From contig NC_135759.1 in assembly GCF_052425735.1 (NCBI RefSeq), forward strand, positions 6,634,001 to 6,698,000: a DNA stretch of 64,000 bases, in the 5' to 3' direction. The position numbers and the translations under genes were made by a program. The number at the start of each line of letters is the position of its first letter. Positions within the stretch are counted from its first letter, which is position 1. Shown piece by piece: positions 1 through 64,000 of this stretch. This stretch comes from Oculina patagonica. Lineage: Eukaryota. Under the pieces are notes generated by a model. That model searched no databases. It was not told the DNA's origin and was given only the letters and a program-made list of their open reading frames with translations.

Positions 1-391
1 GAAGCCGGCGTTTAATCGGGCCCTGGCGTTTATAAACGGACTGCAATTTTCTGCCAATTTTTTCAGATTGATTTATTGTTACCGATCTTCGAGACCAAGG
101 GACAGTTTGTCAAGGCGGGACGATTTTCTCTTCGTTCTGCCCCGAAAAAGTGTCCTTGGGTATCCAAAGGTGATTATTTCTTTAAGGTGCACTATTACGA
201 ATTGGATAGCTTATGTTGCAATCCAGATTTGTGACAAACAGAATATATTTACTCGTAAGCTTGACCTCAAATAAACACCAGGACCTCGAACAAACGCCCC
301 CGGCTTTTATTTAAAAACTAGCAATTTTGACCCGGCGTTTATACGAGGTCGGCGTTTGATCGGGGTCCGGTGTTTAATCGAGAAAATACGG
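1..391. mobile_element. Right part of a TA-flanked MITE (Tc1/mariner-pogo-like, ...AATACGG|TA end)
   Basis: Subterminal CGGCGTTTA repeats ending in AAATACGG-TA at 391-393. Same end type as 9250 and the complete element at 36710-37190. Confidence 0.6.
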
Positions 392-2860
392 TATCTTTAT
401 CAGAATACATATAAATAAAATGAGTACATTCAAAATAAAATTTTAATAAACACCATAATTTATATGAAGTTTATTATTTGTGCCAGCATCAGTTTTTTAC
501 ATGTTGTTCCAAGTTGTTCAGACAGGGCAAAGTCACACTAATGTGAAGGCAATACACAATATTCCTGCTGGTTGACCTACAAAATGTCATCTTTATCAGA
601 CATTACTGGTGTCAGTAGCACATGATTGAGTAACAAGTTAGAGCTGGAGGTGCACCAGTTTGACAGGAATGAGAGATATAACCGTGTATTCGTGTCCCCC
701 AATGTTCTCCTCAAAGACTCTGAGTTGTGAGATGGCGGGATTTTGGGAATGTGTGAAATTCTACCAAAACTAATGGAAAAACTGGAGAAGTTCTATTCTT
801 TTGGAAAACTTTATGAGGAGTACACTTCGTTAAGGTGTGACAATGGGTCACCATTGGTGCTTGTACCTCGTCAACATGTGTGCGGTAAAGGAAAAGCAGA
901 TTCCTTGAGAATGGGAAGGAAAAGTACTGTCCAGAAGTGAATAATTTTTAAATGCATTTGCTAGAAATAGTGAAGTGCAAAAGGACTACTTTGAATGCCT
1001 GAAGGATGCCAAATTGCGAAGTGAGGAAGACTTTTGTTAAATGCATTTAGACATGTGGAGAGTCGAGGAAGAGGAATGATAAGCCCTCACCATGCAGTGC
1101 AGTGGTGAAATGCAATGGAAAGAATAATTATTTGGTTGTATGTTTCACTTAGCTGTAAGGTAAGTTGTGTTAATTATCTCTTTTTTTTATTTGATATTTT
1201 TTGAGCCCTGTATACTGTCTGCAGACAACTACATACTTTTAGTCTTCAAACATTTAGTGTATATACATTTAGTCTCGTACTGTCATTTTTGAAAGTTTTT
1301 TTTTTCATTGATAGATTATTACAAGTTTCTCTAACTTCTATGCAAACAATTTTTTTAATACATATGATGTTTGCAAACAATTTATTTTGTCTTTTAGGCC
1401 CTGCAAACAATTTTTTCAATATTTTTCATCACCCTCCTCCAGAAAAATAATGGTCCGTCCCTTACTGAAATTTTTAAATTTATCATTTGTGCGTGTGCAT
1501 GTCTAAAGGTGCTGTGGAATATAGTTTGGTCCCCCCCTCTTTTTTTAAGGGGAGGGAGGGTGGGCGGACGACGGATTTCTGAGCATGCGCATGCAAGTTA
1601 TTCTGGACTCGCTCTTCCTGCGCCTAGGTTCAATCCCTATATAGGGCACCGAAGGAAAAGTTCAGGGAGTGGACTACATTTAGGACAATCAAAACAACAC
1701 AGATTATAATGCACTCGAGATCAGACGCTCCACGCACTGGAAATTTCACTGCTGGTACTGCATGGGATTTAGAAAAAAAAATAGATTGGGAAATGGGATT
1801 TCGCCAAAATTTGGGCTGGGAAATGGGATTTGATATCCCCCCTCTCGACTATCAAAGGATTGTCAGTTCTATAGTTTCTTTAGTGAAGCAGTGAGTTTTG
1901 CTTTTGTGGCCTTATGCATTGTTCTTGTTGTCTGATGTATTGTACTAGTAAGCTAGCCATTCATATGAGACCTTCAAGAGCTGCTATCCGTACTTATAGC
2001 TTTTTGTACTTGGACAGGGAAAACCAATTCACAGCAGAGGTTTGGTGATTTAGGTACACAATCTTGCATGTAGATTCCAATTGATCTAATTCCAGGCGAT
2101 CTACAGCTTCAAATGGAAGGAGGTAAAATTTGTAGAAGCCGATGATTTTACATATATTGCCCGATTCACTCTATGGCGCTTGCTTGATTGCAGGGAATCA
2201 TCTGAGTTGTATTCATCATAGACTTGCTCCAAGTCGCTCGATAGATTCGCAGGAGACCGCTGGATACGCAAACAGAGGGCGCGCGCGGGCATGGAAAACA
2301 AATAGAGGAAATCAGCCATTCTTAAATGTGGCGTCACCGGTGGATTTTTCTACCGGTGAAGCCATCAAGATTATGTCAATCATATTATTGGGCGCAAACT
2401 TACTGAGTGCGCTTTTCCCGCCGACTTAGCGCGCGCTGCTCGCGACACAAGCCTTTTTTCTTTTTTTACCTCTTTAGCAGACTGGTTTCTCACGTCGGCA
2501 GTTTAAACCAGTTTTGGAACAAACATTACAAATGTCTTCTTGTTTGTTCTAAAACTGGTTTAACTGCCGATGTGAGAAGGAACAGGGCAACCAGGGTAAT
2601 ACGAGAACGATGCTAAAATTATCAGTCTGAAAAATCGGCTTAAGGGTGAGCTTTGGAACTAAGAGAAACTGGTAGCCTGCGTGGCCGGTGTTCAATTTTA
2701 AGGAAGGAATGGGCTTTTTAGAAAGGGGGTGCGTATCTAAAAAAGGACAAGGGGAATAACTACGATAATGCACTCGAAGACTACATCGTAAACTCTTTTT
2801 TCATGCCTCACTTCATTGTTTTCAGCTAACACTAGATACAAATTTCTCATTTTTGTCCAG

Positions 2861-3109
2861 GTCGATTGTCTACAACAGCTTTGCATTCTGGGAGACCAAC
2901 CTATAGCTGACAACTACGTCACACAGTTTTCTCCTCGTCGATCCAATCGGTGGTGGCGACTTGTGACGTCAGTTTATCTGCACCAAGGAATTCTGGACTG
3001 TCTGGTGATCACGTGTTTGCAAATATGGTTGTATTGGGGCCAGGAAAACTCTATTGGGTGGTTGCGCATGGCAATAGTGCATCATACTGCTGGTGTGGGT
3101 GGACACTTG
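2861..3109 (+). pseudogene. Isolated exon of an inactive-rhomboid (iRhom/RHBDF)-like membrane protein
   Basis: Acceptor ttttgtccag|, then VDCLQQLC...RWWRLVTSVYLHQGILDCLVITCLQ...ENSIGWLRMAIVHHTAGVGGHL. This resembles iRhom VHCLDDVC...FYRLWLSLFLHAGILHCL...EKLAGW.RIAIIY..SG..GNL. No clean donor (TTG ttacgg) and no other exons found. Confidence 0.65.
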
Positions 3110-3559
3110 TTACGGCTCACGTGTTAAACATATCTTTCTTTTAAATGTATTGCATTTGTGATGCGTTATCTCAGATAGATCGCACAGAATCTACTTAGAT
3201 AAATAGATAGCTATAACTATTTATACATGTTGTAGTTTGTGGTCGTGTAGTACTTGCAAATTACATTTAAAATCTAAGATTAAAATTTACATGTAAAAGC
3301 TATTTAAAAATAAATAAAATCTTCGTCTTCAAAATTGTTGTCGAAATTGACGTAGAATTAAAATTCAAATGTTTAGATTGGTTGCACGGGTACCGGTGGT
3401 GCAGAAAAAGCATCCTCTTCTTGTTGAATATTATTTCTTTATTTTGAACCTTTTAGAAACATGCTACGCACTATACCAAACACACAAAAAATGAGTTGCA
3501 CGCAGAACACAGGCTGCGCGGGACGCAAAAGAGTGGGCGCAACCGTAGTGACGTGAATA

Positions 3560-4222
3560 CGATATTTTAACCCTATTCAGACCGGGGGGGATCTTATCGT
3601 CCGTTGCGTCTAAGGAATTTCCGACGGGCCATAGTTTTCCACGGATAAAAAGCTTGTCCGGTTGAGCTTTGTAGAAAGACGCCGGGATGTTAAGTTGTCT
3701 CGCCCTCTTAAGAGTAGCCATCTGATCCTTCCTTCTCTTAACAATTTCGTAGGGCAGATCTCTGAACTTTACATTGTTTTTCTGCGTCGCTGCATCGTTT
3801 GTTAAGCTTCGCAAAGTCTTCTGTGGCTGTCGTCTCGAAGTCTTCCAATTTCTGTATCCTTAATTCAAGTGCTCCCAAGGTGGACTCGATGTTTCTTATA
3901 GATGACTCGATACTGTCTAATTTTTCTTCTTTAGCGAGTATTAGCTGCAGTTTTCAGTAATTCCTTCGGTAAGATCCAGAGCGGTCATTATCTTATTGGT
4001 TGACGCCTCGAGCTCGGTGTCGTTGTTTGAACTTTCTGAACAGTTTTTTTTGACTTTTTATAGTCCGGCGACGCTCTTTGGTCGTCGCAGGAGCTTTCCG
4101 ACGATCTATTCCTGCGTTTTCCGATCCATTTTACAATGCTTTGTGCCATACGCTTCTACATGAGCTTCAAAATTTCGCAGGCGGGGAAACGAGCGTTCAT
4201 TCCGCCGCCCTCACTCGACCCC
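3560..4222 (-). mobile_element. 5' fragment of a CR1/L2-type LINE (decayed ORF1)
   Basis: DLPYEIVKRRKDQMATLKRARQLNIPASFYKAQPDKLFIRGK matches the usual LINE ORF1 C-terminal domain. Frameshifted coiled-coil remnants and a GC-rich 5' end lie upstream. Confidence 0.7.
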
Positions 4223-4804
4223 ATATTCTATTGTTGCCGCGGTATCAGCAAATTTCCTATTTTTTTTTTTTAATTATTAAAAGAGGGATGTAAATGGGAA
4301 GGGGGGTGGGTGGGTCCAAATCACGTTTCTCGTTTTGTTTAGTTCTTTATCTTAGTTCCATCTAATTTCAGTTTACGCCTCACCAAATCACGATTCTTAT
4401 TCCACGCACAATACATCACATATCAGCTCTTTTGCAGATCGCAAAAGGAATACGGCCACGCCTGAGAATTTATGGGAAATCACTGTTCAAGAAAACATTC
4501 TTAATCACTTTTAACAAATTAGTGTGAAAAATAAAAATTGCTTATTGATAAACAATACTGCGTCACTCGTAATATCTTGATAGAACTTTCAAGTTTACAC
4601 TAGTCTGATACCTACAGAAAGATCAATGTGAACTATCAATGTTATCGTTATTTTCAGTTAATATGATAATATTTACGTCATCTTAAGTTGTTAAATCCAA
4701 GTCGAGAAGCATTGTTAAAGATTCTCATAAATCGAATTAATAACCACAGTCGACCAAACTTCTTCTTAACCAACAGTTCACAACGTAGCTCAACGTAGTT
4801 CTCT

Positions 4805-5023
4805 CGTAGCTCAGTTGGTTAGTGCGCCCAACCGGTATCTTGGAGGCCATGCATAGGGCAGAATGCATGGACATCATTAATTATTTATAATCAGCGAAGC
4901 GGCAAATTTGAAGAAAGGCCGTGTGAACGTGAGATTTTTACTTTGTCCCACGCTCGTGTCATGTTGAACAATTTCTTCACTATTTATCACCGAGCTTTAA
5001 ATTAAGCGTCTATTATTTACTTA
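4805..5023 (+). mobile_element. Decayed tRNA-derived SINE
   Basis: A-box TAGCTCAGTTGGTTAG, no intact B-box or cloverleaf, SINE-like body TTTGTCCCACGCTCGTG...ACCGAGCT. Confidence 0.6.
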
Positions 5024-7339
5024 GTGTCTTTTCATAATTAAATCCATTAAACACTTCAGCGAAGAGCCGTCCTCCAATCTTGCTCTTAATCCCACTGATT
5101 TAAAAGCAAGAAATGCAACTGAGAACATAAAATCAAAGACTTGATTGGTGACATTTATTTCGGCGAGATTTATTTCTCAGTACGGATTATTTTCGCACTG
5201 CCTTTTCTAAAGAAAATCCATTTTCAATCTCTGGACCAGCTAAAGAACTTACGGCGATAGTTATCAGTCATCTCACCTTTCCTTTAGTTGTCTTGGTTAA
5301 AATCAATAATGTAGTGGCAATTTTTTCTAGCATACTTTTTTAACTCACTTGCCTGGATAACCCGACAATAAAAACAAAAATTAACGCTAATCGACAACGT
5401 TTCGACCCCAGTCAATCATCAATTTCAAAGGCTTTGATTAATAGAAAATTATTGAAAAAAGGCACCTAAAAGTAACTAAAAAAAAAAAATTTTGGTTACC
5501 TGGTTTATTGCATTACTTTCATCTTTTTTCATGGAGTGTTTCCGACTCGATCATTAGGGACCAGTCGTTATTTATCAGGGCGGGGGGTTATGGCCACTAA
5601 ATCTTGGAAGAAGTGGTATCAAAAATTGTGACCCTCACCCAAATTGGAGCCAAAAAATTGTGAGCCTCCTCAAATTGGAGTCTTAAAAGTTGTGGCCCTC
5701 CCCTTTGAATGTACACATACAAAACAGCTTCTTTATGTTGTAAAAACCATTGGCTCGTAGTTCATTTATTTTGCTGATTGTCTTTAGTTTATTTTCTTTG
5801 TTTTGAAATCGGTGTTAAGGGTCAGCTTTGGAATGAGCGAGGCTGCGTGTCCTCTAGGGTAGCCTTGTATTCTCCCTCAGAAAAAATTTTCGATTTTTTT
5901 ATCGTGTCCATGAATTCTTTGATTTTAATTTACTTCACCTACTCTTGTTGATCACATGCCAGGAAGCAGGGCATTGAGATACAGCTGACGGAGAAATGAT
6001 GAACTTACCCAAAAACTAGCTTTAGCAAGGAGGGGGGCATATTTGTCGGGCTTCACTAAAAGGCCTTAAAACGCGATTCATTATAAGACGAGTTTTATTT
6101 CTCGTGCTTTACCAAAACTACAGAAAAGTTTAGATTAAAAATCTACATTTCTCTTAACCAATAGGTACAAGTGACAAATATCAAAATGGAACATTTTTCC
6201 TACGGATATATGAGCATCCTTTTGAACAGACCTGGTGAAATCCGGTTTGGTGAGCTACTTTTGTTTATATTGAGACCTCACTGGCTGTGGTACGATGTAA
6301 AAAAACAAGTCATTTTTATTCCTCTCTGGTGGGATTTGCCTTCCACCAAAAAAGATGAGAAAACCCATTAAAATAAAGAAGTACACATTTACCGTTAAAT
6401 GGCTAACGTGTACTTCTTTATTTTAATGGGTTTCACGCGTCCCGGCTATGAAGAAAAACGTTTATATTATGCCCCCTTCCAGTGTCGGAGAGACGAATTT
6501 CGGTTGCTTAATTGGACGTTTCTTTTTGCAGTCCTGTTCGCAGGGTATGAGAAAAGCACATGTGACGAAATCTATCGAGCACATGCGAATATCAAGGTTG
6601 CACCAGGTCTGTTACAGCGAGCTGTACATAAAGAGTAAATAAAGTACGCTTCTGCATTCTACCAAAATTCACAACAAACTGCATAAAGCAGCAGAAAAAA
6701 GTTGCAAATGCCAAAACAACGAATAAATATATTTACACTTTTATTTTAAATTACGCACGTGGGTAATTTGAGCCGACACAAAACGAGCCAATTTTTGTTT
6801 AGTCATTCGATGGCTTAACCTAAAAATATGTTCTCTAAACCAAACGATAAAAAAGTAACTCTTTCATGATTGGTATACTGACCTTATACTATTCAAAATA
6901 AAAAGGTAAACGACGTGCCACTTGTGCCGGTTGTACAATGTTTACTCTGGAGTCCCATGTGAATAACAAGCTGGGGATCTTATCTTAAAATTATGGACTA
7001 AATAATGATTATATAAGCAGATTGTGACTTGATAATGATTATTATATAAGCAAATTGGGACTTGATAAATGTTTTTGTTTTTATGTTCCTACAGCTACCA
7101 ATACTTGTTAACAGTTCAAGGTTGAACTAAAAAGAAAAGTTATGTACAGTTAAATCTTTCAAAGCTGTTTCCAGATAGTTAATATCCATGCTATACCATG
7201 TCTCTGACATGCTATATCACATTTGATGACGTCTTATCCGGACCCAATGCTACCTCCTTTGCCGATTTTAAACTTTTCCTGCTTACGGGAGCCCAGATCT
7301 ATAAAAAACAAAGAGGTATTAAATTCAGCTTTTTCAATA

Positions 7340-7680
7340 TACTTTGTTACATCACAACTTCAAGCTTTCACGACAAGACCGGAAGGTACTATGGGTAGAA
7401 GTAAAAGTGCTACTGCACGTGCCGAATACTAATGAGATATGACGACATGGCAGACCCAATTTTGTAGGTTTTCTTTCACTTTAAACACGTGGAACTAATG
7501 GCGTCAGACCGAGAGGCCTGAAAGACCGCAGTGGAAACAGGAGTAGCCCTGCAAGAAGAAATGCTGAAGTCAGAGTGGGAAGAGAAGCGCCCTCACAGAA
7601 AAGAGAAAGTGCATCAAATGATCGCCATCTCATTCTCGTTTACATGGCGTTACTGCAAACGCTACTGTTGCTCAAATATT
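7340..7680 (+). mobile_element. RTE-clade LINE 3' fragment
   Basis: Translates NTWELMASDREA*KTAVETG..., like the RTE C-terminal WE.LA.DR..W motif. Contains stops. Confidence 0.45.
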
Positions 7681-7684
7681 TGAC

Positions 7685-7830
7685 AGATTTAGCAAGAGAA
7701 CTCAGTTGAAGACGGCGCGCACATTAAAAATACCCATGTATGGGTGTTTTTATGCGCGCGTTACCCATATATGGGTAGTTTTAATGTGCGCGCTGTCGTC
7801 AACTGACGTTCCCATTCTCTTGCTAAATCT
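7685..7830. repeat. Foldback/MITE hairpin
   Basis: AGATTTAGCAAGAGAA...TTCTCTTGCTAAATCT arms with an internally palindromic TACCCATATATGGGTA centre. Confidence 0.75.
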
Positions 7831-8870
7831 ATCTATTGGCAGGATTAGCCACAAGAGCAGTTGCACCACGAGAAACTTACTGACCTCCAGGCCAAGGCAA
7901 GAAACAACGTACTTTTGCCACACTTTTTTAGTTTAAGAAAAACGTTCTAAACTGAAAGTCATGTAACCGCAGTGAAGGAAAAGCCACAGAAAAGGTCTAA
8001 GGATAGGAAAAACAAATAACTCAAGTGCAAAAGTTTAAAATTGTTGATTCTCTCCACACTTTTATGCAAAGTTCAAATGAATACTCAGTCCTCCATTCGT
8101 TCCTGTCTCGAAGGCTTATGACGCTTTCATCCGACATGAAATAGCTGTATACACATCGCAATTTTTATTTTAAAGTCAACGTTTACAACCGAAGAAAGTG
8201 GAAAATACATCCTCATCATTGTTTAATTTCCAAGATAAATCTAATGTGTGACATCGCGAACAAAATGCAGTGTTTATATTTTTACTAACCGTCAGATTCG
8301 TTTTTGATGGCCTCTCAGGGCTCGAACTTTGTTGTCATTTCTGATGGAATTTAAATATAATTGTCCCTTTCTTTGCTTGACATTTGACATTTGTAAATTA
8401 TGTTTGCTATCTGAAAATTGTGATTTCTATTACTGTTTGAAAATTATAAACTTTATTGTTTTTCATTTTATTTTATTGGATTGCATTGAATTCGATTGTT
8501 CAACATCAGAGAGATGTCGGTAAAAAGATAAAATGTTCAAGTTAAAATAATTTAGGGCTAAATGTACAAAGTTTAAAGGTCGAACAGCCAAACGTTTTCG
8601 ACTTAAACGTCTTCTTCGGGATTGTTGTGTTTATTGCGTCATTAAGTATTTGAATATAATTAGGTCACTGCCATGGGAACAAATAAATTGGATGGGCCAG
8701 CAGCTTTTTCTAGGTCTGGCTTTCTAGAAGCGATAAACAAGTCCTCCAGATTTGTTTGGGTTTTCTCCAATTATGTTTGCCGGGGCTTATATTCCACGAC
8801 AACGAGTTGTGTCTTGAAAAGAATAATTCGCATGCATATATACACAAAAAATGTACTTCAAGTGAACTGA

Positions 8871-9250
8871 CCCTTATTTTTGTTATTCAGTTAAACGCCG
8901 CGGCGATTATTTTGTTTTTCATGATCCAAGTGCAGCGTTATTTCTTGCTAACAACAGAATGGTAACTGAACATTTGAATTAAAAAAAAGGAGAGAAAAAT
9001 GCTTTAGCGCTTGTCTGGAAAGTCGTTTTAAATATCTTAAAACATTGTTATAAGCAAGGAAAATATTTGTGGGGCTTTCTCAAACTTGATTATTACTTGA
9101 TTTGCTTTTTGATTCTATTATTGATATAAGCGCACTTCATGATGCGACGTTTTTTTGTAGGCGGCGTTTATTAATATTTCTGCCCTAATGTGCGGCGTTT
9201 ATTCGAGGACAGCGTTTATCCGAGGACGGCGTTTAATCGAATAAATACGG
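8871..9250. mobile_element. Decayed TA-flanked MITE
   Basis: GGCGTTTA repeats and an ATAAATACGG-TA right end. The left end TTAAACGCCGCGGCG is degenerate. Confidence 0.55.
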
Positions 9251-9325
9251 TATGTGTTAAGAAGAACATAAATCTTTTGTTTCGATAAATGAAGATAATT
9301 GACGAGAAAACTCAATCTGCATCAA

Positions 9326-9780
9326 CTACAGCGAAAATTCCTGATTGAGATGGATAATGAATATGACACATTGCCGTTCATTGTACTCACATGGATTCAC
9401 GCGTGTCTTCTCCATTTTCTCGTGAACCAAAATATCAGCGATTGCAAATGGCTCTGTTTGTGTCCCTCGATGGCTTCTTTTTTCTTTGTATTCGGTGTCT
9501 TGACAACTGCCATGTGCCTCTACTGTACTTTCATCACCTTGATCACCTTCTTCAAGGCTGACATCAATAGCTCCACTGTCTTTTACAGTAGCGAGAGTGG
9601 TTGGCACGGAAAATTCTCCTGTATCCAACTGGCTTTCAATGACATTTGTCTCGGCTAGACCACCTATATCTCCCTGCAAGTCGTTTAGAGTGAGAAGCAA
9701 AGCCAGGCAACAAGTAAATGACCACTTCGGATTTTTCCGCCATTCCTGGAAGTAGCTATATAGGTTTAAGGCGTACTGAA
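9326..9780 (-). CDS. Last coding exon of the LRR/Cys-rich multi-pass membrane protein gene
   Basis: Acceptor cctttcag| at 9781, phase 1. Reads VQYALNLYSYFQEWRKNPKWSFTCCLALLLTLNDLQGD... to the stop at 9326, in frame with the preceding exon. Confidence 0.85.
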
Positions 9781-10751
9781 CTGAAAGGAAACAAGAAACG
9801 GAAAATATTTAACAGTTGTACAACCCCAGGGGGCACCCTGTTTACAGCGGCACACACCTATATAGCTCATATATGGGAGTGCCCCCCCCCCCACCGGGTG
9901 TACAACGTGTGAAAAAATTGATAGTACGTAAATCTCTCGGTTTACGCTTGTGTCGGTTTTAAGTTTAATTAAAAAAAAAATTGCATAATGTTTTTTTAGC
10001 CTCAGAATCATCATCAATGGCAATGACTTTTTTTGTCAGTATCAATTAATATTAGTATAAAAAACATTATGAAATTTTCCTTCCGCTTGCCGTACAGTGG
10101 ACCATGCTTCATTGGATCACACAATTTTCATACTATTTGCATCAGCAAATGCAAAACGACTTTGAGAGTTATCGCTTTGTCTGATTTTACAGGTGAAAGG
10201 AAAGTGCAATTCTTCTTTTTTTGCCCGGTTACTACTTGGATGTCTTACCATGACATAACAGCTTGCACGGTATAACGTACTTCCCGGAAACCGAGCTGCG
10301 AACAACATTAAATTCTTCCATTACTCTTAAATTTTGAAATTTCCTTGATGCAGCTGGTGAAAGCTATAAGAGGGGGTAGCTGTAGTAATTGTAAAAACCA
10401 CTGGAAGCGAGAGTAGCCGATGCTACGACAATTTACAGTTAGCTTAACTGAGCAACGTTTGTAAGTCTCCAAAACGTACTTTCCTCGCCGCTATGGCAAT
10501 TTGGCACTTGTTAGCGTATTTTTTTTATAATTTTGTGAACAAAACTGAATAGAGTATATCAGGACATCCTGAGCCAGTCAGAGTACGCGAAAATCGATCA
10601 CCTATATATGACATTTATTACCATGAAGAGATCAAAATCTTATAAATAAACGCACTCCCAAGAAGTTTTAATTGTTACTATATATTTTTTTTGGAAAGCT
10701 CTCACCAACTAAATAACATTAATCTAGTAAGCAGTAAAACTGATTTCTTAC

Positions 10752-12311
10752 CCACAACGAGACCGATAACCAAGGTATTTGCTAGAATTACCAAGATCTT
10801 GAATGCAATTGCGTCCACGAACGGGTCACTTGAGCCTGATATGTTCTCAGCAGGAATTTTACTGACAGCTCCAATGCCTAGGTTGACCACGGTGACGGCA
10901 AGGGACACAGTCATCAATCTGTTCTCGGTCGTGTCTTTAACAGGTTTGATCCAGGCAAAAAGCATCCCATACATCCCGGCCGTAACCCAGGCCAAGCCAA
11001 TATATGACCTGCTCTCTTGGCCCACAAGAATCAAACCAGATGTAAGGATTACTTTACGTGACATTTCAACCAATTCCCAATACCACGAACTAGACTTATA
11101 GCTTTCAAAAAGAAAGCGCAGTGCAGTCGTCATCTCTGTGCTAGAACCTGGACGTTGAAAAGTTTCGGTGGCTCTTGCTGCTATCGTAGCTCTTCGTTGT
11201 CTCCAAAGGGCAACGAAAGAAGCGACAGGGAGAGCAACGAGATAGGCACAGGAAACGTACGCTACGATAACCAACTTGTTGTACTTTGAAGAATTGCACT
11301 GTATGCTGTAGTCTGCTTTCAAGTACTTGTTACAGATCTCGTCTTTGTCATCCTGACATATTCTTCGGCAAACAAATGGCAGGACATTGGCGGTCTTGAA
11401 ACACGTTCCTAGGTACGTCACGTACAGGAAGAAGAATACGTTTTTATAAACAAGCTCTTTCGTCTGTGAGACTTTTTGTGACTTTACTTCTTTGTCCACG
11501 TTTTCAGTTCTTAAAATGATTTCTTTTCGTACTCTGTAAGCGACACCAGAAAAACAAACGACAGCAACATTTATTGCCATCATAGCAAACAAAGCTCCAA
11601 AGGCATCGGCGGGTACTCCAGGAAAAAGGCACTGAACGGGGGCTATCTGAAGAATATTCAGCTGAAGTATTTCTGAATACTCGCCAATGACTTGCAGGGA
11701 ATCTGGCCATTTTATGTACGAGAAGGCTTCCAGTACACCATAAGTGACTTGATAAAAGCCAATAACGATCTTAAGTTTGGATAAGAATATGTCTATTACA
11801 GAACCGCCTTGCTCTTTCTTGATCTTCCTTTTGTTCGTCCACACCAAGGAGGCCACGATTATCAATAAAATGACTGCAATGATTGACAGCTGCCCCACCA
11901 TCAACTTCTTTGATGGACACTTTTTACACGTTTGCAATTGCTTAAAATAGCCTGAGCTGCAGACTCCACAGAGAGGACCTGTGTAACCATTCTCACACAA
12001 GGAATCTAAACCACCTTTGCAAGACCCTTCTAATGGACACATATAAGGCGTTGGTATCGGATAAGGATATTGGACACTGAAAGTATCTAGTGCTGGTGAC
12101 GAAGCCAACAGATTTGCAACAAAACTTCCGTAGCGATCTCTGCATGTTTCATTCCTCCATTTCCACCAGTATCCAGATTTCAATGAAACATAATCATTTT
12201 GGCATTCAAGTCCATGTCCACACTTATGACATTTCTTGAATAGATGTGTTCGATAAAATCCTTTCAAACATTTGCAAGCACGGTGTCCAGCGAAGAAATC
12301 AGTTTCTGTCC
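10752..12311 (-). CDS. Large exon: Cys-rich (CxxC, GYTGPLCGVC) stalk plus multi-pass TM region
   Basis: Acceptor ttttacag| (12312), donor |gtaaga (10751), 1560 bp, phase 1-1, open. Motifs SGYWW, KIVIGFYQV, YLKADYSIQC, FLFESYK..WYWELVEMSRK; about 8-9 hydrophobic segments. Confidence 0.9.
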
Positions 12312-12609
12312 CTGTAAAAATAAAGGAGTAACAAAGTTATGCCTTTTTGATGCTTCCCAGGTTAGCTGGTGAGGAAGCTACAGGTTTTAATCACACTGCA
12401 ACTTTTTTTTGTCAGTTTAAAGTGATATCGAGACCATTTCACACTCGTGTCACCTAAATACTGCAAGGCATGTTAGATTTGTAATAAATCTTTTTGTCAG
12501 GACTTTGACTTTTAATGAAAATGCCTGTTTTGAGGTCCAACAATTTCGAACATTATTTCAAGTATATTCTCTTCATTTTTATTGGTTAATAGACCACTCA
12601 GGAAATTAA

Positions 12610-14269
12610 GGCATGGGTCTCCCATTATATTTCACCAAAAACTAAAGGAGTGGTCTATCTTCTGAGGCTTTAACCATGACAGTCCGGCTGAAACTTTGGT
12701 AAAGTAATAAGTATGAAATTTTGTTCAATTTATGTGAATGACGTATGCAAATTAGGACACGTGACCTTTTGTGGCCAATTATTTCCAAAATATCTTTGAG
12801 AAAAAATGGCACCAGTTGAAAACATTCTAACTGTTTTGCAACTAAGCAAGTTCTTAGGTAATGTTTAATAAATAAGCAGCAGTGTTTTATCAAGTTTAAA
12901 ACACGAGGCGCAGCCGAGTGTTTTAGACTTGATAAACACGAACTGCGAATTTATTGAACGGCTTAAAAATCTTCTGATGTAGATCAACTCATTCTTGCAC
13001 TAATATTTAGATTTTGGGTTATTTTGGCCTAAAAAATTGGACGTAAAGTTTAGCCGTGTCTTCATCAGATATAAAGACACTCATTAAACATTAATTTCTT
13101 TTGTATTTTCTTTATGAATTATCAATGAGTTTTTTAAGAGATGAACAAAAGATCTGTGCCTGGACTTTGTTAAATATCTTATTAATTTCGAAAATAAACG
13201 GTATTTTGTACTAGTACCCAGTTCTGCAGAAATAGTCTTTTCTTTTTTTGAGACCGTTATTTTGAATTTTGTCTCAAGGACTGGGCACAGAAGTGATGTA
13301 CCTACTAACCTTAAGCTCATAAAGCTAACAGCAGCATCCAGAAACTAATAAAAAGTGGTGCCATTTTCAGGTAACGTGATCTAACTTGCATAGGTCAACC
13401 TCATAAATTTGACAAAATTTGCAAAAACTATTACATTGCCAAAGTTTAAGCTTGTCATGGCTAAAGGCTAAGAAGATACTACGATTATCAGTTGTGAGGC
13501 ACAAACAAAGTTTGGTGACGAGTTTTCAACGATACAATGGCATTGTTGTCAAGGGCGACAATCTCTGTTTCCATTGGTAACTTGTCGGTTACAGGGAAAC
13601 ATTTTACTGACAGCAATTTTTTGATTGGCTAATTTCGATCCAAGATGGCGTCTGTTTTAATTGAGCAATTTTTTGATTGGCTGATTATTTAAAATTTCGA
13701 TCCGAAATGGTGTCAGCTTTTGTCAGCTTTCGAAGCGCCAAATATTGTTCTTTTCATTTTGCACTTGAGAAAGATAAAATATTTAAAGCTGAAGGAATAC
13801 TTAAAGCTGCTAGAAAATCTCTGGAGTGGGAAAACGAATTAATTTCAGTTGAACAGTATCTCTAACGATGAAGGTAAAGTCAAGCACGTTGAACATAACG
13901 TCAACTCTCCACACAGATCTCTAACCGCAAGAGAAAACGTCAATATAAATCAGCTAAGGCATAATACATTTCATTATTTGTTTCTTTTATCGTTGTCTCT
14001 GTGTATATTTTTTTATTTGAAAGGGAAATAAAGTGTTGTCAACGATATTTGTAGTGTTTGTATTTATTACATGTAAAGCATCGGGATTGTCGAGCAAGAC
14101 AATATCACAAACGCAAATTTGTTACCATTGGAAACACAGCAAGTTGCCTTTGACAACAATGTCGTTTTGACTTCAAAACCTCGTCACCAAACTTCCTTAG
14201 TGCCCCCTTAACTGATAATCGTAGTAGACCACCCCTTAAGTTTTTGTGAAATGATGGGAGGCCCATGCC
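12610..14269. mobile_element. Non-autonomous TTAA-target DNA transposon (Kolobok-like) in an intron
   Basis: TTAA|GGCATGGGTCTCCC... / ...GGGAGGCCCATGCC|TTAA TIRs. Additional internal inverted segment 13480-13580 vs 14120-14222. Confidence 0.75.
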
Positions 14270-14329
14270 TTAATGTTCTTGAGCACAACACCGTACAGAA
14301 AAAAAAAAAAAAATAAAAAAACTATTGCA

Positions 14330-14451
14330 AATAGACCATTTTCGTATTCTCGGTATTGGACTGGAACTAGCTTGCACTGGAGGCTCTTTTATAAGAGCCT
14401 CTATTGCAAGCTAGTTCCAGTCCAATACCGCGAATACGAATATGGTCTATT
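14330..14451. repeat. Near-perfect 120-bp palindromic MITE
   Basis: AATAGACCATTTTCGTATTC...GAATACGAATATGGTCTATT, self-complementary to the centre. Confidence 0.85.
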
Positions 14452-14654
14452 ACTAGCCATTACCGTGTTGTGCGCCAACGTTGAATCAAAATTCTTTTCG
14501 AAAACATCAAATAAACACACCACAAAGTCGTTGTTCAATCAATATTTGACAGTTATTGAACTTGCTTAACCTAAAACAATCCTTTACTTGTCTGCGTTTC
14601 GCAAATCATGTTTTTCCATTGTCTTTGTCTAGGCAACTGATTATTGTTGTTTAC

Positions 14655-14780
14655 CTTCAGGACAAGACTTGCAATCTTGAGGCCGCGTTCCTGGTGCTTT
14701 ATCATATGCAACAAAAGAACCGTTTGGACATTTCATGCAACTTTCGGCGACATAGCCAAACACGTCAGAGTAAAACCCTC
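14655..14780 (-). CDS. Cys-rich exon (GGFYSDVFGYVAESCMKCPNGSF...DCKSCPEG)
   Basis: ctttcag| acceptor, |gtaaac donor, 126 bp, phase 1-1. Splices in frame to 12311. Confidence 0.88.
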
Positions 14781-15249
14781 CTGAAAGAGTGGGAACACAA
14801 GGTAATTTAGTCTAGTACTCTTTAATGCAAAAGAAATATAACAAAAGCTTATTTTTATTGTGAGATTTTTTTTAATTAAGAAAAGCGAACAGCAAAAAAG
14901 AGAACTTTCGCTTATGTTGTTGTAAATTCTTCTTTGTTTATTTCGGACGCGCTTCTTAATAAGACTTCTTCAGGTAAAAATGTTTCATGGGTGTTATTTC
15001 AGTACTTAAAATTACCATGATAGTGGTAGTTCTATGACTTCAGTTCATCATCTTGCCATTCTTTTCAACAAAGAGCTATAAAATTGATTTTTGTATTTTC
15101 TTTTTCTTTACAGAATCATGCAATGATGAGGCTGAACTGCCATTTGAGGCCTCGTTTTTTTCCCTAGTTTAGATGATGATATTATAAACAACACAACAAC
15201 TATTTCATATTCAGCCTGTTCAGCCATTTGTACGGTTAGAGGCAAATAC

Positions 15250-15452
15250 CTGGAGGACACTTTGTACATCCCAGCTGTCTTCTGGAGGAAGAGAAGGAAA
15301 ATGTTCCCGGCGGACATGCTTGAAGTATAAAATAATCATCATCGGTAGAAACATGTTCGAAGCCTGAGGCTAACAAAGTGTTTCTTGCTTCCCGTCCTAT
15401 TCTGGACCGTCTCCTTAGCTTGACGATTTCTGCTTCGGAACCAAGATAATTT
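15250..15452 (-). CDS. Exon NYLGSEAE...LLASGF...CPPGTFS...GCTKCPPG
   Basis: ttcctag| acceptor, CAG|gtattt donor, 203 bp, phase 2-1, open. In frame with 14780. Confidence 0.85.
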
Positions 15453-15526
15453 CTAGGAAAACGTAATTATTTTAATAAAAATTTGGTTTGTATCTGATTT
15501 TAAAATCGGTTGGTAAAAACGTATAA

Positions 15527-15567
15527 AACTGAATTTTCGGTAACTCTCTGTTACCTTCATCAGAGTT
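15527..15567 (-). ncRNA. Minimal type I hammerhead ribozyme in the Penelope pLTR
   Basis: AACU CUGAUGA A GGUAAC agaga GUUACC GAAA AUUC AGUU: intact core, 6-bp stem II, 4-bp stem I, palindromic minimal stem III. Confidence 0.75.
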
Positions 15568-15599
15568 AAAATTGGTTCAGTTTTTGCATAAAAAGTTTT

Positions 15600-17336
15600 T
15601 TATACACCGCCGGTCTCTAGGGATGTTCCCAAAGTTAAATAAACTTGTGGGAATTGCACATGCTCATTCACACAGTTAATGTCCTGGATAGAATGTAGCG
15701 CTTCTAGGAATAGGCGTTGTTTCCTATTGTTGACATTTCTTTCTAAAATTTCTACATAATCCGGATGAATGTCATGGTCTGTTGTTTCCGCGTGAAATCT
15801 TATTGCGCTTTCGTTATTAGATCTTGTGCCAGGCTTGTGCTCTGCGCCGCGCGAATTCCACGATCTTTTGCTCTCTCCCACATAGGCAAAATCACATGTT
15901 TTGTATTTGACTTTGTACACAATTCCCTTGATCTGATTTGTGGCGGGGCGGTCTTTTGGTTTCTTAAAGATACTGCCCAATGTTTTAACAGGCTTGAAAG
16001 TGGTTCTTATGTTTTCTCTGCTAAGCACACGTCGAACTCTCTCGGAAACACCCTTTATGTAAGGGATTGAAGCGTAACCCCTTGGACTCTCTTGACTTTC
16101 TTGGTTTTCTGGCTGTATGGTTTCTAGAGCCGGAACAAGGAAACGATCAATGAAACTTTGGGGGTATCCGTTGACTTTAAGGTCACTGATTACGTGTTGT
16201 TTTTCGCTCTGTTTCCGCTCAGAGGTCGAGGGAAGATATTTGGCACGGTCCATTAGTGTCTTTACTACAGCTCGTTTGCTTTGCGCGGGACTATGCGACT
16301 CGAAGGCGAGATATTTGTTTGTGTGCGTGGCTTTCCTGTACACGCCCACTTCCACTTGACCACTCGCAGATACCGTGTTACTTGTATCAAGGAAAGCTAT
16401 GGTTTGGCCTTCCGCGCCTGTAGTTGGCATTTCTATCGTGAATTGGATATGAGGCTTAATGGAATTCAGATGGCTGTGAAAGACTCTGATGCTTTCACTC
16501 TTTAGGCAAGCATTAGAGTCGTCAACGTAGCGGCGCCACCAGCGCGGTTTTACTGGTGCAGAGGCTAAGGCCTTTTCCTCAATTTCTTCCATGACTAATT
16601 CGGCGATCACTGCGCTGACAGGCGATCCCATCGCACAGCCAAATACTTGGTGGTACTGAGTTCCTTCAAATGAGAAATAGCTGTTGTTAAGTACGAAGGA
16701 GAGTAGATCGAGAACTTGAGCTTGTGTCAAGCTTTTAAGGGCTTTCCATTCAGTTGTCTCACCAAGTTTGCGTTGAACAATATTTATCGCCAAATCTACT
16801 GGGATTGAAGTGAAAAGAGATACAACATCGAAGGACACAATTTGTTCGTCCTCGGCTACTACTTGGCTGTTTATAAAGTTTGTAAATTCTTTAGCGTTCT
16901 TGACAGGGAAGCCACTTTCGCTCTGGAGGGATTTTAAGATGGACGCCAAATACTTGGAAAGCTGGTATGTCGGACTGCCAATACAGCTGTTAATTGGTCT
17001 TAACGGAACTTGAGGCGTTGCTTCTTTTGGCAGAGTAAAGTGGTCTTCTTTGGGCTCCAGCTTTACCTTGTGTATCTTGGGGAGTTCGTAAAAGGCTGCT
17101 GGTGTAGACTCGGATGGCCTGAGTCTCAAGTACTCTGATTCTGTCAAATTGCCCTGCTTTTTGAGATCCAGAAGCTTCTTCTGAAGGGCTGACTCTGTTC
17201 TTGAGGTTGGATTTCGCCTTTTATCCGTGATCGGTTTGTATTCATCCCTGTCTTGAAGCATTGCACAAATTTGGTTGTCATAATCCGTCTTGTTCATAAC
17301 AACAGTACAGTTTCCTTTGTCGGCTTTTATAACCAA
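15600..17336 (-). CDS. Penelope reverse transcriptase + GIY-YIG endonuclease (N-terminus decayed or missing)
   Basis: KADKG, SFDVVSLFT, G.AMGSPVS, RYVDD, VYRKATHT, GIVYKV...YVGES motifs. Confidence 0.92.
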   Translation of the reverse strand: MVIKADKGNCTVVMNKTDYDNQICAMLQDRDEYKPITDKRRNPTSRTESALQKKLLDLKKQGNLTESEYLRLRPSESTPAAFYELPKIHKVKLEPKEDHFTLPKEATPQVPLRPINSCIGSPTYQLSKYLASILKSLQSESGFPVKNAKEFTNFINSQVVAEDEQIVSFDVVSLFTSIPVDLAINIVQRKLGETTEWKALKSLTQAQVLDLLSFVLNNSYFSFEGTQYHQVFGCAMGSPVSAVIAELVMEEIEEKALASAPVKPRWWRRYVDDSNACLKSESIRVFHSHLNSIKPHIQFTIEMPTTGAEGQTIAFLDTSNTVSASGQVEVGVYRKATHTNKYLAFESHSPAQSKRAVVKTLMDRAKYLPSTSERKQSEKQHVISDLKVNGYPQSFIDRFLVPALETIQPENQESQESPRGYASIPYIKGVSERVRRVLSRENIRTTFKPVKTLGSIFKKPKDRPATNQIKGIVYKVKYKTCDFAYVGESKRSWNSRGAEHKPGTRSNNESAIRFHAETTDHDIHPDYVEILERNVNNRKQRLFLEALHSIQDINCVNEHVQFPQVYLTLGTSLETGGV

Positions 17337-17918
17337 AACGCTCTCATCCTCTTTAAGAGCCTTGCAAGCATTTCGTTCTTCCCTTGTTAAATTTTGTTGT
17401 CTCGGGGGGTGTGCTTGTTTTAGAGTGCTACAGATTTCACTTCGGATGATATTCTGGCGTTGTTTTGGCAGACCATCGATAGCTGATTCGACCGAAGCGA
17501 GAATTTCTTTTGTTGGTACACTACTCGGCGTAATGGCGAAATTAAGCCCTTTTCGAAGGAGTGATATTTCATTCTTGTCCAGTTCTCTGTTGGAAATGTT
17601 TACAACCCACTTTTTTTTTAATTGCCTCTTCCTTTCGTTTTGATGGATTTGCTAGTTTCTTCTGATGTCTCCTCTCAACGTCCGCTTTAACGTGTTTGCA
17701 ACGTTGCGCGACGACTTGAGTTAGAGTGTCGTAGAGCGTTTTCTCGATGCGATCTTCGATCTTCTGCCGAAGTGATTCCTAAGCTTTGTCCAGATGACAC
17801 TGGCTAATGAGCATACGTAGGTATTTCCAGCCGGTCCACAAGTTTATTTAACATTGGGAACATCCCTAGAGACCGGCGGTGTATAAAAAACTTATTATGC
17901 AACAACTGAACCAATTTT

Positions 17919-17959
17919 AACTCTGATGAAGGTAACAGAGAGTTACCAAAAATTCAGTT
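17919..17959 (+). ncRNA. Second hammerhead copy, core mutated (GAAA>AAAA)
   Basis: Same motif in the inverted pLTR, but GTTACC-AAAA. Confidence 0.6.
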
Positions 17960-18944
17960 TTATACGTTTTTACCAACCGATTTTAAGATCAGATACAAAC
18001 CAAATTTTTATTATGTCAAACACTGATCGCCCTAATAACGTAATTATTTTGTTTATTTTTTAACCTATTTGTCAGTATATTTGTATGCGAAGCTAGACAA
18101 TAGGGAGGTGTTAGTACGGAGTCAGGATCTAGATCGTCCATCTCATCTTTAGCATAATACTTTTGAACAGGGGAGGGATAGAAACGAGGTCTGGGACCGA
18201 GTAGCGATGCTCTCACAACTTGCAACGCGCTCAATTAACGATGTAGTCAGCGGTTTTTGGACGATGATGCAACAGGCAATCTTTTCCCGCGAAATGGAAG
18301 CTATGGCAATCACGGCTACCATGCCGTGGAATCACTTATTATAAAGGGGTTCAACTCTTTTAACGAAAAATCTAAAAGCAGTGTGTTTATCCGAAAATTT
18401 CGTCATCGTCGTGTAGTTATAAAAACGCAGAATTTTGTGATGCCGTGCTAGTAATGCAAATGATTGAACCACGATTTTCAACTGGCCCACATGGGGATTG
18501 TAAATGAGGTAAAACAAAGAACAACCAAGTCAACAAACAACTTCAAAACAATAGAGCAAGCGGAATATTCGATCGCCGCGTTTTCATTACCATTTCCGTA
18601 ATGGTTTTATTTCATAAGAAACACCACATATTGACACCAAGAACCTTTCCAGAGAAATTTTCTCTGCTTTAAAGGCAAAACTTAGAAATCCTTTTTTTTT
18701 TCACTACTATAAAAAATAACCGAACTCCCCCCCTGGTCCCGTGTTGTTATTGTTTTGGCAAGTTCACAAAGAAAGGAGCTGCTCATGCGCCTTAGAGACA
18801 TCCGCTGACTACCGCCCCGATGATTGCTTTGCAAGTTGTGAGAGCATCGCTCAGATTTCATATAAGAGAATGTATGGGAAGTTGCTCCCCCACCTCCCAC
18901 CCCCTGCTTTTGAAACTTTGTAATTCTAAGTGGAAGTTCACTTA

Positions 18945-20133
18945 AGGCTGGTTCTCATGCATATGATCGACCCGATCGTTTCTATCGCATCGATCGTTCG
19001 GAGGCGATTAAAAGGCTGGTTCTCATATGATCACCCCGATCGTTTCTATCGCATCGATCGTTTGCAAATACTGAGACGATCGCAGGCGATTGAAGCGATT
19101 GGGAGCGATCGGGGGTTCTCGTATGATCGCCCCGATCGTCCGGAATATGCAAAGTACCCTGTCAAAGCCTTTGTCCGAAACAATTCTTTTGGCGCAAAAC
19201 TCATCATATAGTGAAACAAGCCACAAAAACCTCGTGCGTGCGTCGGAATAACATTCAATGTTCATGATAGTGAAAAATGTAGGGTTAATCAAACAAGATA
19301 ATAATTCATGACCTTTCTTTGTCCCCGTATATGAATATTCGATTTTATTCCGATCGACGCACGTGTGTTTTTTCAAAACTCCGATATCGCTTTTGGGCAG
19401 CCTTCGATGCAAGAGCAAACCTTGTGGCCTCCTACCTTTTCGTTATTGCCGTTTTACGGCGAAAGAGTGATAGGGAGGCCAAACGGAAACGTAGTTCTTG
19501 GCAAAATTGATGCACCATGTGTCTCAGTTTGGATCGCTTCGATCGTCTCCCTCTGTGAAAATAGTTCTCATTTAATCGTTCGCGATCGCCGCGGTTTGCG
19601 ACCGATCACCCGGATAGAACACGGGCGATCGAAGCGATCGTGATCGCCCCGATCGTCGCAGACATTAGCGATCGTCTCTGTAATGTTCTCATATGATCGC
19701 CCCGATCACAAGCAAACTTTTTGAAACGACAGAGGCGATAGAAACGATAGAGGCGATCATACGAGAACCAGCTTAAAGCGGGTGGAAGCGATCAGGGGTT
19801 GATATGATCGTCCCGATCGCCTGGTATGAGCGAAGACTTACAAAAAACAGACATTACAGCCCTAGATTCAACACAGTGACAGTTTTCAATGAAAGAACAA
19901 ACCTCGTGGCCTCCTATCTTCTCAGTTTTTGCTGTTTTAAGGCGTAGAAGGGAAAAAGAAGCTAGAAAGATAGAACATGGGCGATTCAAGCTATCGTGAT
20001 CGCCCAAATTGCCGCAGACATAAGCGATCGTCTGTGTGCTGTTCTCATATAATCGCACCGATCGCAAGAAAACTTTTTGAAGTGACAAAAACGATAGAAA
20101 CGATCGGTGCGATTATAAGACGAAAAGGCTTAA
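18945..20133. mobile_element. Two adjacent CGATCG-rich PIF/Harbinger-like MITEs
   Basis: GGCTGGTTCTCATATGATC... / ...GATCATACGAGAACCAGC ends with TAA/TTA flanks and dense CGATCG subterminal repeats. Confidence 0.65.
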
Positions 20134-20401
20134 GTGACAATCGCTAGGATTGTTATAATCCTCAACTGCTCAGGAACCCACCACAGATTTCTTTCGACAT
20201 GCATTCCTTTTGTAGTTGAAACCGTACCTTGCAACTGACGCAAATTATTCCTTGTGTCTACAGCGCACCTCTACTGTTTAACAAATTCATTCCATTTTGC
20301 CGTGCGTCTGTTCAGTTACAGATCAGAGATGACGTCAGAATGCGGTATGAACAAAATAGTGGCCCACGGGCCGCTAGACGAGTGGGTCACTCATGTTCAT
20401 A

Positions 20402-21783
20402 CATAGGCGTACGAGCCGGGGGGCTGGGGGGGGGGCTGCAGCCCCCCCCCAAATTTTGGCAACTCAGATTTTTTGGGCAGCAAGAGAAATTTGGACAACG
20501 CCAGTTTTTAAAGAAGTTTTTTTTCGAAAAGATAGATATTTTCTATTTTAACCTGAAGTTGGCGTGTTAAAGCCAGTTAAATTCACATGAGACAGTGGTT
20601 GCTTAGCGCCTGATGAGTTTCTGGTTAATAGTGAAGGGGATCATTTGTTGATATACATATTTGTAATTTTTTTTACTGTTGGGCACTGTACTGCAAATAT
20701 CTGTCACAGTTAAACACCTGATAAAGAAAGCTTCTCCGTGTTGCTAAATTTTACAAAATCGACGGCGAGATTCTGGAATTCGAGCAGAAAATGTGCACGA
20801 GTTTTCGTCGTGTGTGCGCGGATGAGGCTAAAAGACTGTTTCAGAAATGCTGGAGACAATGCAAGAAAATGACCTATTTGATAAGTTTTCAGAGTTTCCT
20901 TACGTGGTTCATATCCATGCAGTGATACCTGCTACATCGTGTTCTGCAGAACAATCATTCAGTGCGTTGCACAGATTGAAAACTTACCTCCGCAGCATCT
21001 GATGTGGCGACAACGGGTCAGTAAGGCCAAGTAAAAAAAAAACGAAACAAATGTTTCTCGTCCCCGCCCGCTTCATTTTTTGGGGCCGCCTCTCTTTTTT
21101 TATTATTTGTTTTTGGAAAAGTTAGAACGAATAAAAAGCAACAATGTTTACTTTCACTTTGTACGGGGTAAGACATGGCTTTTGTCTGCGTTTTAATACA
21201 AACTAAGGCCAAAACTTTAAATCCATGTTACCCTAGGTCCGTACTGGATAGTTGAATAACCTTGCAGGATTTTTTTTGGAAGTTCGCTTCTGGCCTGGAG
21301 AATTTGACGATGGAGGAAAAAAACATCGATATTCGAACAACCGTATGGAATGCAACAAAATAATTTAAAAAATAACAAATCAACAAAAAATGCGCCCGCC
21401 CGCTCTCTTTTTTATAGAAATCCGGACGAGAAACATTTGGTTTTTTTTTTTTACTTGGCCTAAATTATTACTTGTCATCGCACTTGTATAAGCATTTATT
21501 GGGAATATTCCACCTCTGTAGTCAATAACGACATGGATCGTATTGTTGATATCTTTGGCCGTCGAAATGGTAGAGACAGCTATTTCTTTTAACGTGTTTT
21601 ATGAGCTCATATGATAGATTCTTATGTAAGAATTTTTCACTTCATTTGTAAGCCTATGTTAGTGCATCGTATGACTCTCGTTTCTTCTCGACTGTTTCGT
21701 AAAAATTTGGGCAACTTGCGAGAATTTTTTGGGCAAATGTCTCACCGCCCCCCCCCTGGCAAAAATTTGCTCGTACGCCTATG
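20402..21783 (+). mobile_element. Internally deleted hAT transposon
   Basis: TIR CATAGGCGTACGAGC, 8-bp TSD TGTTCATA (20394-20401 / 21784-21791), hAT dimerisation remnant IPATSCSAEQSFSALHRLKTYLRS. Confidence 0.9.
21025..21460. mobile_element. PIF/Harbinger-type MITE nested in the hAT element
   Basis: TAA|GGCCAAGTAAAAAAA ... TTTTTACTTGGCC|TAA. Confidence 0.85.
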
Positions 21784-22776
21784 TGTTCATACCACATTTT
21801 GACGTCTTCTGTGATCTATAACTGAACAGACCCACGAAAAAATGGAATCTATCTGTTTTATACAATAAAACAAGACTTCAGTACACTTCAGTGTGAGCAA
21901 TGCCGCTACCGGTGAGCTAAAGTTGTTTTCATTTCACGATAAAGTTTCCGTAACCACGAAGGAGTGTTAAACCGATTTAATAAACAGAAAAACGGTAAAA
22001 TGAAAGTCAATGAAAAAACTAACCTTTCAGGTCCAATTTGAAGAGTTGTTCAAATCTGTAAGCATTAACGTAATTAAGCGTTCAACCGCCATTCTTTTGT
22101 TTGCCGTGGCGTCGACGTCCAACTGTACAGCATCGGTCAAACACTTTCATACAGATTTTGATAATTTCTCGAATAATTCACTATCTTCTTCAAGCTTGTT
22201 TAGCCCAGTTATATGCTTCGAAAGGTGAACGTTGCCTGGCGTATTATTTCTCATTGTAGATTTGTAATTAAGCTGAACTTTTTTGCTTTGTTGTGGCCCT
22301 GCGAGTTTGAAAAACTTTGCCGACAACTCTGATTTGGACTATGAACTCTGATCACGCGCGCGAGTCACACCACCGCGTGCCGTCATCTATGCGTCTGTAC
22401 TCTAATAGATCATAGGTAAGAACCAATCAAGATGTGCGTAGAATTCAGGTTATTGTATGAAACAGAATAGTTCTGTTTAATTTATTATAGACACTAACAG
22501 ATAAACTGTTGCTCCTGCGAAAATTGTTCCTGCTCCTGCGACGTGTTTTAATGTTCCAACCATTCTATTTATGATAGACCTGACACCAAAGAAAGCAAAT
22601 TGACAATCACTCGTGTTTGTTTAATAGCTCTTCACCGCAATTCAGTTAAGAAGTGGAGGATATTTATCAAACCACCAAGCCGTCATATTCTCTCAGTGCG
22701 ATACCCTCGCTTTGTTAATAAGTTATATTATAATATATCGCTGCAGTTATAATGTGTTAAAATTAGTACACATTAC

Positions 22777-22851
22777 ATTTGAATATTAAAATCACGATAA
22801 ACGTAAAAGGACTTCATGCTCAGTATCTTTATTCTTGTCCGTTGCAGATGT
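22777..22851 (-). CDS. Probable LRR-type exon (HLQRTRIKILSMKSFYVYRDFNIQI) of the same gene
   Basis: Strong acceptor tttctttctaacag|, donor AT|gtaatg, 75 bp, phase 2-2 (typical LRR exon size and phase). Compatible with the exon at 15452. Confidence 0.6.
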
Positions 22852-23104
22852 CTGTTAGAAAGAAAAAAATAGATAAGAATTAGTGTTATGTATATATTCC
22901 GGAAATAGCGCTGCATGATTGAATGAATGGTTACTAGTTTTCATTATTGTTTTTATAACCCACATTCCTTATCTTATCGTCAACGCGGAGCATGTGAATC
23001 TGAAAATTAAAGAACTAGCAAGCGTAAGATATTTAGGGGGTAAAGGAGAACCTTATTTCCTTCGAATCACTAATTGCGTATATTTCATAGATTAGTTCAT
23101 GGAT

Positions 23105-23601
23105 AAAAAGAGAATAATACATGGTTGTGCGGAGATATAAAATTTATCTTCGAGTGTTCAACTCGATATCTCACGAGTGAGGGCAGCGAACGAGTGATAT
23201 ATCGAGTTGAACACAAGAAGATAAATTTCATATCTCCAAGCAACCATAAATTATTTTGTTTATTTATTTTAAAAACAACTAATAACGAAGTTTTTGACGA
23301 TTTTCCGAAGACTTCCACCCATTTTCGAGGATTTCCGAAGATTTTCAAAATGTTGCCCGAAGGTCATACGAACGTTTTCAAACATTTCCAAACTTTCCCG
23401 AAAACTTCCGAAGACTGCCGAGGAAGATCCGAAGATGTTTCGACTTAATATCGATAAGCTTTGGTTCATTCACCATTGAAACATGGTGAACTTGTCAGCA
23501 CGTGATAAGCGATATCAAAATTATCGTAATTTTACACACGTCGAGATCCAGTTTTTCTCTGTGGTCAAAACCCCAATAAACAAGCGCAGTTTATATAATA
23601 A
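23105..23601. mobile_element. Terminal-hairpin non-autonomous element (possibly Crypton-associated)
   Basis: About 140-bp hairpin 23115-23255, TTCCGAAG micro-repeats, TTTATATAATAA end, no TSD seen. Confidence 0.5.
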
Positions 23602-25529
23602 CGCATTTTGTAAACATTATTGAAGATAATAGCCTAGTAGCAAGACTTAATCTTACAGGTGAGCCCACAGTGAGACAAGTCCTTCAAAGCGTAAATCAAT
23701 CCGAGGCTTTCAATTCGTGTCGTTTGTCAATTTTGGATTACCTTATGGATTATCGTAAATTGATTCATAAACGATTTGATTATTTTGTTTTATGACCAAA
23801 GCACCTGGTGGGTTTCTATAATTTCACTTGTACAACAAGAAAACATATTTTTATGGCATGCAATAAATCTCTTAACCAAGCTTGCTCGGGACGGTCTTCG
23901 GTCTTTTCTGTACGACCTCGCTACCCGCGGTCCGTACTGTCAAGACTCGGGCTGATGTCGCCCCAGTATGATCCTCGCGTTTCTTATTATGTATCTTTTG
24001 TCTTTATTAACTTACATATGCTGAGGAATAAGGGGAATAGTTTCGGTGTACCCCCGAAGGGTAAATGCCTCTGGTTCGACTGTCGTTATAGGATTATTCG
24101 ATAACATTCTGAAAAATAAAGAACCAAAAAAATGTTGAAAGTACCACAGACAATGCCTAAATTAGTTATCACAGTCAAAATTTAAAGGCTCTTTGAGCAA
24201 ACTCAAGACGCAGTGAAAAGCAGTTTAGGCTTTCAGCTAGTCGATCATCATTACTCATGGATGACTCATTTCGTTGTATTAATTAGTTTTTCTAACCATC
24301 ACTGAAATCTAAGATCGCTCATTCCCGGGCATTTGTATTGCAGGTTGTAGCTCCTTTAAATACCCTTTAGGAAGGGGGATTCGATGCTCTGTGAAGATAT
24401 GACCAGTGGGGCATTTGTCAGTGTAGTTTGGAAAAAAAGGAAAAGTGCGGAGAAGGGTTGGGCTCTCTTAGATTTGACTGACACACTATTTTGATGATTA
24501 CCTTATTTTTGGACTTTCTTTACTCGCAAATTTAAAACAACCCTTAAAATCTTAAATTGCAATGCAAGACAGCTCTCAGTATTTTTCTTTTGGACATTTT
24601 CCCGCGCTTTTTATTGTAGCCGCCAATCCAGGCTGTTCAGATTCGAAGCAAAATCCGTACTATGTTTTTTCTAGCGGTAGATATGAAAGTTGTTTCTTTT
24701 GACCAAAATTTGATTTATATGGAGAGCCTTTCATTCCCTTTTATGTTAAATTGCGCCTCTTTTCATCAGAATGGAGTGTGAGGAAATCGGGTCACTATCG
24801 GTCGTAGCCAATCAGAGAGAGGCAGTGTGGAAGAGCGTGAGCCTGTGCCCTAGACCGTTCTACGTGACTCAGCCCTTGTCACGCAACAGCGTGACTACCT
24901 CTCGTTATGAGTGAAAAATACGGGAAATACGGGCATGCTAACTATTTGGATTATGATTCCGAGTGCGATGGAAATAAAGTAAGTAAAGCAAATGGCTTAC
25001 TCCTTCTTCGAAATCGCCCATGGCACCATTCATCACATCGTCACTATTCTCTTCCATCTTGCACTTATGTACAACACGTTTCGAAAAAAGGGAAACCTCC
25101 TTTTGCATTTATATAGACCACAATGGATCTCCAAGGATACCCCTCTTGTTCTTATAGAGATGCAATTCTCCACCTTTACAAAGGACACATTTTCTGCAGT
25201 TGCCTGCAGATTTTCTGCACTACCTGCACATTTACTGCAGTGCAGAACATGCGCAGTTCAGTCGAGTGCAGTCCATTTGATGTATTGCCGTGGTATTGAA
25301 TGGCGCTCATTTTGTTTTCCTTATCTACACCTGGAGTGTGGACATTACGCCGCATCAATGTCGTTATTGTCACAAGCCATTCATTCGCATTGGAAGTAAA
25401 AGGCATCACGAGAAATTTACTTTTTAGAAGGGGTTTGAGCATGGCCAAGACTCTCCAGAAGATTTTGCCAAGAGTATATTGCCTGTTGAAACGTCAAATG
25501 GAAACCCAGGAGGAATAGAAAAGGGAGAG

Positions 25530-26420
25530 GCGTTTCGGTTCAAGACACCCACAAGTATTTTGGTCGTGGATACCTCTGGTTGCGGAAAGACGTGCTTTAC
25601 CGAGTCGTTTTTTTTAATCACTCAGAAAAGCTGTTTAGTACACCCCTTGAGACCATTTATTAATGTTGCGGGGTCTGGCAAGATGGATTCAGAGACATGC
25701 AAGAGGCGTGGGTACAATTTCACGAAGGGGTTCCTTTAACCTCCCAACTGAAAAAATGGTTTCCGAACGATGGATTCCTTGTGTTGGACGATCTTTTGAC
25801 AAAGGGAAGTGAAGATAAAGAGTGACTAGATTTGTTCACTAAACACTCTCATCATCAAAATATCACCGTCATGCATGTTTTTTTCCTTTTTTTCCATTTG
25901 TTTTTTTGCCATTTTCATTACTTTTTTTGTATACATGTAAATTAATAGAAAATAGTGAAAGAGAGTATTTGTAATTATTATTATTGTTTAAGTAAATATT
26001 ATTGTAAGTAATTATATTGTAAAGTAATTAAGAACAGATTGATTGCTAAAACAGCAATTGCGCGGCTGTTTTAGTTTAACAATAAATTGTAACTGTTTGT
26101 AATTGTATGTTTGTACTTTGTGTTGTAGATGAATAAAAAAAATGTTTTTGTGTCAAGATATGTTCCCACCGGGTAAATACGCCAAGAGTATTCCCAAGAA
26201 TGCACACTACATCATAGCCTTCAAGAAATCTCACGACCAACTTGCTATGCGGAATTTACTGCTTCAAGTTTTTCCCACCTTCTGGCCAGACATTATGACG
26301 GTATATCAGAAAGTGGCGGAAGGACCTTTCAGGTACTTGGCCTTGGACCTGCACCCAGCCAGTGATGACAGGAGACGGGTACTTATTCACCTGTTGATGC
26401 ACGAATGATACCCACGCTGG
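25530..26420 (+). pseudogene. A32/FtsK-like DNA-packaging ATPase pseudogene
   Basis: FRFKTPTSILVVDTSGCGKT (decayed Walker A), LVLDDL (Walker B), FTKHSHHQNITV...LCQDMFPPGKYAKSIPKNAHYIIAFK. Has frameshifts and an AT-rich insert at ~25875-26141. Confidence 0.85.
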
Positions 26421-26543
26421 TATCGATGATTGGTGGAGGACGCTTGAACGCTAAAAAATTGAATACTAGAAATCACTTCAAACGACTCCAGCTCAGCTGA
26501 GGTACGCTTTCTTGGGTGAAACATTGACGAGAAGAAAAATACA

Positions 26544-29500
26544 ATGGCTAATCGCTCACCAGATATTTTTGACACCGAGCCAGAAGGTGGAAGCGATGAA
26601 GAAAATGTAGAGGAAAAGGATCCTAAAGAGTAACCTGAGGAAGAGGAGGAGGAGGAGAATAGTAGCAGCTCAGAAGAGGAAGGGGAAGTGGAGCACGATG
26701 AGCCAGACTATGATCCGTGGGATCCGTTACGTAAAGAAGTGGGGGCCGAAGATATCAAAGAATCGTACATGGGAGAGGTTAAACGGTTTCTCGATAACGG
26801 TAAAACCGAAGACTATGCCGAGAATGCCGCTTTCAATGCCTTGTTACCACTAATAAGAAGTAATAATAAATAAATAAATAAAAAGTATTTTTATAGCGCC
26901 AAAATCCACTAATTGCTCATGGCGCTTTACAATAAAAAAAAATATTAATAAAATGATGTTAAAAAGTTAAAAGCTCTAACAATTTTAAAAAACGGATATT
27001 TACAAATATAAGTTCAAATGTACCTAAAAAAATAATAATAATTAAAAAGCCTGTTTAAAAAGGTACGTTTTTAAATGTCTCTTAAAAATGTCAATAGAAG
27101 GACTTAATCTAAGTTCAAGTGGGATTGTGTTCCACAGCCTTGGGGCTGCCACGGCAAACGCTCTCTCTCCATATGTTTTTAATTTTGCTTTGGGGGTCGC
27201 CAGAAGGTGCTGTGTAGATGATCTTGAAAAATCTCCGAGAGGTGTGATAGTAAAGTAACTCTTGCATGTAGCAAGGCGCTGCCCCATGGAGAGCTTTGTA
27301 GACTAGTAAGAGAATTTTGTAAATTATACGATAGCGGACAGGTAGCCAGTGTAGCTTCTTAAGCACAGGGGTAATATGATCGAATTTCCTAGTATGCGTA
27401 ATAATTCGAGCTGCCGTATTTTGAACGGATTGTAATCTTGAAAGTAGATGCTGTGGAAGACCATATAGCAGTGAGTTGCAGTTATCCAACTTCGAAGTAA
27501 TAAAGGCATGAACAACAGTTTTGGCACTCTCTTCATCAATGTACTTTCTAATTTTGGCTAGATTCCTTATATGGTAATGAGAAGACTTGCAGATTGATTT
27601 GATGTGTTCCTCAAGGTTAAAACACTGATCAAAAATAGCGCCCAGATTTCGAGCTGAGGATGTTGGTACAACGTTCACATTGCCAATTTGAAGAGACTCT
27701 AAAGGAGGCCTAGGGCGATACCTTGAGCTGATAAGAACAACTTCAGTCTTTTCTTGATTTAATTTAAGCTTGTTGACAGCCATCCAGTTGTCAGTATCAC
27801 AGACACACTGCTCAATCGAAGTTTTACACTGTGCCATTCTATCAAGACTGTCAGTTTTAAACGCCACATAAAGCTGTGTGTCGTCAGCATAGAAATGGTA
27901 CTCTAAGTTGTGACGCTTGATAATGTCGGCAAGAGGTGATGTATACAGTAAGTATAAGAGAGGACCAAGGACTGATCCTTGCGGTACGCCACGTTCCAAG
28001 AAACGTCGAGAAGATCTACTGTTATTGACTTTAACGAACTGTGTACGTGATGTTAAATATGATTTTAGCCAAGAAAGTACTGTTCCTTTGATCCCAAACC
28101 GAGTAGATAGCCTTGATAATAAGATGAAATGGTCTACAGTGTCAAAGGCGGCCGATAAATCAAGTAAAAGTAGAATAACGGAGTTATTGTTGTCGATAGC
28201 AGTAAGAATATCATTGTGAACTCTTACAAGGGCTGTCTCTGTGCTGTGAAATCTTTTATAAGCAGATTGAAATGTCTCACCAAGGTGGTGCTTCAATATG
28301 TGATCGTTTAATTGCGAAGCAACAGCTTTCTCTATCAGCTTAGACTCAAATTTCAGATTTGAGATTGGCCGAAAGTTTTGTAGTTGCTCAGTATCGGCGT
28401 CTTGTTTCTTGAGAAGTGGTCTTAATACGGCAACTTTAAGAGCATGTGGCATTATACCAGTCATAAGGGACATGTTTATAATAGAGGTTAAAGTAGGTAA
28501 GATGACATGGAGGCAGGTTTTTAGGACATATGCAGGTACTGGATAGAGCTCACATGATTTTGACGATGTTTTCGTGGCAAATACTTTCACCTGGTCCAAA
28601 GTAACTTGCTGAAAGTTGTGAATTTCCGTATTACACGAAGGCCTATCTGTGGTGCGAGGTGAATTGAGGTCATTCTCTACAGTCCTTTCCATTAGTGTAT
28701 TGTGTATCTTGTCAACTTTACTGATGAAAAAATTGTTGAATGCATTTGCAAGGCTGGTGGAATCAGAAAAACTGGAAGGATATTGTTGCTCCTTCTGTTT
28801 CTGGAGCAACTTGTTTACAGTTTTAAATAACGTCCTTTGATCACCTGAGATCTCACTGATAATAGTAGTGTAATAAGCTGATTTTGCTGAATCAATTAAG
28901 TTATTTACAACGCTACATTGATGAACGTATAGTTCACGATCACTTGGTAGTCGTGTGGAACGCCACTTTCTTTCCAGTTTTCTTCTGATGCGTTTATTTT
29001 GGGCAATCTCAGTTGAATACCAGGGTGCTGATGGACGAACTGTTACTGTACGTTGCTTGGTAGGTGCATGCCGATCTAACAACGAGCGTAGCACGTTATC
29101 ATACTGGTCAACCAAGACGTCTAAATCAGAAGATGGCTCCATAATTTGAAGGGAATCAGTAATGTCATTGCAGAAGGTGTTAAAGTCAATTGAATGGAGT
29201 TTTCGATAAGTTATGGTTTTCTTCTTGAATTGAGGTTTCTGTAGCAGCAGATTGATATTTACCGCAGAATGGTCTGAAATCACTGGATCAAAAGTTGAAA
29301 CACCACCGAGAAATGCATCATTCGATTTGGTGATCACAAGATCGAGGGTATGACCACTAATGTGGGTGACTTCAGTTACATGTTGGCTGCGATTATAGGA
29401 CTGCAGAATATCCATAAATCTTTTAGCTTGAAAAATTATCAACATCATCGACATGTTAATTAAAATATCCAACTATTAGCAAACCTCCAGGTGAATCAGC

Positions 29501-29916
29501 CGTTTGCTCAATTATAGTTTTGAAAACTCTTCATAGAATAAGTCATAAGACGAATGGCCAGGAGGGCGATAAATCACAAGAATCCTGATGCTTTGAAGAC
29601 TACGAAAACGAGCATCCATGTATTCGAAGGATTCAAACTTGTCAATGATCTGGTTGTTTACATCTAGAGTTTCTTTAAATAATAGGCCAACACCACCGCT
29701 AGGCTGGGGAAGGCCTACTTAGAGCGTCTAAAATGGACTTACCGTATCAAACGCTACGCACTACACCGTAAAGTTATGAAAGACGAAGACGACATGGATT
29801 TCAACGAAGCAGCCCAGTCAGCGGTGGAAAAACGGAAATTCTTGTTAAGCAGTGTCATGAGAAAGAAGTTACTCTCCGACGAGTCGAATGATGACAAAGA
29901 CGAAGTGGAAATCTAA
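26544..29916 (+). pseudogene. Polinton-associated acidic ORF split by the L2 LINE
   Basis: ...AENAAFNALLPLIRS (ends 26861) continues as RLGKAYLERLKW...HRKVMK..DMDFNEAAQSAVEKRKFLL (from 29701) once the LINE is removed. Confidence 0.7.
26862..29699 (-). mobile_element. 5'-truncated L2/CR1-group LINE (APE + RT)
   Basis: ORF 27115-29472 with GHTLDL, SDH, FRPISNL, LDLSAAFDTVDH, GVPQGSVLGP, YADD. Frameshifted C-terminus (27042-27287); 3' stem-loop and (TTTA)n/(TTA)n tail. Confidence 0.92.
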
Positions 29917-30491
29917 GCCAATAAGACAACGTGATTGTAGGGTTTTATGCATTATTTGTAAGATGCCACACAAGATGAGTTGCTTCATCATTTACTACTG
30001 AGAGGGGAACGAGAAGACATTGTGCAGTAGAGCTTAACACAACTGAAAACATGGAGCGAATCCTAGCCCGGGATAAACAATGGCGTACAGAAGATGCTGA
30101 GACTATCAAAGCTCGTCGTGAAACAAATCAACAGGATCCGAAGAGCATACTGTAAAAACAACAAGGAGCGTTTAGCGATTACCACAGAAAATACCGTAGA
30201 AAGAACAGGGAACGGATCAACGAAAGATGGAGACAATATTACGTAAAGAGCAAGGAGCGGATCAATCTAAGACTTCGTGGTAAAAAAAAACAAGCAGAAA
30301 AAGGAGAGAATGATACCACACGTTTTGGGCTGTAAGTGGAAGGGACCTGGGATCCAGTGTCTGCGAGAGGGCATTTTCAAATTCAATTTCCAGCGAACAT
30401 GTGATTACGCTTTGTGAAATATTGACGTGAATTTAATTTTGTTAATGCACTGCGATTAAAATAGGTTGGGGAACATCCCTCTGTACTTGAT

Positions 30492-30622
30492 NNNNNNNNN
30501 NNNNNNNNNNNNNNNNNNNNNNNNNNNNNNNNNNNNNNNNNNNNNNNNNNNNNNNNNNNNNNNNNNNNNNNNNNNNNNNNNNNNNNNNNNNNNNNNNNNN
30601 NNNNNNNNNNNNNNNNNNNNNN
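30492..30622. other. Assembly gap (N run)
   Basis: Run of n. Confidence 1.
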
Positions 30623-31846
30623 GAGGGTGACACCTGACAGTAATCAAACTGATAAACTTGTGGCCCTCACAAACAAGGAAATGGGGAATCCCTCCCGTGA
30701 CACTATACTGCAGCCTACATAATATATAACAACATAGGCGTAAAAGGGGTTTCTATAAGAACACGAGGAGTATCCTTGGAGAACCATTGTGGTCCATTAA
30801 AATGCAAAAGGAGGTTTGGTTTTTTATTCCAAAACGATAGTGACCCGATTTCCTCGCATTCCATTCTGATTCAGATTAGACACTGAACAAAACACCCTTT
30901 GCTTCCTCGTGATCCCCCTAGACACACACTCTGTTCAGATTTTTCCCTAAATCGGGTGCCGGTCACTAGGACTAGAGGCATGCATCCCGCAGTGTGTACA
31001 TCCAGGTTTTTTGAGAATAATATAATTTTGAACAACTTATTTCCGGTTTGGTCACTTCCGGTGAGGTCACTTTCGTCGACGGTTGCTATGGCAGCAATTT
31101 ACGATGACTGCCTGTCTAAATCAGCCCTATGTGGACCGATAAGACTACTAGCTACTACTGACAGAGAAGAAAAAGGGCCCGAATTGAAAAGAACTTTTAA
31201 ATTCTTTTTGCAGGCCCAAGAGAGGCCCACAACCCTAATCTTGACAGTAACCAGCGGATTGCGTAGCACGCGTGCGCGCCACGTTTATAACAGAGCAGCT
31301 CGAAACCGGAAGTTGAAAATTTCTTCTTCCACCAAGATCGATAAGAATGCGAAAAATGTGTCAATCACAACAACACGTGCCTCAACCGGAAGTTGAAAAT
31401 TTTGATCTTCCAGATCCCCCAAGAATGCTTAGAATGCAATCACGAACAGTTTATCCCGTGACATCGAAGCCTTCATCAATCGCCTCTATCACCATGCATG
31501 AAATTTTCCTCAATGTTTACGAAACCAACGCGTTTAAATGGAATCTGTAGAACGATCTTAACTTGTTGTTTTACTTATGTAACACAATGGAGGAACGTTC
31601 GCTTGTGTTCGGGGTTCGAAGAAAATGGAAATATTGTCTGCTCAAACTGGCAAAGAAATCGTTGGAACAGACTACAGCCGTACTTGAAGGATTCTATCTA
31701 GGCCCGCACTTTCTAACTTGTGGTTACCACCAGTTTAAAAAAGTATTAGTGGTACTCGCTTTCGCATTCTTGCAAGTGTACATCCGTGCACCATATACAC
31801 TTTAGATGAAGGAATCAAATATACAATGAGATAAAAGAGAACTCAC

Positions 31847-32008
31847 CTGAATTAAGGCATGGTTCTTGTTTTCATACGACGTTTTGGTCGTTTATTCTTG
31901 ATTTGTTCTTTTTCTCAAAAACGTTGCTTCGCTTTGTTTTTTTATATAGGAAATGAGACTTTCCAATGATTGGCTCAGCTCTAAGTTGTCTTGTGACTGA
32001 CCACGCCC
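31847..32008 (-). promoter_or_regulatory. Candidate Pol II promoter and non-coding first exon
   Basis: In minus-strand order: GC box GGGCGTGG (32001-8), CCAAT box AGCCAATC (31968-75), kB-like GAGACTTTCC (31955-64), TATATAAA (31941-8), then a perfect donor CAG|GTGAGT at 31847/31846. Confidence 0.6.
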
Positions 32009-34330
32009 ACAATTGTAAAAATTATGTGCATTTAAGTTACGGGATGTAAATGTACAAGAAAACTCTCCTTTTGTCTCTTAAAACCTTAACCTCACCTATC
32101 CAAAAGCCCTGCTAAACGGCGATTCTGAAAAATGTTTATTACTTCTTCATTATTTCCCTTTTTGCCTAGTCCCAGTCTCTCTACAAAGGAAAGACGTTGT
32201 AATTGAAACAAAAGAAATAAATTTGTAAATTCTCTATACTTGGTAGTAACAGCCATTAGCAGAAATCAAAATTAGTCGATTATTATATCTGCAAGTTCTC
32301 GTAAATTTGGTTTGAAATTTATATCAATAATTGGGTGTGGTATGTCACGTGACCAAGCAGGAATGACCTTTAAACCAAAAACTAAAACATTTCGTACAAA
32401 AATCTCACCTTATAAGTGAAAGCTTGAATAACTTTTTGATTAGACCATGCCCTCCAAATTTAGCCTGACCCATTCCTTAATTCAATTGAGAAACTGAATT
32501 GCTAATGTTCATTAATACTCACAACATGCCAGTAACATAATAAAAGGCTCGATATGGAATAGTCTTCAATCGGTTTGAACTTAGGGAACTAAAAAATAAG
32601 AAAAACAAAAGATGCCTGGTGTAATCTATTGACGAATATTAATTAAACTAACTTCTGTAAGTTTACCTGAAATTAGAGAGTTATATCACACGCTAGTGGA
32701 ACAAGGAAGGATGGCATAGAATAAATTTAGCACGTCTGATCAATATATACAACCTAACCTGGCAATACTTACAGCACCCAAAAATTATTTGTCACAAAAG
32801 TCTCGTTTGAAATAAAGTTTATCATGTTGTTGTGAAGCAATCTGGTAATCAGTGAATAAAATGATTAGAAAGATAATATACACGTAACTTAAGAGGGGAT
32901 GTCACTACGGGCGGTCCACTGGATTTCGGACTCCAGAATAGTTTTCCTTCATATATTTACCACAGGTACTACCATCTATCCTTACTACTAAAATACAGTT
33001 GAAATGATCAGAGAGTTTGTTTTCCTCGACTTTGGAGGATTTATCAATTACTAGGTTCAATAAGCAATGAAACGGCCATTTTTCATGTGTCGAAATACAG
33101 CATTTCAAACGTTCGTTAAAATTACTTCGCGCTTATAAAAGCCCCAAAATTTGTACAAATTCAGCTAATTTTTATCAGGTCTTACTCATAATATATCATT
33201 TAGCTAACTTCCAATTCAAAATCGGAAGCGAACCACAATATTTATTGAACACCTTTAGTTATTTATGCGAACATCTCAAAAATATGTTCCCAAATCTTGC
33301 CGTAATTTTCACTTGTGGCACCTAGACGAGGCCTAAATTGCCATTCTACTTTTAGACTAAGAGTTATTCTTTCGATTTATGTAATAAAAATTGTGGCACA
33401 ACGCGACTTTGAGGAAAAAAAAATTCAAACGAATTCTTGGTATTTTCACCTATGAAGTATTGCGTGACAGACTTCACATTCCTTTACCGAGCCGTGTTCA
33501 GACACTTCATGTCAAGTTTCTCGATAGTTTTCGCCTCAATAGAGGGAAATCGTCCAAAAGTTCCAGAAATGGAAACAAAGTTTTCCTCCTTTTAGTTAAT
33601 TGGCACCAAATATTTTGTTTCCTGACATTTCAAATATATAATAATGATCAGGCTCGTTCCATGATTTGCCACTCACCTTGTTGACCTTGTTCCTGTTGAT
33701 GAAAAGTACGAGAATTCAATCGCGAAACTTTTGTGGTTGTCGTACGCAATCAAAAGTATGGTACTCAGTTACTTCATTGGTAGTAATGCTGTGGCAACTC
33801 TGTCTTAAAAAAGAGCCAATGACGAAAAGATACGAAGACTTACGAACGTAATACATTCGCTGACATTTGTGATCTTTTGAACATGACTCGGGTTGCGTTA
33901 CCTTCCGTGGTGGTGGTAGTGGGTAGGGTGGGAAGGGGGGGGAGGGGGGAATTACACCAGAAAATTTTGACGCCGCTCTACTCCAACGCACTGTAATTTA
34001 GATATGCCAATATAACTTCAAGGAACGCCATCAAAAGATCATACCCTATAAAAAGATCCGGCACCCAAAAAATCATAATTAGCTAGTACGTAGCCCATTT
34101 GGGTACTGTATCATCACTGCGTTATTGCGTCATTGAAACCGGCGGATCGGAACGCACCTTACCTAGGCTAACTTGAGCCGGAGTTCAAGCAGTTTTCTAA
34201 ACAGAATATCCATCGTTTAGTAACAACAACATAGCTTTTTTACAACAGCCATTAGGAAAATAAAAAAAACCTGTTATATTAGAAATTACATATGCTGGGA
34301 TGTGTTTTACCCCAAGTAACAGTGCTGTAA

Positions 34331-34746
34331 CCTGGGGGGGTACTCAAAAAAGTTTTATACGGGGAGGCTCCGCCCCAAGTTCTAACCCCTTACCCTTTTA
34401 TATACCATTTTGGACAGAAATTGTACCCCTTTCGTATGCCTTTTACTGAAAAAAGGTACCCCTTTCATATACCTAAAAGACACGTGACATAGCCTTAGAA
34501 CAGGACGTTTTTTTGTCATTTTTATGTAGCGCTTAATAAATTAAAATAATACAGTCATAAAGTGCGTCTGTTCGAAATATTTTAATTACTGACCTTTTAA
34601 AAAAACCTAAATGACGGATTTTCATACCCTTTCATATACCTAAACTTGTGAAATCGCTACCCTTTTATATACCTGAAGCCTGAAAAAGGTACCCCTTTCG
34701 GGCGGAGCCTCCCCGTATAGGCCGTTATATGGAGTAGCCCCCCGGG
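34331..34746. mobile_element. CCCGGG-terminated MITE in the left Sola3 arm
   Basis: 8-bp TSD TGCTGTAA (34323-30 / 34747-54), TACCCCTTT repeats. Absent from the right arm. Confidence 0.85.
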
Positions 34747-36300
34747 TGCTGTAAACACATCCCGTGTCTGTTTTAACAAACAGTGACCACAGATAAGGCA
34801 TCCACAGCGAACACACGCAATGATACGTCATTTCAAGCTTTTAATGATGCTGTTCACACTTAAAAATTAAAACACGAGTAGTACTTATGTTTCTAATTGC
34901 TCTATCAAACTTAATGCTATTAGCATAACCCAGCTGCTGTCTATTGGCAAACGTGCGATCTGACTGGTTACACAGATGCCTTCTATCGATCGTTAGCATA
35001 ACCACACTGACCTACTATTGGTAATCGCGCGATCTGATTGGCTACACAGGTGCCTACTATCGATCCGTAGAAGGCTCTTGGAGCGCGCACGTAGTCTTCG
35101 CTGAATTTTATCAATCAAAACCTTCAATAAAACAATTCTAGCGATATTCTGAGTTTAATAGATCGGTCAGTGGGTTATGCTAACACAATTAGACGGCTCG
35201 CTCTCGGTTTCTACCGGCTTTTGATACTATCAGCCGGTAGAAACCTCGAGCTTGCCGTCTAATTGTTAATTAGCAAGACCAAGCTGCCGTCCCGTCTATT
35301 GGCAAAACGCGCGATCTGATTGGCTACACAGGTGCCTTCTATTTAACAATTAGACGCCGAGCTCGAGGTTTCTATCGTCAAAGTTGTTTTAGCATAACCT
35401 ACTGAACGATCTATTATTCTCAGAAAATCGCCAGAATTGATTTATCGAAGGTTTTAACCGATCAGTAGCAAAACCCAGCTACAGTTTATTGGCAAAACGC
35501 ACGATCTGATTGGTTACACAGGTGCCGTCTATCGTTCGTTAGCCGGCTGTTGGTGCGCGCGCTCAGTTTTTTTTTTTTTTTTGCGGAATTTTATCAACAA
35601 AACATTCAAATAATCAACTCTAGCTACCTTTTGTGTTTAATAGATCGACAGCTGGGCTATGCTAAAACAATTAGACGGCTAGCCCTCGGTTTCTACCGGC
35701 TTGATAGCCGGTAGAAACCTCGAGCTTGCCAAAAGACGGTCTGTGTTGTTATGCTAACGATCGTTAGACGGCTCTTTGTGCGCGCGCTCAGAGCTCAACA
35801 AAAAATTCAAATAATCAACTTTGGTTTCTACCGGCTTTTGATAGTTAACTCGGGGCTTCGCCCCTCGCCAACTATCAGCCGGTAGAAACCTCGAGTTTGC
35901 CGTCTAATTGTTAATTAGGAATCTGATTCAGTTCACTATTTTGACAAGATTTTCAGTGTTAGCGCTTCCCTTAGCCTTCAGACGCACAATCTAGCGGGGA
36001 GATGAATGTCGCTTCCCATTGAGGTTTTTTCATAATTTTGATGTTAAGATTTATTACGGGTACTAAACGTATTCTACCCATCACGAAATTGTGTATGCTA
36101 TGCAGCAAGGCAGGTAGTCTTTTGTGAGCAAAATATAAGTATCGATTAGTAGGTTTGGCATTCCATTGCTACTGCCTTGTGCCTGTATCTTGGCAACATT
36201 GGCAGTCTTGTATAACTTCTTTAAGAGACAAACTAACTCTGCTTTTCGATGTTTGGAGCGAAATGAGACTTCAAAATGGCTGAGCATCTTTTTTAACATT

Positions 36301-36375
36301 GGCCGTTTTTATACTAGAGACGCGTTACCCGTCTAGACGAGCTTCGGCAGAAATTTTGTTGCTCGTCTAGTTATG

Positions 36376-36410
<35 letters not shown>

Positions 36411-36572
36411 CGTGACTAGACGAGCTTCCTTTCGTTATCCGTCTTTCAAGACGCATTTCGAAAAGTACCTCGTCTAGACGGGTAACGCGTAGTGTGCCCG
36501 TCTTTATACTAGGGACGCATAACTAGACGAGCAACAAAATTTTTGCCGAAGCTCGTCTAGACGGGTAACGGT
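36301..36572. repeat. Palindromic TCTAGACG-repeat MITE
   Basis: GTTACCCGTCTAGACGAGCTTCGGC... / ...GCCGAAGCTCGTCTAGACGGGTAAC. Confidence 0.7.
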
Positions 36573-36709
36573 CAAATTGCGATGTTAAACGACTCAATTT
36601 TTCCCCCTTTGTAATAATCACAGATGGATATCATAGTCATCAAAACATACAGGATATTTGAGGCCGAGTTTGTCATCGATTTCACACATCCAACTGCAGC
36701 GGTCTGATA

Positions 36710-37190
36710 CCGTAATGATTCGATTTAGCGCCCGTGGCGCTTATTTACTTTTGGCACCTCAAGAGAGGGCGCTTAATCGAGACAGGGCGCTTATTTAATT
36801 TTTTGAGAAACAACCAAAAGTTCAAAACAAAACTTTAATAAATATTAAAATAACTAACAAAAACACAAACTGTAAAAGTAAAAAATTGTTGAAAGGTTAG
36901 TTACTTTTAAAAGAATTGTTCATTTTAGCAGTAAATATATACATGTACGGTACGGTGAGTGTTGATGAGTTTATCTATTCGACGTCGATGACTTCAGTAG
37001 AGACAGTTATCCACAATAGGAACGCTTATTACAATAGAGGCGCTTATAAGAATGGGGGCGCTTATTATAATGGGGGGGGGGGGGCGCTTATTGGAATAGG
37101 GGCACTTATTGACAAAAACACATCGAAAGGGGGCGCTTATTCGGAAGGGGGCGCTTATTGGAAGGAGGGCACTAAATCGAATCATTACGG
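36710..37190. mobile_element. Complete TA-TSD MITE (Tc1/mariner-pogo-like)
   Basis: TA|CCGTAATGATTCGATTTAG ... CTAAATCGAATCATTACGG|TA, with GGCGCTTATT repeats. Confidence 0.88.
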
Positions 37191-38227
37191 TACCCTAAAA
37201 AGGCTTCAAGGTTTTCATTCTCATCCTTGTACTAGCTCCTGTACATTCTCAATGGAGCGTCTTGTCCGCGGGTTCTCTTTCGTGACGCCAAACGAGAAAA
37301 GAAGCCGGTAATCTGGGTCCTCGTGAGCCACTCTTCATGACTCTTCTGTTTTGAACAGCCGCTCGTTATTTCCGTCCCGTGCGTTGCGCATGCTTAATGC
37401 TACTTGGTCGGGGTCAGCCTTACTAGTCTTACTACCCGTTTTTCTCCCAGTTCAAATTTTGCGGTGAGGTACATCTTTACCTGTTCTGGGAAGCGAACGC
37501 CACCGGTTCTGGGTTTTCCCAGAGCTCATCCTACTCGCGGTGGGGAGTAAGGCCCCTGGTCTGAATCTGTTAGAATAGTAGGTTGGTTTAGAGCTGTGCT
37601 ACATCCATGTGCGTCTACAGAAGAACTTCTCTGCCCAGTTCCTTCGTATCCGTACGTACGTATGGTACAGCGAGGAAAATTGATGGAGCCCCACCCCGAT
37701 CGTTAGCATAACCAAACAGACCGTCTTTTGATCGGTAGACGGCTCTCGGAGCAAACGCTTAGTTTTTGCTTAATTTTATCAATCAAAACCTTCAATAAAT
37801 CAATTCTAGCGATATCCTGAGTTAAATAGATCGGTCAGTGGGTTATGCTAAATCTATCGACTTAGATAGTTGGCTTGGGGGCTTCGTCCCTCGCCAACTA
37901 TCAGCCGATATAAACCTCGAGCTCGGCGTCTAATTGTTAAATAGAAGGCATCTGTGTAACCAGTCAGATCGCACGTTTGCCAATAGACGGCAGCTGGGTT
38001 ATGCTAATAGCATTAAGTTTGATATAGCAATTAGAAACATAAGAACTACTTGTGTTTTAATTTTTAAGCGTGAACAGCATTATTAAAAGCTTGAAATGAC
38101 GTATCATTGCGTGTGTTTGCTGTGGATGCCTTATCTGTGGCCACCGTTCATTAAAACAGACACAGGATGTGTTTACAGCACTGTTACTTGGGCATCTTTA
38201 CATATCCCAGCATATGTAATTTCTAAA

Positions 38228-38656
38228 AAAGTTCGGGTTGTAGCCAGGCATGTTAAACATTTTGTAAAAAAAAGAAAAAAAGCAAATTAAGAAGTTGACA
38301 CTGGCTAAAAATATTGTTTTGGACGTTTCGGCCACTACTGTTGCCTTTTCTTAAAATATGTAACGAATGTGTGATAAAAACTAAATGAACTTTCCGAGTG
38401 CGACAAAAGTCTCTAGAGCATTCTTAATGAGTCTATAAATTCTTAATGCTATTGTAAACGTTTGGTAGTGCTATGTGTTCGTTTATAGCGTTCCTAACTC
38501 GCACAGAATGCCAAGCTTCAAGAATTAGTCGTTGTTTCCACGCCGTTGACCTGTCAACAATTTCGACGTTCTCCAAATCTATTTGATGGTTGTTAAGCAT
38601 ATGGTGTTTTGCCAACAAAGAGTTTTTATCCAATGTTGCGATGGCTTTTGCGTGTG
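38228..38656 (-). mobile_element. Penelope-like 3' fragment in the right Sola3 arm
   Basis: GIY-YIG C-terminus (HQIDLENVEIVDR..WKQRLILEAWH), decayed hammerhead (GGC..GCCGAAACGTC), flanking duplication TGTAATTTC(T/C)AA. Confidence 0.8.
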
Positions 38657-40084
38657 TGTAATTTCCAATATAACGGGTCTTTTATTTTCCTAATGGCTGT
38701 TGTAAAAAATCTATATTGTTGTTACTAAACGATGGATATTGGAAACTGCTTGAACTCCGGCTCAAGTTAGCCTAGGTAAGGTGCGTTCCGCCGGTTTAAA
38801 TGACGCAATAACGCAGTGATGATACAGTACCCAAATCGGCTACGTACTAGCTAATTATGATTTTTTGGGTGCCGGATCTTTTGATAGGATATGATCTTTT
38901 GATGGCGTTCCTTGAAGTTATATTGGCATATCTAAATTACAGTGCGTTGGAGTAGAGCGGCGTCAAAATTTTCTGGTGTAATTCCCCCCTCCCCCCCCCT
39001 TCCCACCCTACCCACTACCACCACCACGGAAGGTAACGCAACCCGAGTCATGTTCAAAAGATCACAAATGTCAGCGAATGTATTACGTTCGTAAGTCTTC
39101 GTATCTTTTCGTCATTGGCTCTTTTTTAAGACAGAGTTGCCACAGCATTACTACCAATGAAGTAACTGAGTACCATACTTTTGATTGCGTACGACAACCA
39201 CAAAAGTTTCGCGATTGAATTCTCGTACTTTTCATCAACAGGAACAAGGTCAACAAGGTGAGTGGCAAATCATGGAACGAGCCTGATCATTATTATATAT
39301 TTGAAATGTCAGGAAACAAAATATTTGGTGCCAATTAACTAAAAGGAGGAAAACTTTGTTTCCATTTCTGGAACTTTTGGACGATTTCCCTCTATTGAGG
39401 CGAAAACTATCGAGAAACTTGACATGAAGTGTCTGAACACGGCTCGGTAAAGGAATGTGAAGTCTGTCACGCAATACTTCATAGGTGAAAATACCAAGAA
39501 TTCGTTTGAATTTTTTTTCCTCAAAGTCGCGTTGTGCCACAATTTTTATTACATAAATCGAAAGAATAACTCTTAGTCTAAAAGTAGAATGGCAATTTAG
39601 GCCTCGTCTAGGTGCCACAAGTGAAAATTACGGCAAGATTTGGGAACATATTTTTGAGATGTTCGCATAAATAACTAAAGGTGTTCAATAAATATTGTGG
39701 TTCGCTTCCGATTTGGAATTGGAAGTTAGCTAAATGATATATTAGGAGTAAGACCTGATAAAAATTGGCTGAATTTGTACAAATTTTGGGGCTTTTATAA
39801 GCGCGAAGTAATTTTAACGAACGTTTGAAATGCTGTATTTCGACACATGAAAAATGGCCGTTTCATTGCTTATTGAACCTAGTAATTGATAAATCCTCCA
39901 AAGTCGAGGAAAACAAACTCTCTGATCATTTCAACTGTATTTTAGTAGTAAGGATAGATGGTAGTACCTGTGGTAAATATATGAAGGAAAACTATTCTGG
40001 AGTCCGAAATCCAGTGGACCGCCCGTAGTGACATCGCCTCTTAAGCATTGTAATACAGTTTTGTTATGTGCTTTAAAATAATTG

Positions 40085-40581
40085 CAGGCGCGGATCCAGG
40101 AAAAATGATGACTGTTTCCCGATAACAGTAGCCTACGTAGCTAGCGGTAGTGTTGGGTTTTAAAACGCCCAACAGCAAGCGGCGAAGCCGCGACAACGAG
40201 GCTTGGGGAGGAGAAGCTGAAATACCATTTCAACTTCTCCTCCCCAAGCCACTCGCGGCTGCACCGCTCGTTGAGCGGCTTCTCCGCTGGCTGGTGGGCG
40301 CCTTGAAACCCAACAATACCGCCAGCTACGCAGGCTAGATGACAGAAGCGCCAAAAGCGCGAGCCTCCAGGTCCGGGAGCATGCTCCCCCAACAAAAAAA
40401 AAAGGATTCTGACTCCCTAAAGTGCCATTTCCGGGTATTTTCGGACAGGATGATAACAAATTATTTGTTTCTTGGATGTTTAGATTTGGAAATTATGATA
40501 AACACTAAAAAATAGTTATTTCTAATATAAAACTTCACCGATTTCCGTAAAACGGTAAAAACCGGTCTGGATCCGCGCCTG
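40085..40581. mobile_element. CAGGCGCGGATCCAG-TIR MITE with a nested TA-flanked MITE (40131-40335)
   Basis: 15-bp TIRs with AATTG on both flanks. Inner element TA|GCCTACGTAGC...GCTACGCAGGC|TA. Confidence 0.8.
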
Positions 40582-40907
40582 AATTGTTCACATAAATTAA
40601 AAAAAATCCTTTAAAAGCTCGCTTTTTAAAGTTTTCAAATTGATAAACGGACCATCAGGCAATGATCACAGAATAAAAGTGCAATTAATAAAAAACGAAT
40701 CCATAAAGATATTGTTGTTATTCGTCTTAGTAAACAATTTACTTAACATACGTACAGAACTGTTAGAAGCACATTGTATATTTGGTTTGGTAAGTTTTGA
40801 ATTCTGTTGTAAGAAAGATCTCTGTAGACAAAAAAAACTCAGGTTAGTAACCCGAACTGTATTCTATGTACGTTTTTTAATTTATTAAATTCAATTTCAT
40901 ACACTTA

Positions 40908-41496
40908 ACAGTTATTGGACGAGGTTGAGCAAAATATCGTGATTGTAAGTGGCGAGCAGATCAATTATTTGTCGAAGCCGAAGGCTGAGGCAAATAATTG
41001 ATCTGCGAGACACTGACAAATTACGATATTTTGCGAGAACCGAGTTCAATAATTGTTTTATCATTCGATCACTGAATTTGTTTCGCACAAAGTATCTTTG
41101 GGAACTGCGTGGAAGCCGTACTATTTCTTGCTGAATTAATGCAGACGAAAGTGTAACTTCGCCTTCGATAATACAAGCTGGTCGTCATCCAATTCTCTTT
41201 CTTTCAGATATTGCCAAAATACAATAAGAGGAGATTCCATTGCCTTCTTTGTAGCTTCGCTGTTTTTTTCGGGCCTAGTGGAAAAATCAAACCGCACTTC
41301 TTCATCTCTGGTAAACTAGCTGCCATTTTTTCTCAGAAGTGGACACAACTACGCATGACAAAATATTATTTGTAGCAAAATCACTGTTAGACGCTAATGC
41401 GCACGATCAGACCGTTATTTGTAGGCAGTTATTTGCAGATCACGTGGTGGGCCCTCGGCCAATGAAAGGGAAGAAAAAATTACATCGAACGATAAT
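40908..41496. mobile_element. Terminal-hairpin non-autonomous element
   Basis: Hairpin GCAGATCAATTATTTG...GCCGAAGGC...CAAATAATTGATCTGC with longer flanking arms. Confidence 0.5.
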
Positions 41497-41761
41497 TACA
41501 GTTACTACAACCCGACTACAACGTACACTTACAATTACATATATTACACTACGAAATTATTGGGCTTCACCGAGTCATCTACACGGTCGGAGTTAAGGCT
41601 CGTTTCCTTTCAAAAGACCAGCACCAGGGAATATATCCTTGTACTTTTATCACTCTCTAGTTGTGCGCAATCAGACGACGGCGAAGCCAAGGACAACGCT
41701 TAGTGAAATTTTATGTAATTTTTTTTTACTAGAGAATGTTCAAAATATTGTCCAGATGTAT

Positions 41762-41796
<35 letters not shown>

Positions 41797-42404
41797 AACT
41801 TTATTTTCACACGATAATAATAAAAGCTAAAAGCTTGTGGGGTCGTGTATTTAAATTTAAGATTAAAATTACAAATAAAATATCTAAAATTACAATTCTT
41901 ATATTTACAGTAAAATTATCATTTGGTTATTGCGATATTATTATTTAAAAAGAAAATGTATATTTAAATATTGTAATAAGTAATGTCTTGTAATTAGCAT
42001 CGTAAGTAGTGTATGTATTTGTTAAGTAAGTAGTGTTCTTTGTGTGTCAATAAACAAATAAAAAAAAATTATCATTTAATTAATTATTAACTAGAACTGT
42101 TACTATATTAGATGATTAAAATAAACTAACTAAAAGCTAATTATATATAAAATCACAGTGTCTGTGGCGGGTTGTTGAAGCCGACAGGGCGTTAAAATTA
42201 AAATCTTTAAAATATGCTCTATTGACAACATGCTTTTGTAGCAAGTAGAACGAGAGGGACTGGGCCCAACCCCAAGTGACATATTATTATGGGATCGGAA
42301 AATCCCACGTGTTGGCGAAAAACCTAGCGAGGATCGATGAGAAAACGTGTTGTTATTGTAGTTTTGAAGTAGTACCTGAGCGAGATTGAGTAAAGTGTAA
42401 CATT

Positions 42405-42421
42405 TGGTGACCCCGACGTGA
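42405..42421 (+). promoter_or_regulatory. Primer-binding site complementary to tRNA-Trp
   Basis: TGGTGACCCCGACGTGA is complementary to the eukaryotic tRNA-Trp 3' end ...TCACGTCGGGGTCACCA. Confidence 0.85.
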
Positions 42422-42436
42422 CAAAGAAGCCATCGA

Positions 42437-43747
42437 AATGTCGAAAGTCGTCGAAGAGATTCAGATAGAGGTGAGAACAGCAATTTGTCAGCTTAGCGAA
42501 GCGAGTCTTCGAGAAATATGTGCGGGGCTACACATCGAAGTAAAAGAGACGGCGAGGAACTTGGAACTGAGGCATTAACGAATCTCAGAGAATCAATTAA
42601 AGAGAAGAAACCTGCAACAAAGGACGCGAAGAGTGAACAAGAGAGTGGTGTGAAAACCGAACAGGAGGATCGGAAGTCTGCCATCAAGTCAAGTACAAAC
42701 ACAGTTACGCCTAGAAGAAACCACAGCGACCCCACCGTTCAGGAAGGAATTTAAAATATCGGGACAGATTGGAGATTCACGTCAGAAAGACCGCTTGAGC
42801 TTTACCAGTTTGGCTCACCAAATAAACGCTGGATTAAAACGGGGCTATAAAGAAGAAGAAATTGTCGAGACCGTTATTCGAGCCATCAATCCAGGCCTTA
42901 GATTGAGAAGCTACTTGGAAGGTAGGCCCGATTTAGAACTTGCCAGATTACGTAAAATACTCCGGTCACATTATCAAGAAAGGGGGGCTACGGAAATGTA
43001 TCAACTGCTCAGTTCGGCAGTACAGGAGAGACCCCTCAGGACTTTCTTGTTCGCCACCTTGATCTAAAGCAGAAGGTACTGTTTGCATCTCAAGAAGCAG
43101 GATCTGATTTGAAGTATGACCCAAAGCTGGTACAGTGCATGTTTCTGCATTCATTATTAACTGGGTTACGGAATGATAGCATTAAAATGGAGATAAAACC
43201 CTGCTTGCAAAACACCCAAGTAGAAGATGAAGAACTTTTTGAGAAATTGAATACAGCAGTTAGTAATGAAACAGAAAGAATGCAGAAGCTTGGTTCCCGT
43301 CATGACCAACCCACAAATCGGACCCCCACACAGCTTGTAGCTCAATTGGCCACCCATGATGACAGCCATGCCTCAGTTGAAGGTAAAACCCCAGAAAAGC
43401 CACCAAAAGTTAACCTTCTTACTGAAGTTAGAGAGTTGAAAGCTGAACTGGCTGCTATCCGGGAGGGTATGGAACAACAAAGCCGCGCTAGCCCCAAGCC
43501 GCAGTACAACCCTGTAGAGCAAGGGAGGATTCGCCCTAGAGGATGCTGGAATTGTGAGAGACAAGGAAGGGGCTTTCGTTGCAACCATTGTTTCAACTGT
43601 GGTGATGCTGGCCACTTCAGTTACCAATGCCAAAGGTCAAGCCGAAGGGGCTATAACTCAGCAAACCCCCAGGGAAACAGACCAGGGTTGCCCCCACGGG
43701 ACAAGGAGCAGCCCGCCAGATTCATGAGCAGTCCCAACAATGCATGA
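42437..43747 (+). pseudogene. gag: Gypsy gag (frameshifted) with CCHC knuckle
   Basis: Broken across ORFs 42518, 42795 and 43109. CWNC...CNH and CFNCGDAGHFSYQC zinc knuckle. Confidence 0.85.
43672..43714 (+). promoter_or_regulatory. -1 programmed ribosomal frameshift signal
   Basis: Slippery G GGA AAC in the gag frame, 6-nt spacer, stem GGGTTGC/GCAGCCC. Confidence 0.75.
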
Positions 43748-43750
43748 ACT

Positions 43751-46700
43751 GTGGAAAAAGGAGGGGATTGGGCCCATCAATACTTGCGATGCTCACAATG
43801 CCATACTAGCCACTATTGTTCAAAAGTTTGTCAGAGGGAATATTGGGAGAAGCATAAGAAACTATGTCAAGCCATCAGTGAAGTTGAACTGAGGGAAAGG
43901 GGGTCTAAGGCAGGTGTTGAAACACTGAAAACCTCGTTCCCTTCACACCTAACTCCAAGACAACGTTCTAAACCCACCAAACTAGTGGGAAGAAAATGTG
44001 TAGTTTCCTGCTTGGTCCAAGGGAGAAAAGTGGATGCCCTGTGGGATACTGGAGCTCAAGTTTGTGTTGTGTCAAAGTATTGGAAAGAAATCAATCTACC
44101 AGATGAGCCAGTAAGAGACATAAGTGAGTTACTGGGGGAAGATGAAAAAAATCTCCAGGCCGTGAATGGTACGAAAATTGCATATGATGGGTGGATTGAG
44201 GTAGAGTTCCAGTTGGCTGGGGAGGACGGGTACTCGGAGCCATTGACAGTACCCATACTAATAGGAAATGAAGATAATCAGGAGTATCCCATCATTGGCT
44301 TTAACGTCATTGAAGAGGTCATTAAGTGGAGTAGTAGCCCCAACAAAACCAGCCTATTTCCCCGAATAGTGAATGACTCGTTCCCATCTGTGAAAGAGGG
44401 CGAAGCGAGAGCGCTGGTTAATTTCATCCAAAGTATGGATGACGAGGCTGACACTAGCATGCTCAGAGTTGGCAGACAAGACATAAGTGTCCCACCAGGA
44501 GAGACTGTGAGAGTCAAATGTCAAGTACACTTTGGACTATTGGAAGAAGATTTGCCTGTTGTGTTTGAGCCCAAAGAAGAAGGGACGTGGCCTGAGGGGC
44601 TAGAAGTTAAAGGCTGTCTTCACCGAATTCCCCCCGGGTCGTCGAGCCGAATGTATGTTCCAGTATGCAACAACACTGAGCGAGAGATGACCTTACGTAG
44701 GCGGACAGAACTTGGCACTATACAGTTAGTGCAATCCGTCACGCCACTGCCAGTCGAAGCTGAACAGAAACAAGAGGAAGAGGAAGGTGAAACTCGGAGT
44801 GAGGCAACCAGTTATGAGTGGGGACCAAGTCAGCCAGAACAAGGTGAAGCACAGTGGACTCCCCCAGTTGATTTGAGCCATTTGTCAAGTGAGCAACAGG
44901 TGATTGTCAAGGGAATGTTGAGGGAAGAGTCCGGGGCCTTCGCTACAGATGATGGTGACATTGGATGTGCGGAACACTTGAAATTAGAAATCAACCTGAG
45001 AGATGACGTCCCAGTAAAAAAAACATACAATTCAATTCCAAAGCCCTTGTACGAAGAGGTAAAGTCACACTTGCAGGATATGTTCAATCGTGGTTGGATA
45101 AGCGACTCAAAGTCACCCTACTCTTCCCCAGTGGTGTGTGTGAGAAAAAAAGATGGCAGTCTAAGACTATGTGTCGACTATAGGCAGTTAAACAGCAAAA
45201 CTGAGGATGACCGCCAGCCCATCCCTCGCATCCAAGACATCCTGAATAGTCTCAGTGGGAACACTTACTTCTCAGTGTTAGACCAAGGAAAGGCATATCA
45301 CCAGGGATTTGTAGCAGAAGAACACCGACATCTAACGGCGTTCATCACCCCTTGGGGTTTATACCAGTGGAACCGCATCCCTTTTGGCCTTAAAAATGCA
45401 CCGGCGGCTTACCAGAGGTACATGGAGAAATGCCTGGAGGGTCTTCGTGATGAAATATGTATTCCATATCTTGATGATGTCCTATTGTACAGTAGAACAT
45501 TTTCTGAGCATGTAGACAATGTGCAGCAGGTACTTAGATGTTTGCAGGAGTATGGTATCAAGCTAAAGCCAAAGAAATGTGAGTTGTTTAAGCCCCGTGT
45601 TCGTTACTTAGGCAGAATAGTCTCAGCGGATGGCTACACGATGGACTCAGCGGACGTTGCAGCAGTGGCAGCCCTTAAGGAAACTAAACCAGGAACTGTT
45701 GGTGAATTGCGCAAACTCCTGGGTTTCATTAGCTATTACCGCCAATATATTCGCGACTTCTCCAGATTAGCCAAACCCCTGTATGACCTACTCTCAGTCA
45801 GAGAATGCAGTGAACAGCCCAGCAGAGCTAAAGGACAGAAAGAGCACCCCAAGTGGAAGTTGCCGACATCGAAAGGACAATTGTCGTCAAATCACAAAAT
45901 TCTGTGTAATGAAAGACACCAAGAGCGACTAAGCTTCTTAATTGAACTTTTAATGCAGCCAGGGGTAATGGCTTACCCTGACTTTGAACGACCATTCGTA
46001 CTGCACACGGATGCCTCAAGTGAAGGGCTTGGGGCGGTACTCTACCAAGAACAAGGGGGAAAGTTGAGAGTTGTTTGCTATGGCTCAAGGACATTGACGC
46101 CCGCGGAACGGAACTATCACTTGCACTCAGGAAAATTAGAATTCTTGGCCCTAAAGTGGGAAATTACTGAAAAATTCAGGGATTACTTATTCTATGCCCC
46201 ATCCTTCGTCGTTTTCACAGACAATAACCCGTTAACGTATGTGATATCATCAGCAAAGTTGAATGCCACGGGGCATCGCTGGGTAGCCGAGTTAGCAGAC
46301 TATAACTTTACAATCAAGTACCGACCGGGCAAGACTAATGTTGATGCGGATGTTCTGTCAAAAATTCCATTGGACATAGACAAATATATGAGAGATTGTA
46401 CAGAAGAAATACCCAAAGATGTCCTTGCAGCAACCGTGGAAGCAGTTAGGGAACAGGCAAAAGGCACAATCCCATGGGTTATGGCAATTGCCGCAGACAT
46501 GACAACTCCTGAACCCACGTTAAAGGACCTTAACCTGAAACCATTCAGCCCTAGTGAACTCAAGGAGGCGCAGCACTCGGATAGTGCTATACGCCGCGTG
46601 CTTTACTACAAGACACATGGGATCAAACCGGGTGGTGGCCAACTGAAGAATGAACCCCATGGAGTTGCCAAGCTTATGAGAGAATGGAAGAAACTAGAAG

Positions 46701-48283
46701 TTGACGAACATGGTATACTGCGTCGAAGAACAAGCTCTAAGATACAATTAGTCCTGCCACACATCTTCATCCCAATGGTACTAAAAGAACTGCACACAGA
46801 GATGGGACACCTTGGGGTGGAGAGAGTCGCAGAACTTGCAAGGTCCCACTTCTACTGGCCACATATGTACCGTGACATAGAGCATTTTGTGACACAACGT
46901 TGCAGATGTATCAAACAGAAGAAACCAAACACAGTCACGAAAGCACCTATGATGCATCTGATGAAATCAGCACCATTTGAAGTGGTTTCCATTGATTTCT
47001 TGCATCTAGACAAGAGCAAAGGTGGATATGAATATGTACTACTGATTGTTGACAACGTTACCAAATATGCCCAAGCCTATGCAACGCGTAATAAGACGGC
47101 CCGCACTGCTGCTGAGAAGATCTACAATGAGTTTATCCCGAGATTCGGTTTCCCAGCACAAATACACCATGACCAAGGTGGCGAGTTTGAAAATAAATTG
47201 CTCCACAACCTCGAACGTCTAAGTGGAGTTGCTAGCTCGCGAACCACTCCATACCACCCACAAGGAAACGGCCAGATAGAACGCATGAACCACACCTTAC
47301 TCTCGATGCTAAGGACCCTCCCGGAGGAAAAGAAATCGAACTGGAAATATTCTTTAAACAAGCTCATACATGCGTACAACTGTACAAGACACGAGACCAC
47401 TGGGTACTCAACATTTTACCTGATGTTTGGCCGTTCCCCACAATTACCGGTTGATTTGCTGTTTGACCTGGGCAACGACCCGCAACAGGCTGATTACCAG
47501 GATTATGTAAAGACGTGGCAAGCAGATATGAGATGGGCATATGACCTAGCATCTAGGAAGACCCAGAACTCGTCAGCCAGAAGTAAAGTGTATTACGACA
47601 GGAAGGCTTCCGCTGCAGTCCTACTTCCCGGCGACCGCGTACTTGTTAGAAACCTTTCAGAAAGGGGGGGACCTGGAAAGCTCCGTTCACACTGGGAACA
47701 GCAAATTTTCGTAGTTGAGGAACGCATATCTGATAGTCCAGTCTATCGAGTAAAGCCCGAACATGGCCGTTGGAAACAACGAGTGTTACACCGTAACTTG
47801 CTACTTCCTTGTGATGCTTTACCACTGCCTAAACCAACGAGAGCCTCATCCAAGACCACCCAACCAAGATCCAGAGTACTACCCCAGCCTGAAGATACTG
47901 GAGAGAGTTCCGATGATGAGTATGAGATGGACACACCGTCCTCTCCAGTCACCCATGCAGCCTTTCCTGCGGAAGTAGACACTGCACCTATGGACCCACA
48001 GGACCACTGTGATAATGAAGTTTGTGCCGATATGTCAGATACCAGGGACCAACCTGACCTACGAGTGGATACTGATGGCTCATCAGTGCCAAATTCATCC
48101 GGTCTAGATGTGACCGATATATCCCCTCAGGAAAGTGACAATTCAGATTCAGAGGAACACCTAGAGGGAGCTACGCGACCTAGAAGGGAGACACGACCCC
48201 CTCAGATTCTGACCTACAGCCAGATGGGGGTGCTCGAGTACCAACGTTTAAACCCAGTAGTGAACGCAATTCAATGCCCTTAG
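43751..48283 (+). CDS. pol: Gypsy Pol: MYND finger, aspartic protease, RT, RNase H, integrase
   Basis: [58 protein letters not shown]; 1510 aa open. Confidence 0.96.
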
Positions 48284-50092
48284 GTGATACTTCCCTACCA
48301 AGTCATGGGCAACTGGCTTGTACCTCACTGCACCCCGCACATCCCATTTGTCTCACAGCTGCAGTTTATGCCACAGCCCATATGGACAAACCAGTACTGA
48401 ACACTCTTGTAGTCACAACTGATTGCTTCGAGAATTAACCATGGACAAGCAGACCTGTTGCACGCCTTTTGTGACCAAAATCATAAGCAAACTTTGTGTT
48501 GGATATTACCTCTAGTTACAAACTGGTTAAAGACAAAACCTGCGGATCATGGAACTGCCGCAATAAGTATTCAGTTTGAGACATGATGAGAATTGACGCT
48601 CCCCCTAACTATTTCTCTGTTTTTGGTTTTGTATTTACTGTAATGATGTCGGGACGACATTTCTGTTGGAGGGGGAGTGTGTAGCAAGTAGAACGAGAGA
48701 GACTGGGCCCAGCCCCAAGTGACATATTATTATGGGATCGGAAAATCCCACGTGTTGGCGAAAAACCTAGCGAGAATCGATGAGAAAACGTGTTGTTATT
48801 GTAGTTTTGAAGTAGTTCCTGAGCGAGATTGAGTAAAGTGTAACACTTCCTTAACTCTAAAAAACTTGAAAAACTCTTCTGTTGATTGTGGTATTTAACA
48901 ATATTCCAAAGTACAGATCCCTTGTATCTGAGTGAATCATTCACGAATCGCGAGTGTATCAGTGTATCTATTGGTTTACAAACTAGATCCAGTTAAATTT
49001 ATGAAGAGAGAGTTCAACACTAAACAAGAATACAAATATTTCTAAAGAATATTATATATCTAAACAAGAATGCAAATATTTCGCCGTCGTCGTTCAAGCT
49101 TTTCAAAATACGCAGAATTTGATCAAGTTGTTGTTTTGCAGAGAAAGGTCAACTAATACACTAATTAAGATCTAAAACGCACGTGCAGAGTTATTTTTCT
49201 TCCAATTGAACCTTTTGTTTACTCCCGAAGTTTGCTTTAAGCTTCCTACTGTTTGACCAACATGTAAAAGACAGAGTATATTAACAGTTTAATTATCGAC
49301 CAATTTGCGTTCGATTATTTCTCTTGACCATCTAGAAGTTAGCTTTTCAGCCAGCATCACATCTAGTCCCAATAGAGATAGTCTAATCGGCGCGTGTCGC
49401 GGGTCAACAAAATTGTCGCGGGTCCACAAAATTGTCACGGGTCCGAAAAAAAATATATTTTTGTTTATAGTTTTTCTTAAGTTCAATACCTCATTAAAGA
49501 TAATAGAATAACGATAACAAGTGCTTGAAAGTAGGTAGACGAAAAATTGAACTTTACTTTTGCTTTCTATCTTTTGAACAGCATATACTATATCAACGTT
49601 CAAGATAATAAAATAATACTAGTTGTACCTATCGGTAAGTGCCAACGAGCGAAATACTCATGTTTGTTCATAAGAACAGATATTGAATGGTTTTTGATAG
49701 AACTATATTTGAAATGACCAAAATATTGTAAATTTGTATTTTAGGTAATATGCGAAAAAAGTGCTATTTCTCTGGTGTTCATAAATGACATTGGCTTGAT
49801 AGCCTGCGTAGCAGGCGCCGTATTCTCGCGATCGCGCACTCTTTTAAGACTTTTTTTACACTAAAAAACGTACACAGATGTCTGCTACGCAGGCTACGGG
49901 TTTGACAGATTGATAACTCCTGACAAATCTTTAAATTCTTTTTAACGTTAAAATGTCACAAAATGTAGGCAATAAATGAGGTTTAATCACTGTTTTTTAA
50001 ATACAACACGCGATGGTATAAATGTTTCCGTCCACAAAAGGGAACTTCTTATAAATCAAATCCCAAAATCAAAACTGCTAAGATGCTTTTTT

Positions 50093-50835
50093 AAGCACTA
50101 AAAGAAAGCATTTACCCGACTTCAGCATTCTCAGAAGTCAAGAAAACTCTATGTGAAGTCAACAGTCCGCTTTTGATTTTCATGTCTCACTTCGATCGTA
50201 AATCAAAGGACTCCAAAGTCGAAAGATTATTTCATTATTTTGAAGACCTTGATGTTCCTTTTTTCGGCGGTCGAATATTCTGTAGGGTATTCTCTTTCGA
50301 TTTATAATTCTCTAAAGGTGTATTTATCGGTAAAGGGATGAATGACCACATTGAAAATAATTTTCAGTAATCAGAGACAGTCATGCACGGGTCAGATTTC
50401 AGTCTCAAATGCGAAGTGTGACTTTCTTGTGTGTATGACATGCAGTAATTTTAGTGAGCGTCGCTTTGTATTGATGTTATTCCTACGCGGAGCGAAAATG
50501 CGTGCCAAATAAAATATAAACGGTATTTGATTTGGAATAAATCATCGGTCAAACAATTACTATAAACACAAGCACTAAAAGAAAGCATTTACCCGACTTC
50601 AGCATTCTCAGAAGTCAAGAAAACTCTATTTGAAGTCAACAGTCCGCTTTTGATTTTCATGTCTTACTTCGATCGTAAATCAAAGGACTCCAAAGTCGAA
50701 AGATTATTTCATCACTTTGAAGACCTTGATGTTCCTTTTTTCGGCGGTCTAATATTCTGTAGGGTATTCTCTTTCGATTTATAATTCCCTAAAGGTGTAT
50801 TTATCGGTAAAGGGATGAATGACCACATTGAAAAT
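50093..50835. repeat. ~265-bp direct duplication (50093-50358 / 50570-50835)
   Basis: AAGCACTAAAAGAAAGCATTTACCCGAC...GACCACATTGAAAAT occurs twice with few differences. Confidence 0.9.
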
Positions 50836-52039
50836 TTTAACAGCGAGCCGCGTGGACGCCATTTTGGTCATTTGCTCTCTAGCAAGGAGTGAGAGACTGG
50901 GAACCAGTTGGGAAGAACAATACAACCCAAATATGGGGTTTACTTACACCCAAATATGGTAAAAAAAAGTCCCTTACGCAGAAATTAAGATTTTCTCTGC
51001 CTATACACTCATACGCACACGGCTCTATGATTCTGCCGCCTAGACAGCCTCGCCTCTTGGCTCGGCTGTCTCGTTGGCAAATACAATAACAATAACTTGT
51101 TGACATTGTGTAGATTATGTACTTCTGGTTTGTATCGTAATTTGGTTTCCCATCGCCACTTTTATAACTCTTTTTTGACGAAAGACTTTCACAAATTTCT
51201 GTCAAACTTTAACAAAGTTACGCAGCGAAAAGCGGAAGTGGTGCGGGATTTCTTCGTTTGACTGCAGTGAATCGCGACAGATCTTATTGATACGTTTCCG
51301 TATCAATAAGATCTGTTATCAATTATTAGAACGCTGTTCGCTCGTGTTTACAGCTCTATACTTCATGGTACAAGCTCTTTATTTTGTGGTACCGTTCAGA
51401 CTTTTTTAACTTTGTTCACCAGGATTAAGAATCTCTCAGTGGAATTATTTCGAAAGGGCGAAGCCGGAGACAATCTTTCTTCAACCACGCGGAGTTGGCA
51501 CTGTCTGGAATCCTTTCCACAACGTTGCTGTATACAACACCTGTCTGCTAGTTCTACTTGGTCTAAGTTTTGACGATAACTGGAGGTGATAGCTTTCAAA
51601 AGTAAGCGGTCTTCGCGTTTTAACTTAAAAACTTTTTTTAGAAAATTAAGATTTCTTTGTAGAAAGTGCGCCGTAAAAATTTTCATTCAAGAGTTGCAAG
51701 CCTTTAGAAACGAACCGAACTAACGAGCGCAGCAAAACGAGTGAGTTTTCTAAATATAAAAATCCGTACAAATTTTGTACGGATGAGTTTTCTACGAGTG
51801 AGTTTTCTAAATATAAAAATCCGTTAATAAAAATCCGTACAAAGCTCTTTCTACTTGTATTTTGTTTATTACAAATATAACGAAAATTCAACCATTGTAA
51901 CCTCGTTTACGCGATTTTTCTAGTTTATTAAGCTTACCTTTGACACGGCTGTACGCAGCGCGTCGAAAAAACAAAGCTGCAAAGGTGCACATCGCTTCGC
52001 TTAAAATTACACAGACACATTAGATTATCTCGTCCCAAT

Positions 52040-52685
52040 AGTTGACGTCATTAGGGCCGCCATCTTGGATCCGCCATCTTGGATCCGCCATCTTGGATTT
52101 CAACATTTTCTTAGAAGGTAGGTAGGTAGGTAGGTAGGTAGTAACTTTATTTTAACACGGTAAATTCATCAGAAATGTACAATAATAAAATACTAAAGGT
52201 AATAAATACAATACAAATAACTAAACAATACTAATCTATACTTAAATAAAAAAAAAAATAACTCTGCTTTACATGAATGCCGTATACTATAAAAAGTAAA
52301 AAACTAGTTTAAGACTAAGAAAAATGATTTCGGCAACCAATTCAAAAACCATCCAGTCGCAAAATAACGAAAATTAATGCAAAATCAAGGCAGAATGCTT
52401 ATGGAATGTAAAAATTGACAAATCTTGCACTTCTGTTTCAAAAAACTGGAAAAAATAAAGAAAAATGTTAAAAATGATGCTTTTTGGCAAGACCTGCTTG
52501 TATTTGTGATGTTGCCATGGCAACGTCAAATATCATAGACACACGGTTGACATATTAAAAGTTCCGCAAAGGATGAATGAACAGCTACTAAACGTTTCAG
52601 CATTGTAGAGTAAATCTATTTTTTTCAAAATTTGGAAAAAACCTTATGGGGGGTGGCATCCCCCCCCTGTACTTCCGAGGGTTAA
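52040..52685. mobile_element. Partial piggyBac-like MITE with a (GGTA)n-tailed insert
   Basis: Right end CCGAGGG|TTAA, (CCGCCATCTTGGAT)x3, (GGTA)n at 52117-52140. Left end not found. Confidence 0.5.
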
Positions 52686-53262
52686 TTTCTTCCTCCCAGT
52701 CAAGTGGTTCTTCGCAAGAAGGATACGTTGGCTCGAACTAAAATAGCTGTACGCTGCTAATGTTAAAATTGAAAGAAGAAATCCGTGGAAGAACGACAAA
52801 TTTAAGCCCCCTTTTAGCTTGTAGCGCTTGTTTTCTAGTGCTTATGAAATTTGTGAGCCATAAAATATGTTACAGTTTGCCGCTGAAATGCAACATGGAC
52901 CGCAGGCGAAGGCCCAAAAAGCGGAAAAACGCAACTTCAAATCCAATTTTCTTTCGAAAACCAAGAAGAGAACAGAAAGATTTATCCAAAGTTGTCTTTA
53001 AATATCTTAGGCTTTCTATAAAGGGTTTCAAAAAAGTTCCCTTGCAAGCCCTTGGCAAACGTTTTTTTATAAGATATAAGATATACCAACCCACCGGTTT
53101 TGGATTGACCTCAACTGAAAATAACGGTAAAAGGACTGAGTAGGGTCTTAGTCTGTCTGTAATCACACGACCGCGTAGCTGGAGTCCTATTTGTTTAATC
53201 ACGAGTATGAATACAGACTAGTCCATTTTTCAGTTGCCTGCCAAGTGACCTGGCCTATGAAT

Positions 53263-56200
53263 GGTAGTGAGGCTGGAGGTGACCTTACATCGATAAAAAC
53301 ATATCTACTTTATCATGGAAATGCAAAATAGTTAGCATTACAACAACATGATTTACACTACAAAAGCAGTGACGTCACTCCCAGCCTCACTTCCATTCAA
53401 AGGCCAGGTCACTGAGCAGACGACTGTAAAATGGCATATTGGACGAAACGAAGTCCTGTTATTAATTAATTACAAGTATAATACAATTCTTTGAAAAAAA
53501 TTTAGACAAGCCAATCCTGAACTGGAAAAGAAAAGGGCGCATACGCGCAGCCCGCGGGCTTTGTTATCGGACATTTTATTATTGGACACTATGTTATCGA
53601 ACACCATGAACACTTTAGCTGCGCGCGCTCCAATTTGGTAAAAATAGGTTGAGAATTTTATTATAGTTATGATTAAACCTGAAAGTACATAGAACATACA
53701 GAGTTGTCAAATTTATAAGAGGTGTGAACAAATTTTTGGTGATGTTCTGAATCTTATTCGATGATAACTTCCTGCGAAAAACAAAAACAAACAAAGATAA
53801 AAGACATCAAGCTTGCATGACTATAGATACATACATATACTTGTATATACTATCAATATTTACATTATTGCAATGGCATAAAACAAAACTAAAGCGAAAA
53901 CTTTTATTAATCATAATCATGTAATAGGAAAACTAAAAACCAATTACATATGTGTTACATCTCTTTCATTCTACAGGAGATTATTTCGTAAAGATAAGCA
54001 TCTTGAAATGAACTTCATCAGTTGAATATTTATTTAAAAATGATCGGAATTTATTGATATTTTGGTGGCTTGTATTGATGGTAATAGTAAAACATTCTCA
54101 CTGAATACAATTACCCTGACACGGGAAGCTAAGTTATGGGGGGATACCCGCGAATGCCAGGGCAATTGGCGTGTAGAATGTAGGATACAGCAGTGATTGA
54201 CCGCCACCAGGGGAGGTGGTAGGGGCGAAACTTTTACAGTCACTTCACCGAACTCCGTTGAACTGGCCACGAGGTGACTGAAACTGTGATATTTGAAGCG
54301 GAGGTCGCAATGCATCATGCTACTAGCGCGCAGGTACAACACACCGGAATTTAACGAACTTAAGCCATTCCCGCGTGACGGGCTAATTATGTATGCAGTG
54401 AGAATAGTGTGATATTTGCTATTTGATTCTCTATTTTTTGTAAAATTCATCTATAAAACTACATTATTATCAATACACGCGGCCAAATTAAAAACCGCCC
54501 TATTGAAAACACGCGCTTTGCGGGCAGCAAATGACTCCTAGCGGGCTGTTAATGCATTAACGGCCCTGCAACTGATTGGTTCTCAGTTGATCGTCCGATT
54601 AACGTTAACCAATCAGCGTCGCTGAGGCGGGAAAACCATTCAGGTACGTACGCGTACAGCAAATGTCTCGAACAGTTTTTCGACAAGCGAATTGTGTTCG
54701 GTAGGAGAAATCAAAGTCTATTTGTTGTAAATGGGACAAAATACAGCCAAAAAGTCGGATTTAGAAGCAAATGCACAAGGCGAAGAGACAAAGAGAGCAA
54801 CTCCTTGTTGTCTTGCGAGAAACGAAACATGGTTCGCTTGAATTGTGTATCTCCGGTCGAGCTAATTTAGCTGAAGTAGTTGCGCATGCAGGAATTTTAT
54901 GCCGAAGTTCAATCGGAAAATGTAAGTTTGTAAAGTATTATTATCCGTGAATCAACCCATTGCTCATTATTTTCAGAGACACTGCAGGTAGCTCTTTTAT
55001 ACTACAACTACACAATAAGACATAAGCCTCAGTAGCATCGTGTATAATTTTCATTGCGACGAAGTACTTGTGTTATTTGAATTGAAAATCATGATGCTAA
55101 CTTCATTAAACTGAATGTGTTACCTATCTGGATGTTATTTAGCCTTATTTATTGATAATAATGATAATAAAATGACTTTTTCGGGAATATTGTTTATTTG
55201 CACCCTTAAAGTGTCATTTGGGGCCCTTGCGCTGCTTCGCGCTCGGGCCACAAATGACACTACGCGGGCGCAAATAAACAATATTCTCTCAAAAAATCAT
55301 TTTATTCCCTTAGTATTAAGTACAATGGAAAAGTAGATGAATTTCATCTTCCGTTTGGTTTGATCCACAGGTTGTGCAGAGACTATTATCCCTTGGGATT
55401 TGATCATATCTAATCTGCCAGTTTTAATCAATTACTTATGATTACCTAATTTAAGGGCGCGGTTTTTACCCACAATTCTGGAATAAGAATGGTTGGTACA
55501 GAATGCTAGGAATAATTCAGATTGCCTGCATTAAAAAAAACGCTCGCGAGTAAATTTTGTGTTACAAATATAGTGGCCGGCGAAGAAGCTGCTGTTAAAG
55601 CCATTATCGCTGCAATGTTCCTGCTTAATAAAGAGGAGGAAGAAAGTTTGGAGTCTGTAATGTATTTGTCGAATGTTGTGTTAGTGCTTTTCACAAAGGA
55701 GAGAAGACATATCCTCGAATTGCCGGCTATACCGGTCGGCATATTGGATTCATTCACATTTATGCCCCTGCGATCGGGAATGGATGAAATGGTAGGTGTA
55801 CTGTCCATGGCGGAATGAGAATGCTGAAAAAAGCGCGCATTTCAATTCTGGCCATTCTTATTACAGAATTGTGAATAAAAAACTATCTGTATATTCTAAA
55901 TAACAGGAAAGCATATATTCGTCCTTAAAAGTGTTAAAGAATTCTAATTTCTTACAGTTTTGAATAGTTACTGTATGTTTTCAGTGTAAAGTATACTTTT
56001 GTTGCAAAAGACTTGCAAAGTTTTAAATCTTAGCATCAGTTAAGAAAATAGGGTCAAGATCAGGCACAAAAATGTTAGAGTAAAATCTATTTTGCCGATG
56101 TTATTAAATTCACAGTCTATGGCAAATTGCATTAATACAACTATTTAAGCATATGTTAGGATATAAAACGTATGAATTTACAGTCTGGAAGGGCGTACGC

Positions 56201-59200
56201 TACCCGCACTGACATTATTAGTTTAATTTGTTACTCATTTTAAATGTTTAAAAAGTCGCAGCAATGTCGTTTACTTTTAGTTAAATGTTCCCAGGGGAAT
56301 AATCTGGTTTGACATATCCCTCATGGTTCCACGATCCAACAACGGACAACTCGCAATTTATAAAAGTATTTCTGTTAATTGAATATAATTTTGATAATTT
56401 TGTACCCCACTTTTGTTAAAGGAGCTACGACGCGGGAATTTCGCAATTTTTTGGTCTAAACTGATCTAAAAAAAAACAACTTGAAAAGTTTAGCCTTAAT
56501 TTTTCAAGTTTTATTCCATTTTCATCCGAGCCATCCGCAGCCAAAGATGCTTGTTACAAGTTTTTAGTGCCCTAATATAGTAATTTTTAACATAAATGGA
56601 CTATTACTTCTTCGTTTCCTGCGACACAAATATAGATCTTGCTATTCAAAATCTGTTGAGAACCGTGACAAAGCCCCTTTAAGGTGAGGCAAAAACGAAT
56701 TGTTAAACGCAGTTATCTTTTCTATTCGACAGTAGATGTAAGATATTAATTTGCTAAAAATATACTTATATACTTACAGAGAGGCTAATTTTGTCATAGA
56801 GCAAAATAACCCATTTGGTAAGTATTCTATTTCGTTCTCAGAAAGATCTCTGCAAATAAAAAGATGGTCAGTATACTGACGGTAAAGAGCTTTATGTAGC
56901 CTTGCGCACAGGAAAACGCTTTTTGCGAGCTGGGTGATGAATCGAAGGGAATTACAATAATTATAGTCTAGTGCTGGAACACAGCACAGATGTTTTAATT
57001 TTGTTTTGTCACTATTTTTTATTAGCTACGGAAAGATTGGGGTCCCGAAAAAGGACCAAAATGCTCTAAAGGGGGAGCTTGGCTAGAAAGATTATATTGT
57101 AAACACACTGATTATGGCAGATTTTAGATTGTTGTCGCAAGCAATCCAAGGAGATTCCCACTGGTTTCATAACGGTAAGAACTTAATCATGATGTGCCTT
57201 AAATCCCAATTTAAACCAGACTTTAGAGACGTTTTCCCTCAGATTTGTCTATTCTTTAATATGGGAATAAAGACAGGGTACCTTCCAGTCCCGCTGGTCT
57301 TCTTAGAATTTAACAAAAAGTTTCCATATTTCGTCACTTTTCTACCCCCAATGGTAGGTGTACTGTCCATGGCGGAATGAGAATGCGGAAAAAAGCGCGT
57401 ATTTCAATTCTGGCCATTCTTATTACAGAATTGTAAATAAAAAAACGATTTGTATATTCTAAATAACAGGAAGGCGTATATTCGTCCTTAAAAGTGTTAT
57501 AAAATTCTAATTTCTTACAGTTTTGAATAGTTACTGTATGTTACCAGTGTAAAGTATACTTTTGTTGCAAAAGACTTGCAAAGTTTTAAATCTTAGCATC
57601 AGTTAAGAAAATAGGGTCAAGATCAGGTAAATTATAAAACTCAGATATCCTCATAATGTTAGCGTAAAAAATATTTTGCCGTTGTTATAAACTTCCCAGT
57701 CTATGGCAAATTGCATTAAGATACCCGATTTAAGCGTATGTTATGATATAAAACGTATGAATTTACAGTCTGGAAAGGCGTAATCTACCCGCACTGACAT
57801 TATAAGTTTAATTTGTTACTCATTTTAAACGTTTAAAATGCCGCAGCAATGTCGTTTACTTTTAGTTAAATGTTCTCGGGGGAATAATCTGGTTTAAAAT
57901 ATCTTACATAGTTCCACGATCCAACACCGGACAACTCGCAATTTATAAAAGTATTTCTGTTAATTGAATATAATCTTGTGCCCCACCTTTGTTAAAGGAG
58001 CTACGCCAGGAGTTAAAAGTCTTAATTTTCTTATTAGCCTTATTAGCCTTTTCTTATTAGCCTTGTTCTTATTAGCCTTAATTTATCAAGTTTTATTCCA
58101 TTTTCATCCGAGCCAATGCTTGTTACCAGTTTTAAGTGCCCTAAATAATGATAAAAATGGACCGTAATTTCTTGCTTTCCTACTTCACAAATATAAATTT
58201 TGGCTGTTCAAAAATCTGTGGAAAATCGTGACAAAGCCCCTTTAAGGTGAGGCAAAAACGAATTGTTAAACGCAGTTATCTTTTCAATTCGACAGTAGAT
58301 AAAAGATATTAATTTCTAAAAATATACTTATATACTTACAGATAGTATAATTTTGTCATACAGCAAAATAACCCATTTGGTAAGTATTCTATTTCGTTCT
58401 CAGAAAGATCTCTGCAAATAAAAAGATGGTCAGTATACTGACGGTAAAGAGCTTTATGTTGCCTTGCGCACAGGTAGGTGAGGCTGGAGGTGAGCTTACA
58501 TCGATAAAAACATATCTACTTTATCATGGAAATGCAAAATAGTTAGCATTACAACAACATGATTTACACTACAAAAGCAGTGACGTCACTCCCAGCCTCA
58601 CTTCCATTCAAAGGCCAGGTCACTGAGCAGACGACTGTAAAATGGCATATTGGACGAAACGAAGTCCTGTTATTAATTAATTACAAGTATAATACAATTC
58701 TTTGAAAAAATTTTAGACAAGCCAATCCTGAACTGGAAAAGAAAAGAGCGCATACGCGCAGCCCGCGGGCTTTGTTATCGGACAACTTATTATTGGACAC
58801 TATGTTATCGAACACCATGAACACTTTAGCTGCGCGCGCTCCAATTTGGTAAAAATAGGTTGAGAATTTTATTATAGTTATGATTAAAACTGAAAGTACA
58901 TAGAACATACAGAGTATTCAAAGCTATAAGAGGAGTGAACAAATTTTTGGTGATGTTCTGAATCTTATTCGATGATAATGTCCTGCAAAAAACAAAAACA
59001 AACAAAGAAAAAAGACATCAAGCTTGCATGACTACAGATACATACATATACTTGTATATACTATCAATATTTACATTATTGCAATGGCATAAAACAAAAC
59101 TAAAGCGAAAACTTTTATTAATCATAATCATGTAATAGGAAAACTAAAAACCAAGTACGTGTGTGTTACACCTCTTTCATTCTACAGGAGATTATTTCGT

Positions 59201-60270
59201 AAAGATAAGCATCTTGAAATGAACTTCATCAGTTGAATATTTTTTTTAAAAAATGATCGGAATTTATTGATATTTTGGTGGCTTGTATTGGTGGTAATAG
59301 TAAAACATTCTCACTGAATACAATTGCCCTGACACGGGAAGCTAAGTTATGGGGGGATACCCGCGAATGCCAGGGCAATTGGCGTGTAGAATGTAGGATA
59401 CAGCAGTGATTGACCGCCACCAGGGGAGGTGGGAGGGGCGAAACTTTTACAGTCACTTCACCGAACTCCGTTGAACTGGCCACGAGGTGACTGAAACTGT
59501 GATATTTGAAGCGGAGGTCGCAATGCATCATGCTACTAGCGCGCAGGTACAACACACCGGAATTTAACGAACTTAAGCCATTCCCGCGTGACGGGCTAAT
59601 TATGTATGCAGTGAGAATAGTGTGATATTTGCTATTTGATTCTCTATTTTTTGTAAAATTCATCTATAAAACTACATTATTATCAATACACGCGGCCAAA
59701 TTAAAAACCGCCCTATTGAAAACACGCGCTTTGCGGGCAGCAAATGACTCCTAGCGGGCTGTTAATGCATTAACGGCCCTGCAGCTGATTGGTTCTCAGT
59801 TGATCGCCCGATTAACGTTAACCAATCAGCGTCGCTGAGGCGGGAAAACCATTCAGGTGCGTACGCGTACAGCAAATGTCTCGAACAGTTTTTCGACAAG
59901 CGAATTGTGTTCGGTAGGAGAAATCAAAGTCTATTTGTTGTAAATGGGACAAAATACAGCCAAAAAGTCGGATTTAGAAGCAAATGCACAAGGCAAAGAG
60001 ACAAAGAGAGCAACTCCTTGTTGTCTTGCGCACAGGAAAACGCTTTTAGCGAGCTGGGTGATGAATCGAAGGGAATTACAATAATTATAGTCTAGTGTTG
60101 GAACACAGCACAGATGTTTTAATTTTTTTTTTTCACTTTTTTTTTTTTTTTACGGAAAGATTGGGGCCCAAAAATCTAAATTCTTTAGTATGCGAATAAA
60201 GGCAGGGTACCTTTCAGTCCCGCTGGTCTTCTTAGAATTTAACAAAAAAGTTCCCATATTTCGTCACTTT
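53263..60270. repeat. Mosaic local segmental duplication
   Basis: A 53263-54817 = A' 58473-60030. BC 55788-57340 = 57350-58474 + 60025-60270. Confidence 0.92.
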
Positions 60271-61218
60271 CGTTATTGGGCATTTTAAAATTGTGTAAAA
60301 ATGCATTGAACTGCAATTTTGTATGAAACATAGCGTGTTACGCACAAGCACGCATTGGATATGAGATGGTAGATAGCTAGAACTATCTCATATCCAACAA
60401 GCGCGAGTGGAATTATTGTTTTATTGAAAAGGCCTAAAGAATTGCAATATTTTAGCTCCCCAGCAGTTTTCGTTGACACGTATCGGCTACCATATTTGTG
60501 GTCAGTGGTATATGAACTCATATACCATTGCCTGTTAACCAATCAAAACGCAGGAATTGCAATATCCCATTGCTAGATTTTAATAAGACAATATATTCAC
60601 CGCGCTAGGCGGTGAATATAGCATCTCATTTAGCATCTCTCATCTCGTTGAATATAGCATCTACTAAGCCATGCCACATTTGCCATCCAGGCAAGTGAAC
60701 ATGGCGGCATTTGTTGAACGAAAATGTCTCTCATTTAAAAGAAATCACTCAAATCCTCGATATTTGAAACATTGGAAATTTTGCAAATTTACTACCAAGG
60801 CTTTTGGACCGAAAATATTTTCAAGAGATTGTATTCAAGGCATTAGAATTGATCGTAAACATGGTGATTTTGGAGATCGCACACTCAGTCAGATCGACTG
60901 TCAAAACATTAGTTAGTTCTCTTGTCACTGGAGCTAGTAATTTCGAGAGGGCTCACACAATTGCTCAGAAGTCATTGACGATAAAACAAAAGTACGGGAT
61001 ATCTATCTTTTTGGTAGTGTTTGATTTGTTCCGTTTTATTGCTAAAACTTGAGTGTAAATTATGATTTTAATCGATGAATTAAACTGGTTTACACGTATG
61101 CAAGCGAACACTTGTGTTTGTTGTTTTCGTGTTTTCTATTGGTTATATTTTGCAGTTTTGCACCTCTGAAAATTATACTAAAACAATTATTCGCCTCAGG
61201 CTCAGTGATAATAGTTAA

Positions 61219-61601
61219 AGGGAACTGTGTCACGGCTAAGTTAATTTTATGTTACTAAATTTTGCCAAACACTCGCTATGAAACTAAATGTTTGCAAAGA
61301 AATTAATTCTATGATTCTAAATGACAAAACCATAGCTTCATTACAGCCAAATATGTCTCCTGGGCGTTATAATTTAAAGTTACAAGCAGACAAGATTAAC
61401 TTTGAAAACTGTTCCGCCGGATCATATTTCAAAAACCCATATTGCAATCCGTTTCAATCTTCGTCACTTTTGGCCATCCGTACCTTCTTTTACATTTGGT
61501 ATGTTATTTAAATATTCCTCTACTGTTTTAAGGGGTTATTTTTATATATTTAATCGAATTTGATGGTCATTTCCTATTTCCTAGTCCGTGACACGGTCCC
61601 T
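61219..61601. mobile_element. Kolobok-like MITE
   Basis: TTAA|AGGGAACTGTGTCACGG ... CCGTGACACGGTCCCT|TTAA. Confidence 0.8.
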
Positions 61602-63258
61602 TTAATTATACGTTAAATATACGTTTCGTTACTTTACTCACAGGTATATAAGTCTTCGCGTATATTGGAACAGCTTAGGAGGAAGGTGTTGAATTTTGTT
61701 CGAATGGAGATTCCTGGAAAGAGGATGGCAAAACATCACAACATAGAGTCATAGTTACAATAATGCAGTATAAAAGGCAAGTCGTTAAGAAGAGAAACTC
61801 GCTCGTAATCACGCTAAGGGTGGCTTTCCATGAAACTTAGGTTTCGAACAAGATAAGTATTCTACTCGTAAATAGAGATAGCGTCAAGTTACAGTTTCCT
61901 TGCTCAAATAGGCCGTTTAAAACATTTTTTGGAGGGCCAACAAAAAGTATTCTGGTATTTTTGAAAATGGCCTATAAAAGGGCTTATTAATTATATTTTT
62001 TCCCTCAGTAGTAGGGCTGGAATGAAATTAATACCACTGATCTGAGAGGTGAATGTTGAAAAAAAAAAAGAAAAAATTAGGTCCCTAAAAATTTGTTTTG
62101 TCCAAACATAAATAATGCCACCAGCCTTGAATGCTTTTTAAAAGAAATTTAAAAATTTTAAACCAAAGCTCTTAGCCTTAACAAGTTGAACCTCGAAAAT
62201 ATCTTTCTAGATGTGTCTTTTGTTTAGCGGCATTGCATGCTACTAGGCAGCGTTCAGAGCCGTAACCTGACCTTTGGCATAGACGAGGCAAGATCTTGAT
62301 GGGAGGTTCAAAGGGCATGCGCTCCAGAACTTGAAGCCGGGAAACCTTTTCTTAATCATTTTTCATAATCATTTCCCAAACGCATTTTGTTTCTAACTTT
62401 GGGTTAAAATCAAGACGAGACAAGTTCCTTGTCTTGCCTCTTGCTGGCTAAGGCCCTGCAGCGTTGGGGCGTTTCTTACGTCTTGGCAATGTTTGATTGC
62501 TGGCTGTCTTTCGGCAGGGTTGCGGCAGACAATGTTAATGGTTTGTACAGCCGAACTTTGTGCGGCTGTTGCAAGCTTCGAAATGACAAGGATAATTGTG
62601 ACGGAAATCGCCGATTGAAACACTGCACACGGAACTACTGAGATTTGTGTTAAGTCAAAGTAATAACATTTCATTATACAAAACTCAGACTAAACGAAAA
62701 GGCCAAACATAAAGCCAAGACCAGCCCCAAGTAAGACGCCAACATTCCACTGTCACTGTGAGTCGCGTTTATCTCTTCCCCAGGGCAGTTCACCAGTAAT
62801 AATATTGAACTCATTATTTAAAACTTGATTGTCTTTGAGCTCGTGTGACATCGGTCGGCCACTCAACCTTCCCATCGTGCGCTGAAATCTTATTCTCTAC
62901 GAAATTTAGTAAGTGTATTTTCAATGACATGGTATGAAATAGTTACACAACACTTTCCCGTGGTATTTTATGGAATATACCACTTGTCACTTGCATTTTC
63001 TTCATAAACACAGTCTCCTTAAGAGTGTATAGCGAGAAAATATGTGACTCGTGGGATATTCCATAGTTTACCACGAGAAAGTGTTGCATAACTAGTATGT
63101 TAGTGTGTAAATGAATGGATTGTCTCAAGAACGGTGTGCGTAACGACTCTATAAGAAATTGGTTGTTCTACGTTTTGGTTTGTTTGCAAGGAAGTCTCGC
63201 GACTACAATTCCCATTCCCGATAATGCAGAATCAAAACTAGTAGATAAAAACAATAAA

Positions 63259-63990
63259 ATGTCCAAAGACAACTGGCACAGCCACAATACCGCAGCCCTG
63301 GGTACTTGAAATAAATTGCTGCAATTATGAAGCTCGCCGAGGCGGCCAAGGTCTCTCTCTGAAGATGCCGCGAAGCGATGTTTGGTCAAACAGGCAGTTT
63401 GGTAGGTCTTTCTTCCCCCGCCGCCTTTTGTTTCTCGAGATCTTTTTACCCAACGTGCACGTGGTACGCAATGCTGACGCTTCTCCGACACCACAAATTT
63501 CCACTTAGCTGTAAGTTTTCAAATACGCTCTGACCGCTGTCGAGGTGGCCAGTCGCTATAAAGAAGCCCAACCTCTGACCTAAAAAGAGTCTGCCGAGGT
63601 TGCGGAGGCTTTTCAGAAGATTTGCAAGCGCGGTCCTCCAAAATACCCTCAAATGCTGCAGGTTGACTGTGGGCGCGATTTTATGGGCTTTGTTACAAAA
63701 GAGATGGAGAACTTCATAGTAAGAATTCTTCGTCGCCGCAATGAGATTCACAGAGGCAAAGACTGTTGAACGCTTCAACCGCACTCTAGCCGAGTGCTTG
63801 TTTGGTCATCAATATCCCCTTGAAATTCTGCTGTCCTCTGCCCAGCGGTCGAAAAAGTCGGTGGCTCGGCTGTCTGCCGTTGTTGCCGCTCTGAACAGCG
63901 AGGTGCCCTGGCTGAGCGGCAAGGAACCCGCTGATGCAATAAAGAAGAAGGCCGTTTCAGTAACATCCCTAACAACATACAATACACGTT
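63259..63990 (+). pseudogene. Polinton/Maverick-type retroviral-like (rve) integrase pseudogene
   Basis: KLAEAAKV...FKYALTAVEVASRYKEAQPLT..SAEVAEAF...LQVDCGRDFMG...VERFNRTLAE.LFGHQY...LSGKEPADAIK, with stops and frameshifts. Confidence 0.85.
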
Positions 63991-64000
63991 AATTACGTGT

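Follow-up and report, generated by a model that had tools for sequence, protein, structure and literature searches.

An ETO/DEAF-1-type MYND zinc finger beside the protease of a coral Ty3/Gypsy retrotransposon, probably reached by −1 frameshifting

A Ty3/Gypsy retrotransposon located in a 64,000-nucleotide stretch of the genome of the coral Oculina patagonica (contig NC_135759.1, positions 6,634,001 to 6,698,000; hereafter the window) carries, directly upstream of its protease, a genuine zinc finger of the MYND family, of the type known from ETO and DEAF-1. We interpret this finger as an N-terminal "transframe" domain of Pol, made by −1 frameshift, held by selection throughout the clade and serving to dock onto a partner. 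The anatomy, the conservation and the RNA covariation were observed, frameshifting and docking are deduced from them, and we regard the reading as a whole as moderately probable.

The element spans 6.6 kb (42237-48845 of the window) and is a member of Ty3/Gypsy (Metaviridae) on the basis of its LTRs, tRNA-Trp primer site, polypurine tract, CCHC gag, and the order protease, reverse transcriptase, RNase H, and integrase. Its features are given below in window coordinates.

42237-42402, + strand: 5' LTR, 166 bp, TG...CA, a direct repeat of 48680-48845 (97.6% identical)
42405-42420, + strand: primer-binding site TGGTGACCCCGACGTG, 2 nt past the LTR, complementary to the 3' end of tRNA-Trp(CCA)
42439-43747, + strand: gag, broken in this copy, with a CCHC zinc knuckle at about 43586-43633 (Pfam zf-CCHC) and the stop codon TGA at 43745-43747
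43672-43678, + strand: slippery heptamer G_GGA_AAC in the gag frame, putative site of −1 programmed frameshift
43685-43714, + strand: stem 1 of the putative frameshift stimulator from RNA folding, 43685-43691 pairing with 43708-43714 and the loop containing GGGAC (43698-43702)
43731-43735, + strand: 3' arm GUCCC of pseudoknot stem 2, pairing with the loop GGGAC (43698-43702)
43741-43752, + strand: first Cys pair CMNC of the MYND finger (TGC ATG AAC TGT), in frame −1 to gag
43755-43762, + strand: run with one extra base compared with all 13 sister copies, beyond which the remaining finger and Pol read in the gag frame
43775-43867, + strand: the other six ligands of the MYND finger (C-x2-C-x5-C-x3-C-x7-H-x3-C; Pfam PF01753), here in the gag frame, last Cys TGT at 43865-43867
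43955-44332, + strand: retropepsin-type protease, active-site D-T-G at 44045-44053
45140-45616, + strand: reverse transcriptase (Pfam RVT_1, E 2.8e-34)
45980-46303, + strand: RNase H (Pfam RT_RNaseH, E 1.7e-27)
46757-47260, + strand: integrase (Pfam), H2C2 zinc domain at 46757-46924 and catalytic core at 46967-47260
48173-48229, + strand: conserved C-terminal Pol motif of the type RPxRxRRPPxxxTYDxLGxP
48668-48677, + strand: polypurine tract GGAGGGGGAG
48680-48845, + strand: 3' LTR, direct repeat of the 5' LTR

In G000:C7, tRNA-Trp genes carry the complement of TGGTGACCCCGACGTG at their 3' end. The flanks of the element, CTTT and CTTC, match at three of four positions and may represent an imperfect 4-bp target-site duplication. 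In Foldseek, a two-domain AlphaFold2 model of finger and protease returned proteases only, among them those of FIV, EIAV, and HIV. No Chromo family appeared among the Pfam matches on the 1510-aa Pol, i.e., the chromodomain at the integrase C-terminus that distinguishes chromoviruses was not detected.

The window copy is dead. Alignment with 13 sister copies, 93-98% identical to it, revealed that one extra base splits its finger over two frames, CMNC lying in frame −1 to gag and the remainder in the gag frame right after the TGA at 43745-43747. Furthermore, gag is broken three times in comparison to the sisters: 49 bp are missing after 42552 and 7 bp after 43027, and a single base has been added at 42714. 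The full finger, C-x2-C-x12-C-x2-C-x5-C-x3-C-x7-H-x3-C, runs in a single frame, −1 to gag, in 11 of the 13 sister copies, with all eight zinc ligands intact in about nine of these, and gag is open over 463 aa in three sisters. It is from these copies and not from the broken one that we read what is presumably the native layout; the full MYND spacing, which a first-pass annotation of the window had reported, thus exists in the sisters but is interrupted by the one-base insertion in the window copy itself. Other families of this genome contribute at least nine equal-scoring copies with open frames of 1546 aa. In addition, contigs of 4.5-6.5 kb from RNA libraries (four coral libraries, three studies) cover gag, finger, and pol without the four defects of the window copy, the extra base at 43762 included, although such contigs are no proof of transcription.

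The MYND identity of the residues at 43741-43867, as first annotated, was borne out by the profile search. The partial finger of the window reached 37.4 bits against zf-MYND (E 2.6e-9, profile positions 9-39), a sister copy 40.6 bits (E 2.7e-10, positions 1-39 of 39), and other element families 45.8 and 40.8 bits, with the curated cut-off of the Pfam family (PF01753) being 22.7 bits. The best sequence matches were the MYND domains of ETO (CBFA2T1) and DEAF-1 (E 2e-5 to 6e-5). Folded alone by AlphaFold2, the finger gave a model with a pLDDT of 84.7, for which the top ~46 Foldseek matches in the PDB were all MYND domains (TM 0.6-0.74, rmsd 0.7-2.4 Å), and the predicted structure shows the beta-beta-alpha cross-brace fold of this family. 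ETO and DEAF-1 share this predicted fold, and the Ser/Thr, Gln, and Trp residues contacting the PPPLI peptide of SMRT/N-CoR (PMC3555993) are kept in the finger. One difference is the loop that joins the first Cys pair to the second, with 11-12 residues in the retroelement finger versus seven in ETO/DEAF-1; another is the context, a retrotransposon polyprotein instead of a host protein. The first-pass annotation of a genuine MYND finger immediately ahead of the protease is supported.

Access to the frame of the finger would be offered by a cassette of heptamer, stem 1, and pseudoknot, which nine distinct sequences, belonging to about five element families of this one genome, have in common. At the same place, these carry the heptamer variants GGGAAAC, GGGAAAT, or GTTAAAC, followed by a spacer of 6-7 nt to stem 1, and the distances between the elements are fixed across all nine. 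Compensatory changes were seen at three of the six stem-1 pairs that were counted (alignment A1), and all five pairs of pseudoknot stem 2 are held in every sequence, including one family with the double change GAGAC/GUCUC. For stem 1 and pseudoknot together, compensatory changes affect four pairs and 98.5% of the cells pair, compared with 23-43% if the partner is slid, in a covariation sample that is small and from a single genome (nine sequences). RNAalifold alone had paired the slippery GGG with a downstream CCC, which was judged an artefact, and the pseudoknot between loop and downstream arm was tested instead. The −1 frame opens ~20 nt upstream of the heptamer, thereby being open across the slip site, and the 3' arm of the pseudoknot always stops 5 nt ahead of the first Cys codon, so that the finger would be produced only as part of Gag-Pol, via a −1 frameshift. 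This agrees with the initial placement of the finger downstream of a slippery site, now specified by the heptamer at 43672-43678 and the covarying stem and pseudoknot, an arrangement suggesting that frameshifting does occur at the cassette.

In its design, the cassette resembles the −1 signals with H-type pseudoknot of retroviruses, luteoviruses, and arteriviruses, which likewise combine an X_XXY_YYZ heptamer, a spacer of 6-7 nt, and a stem with a loop that base-pairs further downstream. Unlike in those signals, the second stem of the putative coral cassette has 5 bp, lies 25-30 nt downstream, and shares sequence with the codons that immediately precede the finger. One family has the variant G_UUA_AAC, which is the heptamer of equine arteritis virus.

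Extension of the analysis toward Pol relatives, on which the first-pass annotation had suggested mapping MYND presence, showed a wide but incomplete distribution. Among the 120 best relatives (49-60% identical), 65 have all eight ligands intact, and the finger, or at any rate its C-terminal part, is present in about 80. The finger-bearing relatives originate from corals, salmonids, a killifish, a characiform, a sparid, and a frog. Two subclades, the P0090/P0079/P0108 and the P0116/P0062/P0087 groups, are without a finger, either by loss or because it was never present, so it is dispensable in some lineages. Mean pairwise identity amounts to 0.45 for the finger and 0.46 for the protease, compared with 0.15-0.18 for the flanks (helix tail and linker). 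The conservation set was picked for full fingers, and the invariance of the ligands therein is therefore partly due to the selection of sequences. Beyond the ligands, Tyr (100%), Gln (98%), Ser (90%), and Trp (88%) are kept while the other positions vary freely. Three of these, Ser, Gln, and Trp, align with the contact residues Thr516/Ser673, Gln529, and Trp533 of ETO/DEAF-1 (PMC3555993); counted as peptide-contact residues, Ser/Thr is found in 67%, Gln in 98%, and Trp in 88% of the finger relatives. By this comparison, the finger appears to have been kept by selection over a large metazoan Ty3/Gypsy clade, from corals to fish and frog. As to the notion of a captured module, a genuine MYND does reside in Pol, but the capture is neither recent nor private, as the same architecture extends across the clade of corals, teleosts, and frog; far from being absent or unconstrained in the sister copies, the finger is present and constrained there and also in divergent families. 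A literature search for a MYND finger in Ty3/Gypsy Gag-Pol returned no paper describing it in these elements, in accordance with its initial designation as undescribed, and databases already tag the finger in relatives automatically as PF01753.

Regarding function, we propose that the ribosome would translate gag and then move one base backward on G_GGA_AAC, stimulated by the adjoining stem and pseudoknot downstream. After ~20 residues, it would enter the MYND finger, from which a short helix and a flexible linker lead on to protease, reverse transcriptase, RNase H, and integrase, the finger thus being present only on the minority of Gag-Pol molecules. Since it retains the residues by which ETO and DEAF-1 grip proline peptides, we infer that it would dock either Gag-Pol or the precursor of the protease onto a protein with a short proline-rich motif. 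This partner would most likely be a host factor, for instance a co-repressor or a co-chaperone, encountered at particle assembly or later. Both zinc binding and peptide binding are predicted from the residues of the finger. With the Gag tail and the C-terminal Pol motif considered as ligands, no binding partner was found. The PGLPP of the Gag tail, a PxLxP match made only without frameshift, is not conserved in other families, which have RRLPPRD, QRLSRRD, and RRLHQRD at this place, and so the Gag tail was dropped as ligand; its conservation is better explained by RNA structure. Most relatives have the C-terminal Pol motif, whether they bear a MYND finger or not, and it does not co-vary with the finger.

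The foremost alternative, albeit an unlikely one, is an integration-site tether. In this role, the finger would bind a chromatin co-repressor of the N-CoR/SMRT or NuRD type and steer the pre-integration complex, as chromodomains do in chromoviruses. It would suit the nearest solved relatives, namely ETO and DEAF-1, with MYND domains that bind N-CoR/SMRT, and ETO2 in complex with GATAD2A of NuRD, as well as the lack of a chromodomain in the element. However, the finger sits next to the protease at the opposite end of Pol from the integrase, which argues somewhat against direct integration targeting, one of the two roles, with anti-silencing, that the first-pass annotation had considered possible, and the linker behind it, flexible in the model, looks like a cleavage region, so that a processed finger would be detached from the integrase.

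The retroviral transframe position between slip site and protease raises a second alternative, which we consider improbable: finger and helix might time dimerization and activation of the protease like HIV-1 p6*, perhaps via self-association. The DEAF-1 MYND dimerizes in vitro with a Kd of 0.5 µM (PMC3555993), and a long helix continues from the finger in the predicted model. Against this, the helix tail and the linker have diverged widely (0.15-0.18 identity), and the conserved residues belong to the peptide-binding face and not to the dimer face of DEAF-1. A complex prediction with two finger copies and zinc scored 0.00 and counts neither way on self-association.

With a similarly low probability, the finger could serve the element as a weapon and not as an aid to assembly, being a host-MYND mimic on Gag-Pol that hijacks or blocks the proline-motif partner of a silencing, co-repressor, or innate-immune complex. 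In corals, the target could be the complex partnering with STAND-TPR-beta-helix-MYND proteins. If true, this would explain the retention of the finger throughout the clade, from cnidarians to vertebrates. Even less probable is a counter-defence decoy that mimics a host MYND, either of the TDRD1/Vreteno/Veneno piRNA type or of the coral STAND-TPR-MYND type, and soaks up its partner. Tudor proteins of the piRNA pathway do have MYND fingers (PMC12526068; see also PMC6411831 and PMC9002060), and the coral genome contains an intronless NB-ARC/NACHT-TPR-beta-helix-MYND gene family. The sequence of the finger is nevertheless nearest to ETO/DEAF-1 and not to the MYND domains of Tudor proteins, and a sub-stoichiometric domain of Gag-Pol makes a poor decoy. 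A functionless passenger or chance Cys pattern, whether a carried-along piece of host exon or extended Gag zinc knuckles, would suit the two subclades without finger and the broken window copy but is already disfavoured and very improbable, given conservation equal to that of the protease among relatives 49-60% identical, ligands and binding-face residues held with other positions free, and profile, sequence, and fold matches that are all MYND-specific.

Accessory domains reveal the ways in which retroelements handle their hosts, the classic example being the chromodomain of chromoviruses. Next to it, the preferred reading would place a second, apparently undescribed accessory module, a co-repressor-type docking finger in the frameshift-only slot beside the protease. 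Chromoviruses are likewise Ty3/Gypsy elements with a host-type chromatin-regulator interaction module that is permanently in Pol and long kept; their chromodomain, however, lies at the integrase C-terminus, whereas the MYND of the coral element lies at the Pol N-terminus by the protease. The same slot is occupied by TFP-p6* in HIV-1, encoded only after the −1 frameshift, just upstream of the retropepsin and exclusive to Gag-Pol, but p6* is a short disordered peptide while the coral slot holds a conserved domain predicted to be folded and zinc-binding. By analogy, BS69/ZMYND11 represents another MYND/proline-motif contact at the virus-host interface, since its MYND recognizes PxLxP motifs in E1A of adenovirus and EBNA2 of EBV (PMC3555993; see also PMC4742278). 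In that case the finger is host-owned and the motif viral; in the coral case the roles would be reversed, the mobile element owning the finger.

As a 60-residue unit expressible alone, the finger provides a handle for partner identification, and the conserved heptamer, stem, and pseudoknot constitute a compact, testable candidate for an animal frameshift signal. For annotation, the element accounts for isolated "MYND" or "Gypsy integrase-like" protein calls in coral and fish genomes. Weak MYND matches with open frames of ~1400 aa in the same genome belong to host STAND/NLR-like genes and not to retroelements. A look-up in the Protein Atlas pointed to a cnidarian MYND cluster at 0.85, which serves as a lead only.

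The MYND finger belongs to a Ty3/Gypsy LTR retrotransposon, in which it is located between the gag stop codon and the protease. The element is composed of the following features:

42237-48845, forward strand: Ty3/Gypsy LTR retrotransposon, 6.6 kb
Forward strand: two LTRs of 166 bp each with TG...CA ends, 97.6% identical to each other
Forward strand: primer-binding site, complementary to the 3' end of tRNA-Trp(CCA)
Forward strand: gag, encoding a CCHC knuckle, with its stop codon TGA at 43745-43747
Forward strand: Pol, a 1510-aa open frame in the order protease, RVT_1, RNase H, Integrase_H2C2, rve
Forward strand: polypurine tract directly before the 3' LTR

About 1.2 kb 3' of the element, two direct repeats of 266 nt (50093-50358 and 50570-50835; 98% identical) lie 477 nt apart.

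The first-pass annotation had described a single finger at 43741-43867, opening Pol and reached by a -1 frameshift. The letters it quoted are present, with CMNC encoded at 43741-43752 and the pattern C-x2-C-x5-C-x3-C-x7-H-x3-C extending up to 43867, and the in-frame portion matches the Pfam zf-MYND profile (E 2.6e-9, profile positions 9-39). All ligand letters are in place, but the two parts of the finger lie in different frames in the window copy. Alignment with 13 sister copies found elsewhere in this genome (93-98% identical) revealed one extra base in the run at ~43755-43762 of the window, missing from 13/13 sisters. The complete finger lies in a single frame, -1 relative to gag, in 11 of them, and the sister-copy finger covers the full profile (1-39 of 39; 40.6 bits vs. 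a cut-off of 22.7). Because of the extra base, the window Pol frame falls in the gag frame, with a single TGA in between (43745-43750); this arrangement mimics a readthrough layout and differs from the family's own. The gag of the window copy is broken by three further frame-disrupting changes (49 bp deleted after 42552, one additional base at 42714, 7 bp deleted after 43027), and the copy is dead. None of the 13 sisters is fully open either, and their fingers show scattered defects in one copy each (loss of the first Cys, loss of the ligand His, an internal stop, a 12-bp deletion), as expected for decaying copies.

Access to the finger by frameshifting was evaluated by comparison of families within the Oculina patagonica genome, from which all compared sequences originate. 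Other families share the layout, their MYND-plus-protease region being only 44-51% identical to that of the window. In the window, the -1 frame is open starting just 5' of a classical heptamer, G_GGA_AAC, within the gag-frame codons CAG GGA AAC. The predicted signal comprises:

43672-43678: heptamer in the window; GGGAAAC or GGGAAAT in families of this genome, GTTAAAC in one family
Spacer after the heptamer, families of this genome: 6-7 nt
43685-43691 with 43708-43714: stem 1 in the window; 6-9 bp in families of this genome
43698-43702 with 43731-43735: pseudoknot stem in the window
Loop motif G(G/A)GAC, families of this genome: constant 26 nt from the heptamer start
Complement GUC(C/U)C, families of this genome: 53-59 nt from the heptamer start, its end constant 5 nt before the first Cys codon

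In a six-sequence alignment from this one genome, pairing is found in 98.5% of cells, vs. 23-43% with the partners slid, and compensatory double changes occur at four pairs, e.g., GAGAC/GUCUC in the pseudoknot stem. This represents good comparative evidence for a putative -1 frameshift signal with an H-type pseudoknot, which would take up essentially the entire interval between slip site and finger. In one database copy of the family, P0133 (2011 aa, cluster of P0001), gag, MYND finger and pol share one frame, joined a few codons 3' of the slip site; this copy either has an indel at that point or reflects an erroneous gene model.

The finger is a real MYND finger under selection. Among solved structures, those of the DEAF-1 (4a24, 2jw6) and ETO/CBFA2T1 (2dj8, 2od1, 2odd) MYND domains match it best in sequence, followed by SMYD3. 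AlphaFold2 modelled the first 230 Pol residues as a confident finger (pLDDT 89-97), a continuing helix, a disordered linker and a retropepsin domain resembling FIV, EIAV and HIV proteases in a structure search. Modelled alone (pLDDT 84.7), the finger retrieved exclusively MYND domains among the first ~46 Foldseek matches (TM 0.6-0.74).

With a sister Pol as query, 677 relatives were retrieved at E<1e-10 from a set of 5.8 billion proteins, and the best 120 of them (49-60% identical, ~1500 aa) were inspected. The intact ligand pattern is found in 65 of these 120, ~80 residues before the protease D-T/S-G, and ~15 further ones begin at an internal Met within the finger. Together with the sister copies, this supports a finger that is present and constrained beyond the window. 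Across 44 sequences, pairwise identity averages 0.45 in the finger (0.32 once the ligands are excluded) and 0.46 in the protease, compared with 0.15-0.18 in helix tail and linker. Named members include corals, the salmonids Oncorhynchus, Salmo and Coregonus, as well as Nothobranchius, Metynnis, Acanthopagrus and the frog Hyperolius. Among the best 120, the finger is truly missing from only two small groups, P0116/P0062/P0087 and the single-ORF Gag-Pol proteins P0090/P0079/P0108 (Oreochromis included). Both adjoin MYND-bearing rows in the unrooted Pol tree, for which ancestral presence with few losses would be the simplest reading. The relative P0297 (RUA05110.1; cluster of P0094), a 1576-aa Gypsy Pol with MYND finger on a 6.9-kb contig, is labelled 'MAG: hypothetical protein [Gammaproteobacteria bacterium]'; this contig is almost certainly a eukaryotic retrotransposon mis-binned into a bacterial MAG. 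A motif ~50 residues before the Pol end, RPxRxRRPPxxxTYDxLGxP, is strongly conserved in the window (48173-48229) and most relatives, in lineages both with and without the finger.

MYND domains are protein-docking modules. Over 58 distinct fingers, the best-kept non-ligand residues are Tyr (100%), Gln (98%), Ser (90%), Trp (88%) and His (86%), with an entropy >3 bits at most other positions. The PPPLI peptide of SMRT/N-CoR is held in ETO and DEAF-1 by three residues, namely a Ser/Thr that follows the third Cys, a Gln that follows the sixth and a Trp four residues on (PMC3555993), and these are among the best-kept non-ligand positions of the element's finger. Because of this retention, we think that the finger probably docks Gag-Pol, or the protease precursor released from it by cleavage, onto a partner that bears a short proline-rich motif and is most likely a host factor. 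As it is made only upon frameshifting, the finger would be present on a minority of structural molecules, which suits recruitment or regulation over a bulk structural role. Among four roles considered, general host-factor docking ranks first. A chromatin tether for integration, in line with the targeting role suggested by the first-pass annotation, ranks second, weakened by the position of the finger at the Pol end opposite the integrase and behind a likely cleavage linker. Third is a p6*-like regulator of protease activation; the finger sits in the same slot as the retroviral transframe region. A counter-defence decoy ranks last. Two candidate ligands within the element itself, a Gag-tail stretch matching PxLxP and the conserved motif near the Pol C-terminus, failed a conservation test, and complex prediction of finger self-association returned no verdict.

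The nearest analogy is provided by the chromoviruses, likewise a Ty3/Gypsy lineage with a fixed host-type interaction module, in their case a chromodomain, which a Pfam domain search did not detect in the 1510-aa Pol frame. Full-text literature searches gave no publication that describes a MYND finger within the polyprotein of an LTR retrotransposon; as their coverage did not extend to Repbase Reports and the majority of subscription journals, absence is unproven. The architecture itself is already visible as automatic Pfam annotation on many database proteins.

Signs of activity were found as well. In other MYND-bearing families of the genome, open frames of 1546 aa are found in at least nine copies that score identically. 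In four coral RNA libraries (three studies; two libraries poly-A), contigs of 4.5-6.5 kb, ~94% like the window element, span gag, finger and pol and lack the extra base at 43762 as well as the three other window defects. This shows presence in RNA libraries, short of proof of transcription. In addition, among the runs X1-X14, DNA runs labelled as three different coded organisms and a coral metagenome each hold approximately half of the element's 31-mers. The family is therefore near-identical across several samples or species; the coded names do not tell strains from species.

MYND fingers also occur in another context of this genome, in intronless open frames:

L059:61-3603 (G000:C11, ~0.87 Mb)
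L060:79-3738 (G000:C11, 7.03 Mb)
L061:6-3752 (G000:C5, 15.02 Mb)

These frames (1181-1249 aa within the fetched loci, up to ~1400 aa in the genome) encode NB-ARC/NACHT, DUF7779, TPR, a right-handed beta-helix and a C-terminal MYND finger, and look like a coral STAND/NLR-like family. At least three copies are located within C11:850-895 kb, and the gene in L061 adjoins an 822-aa RT/RNase H open frame of a different retroelement (L061:4672-7137).
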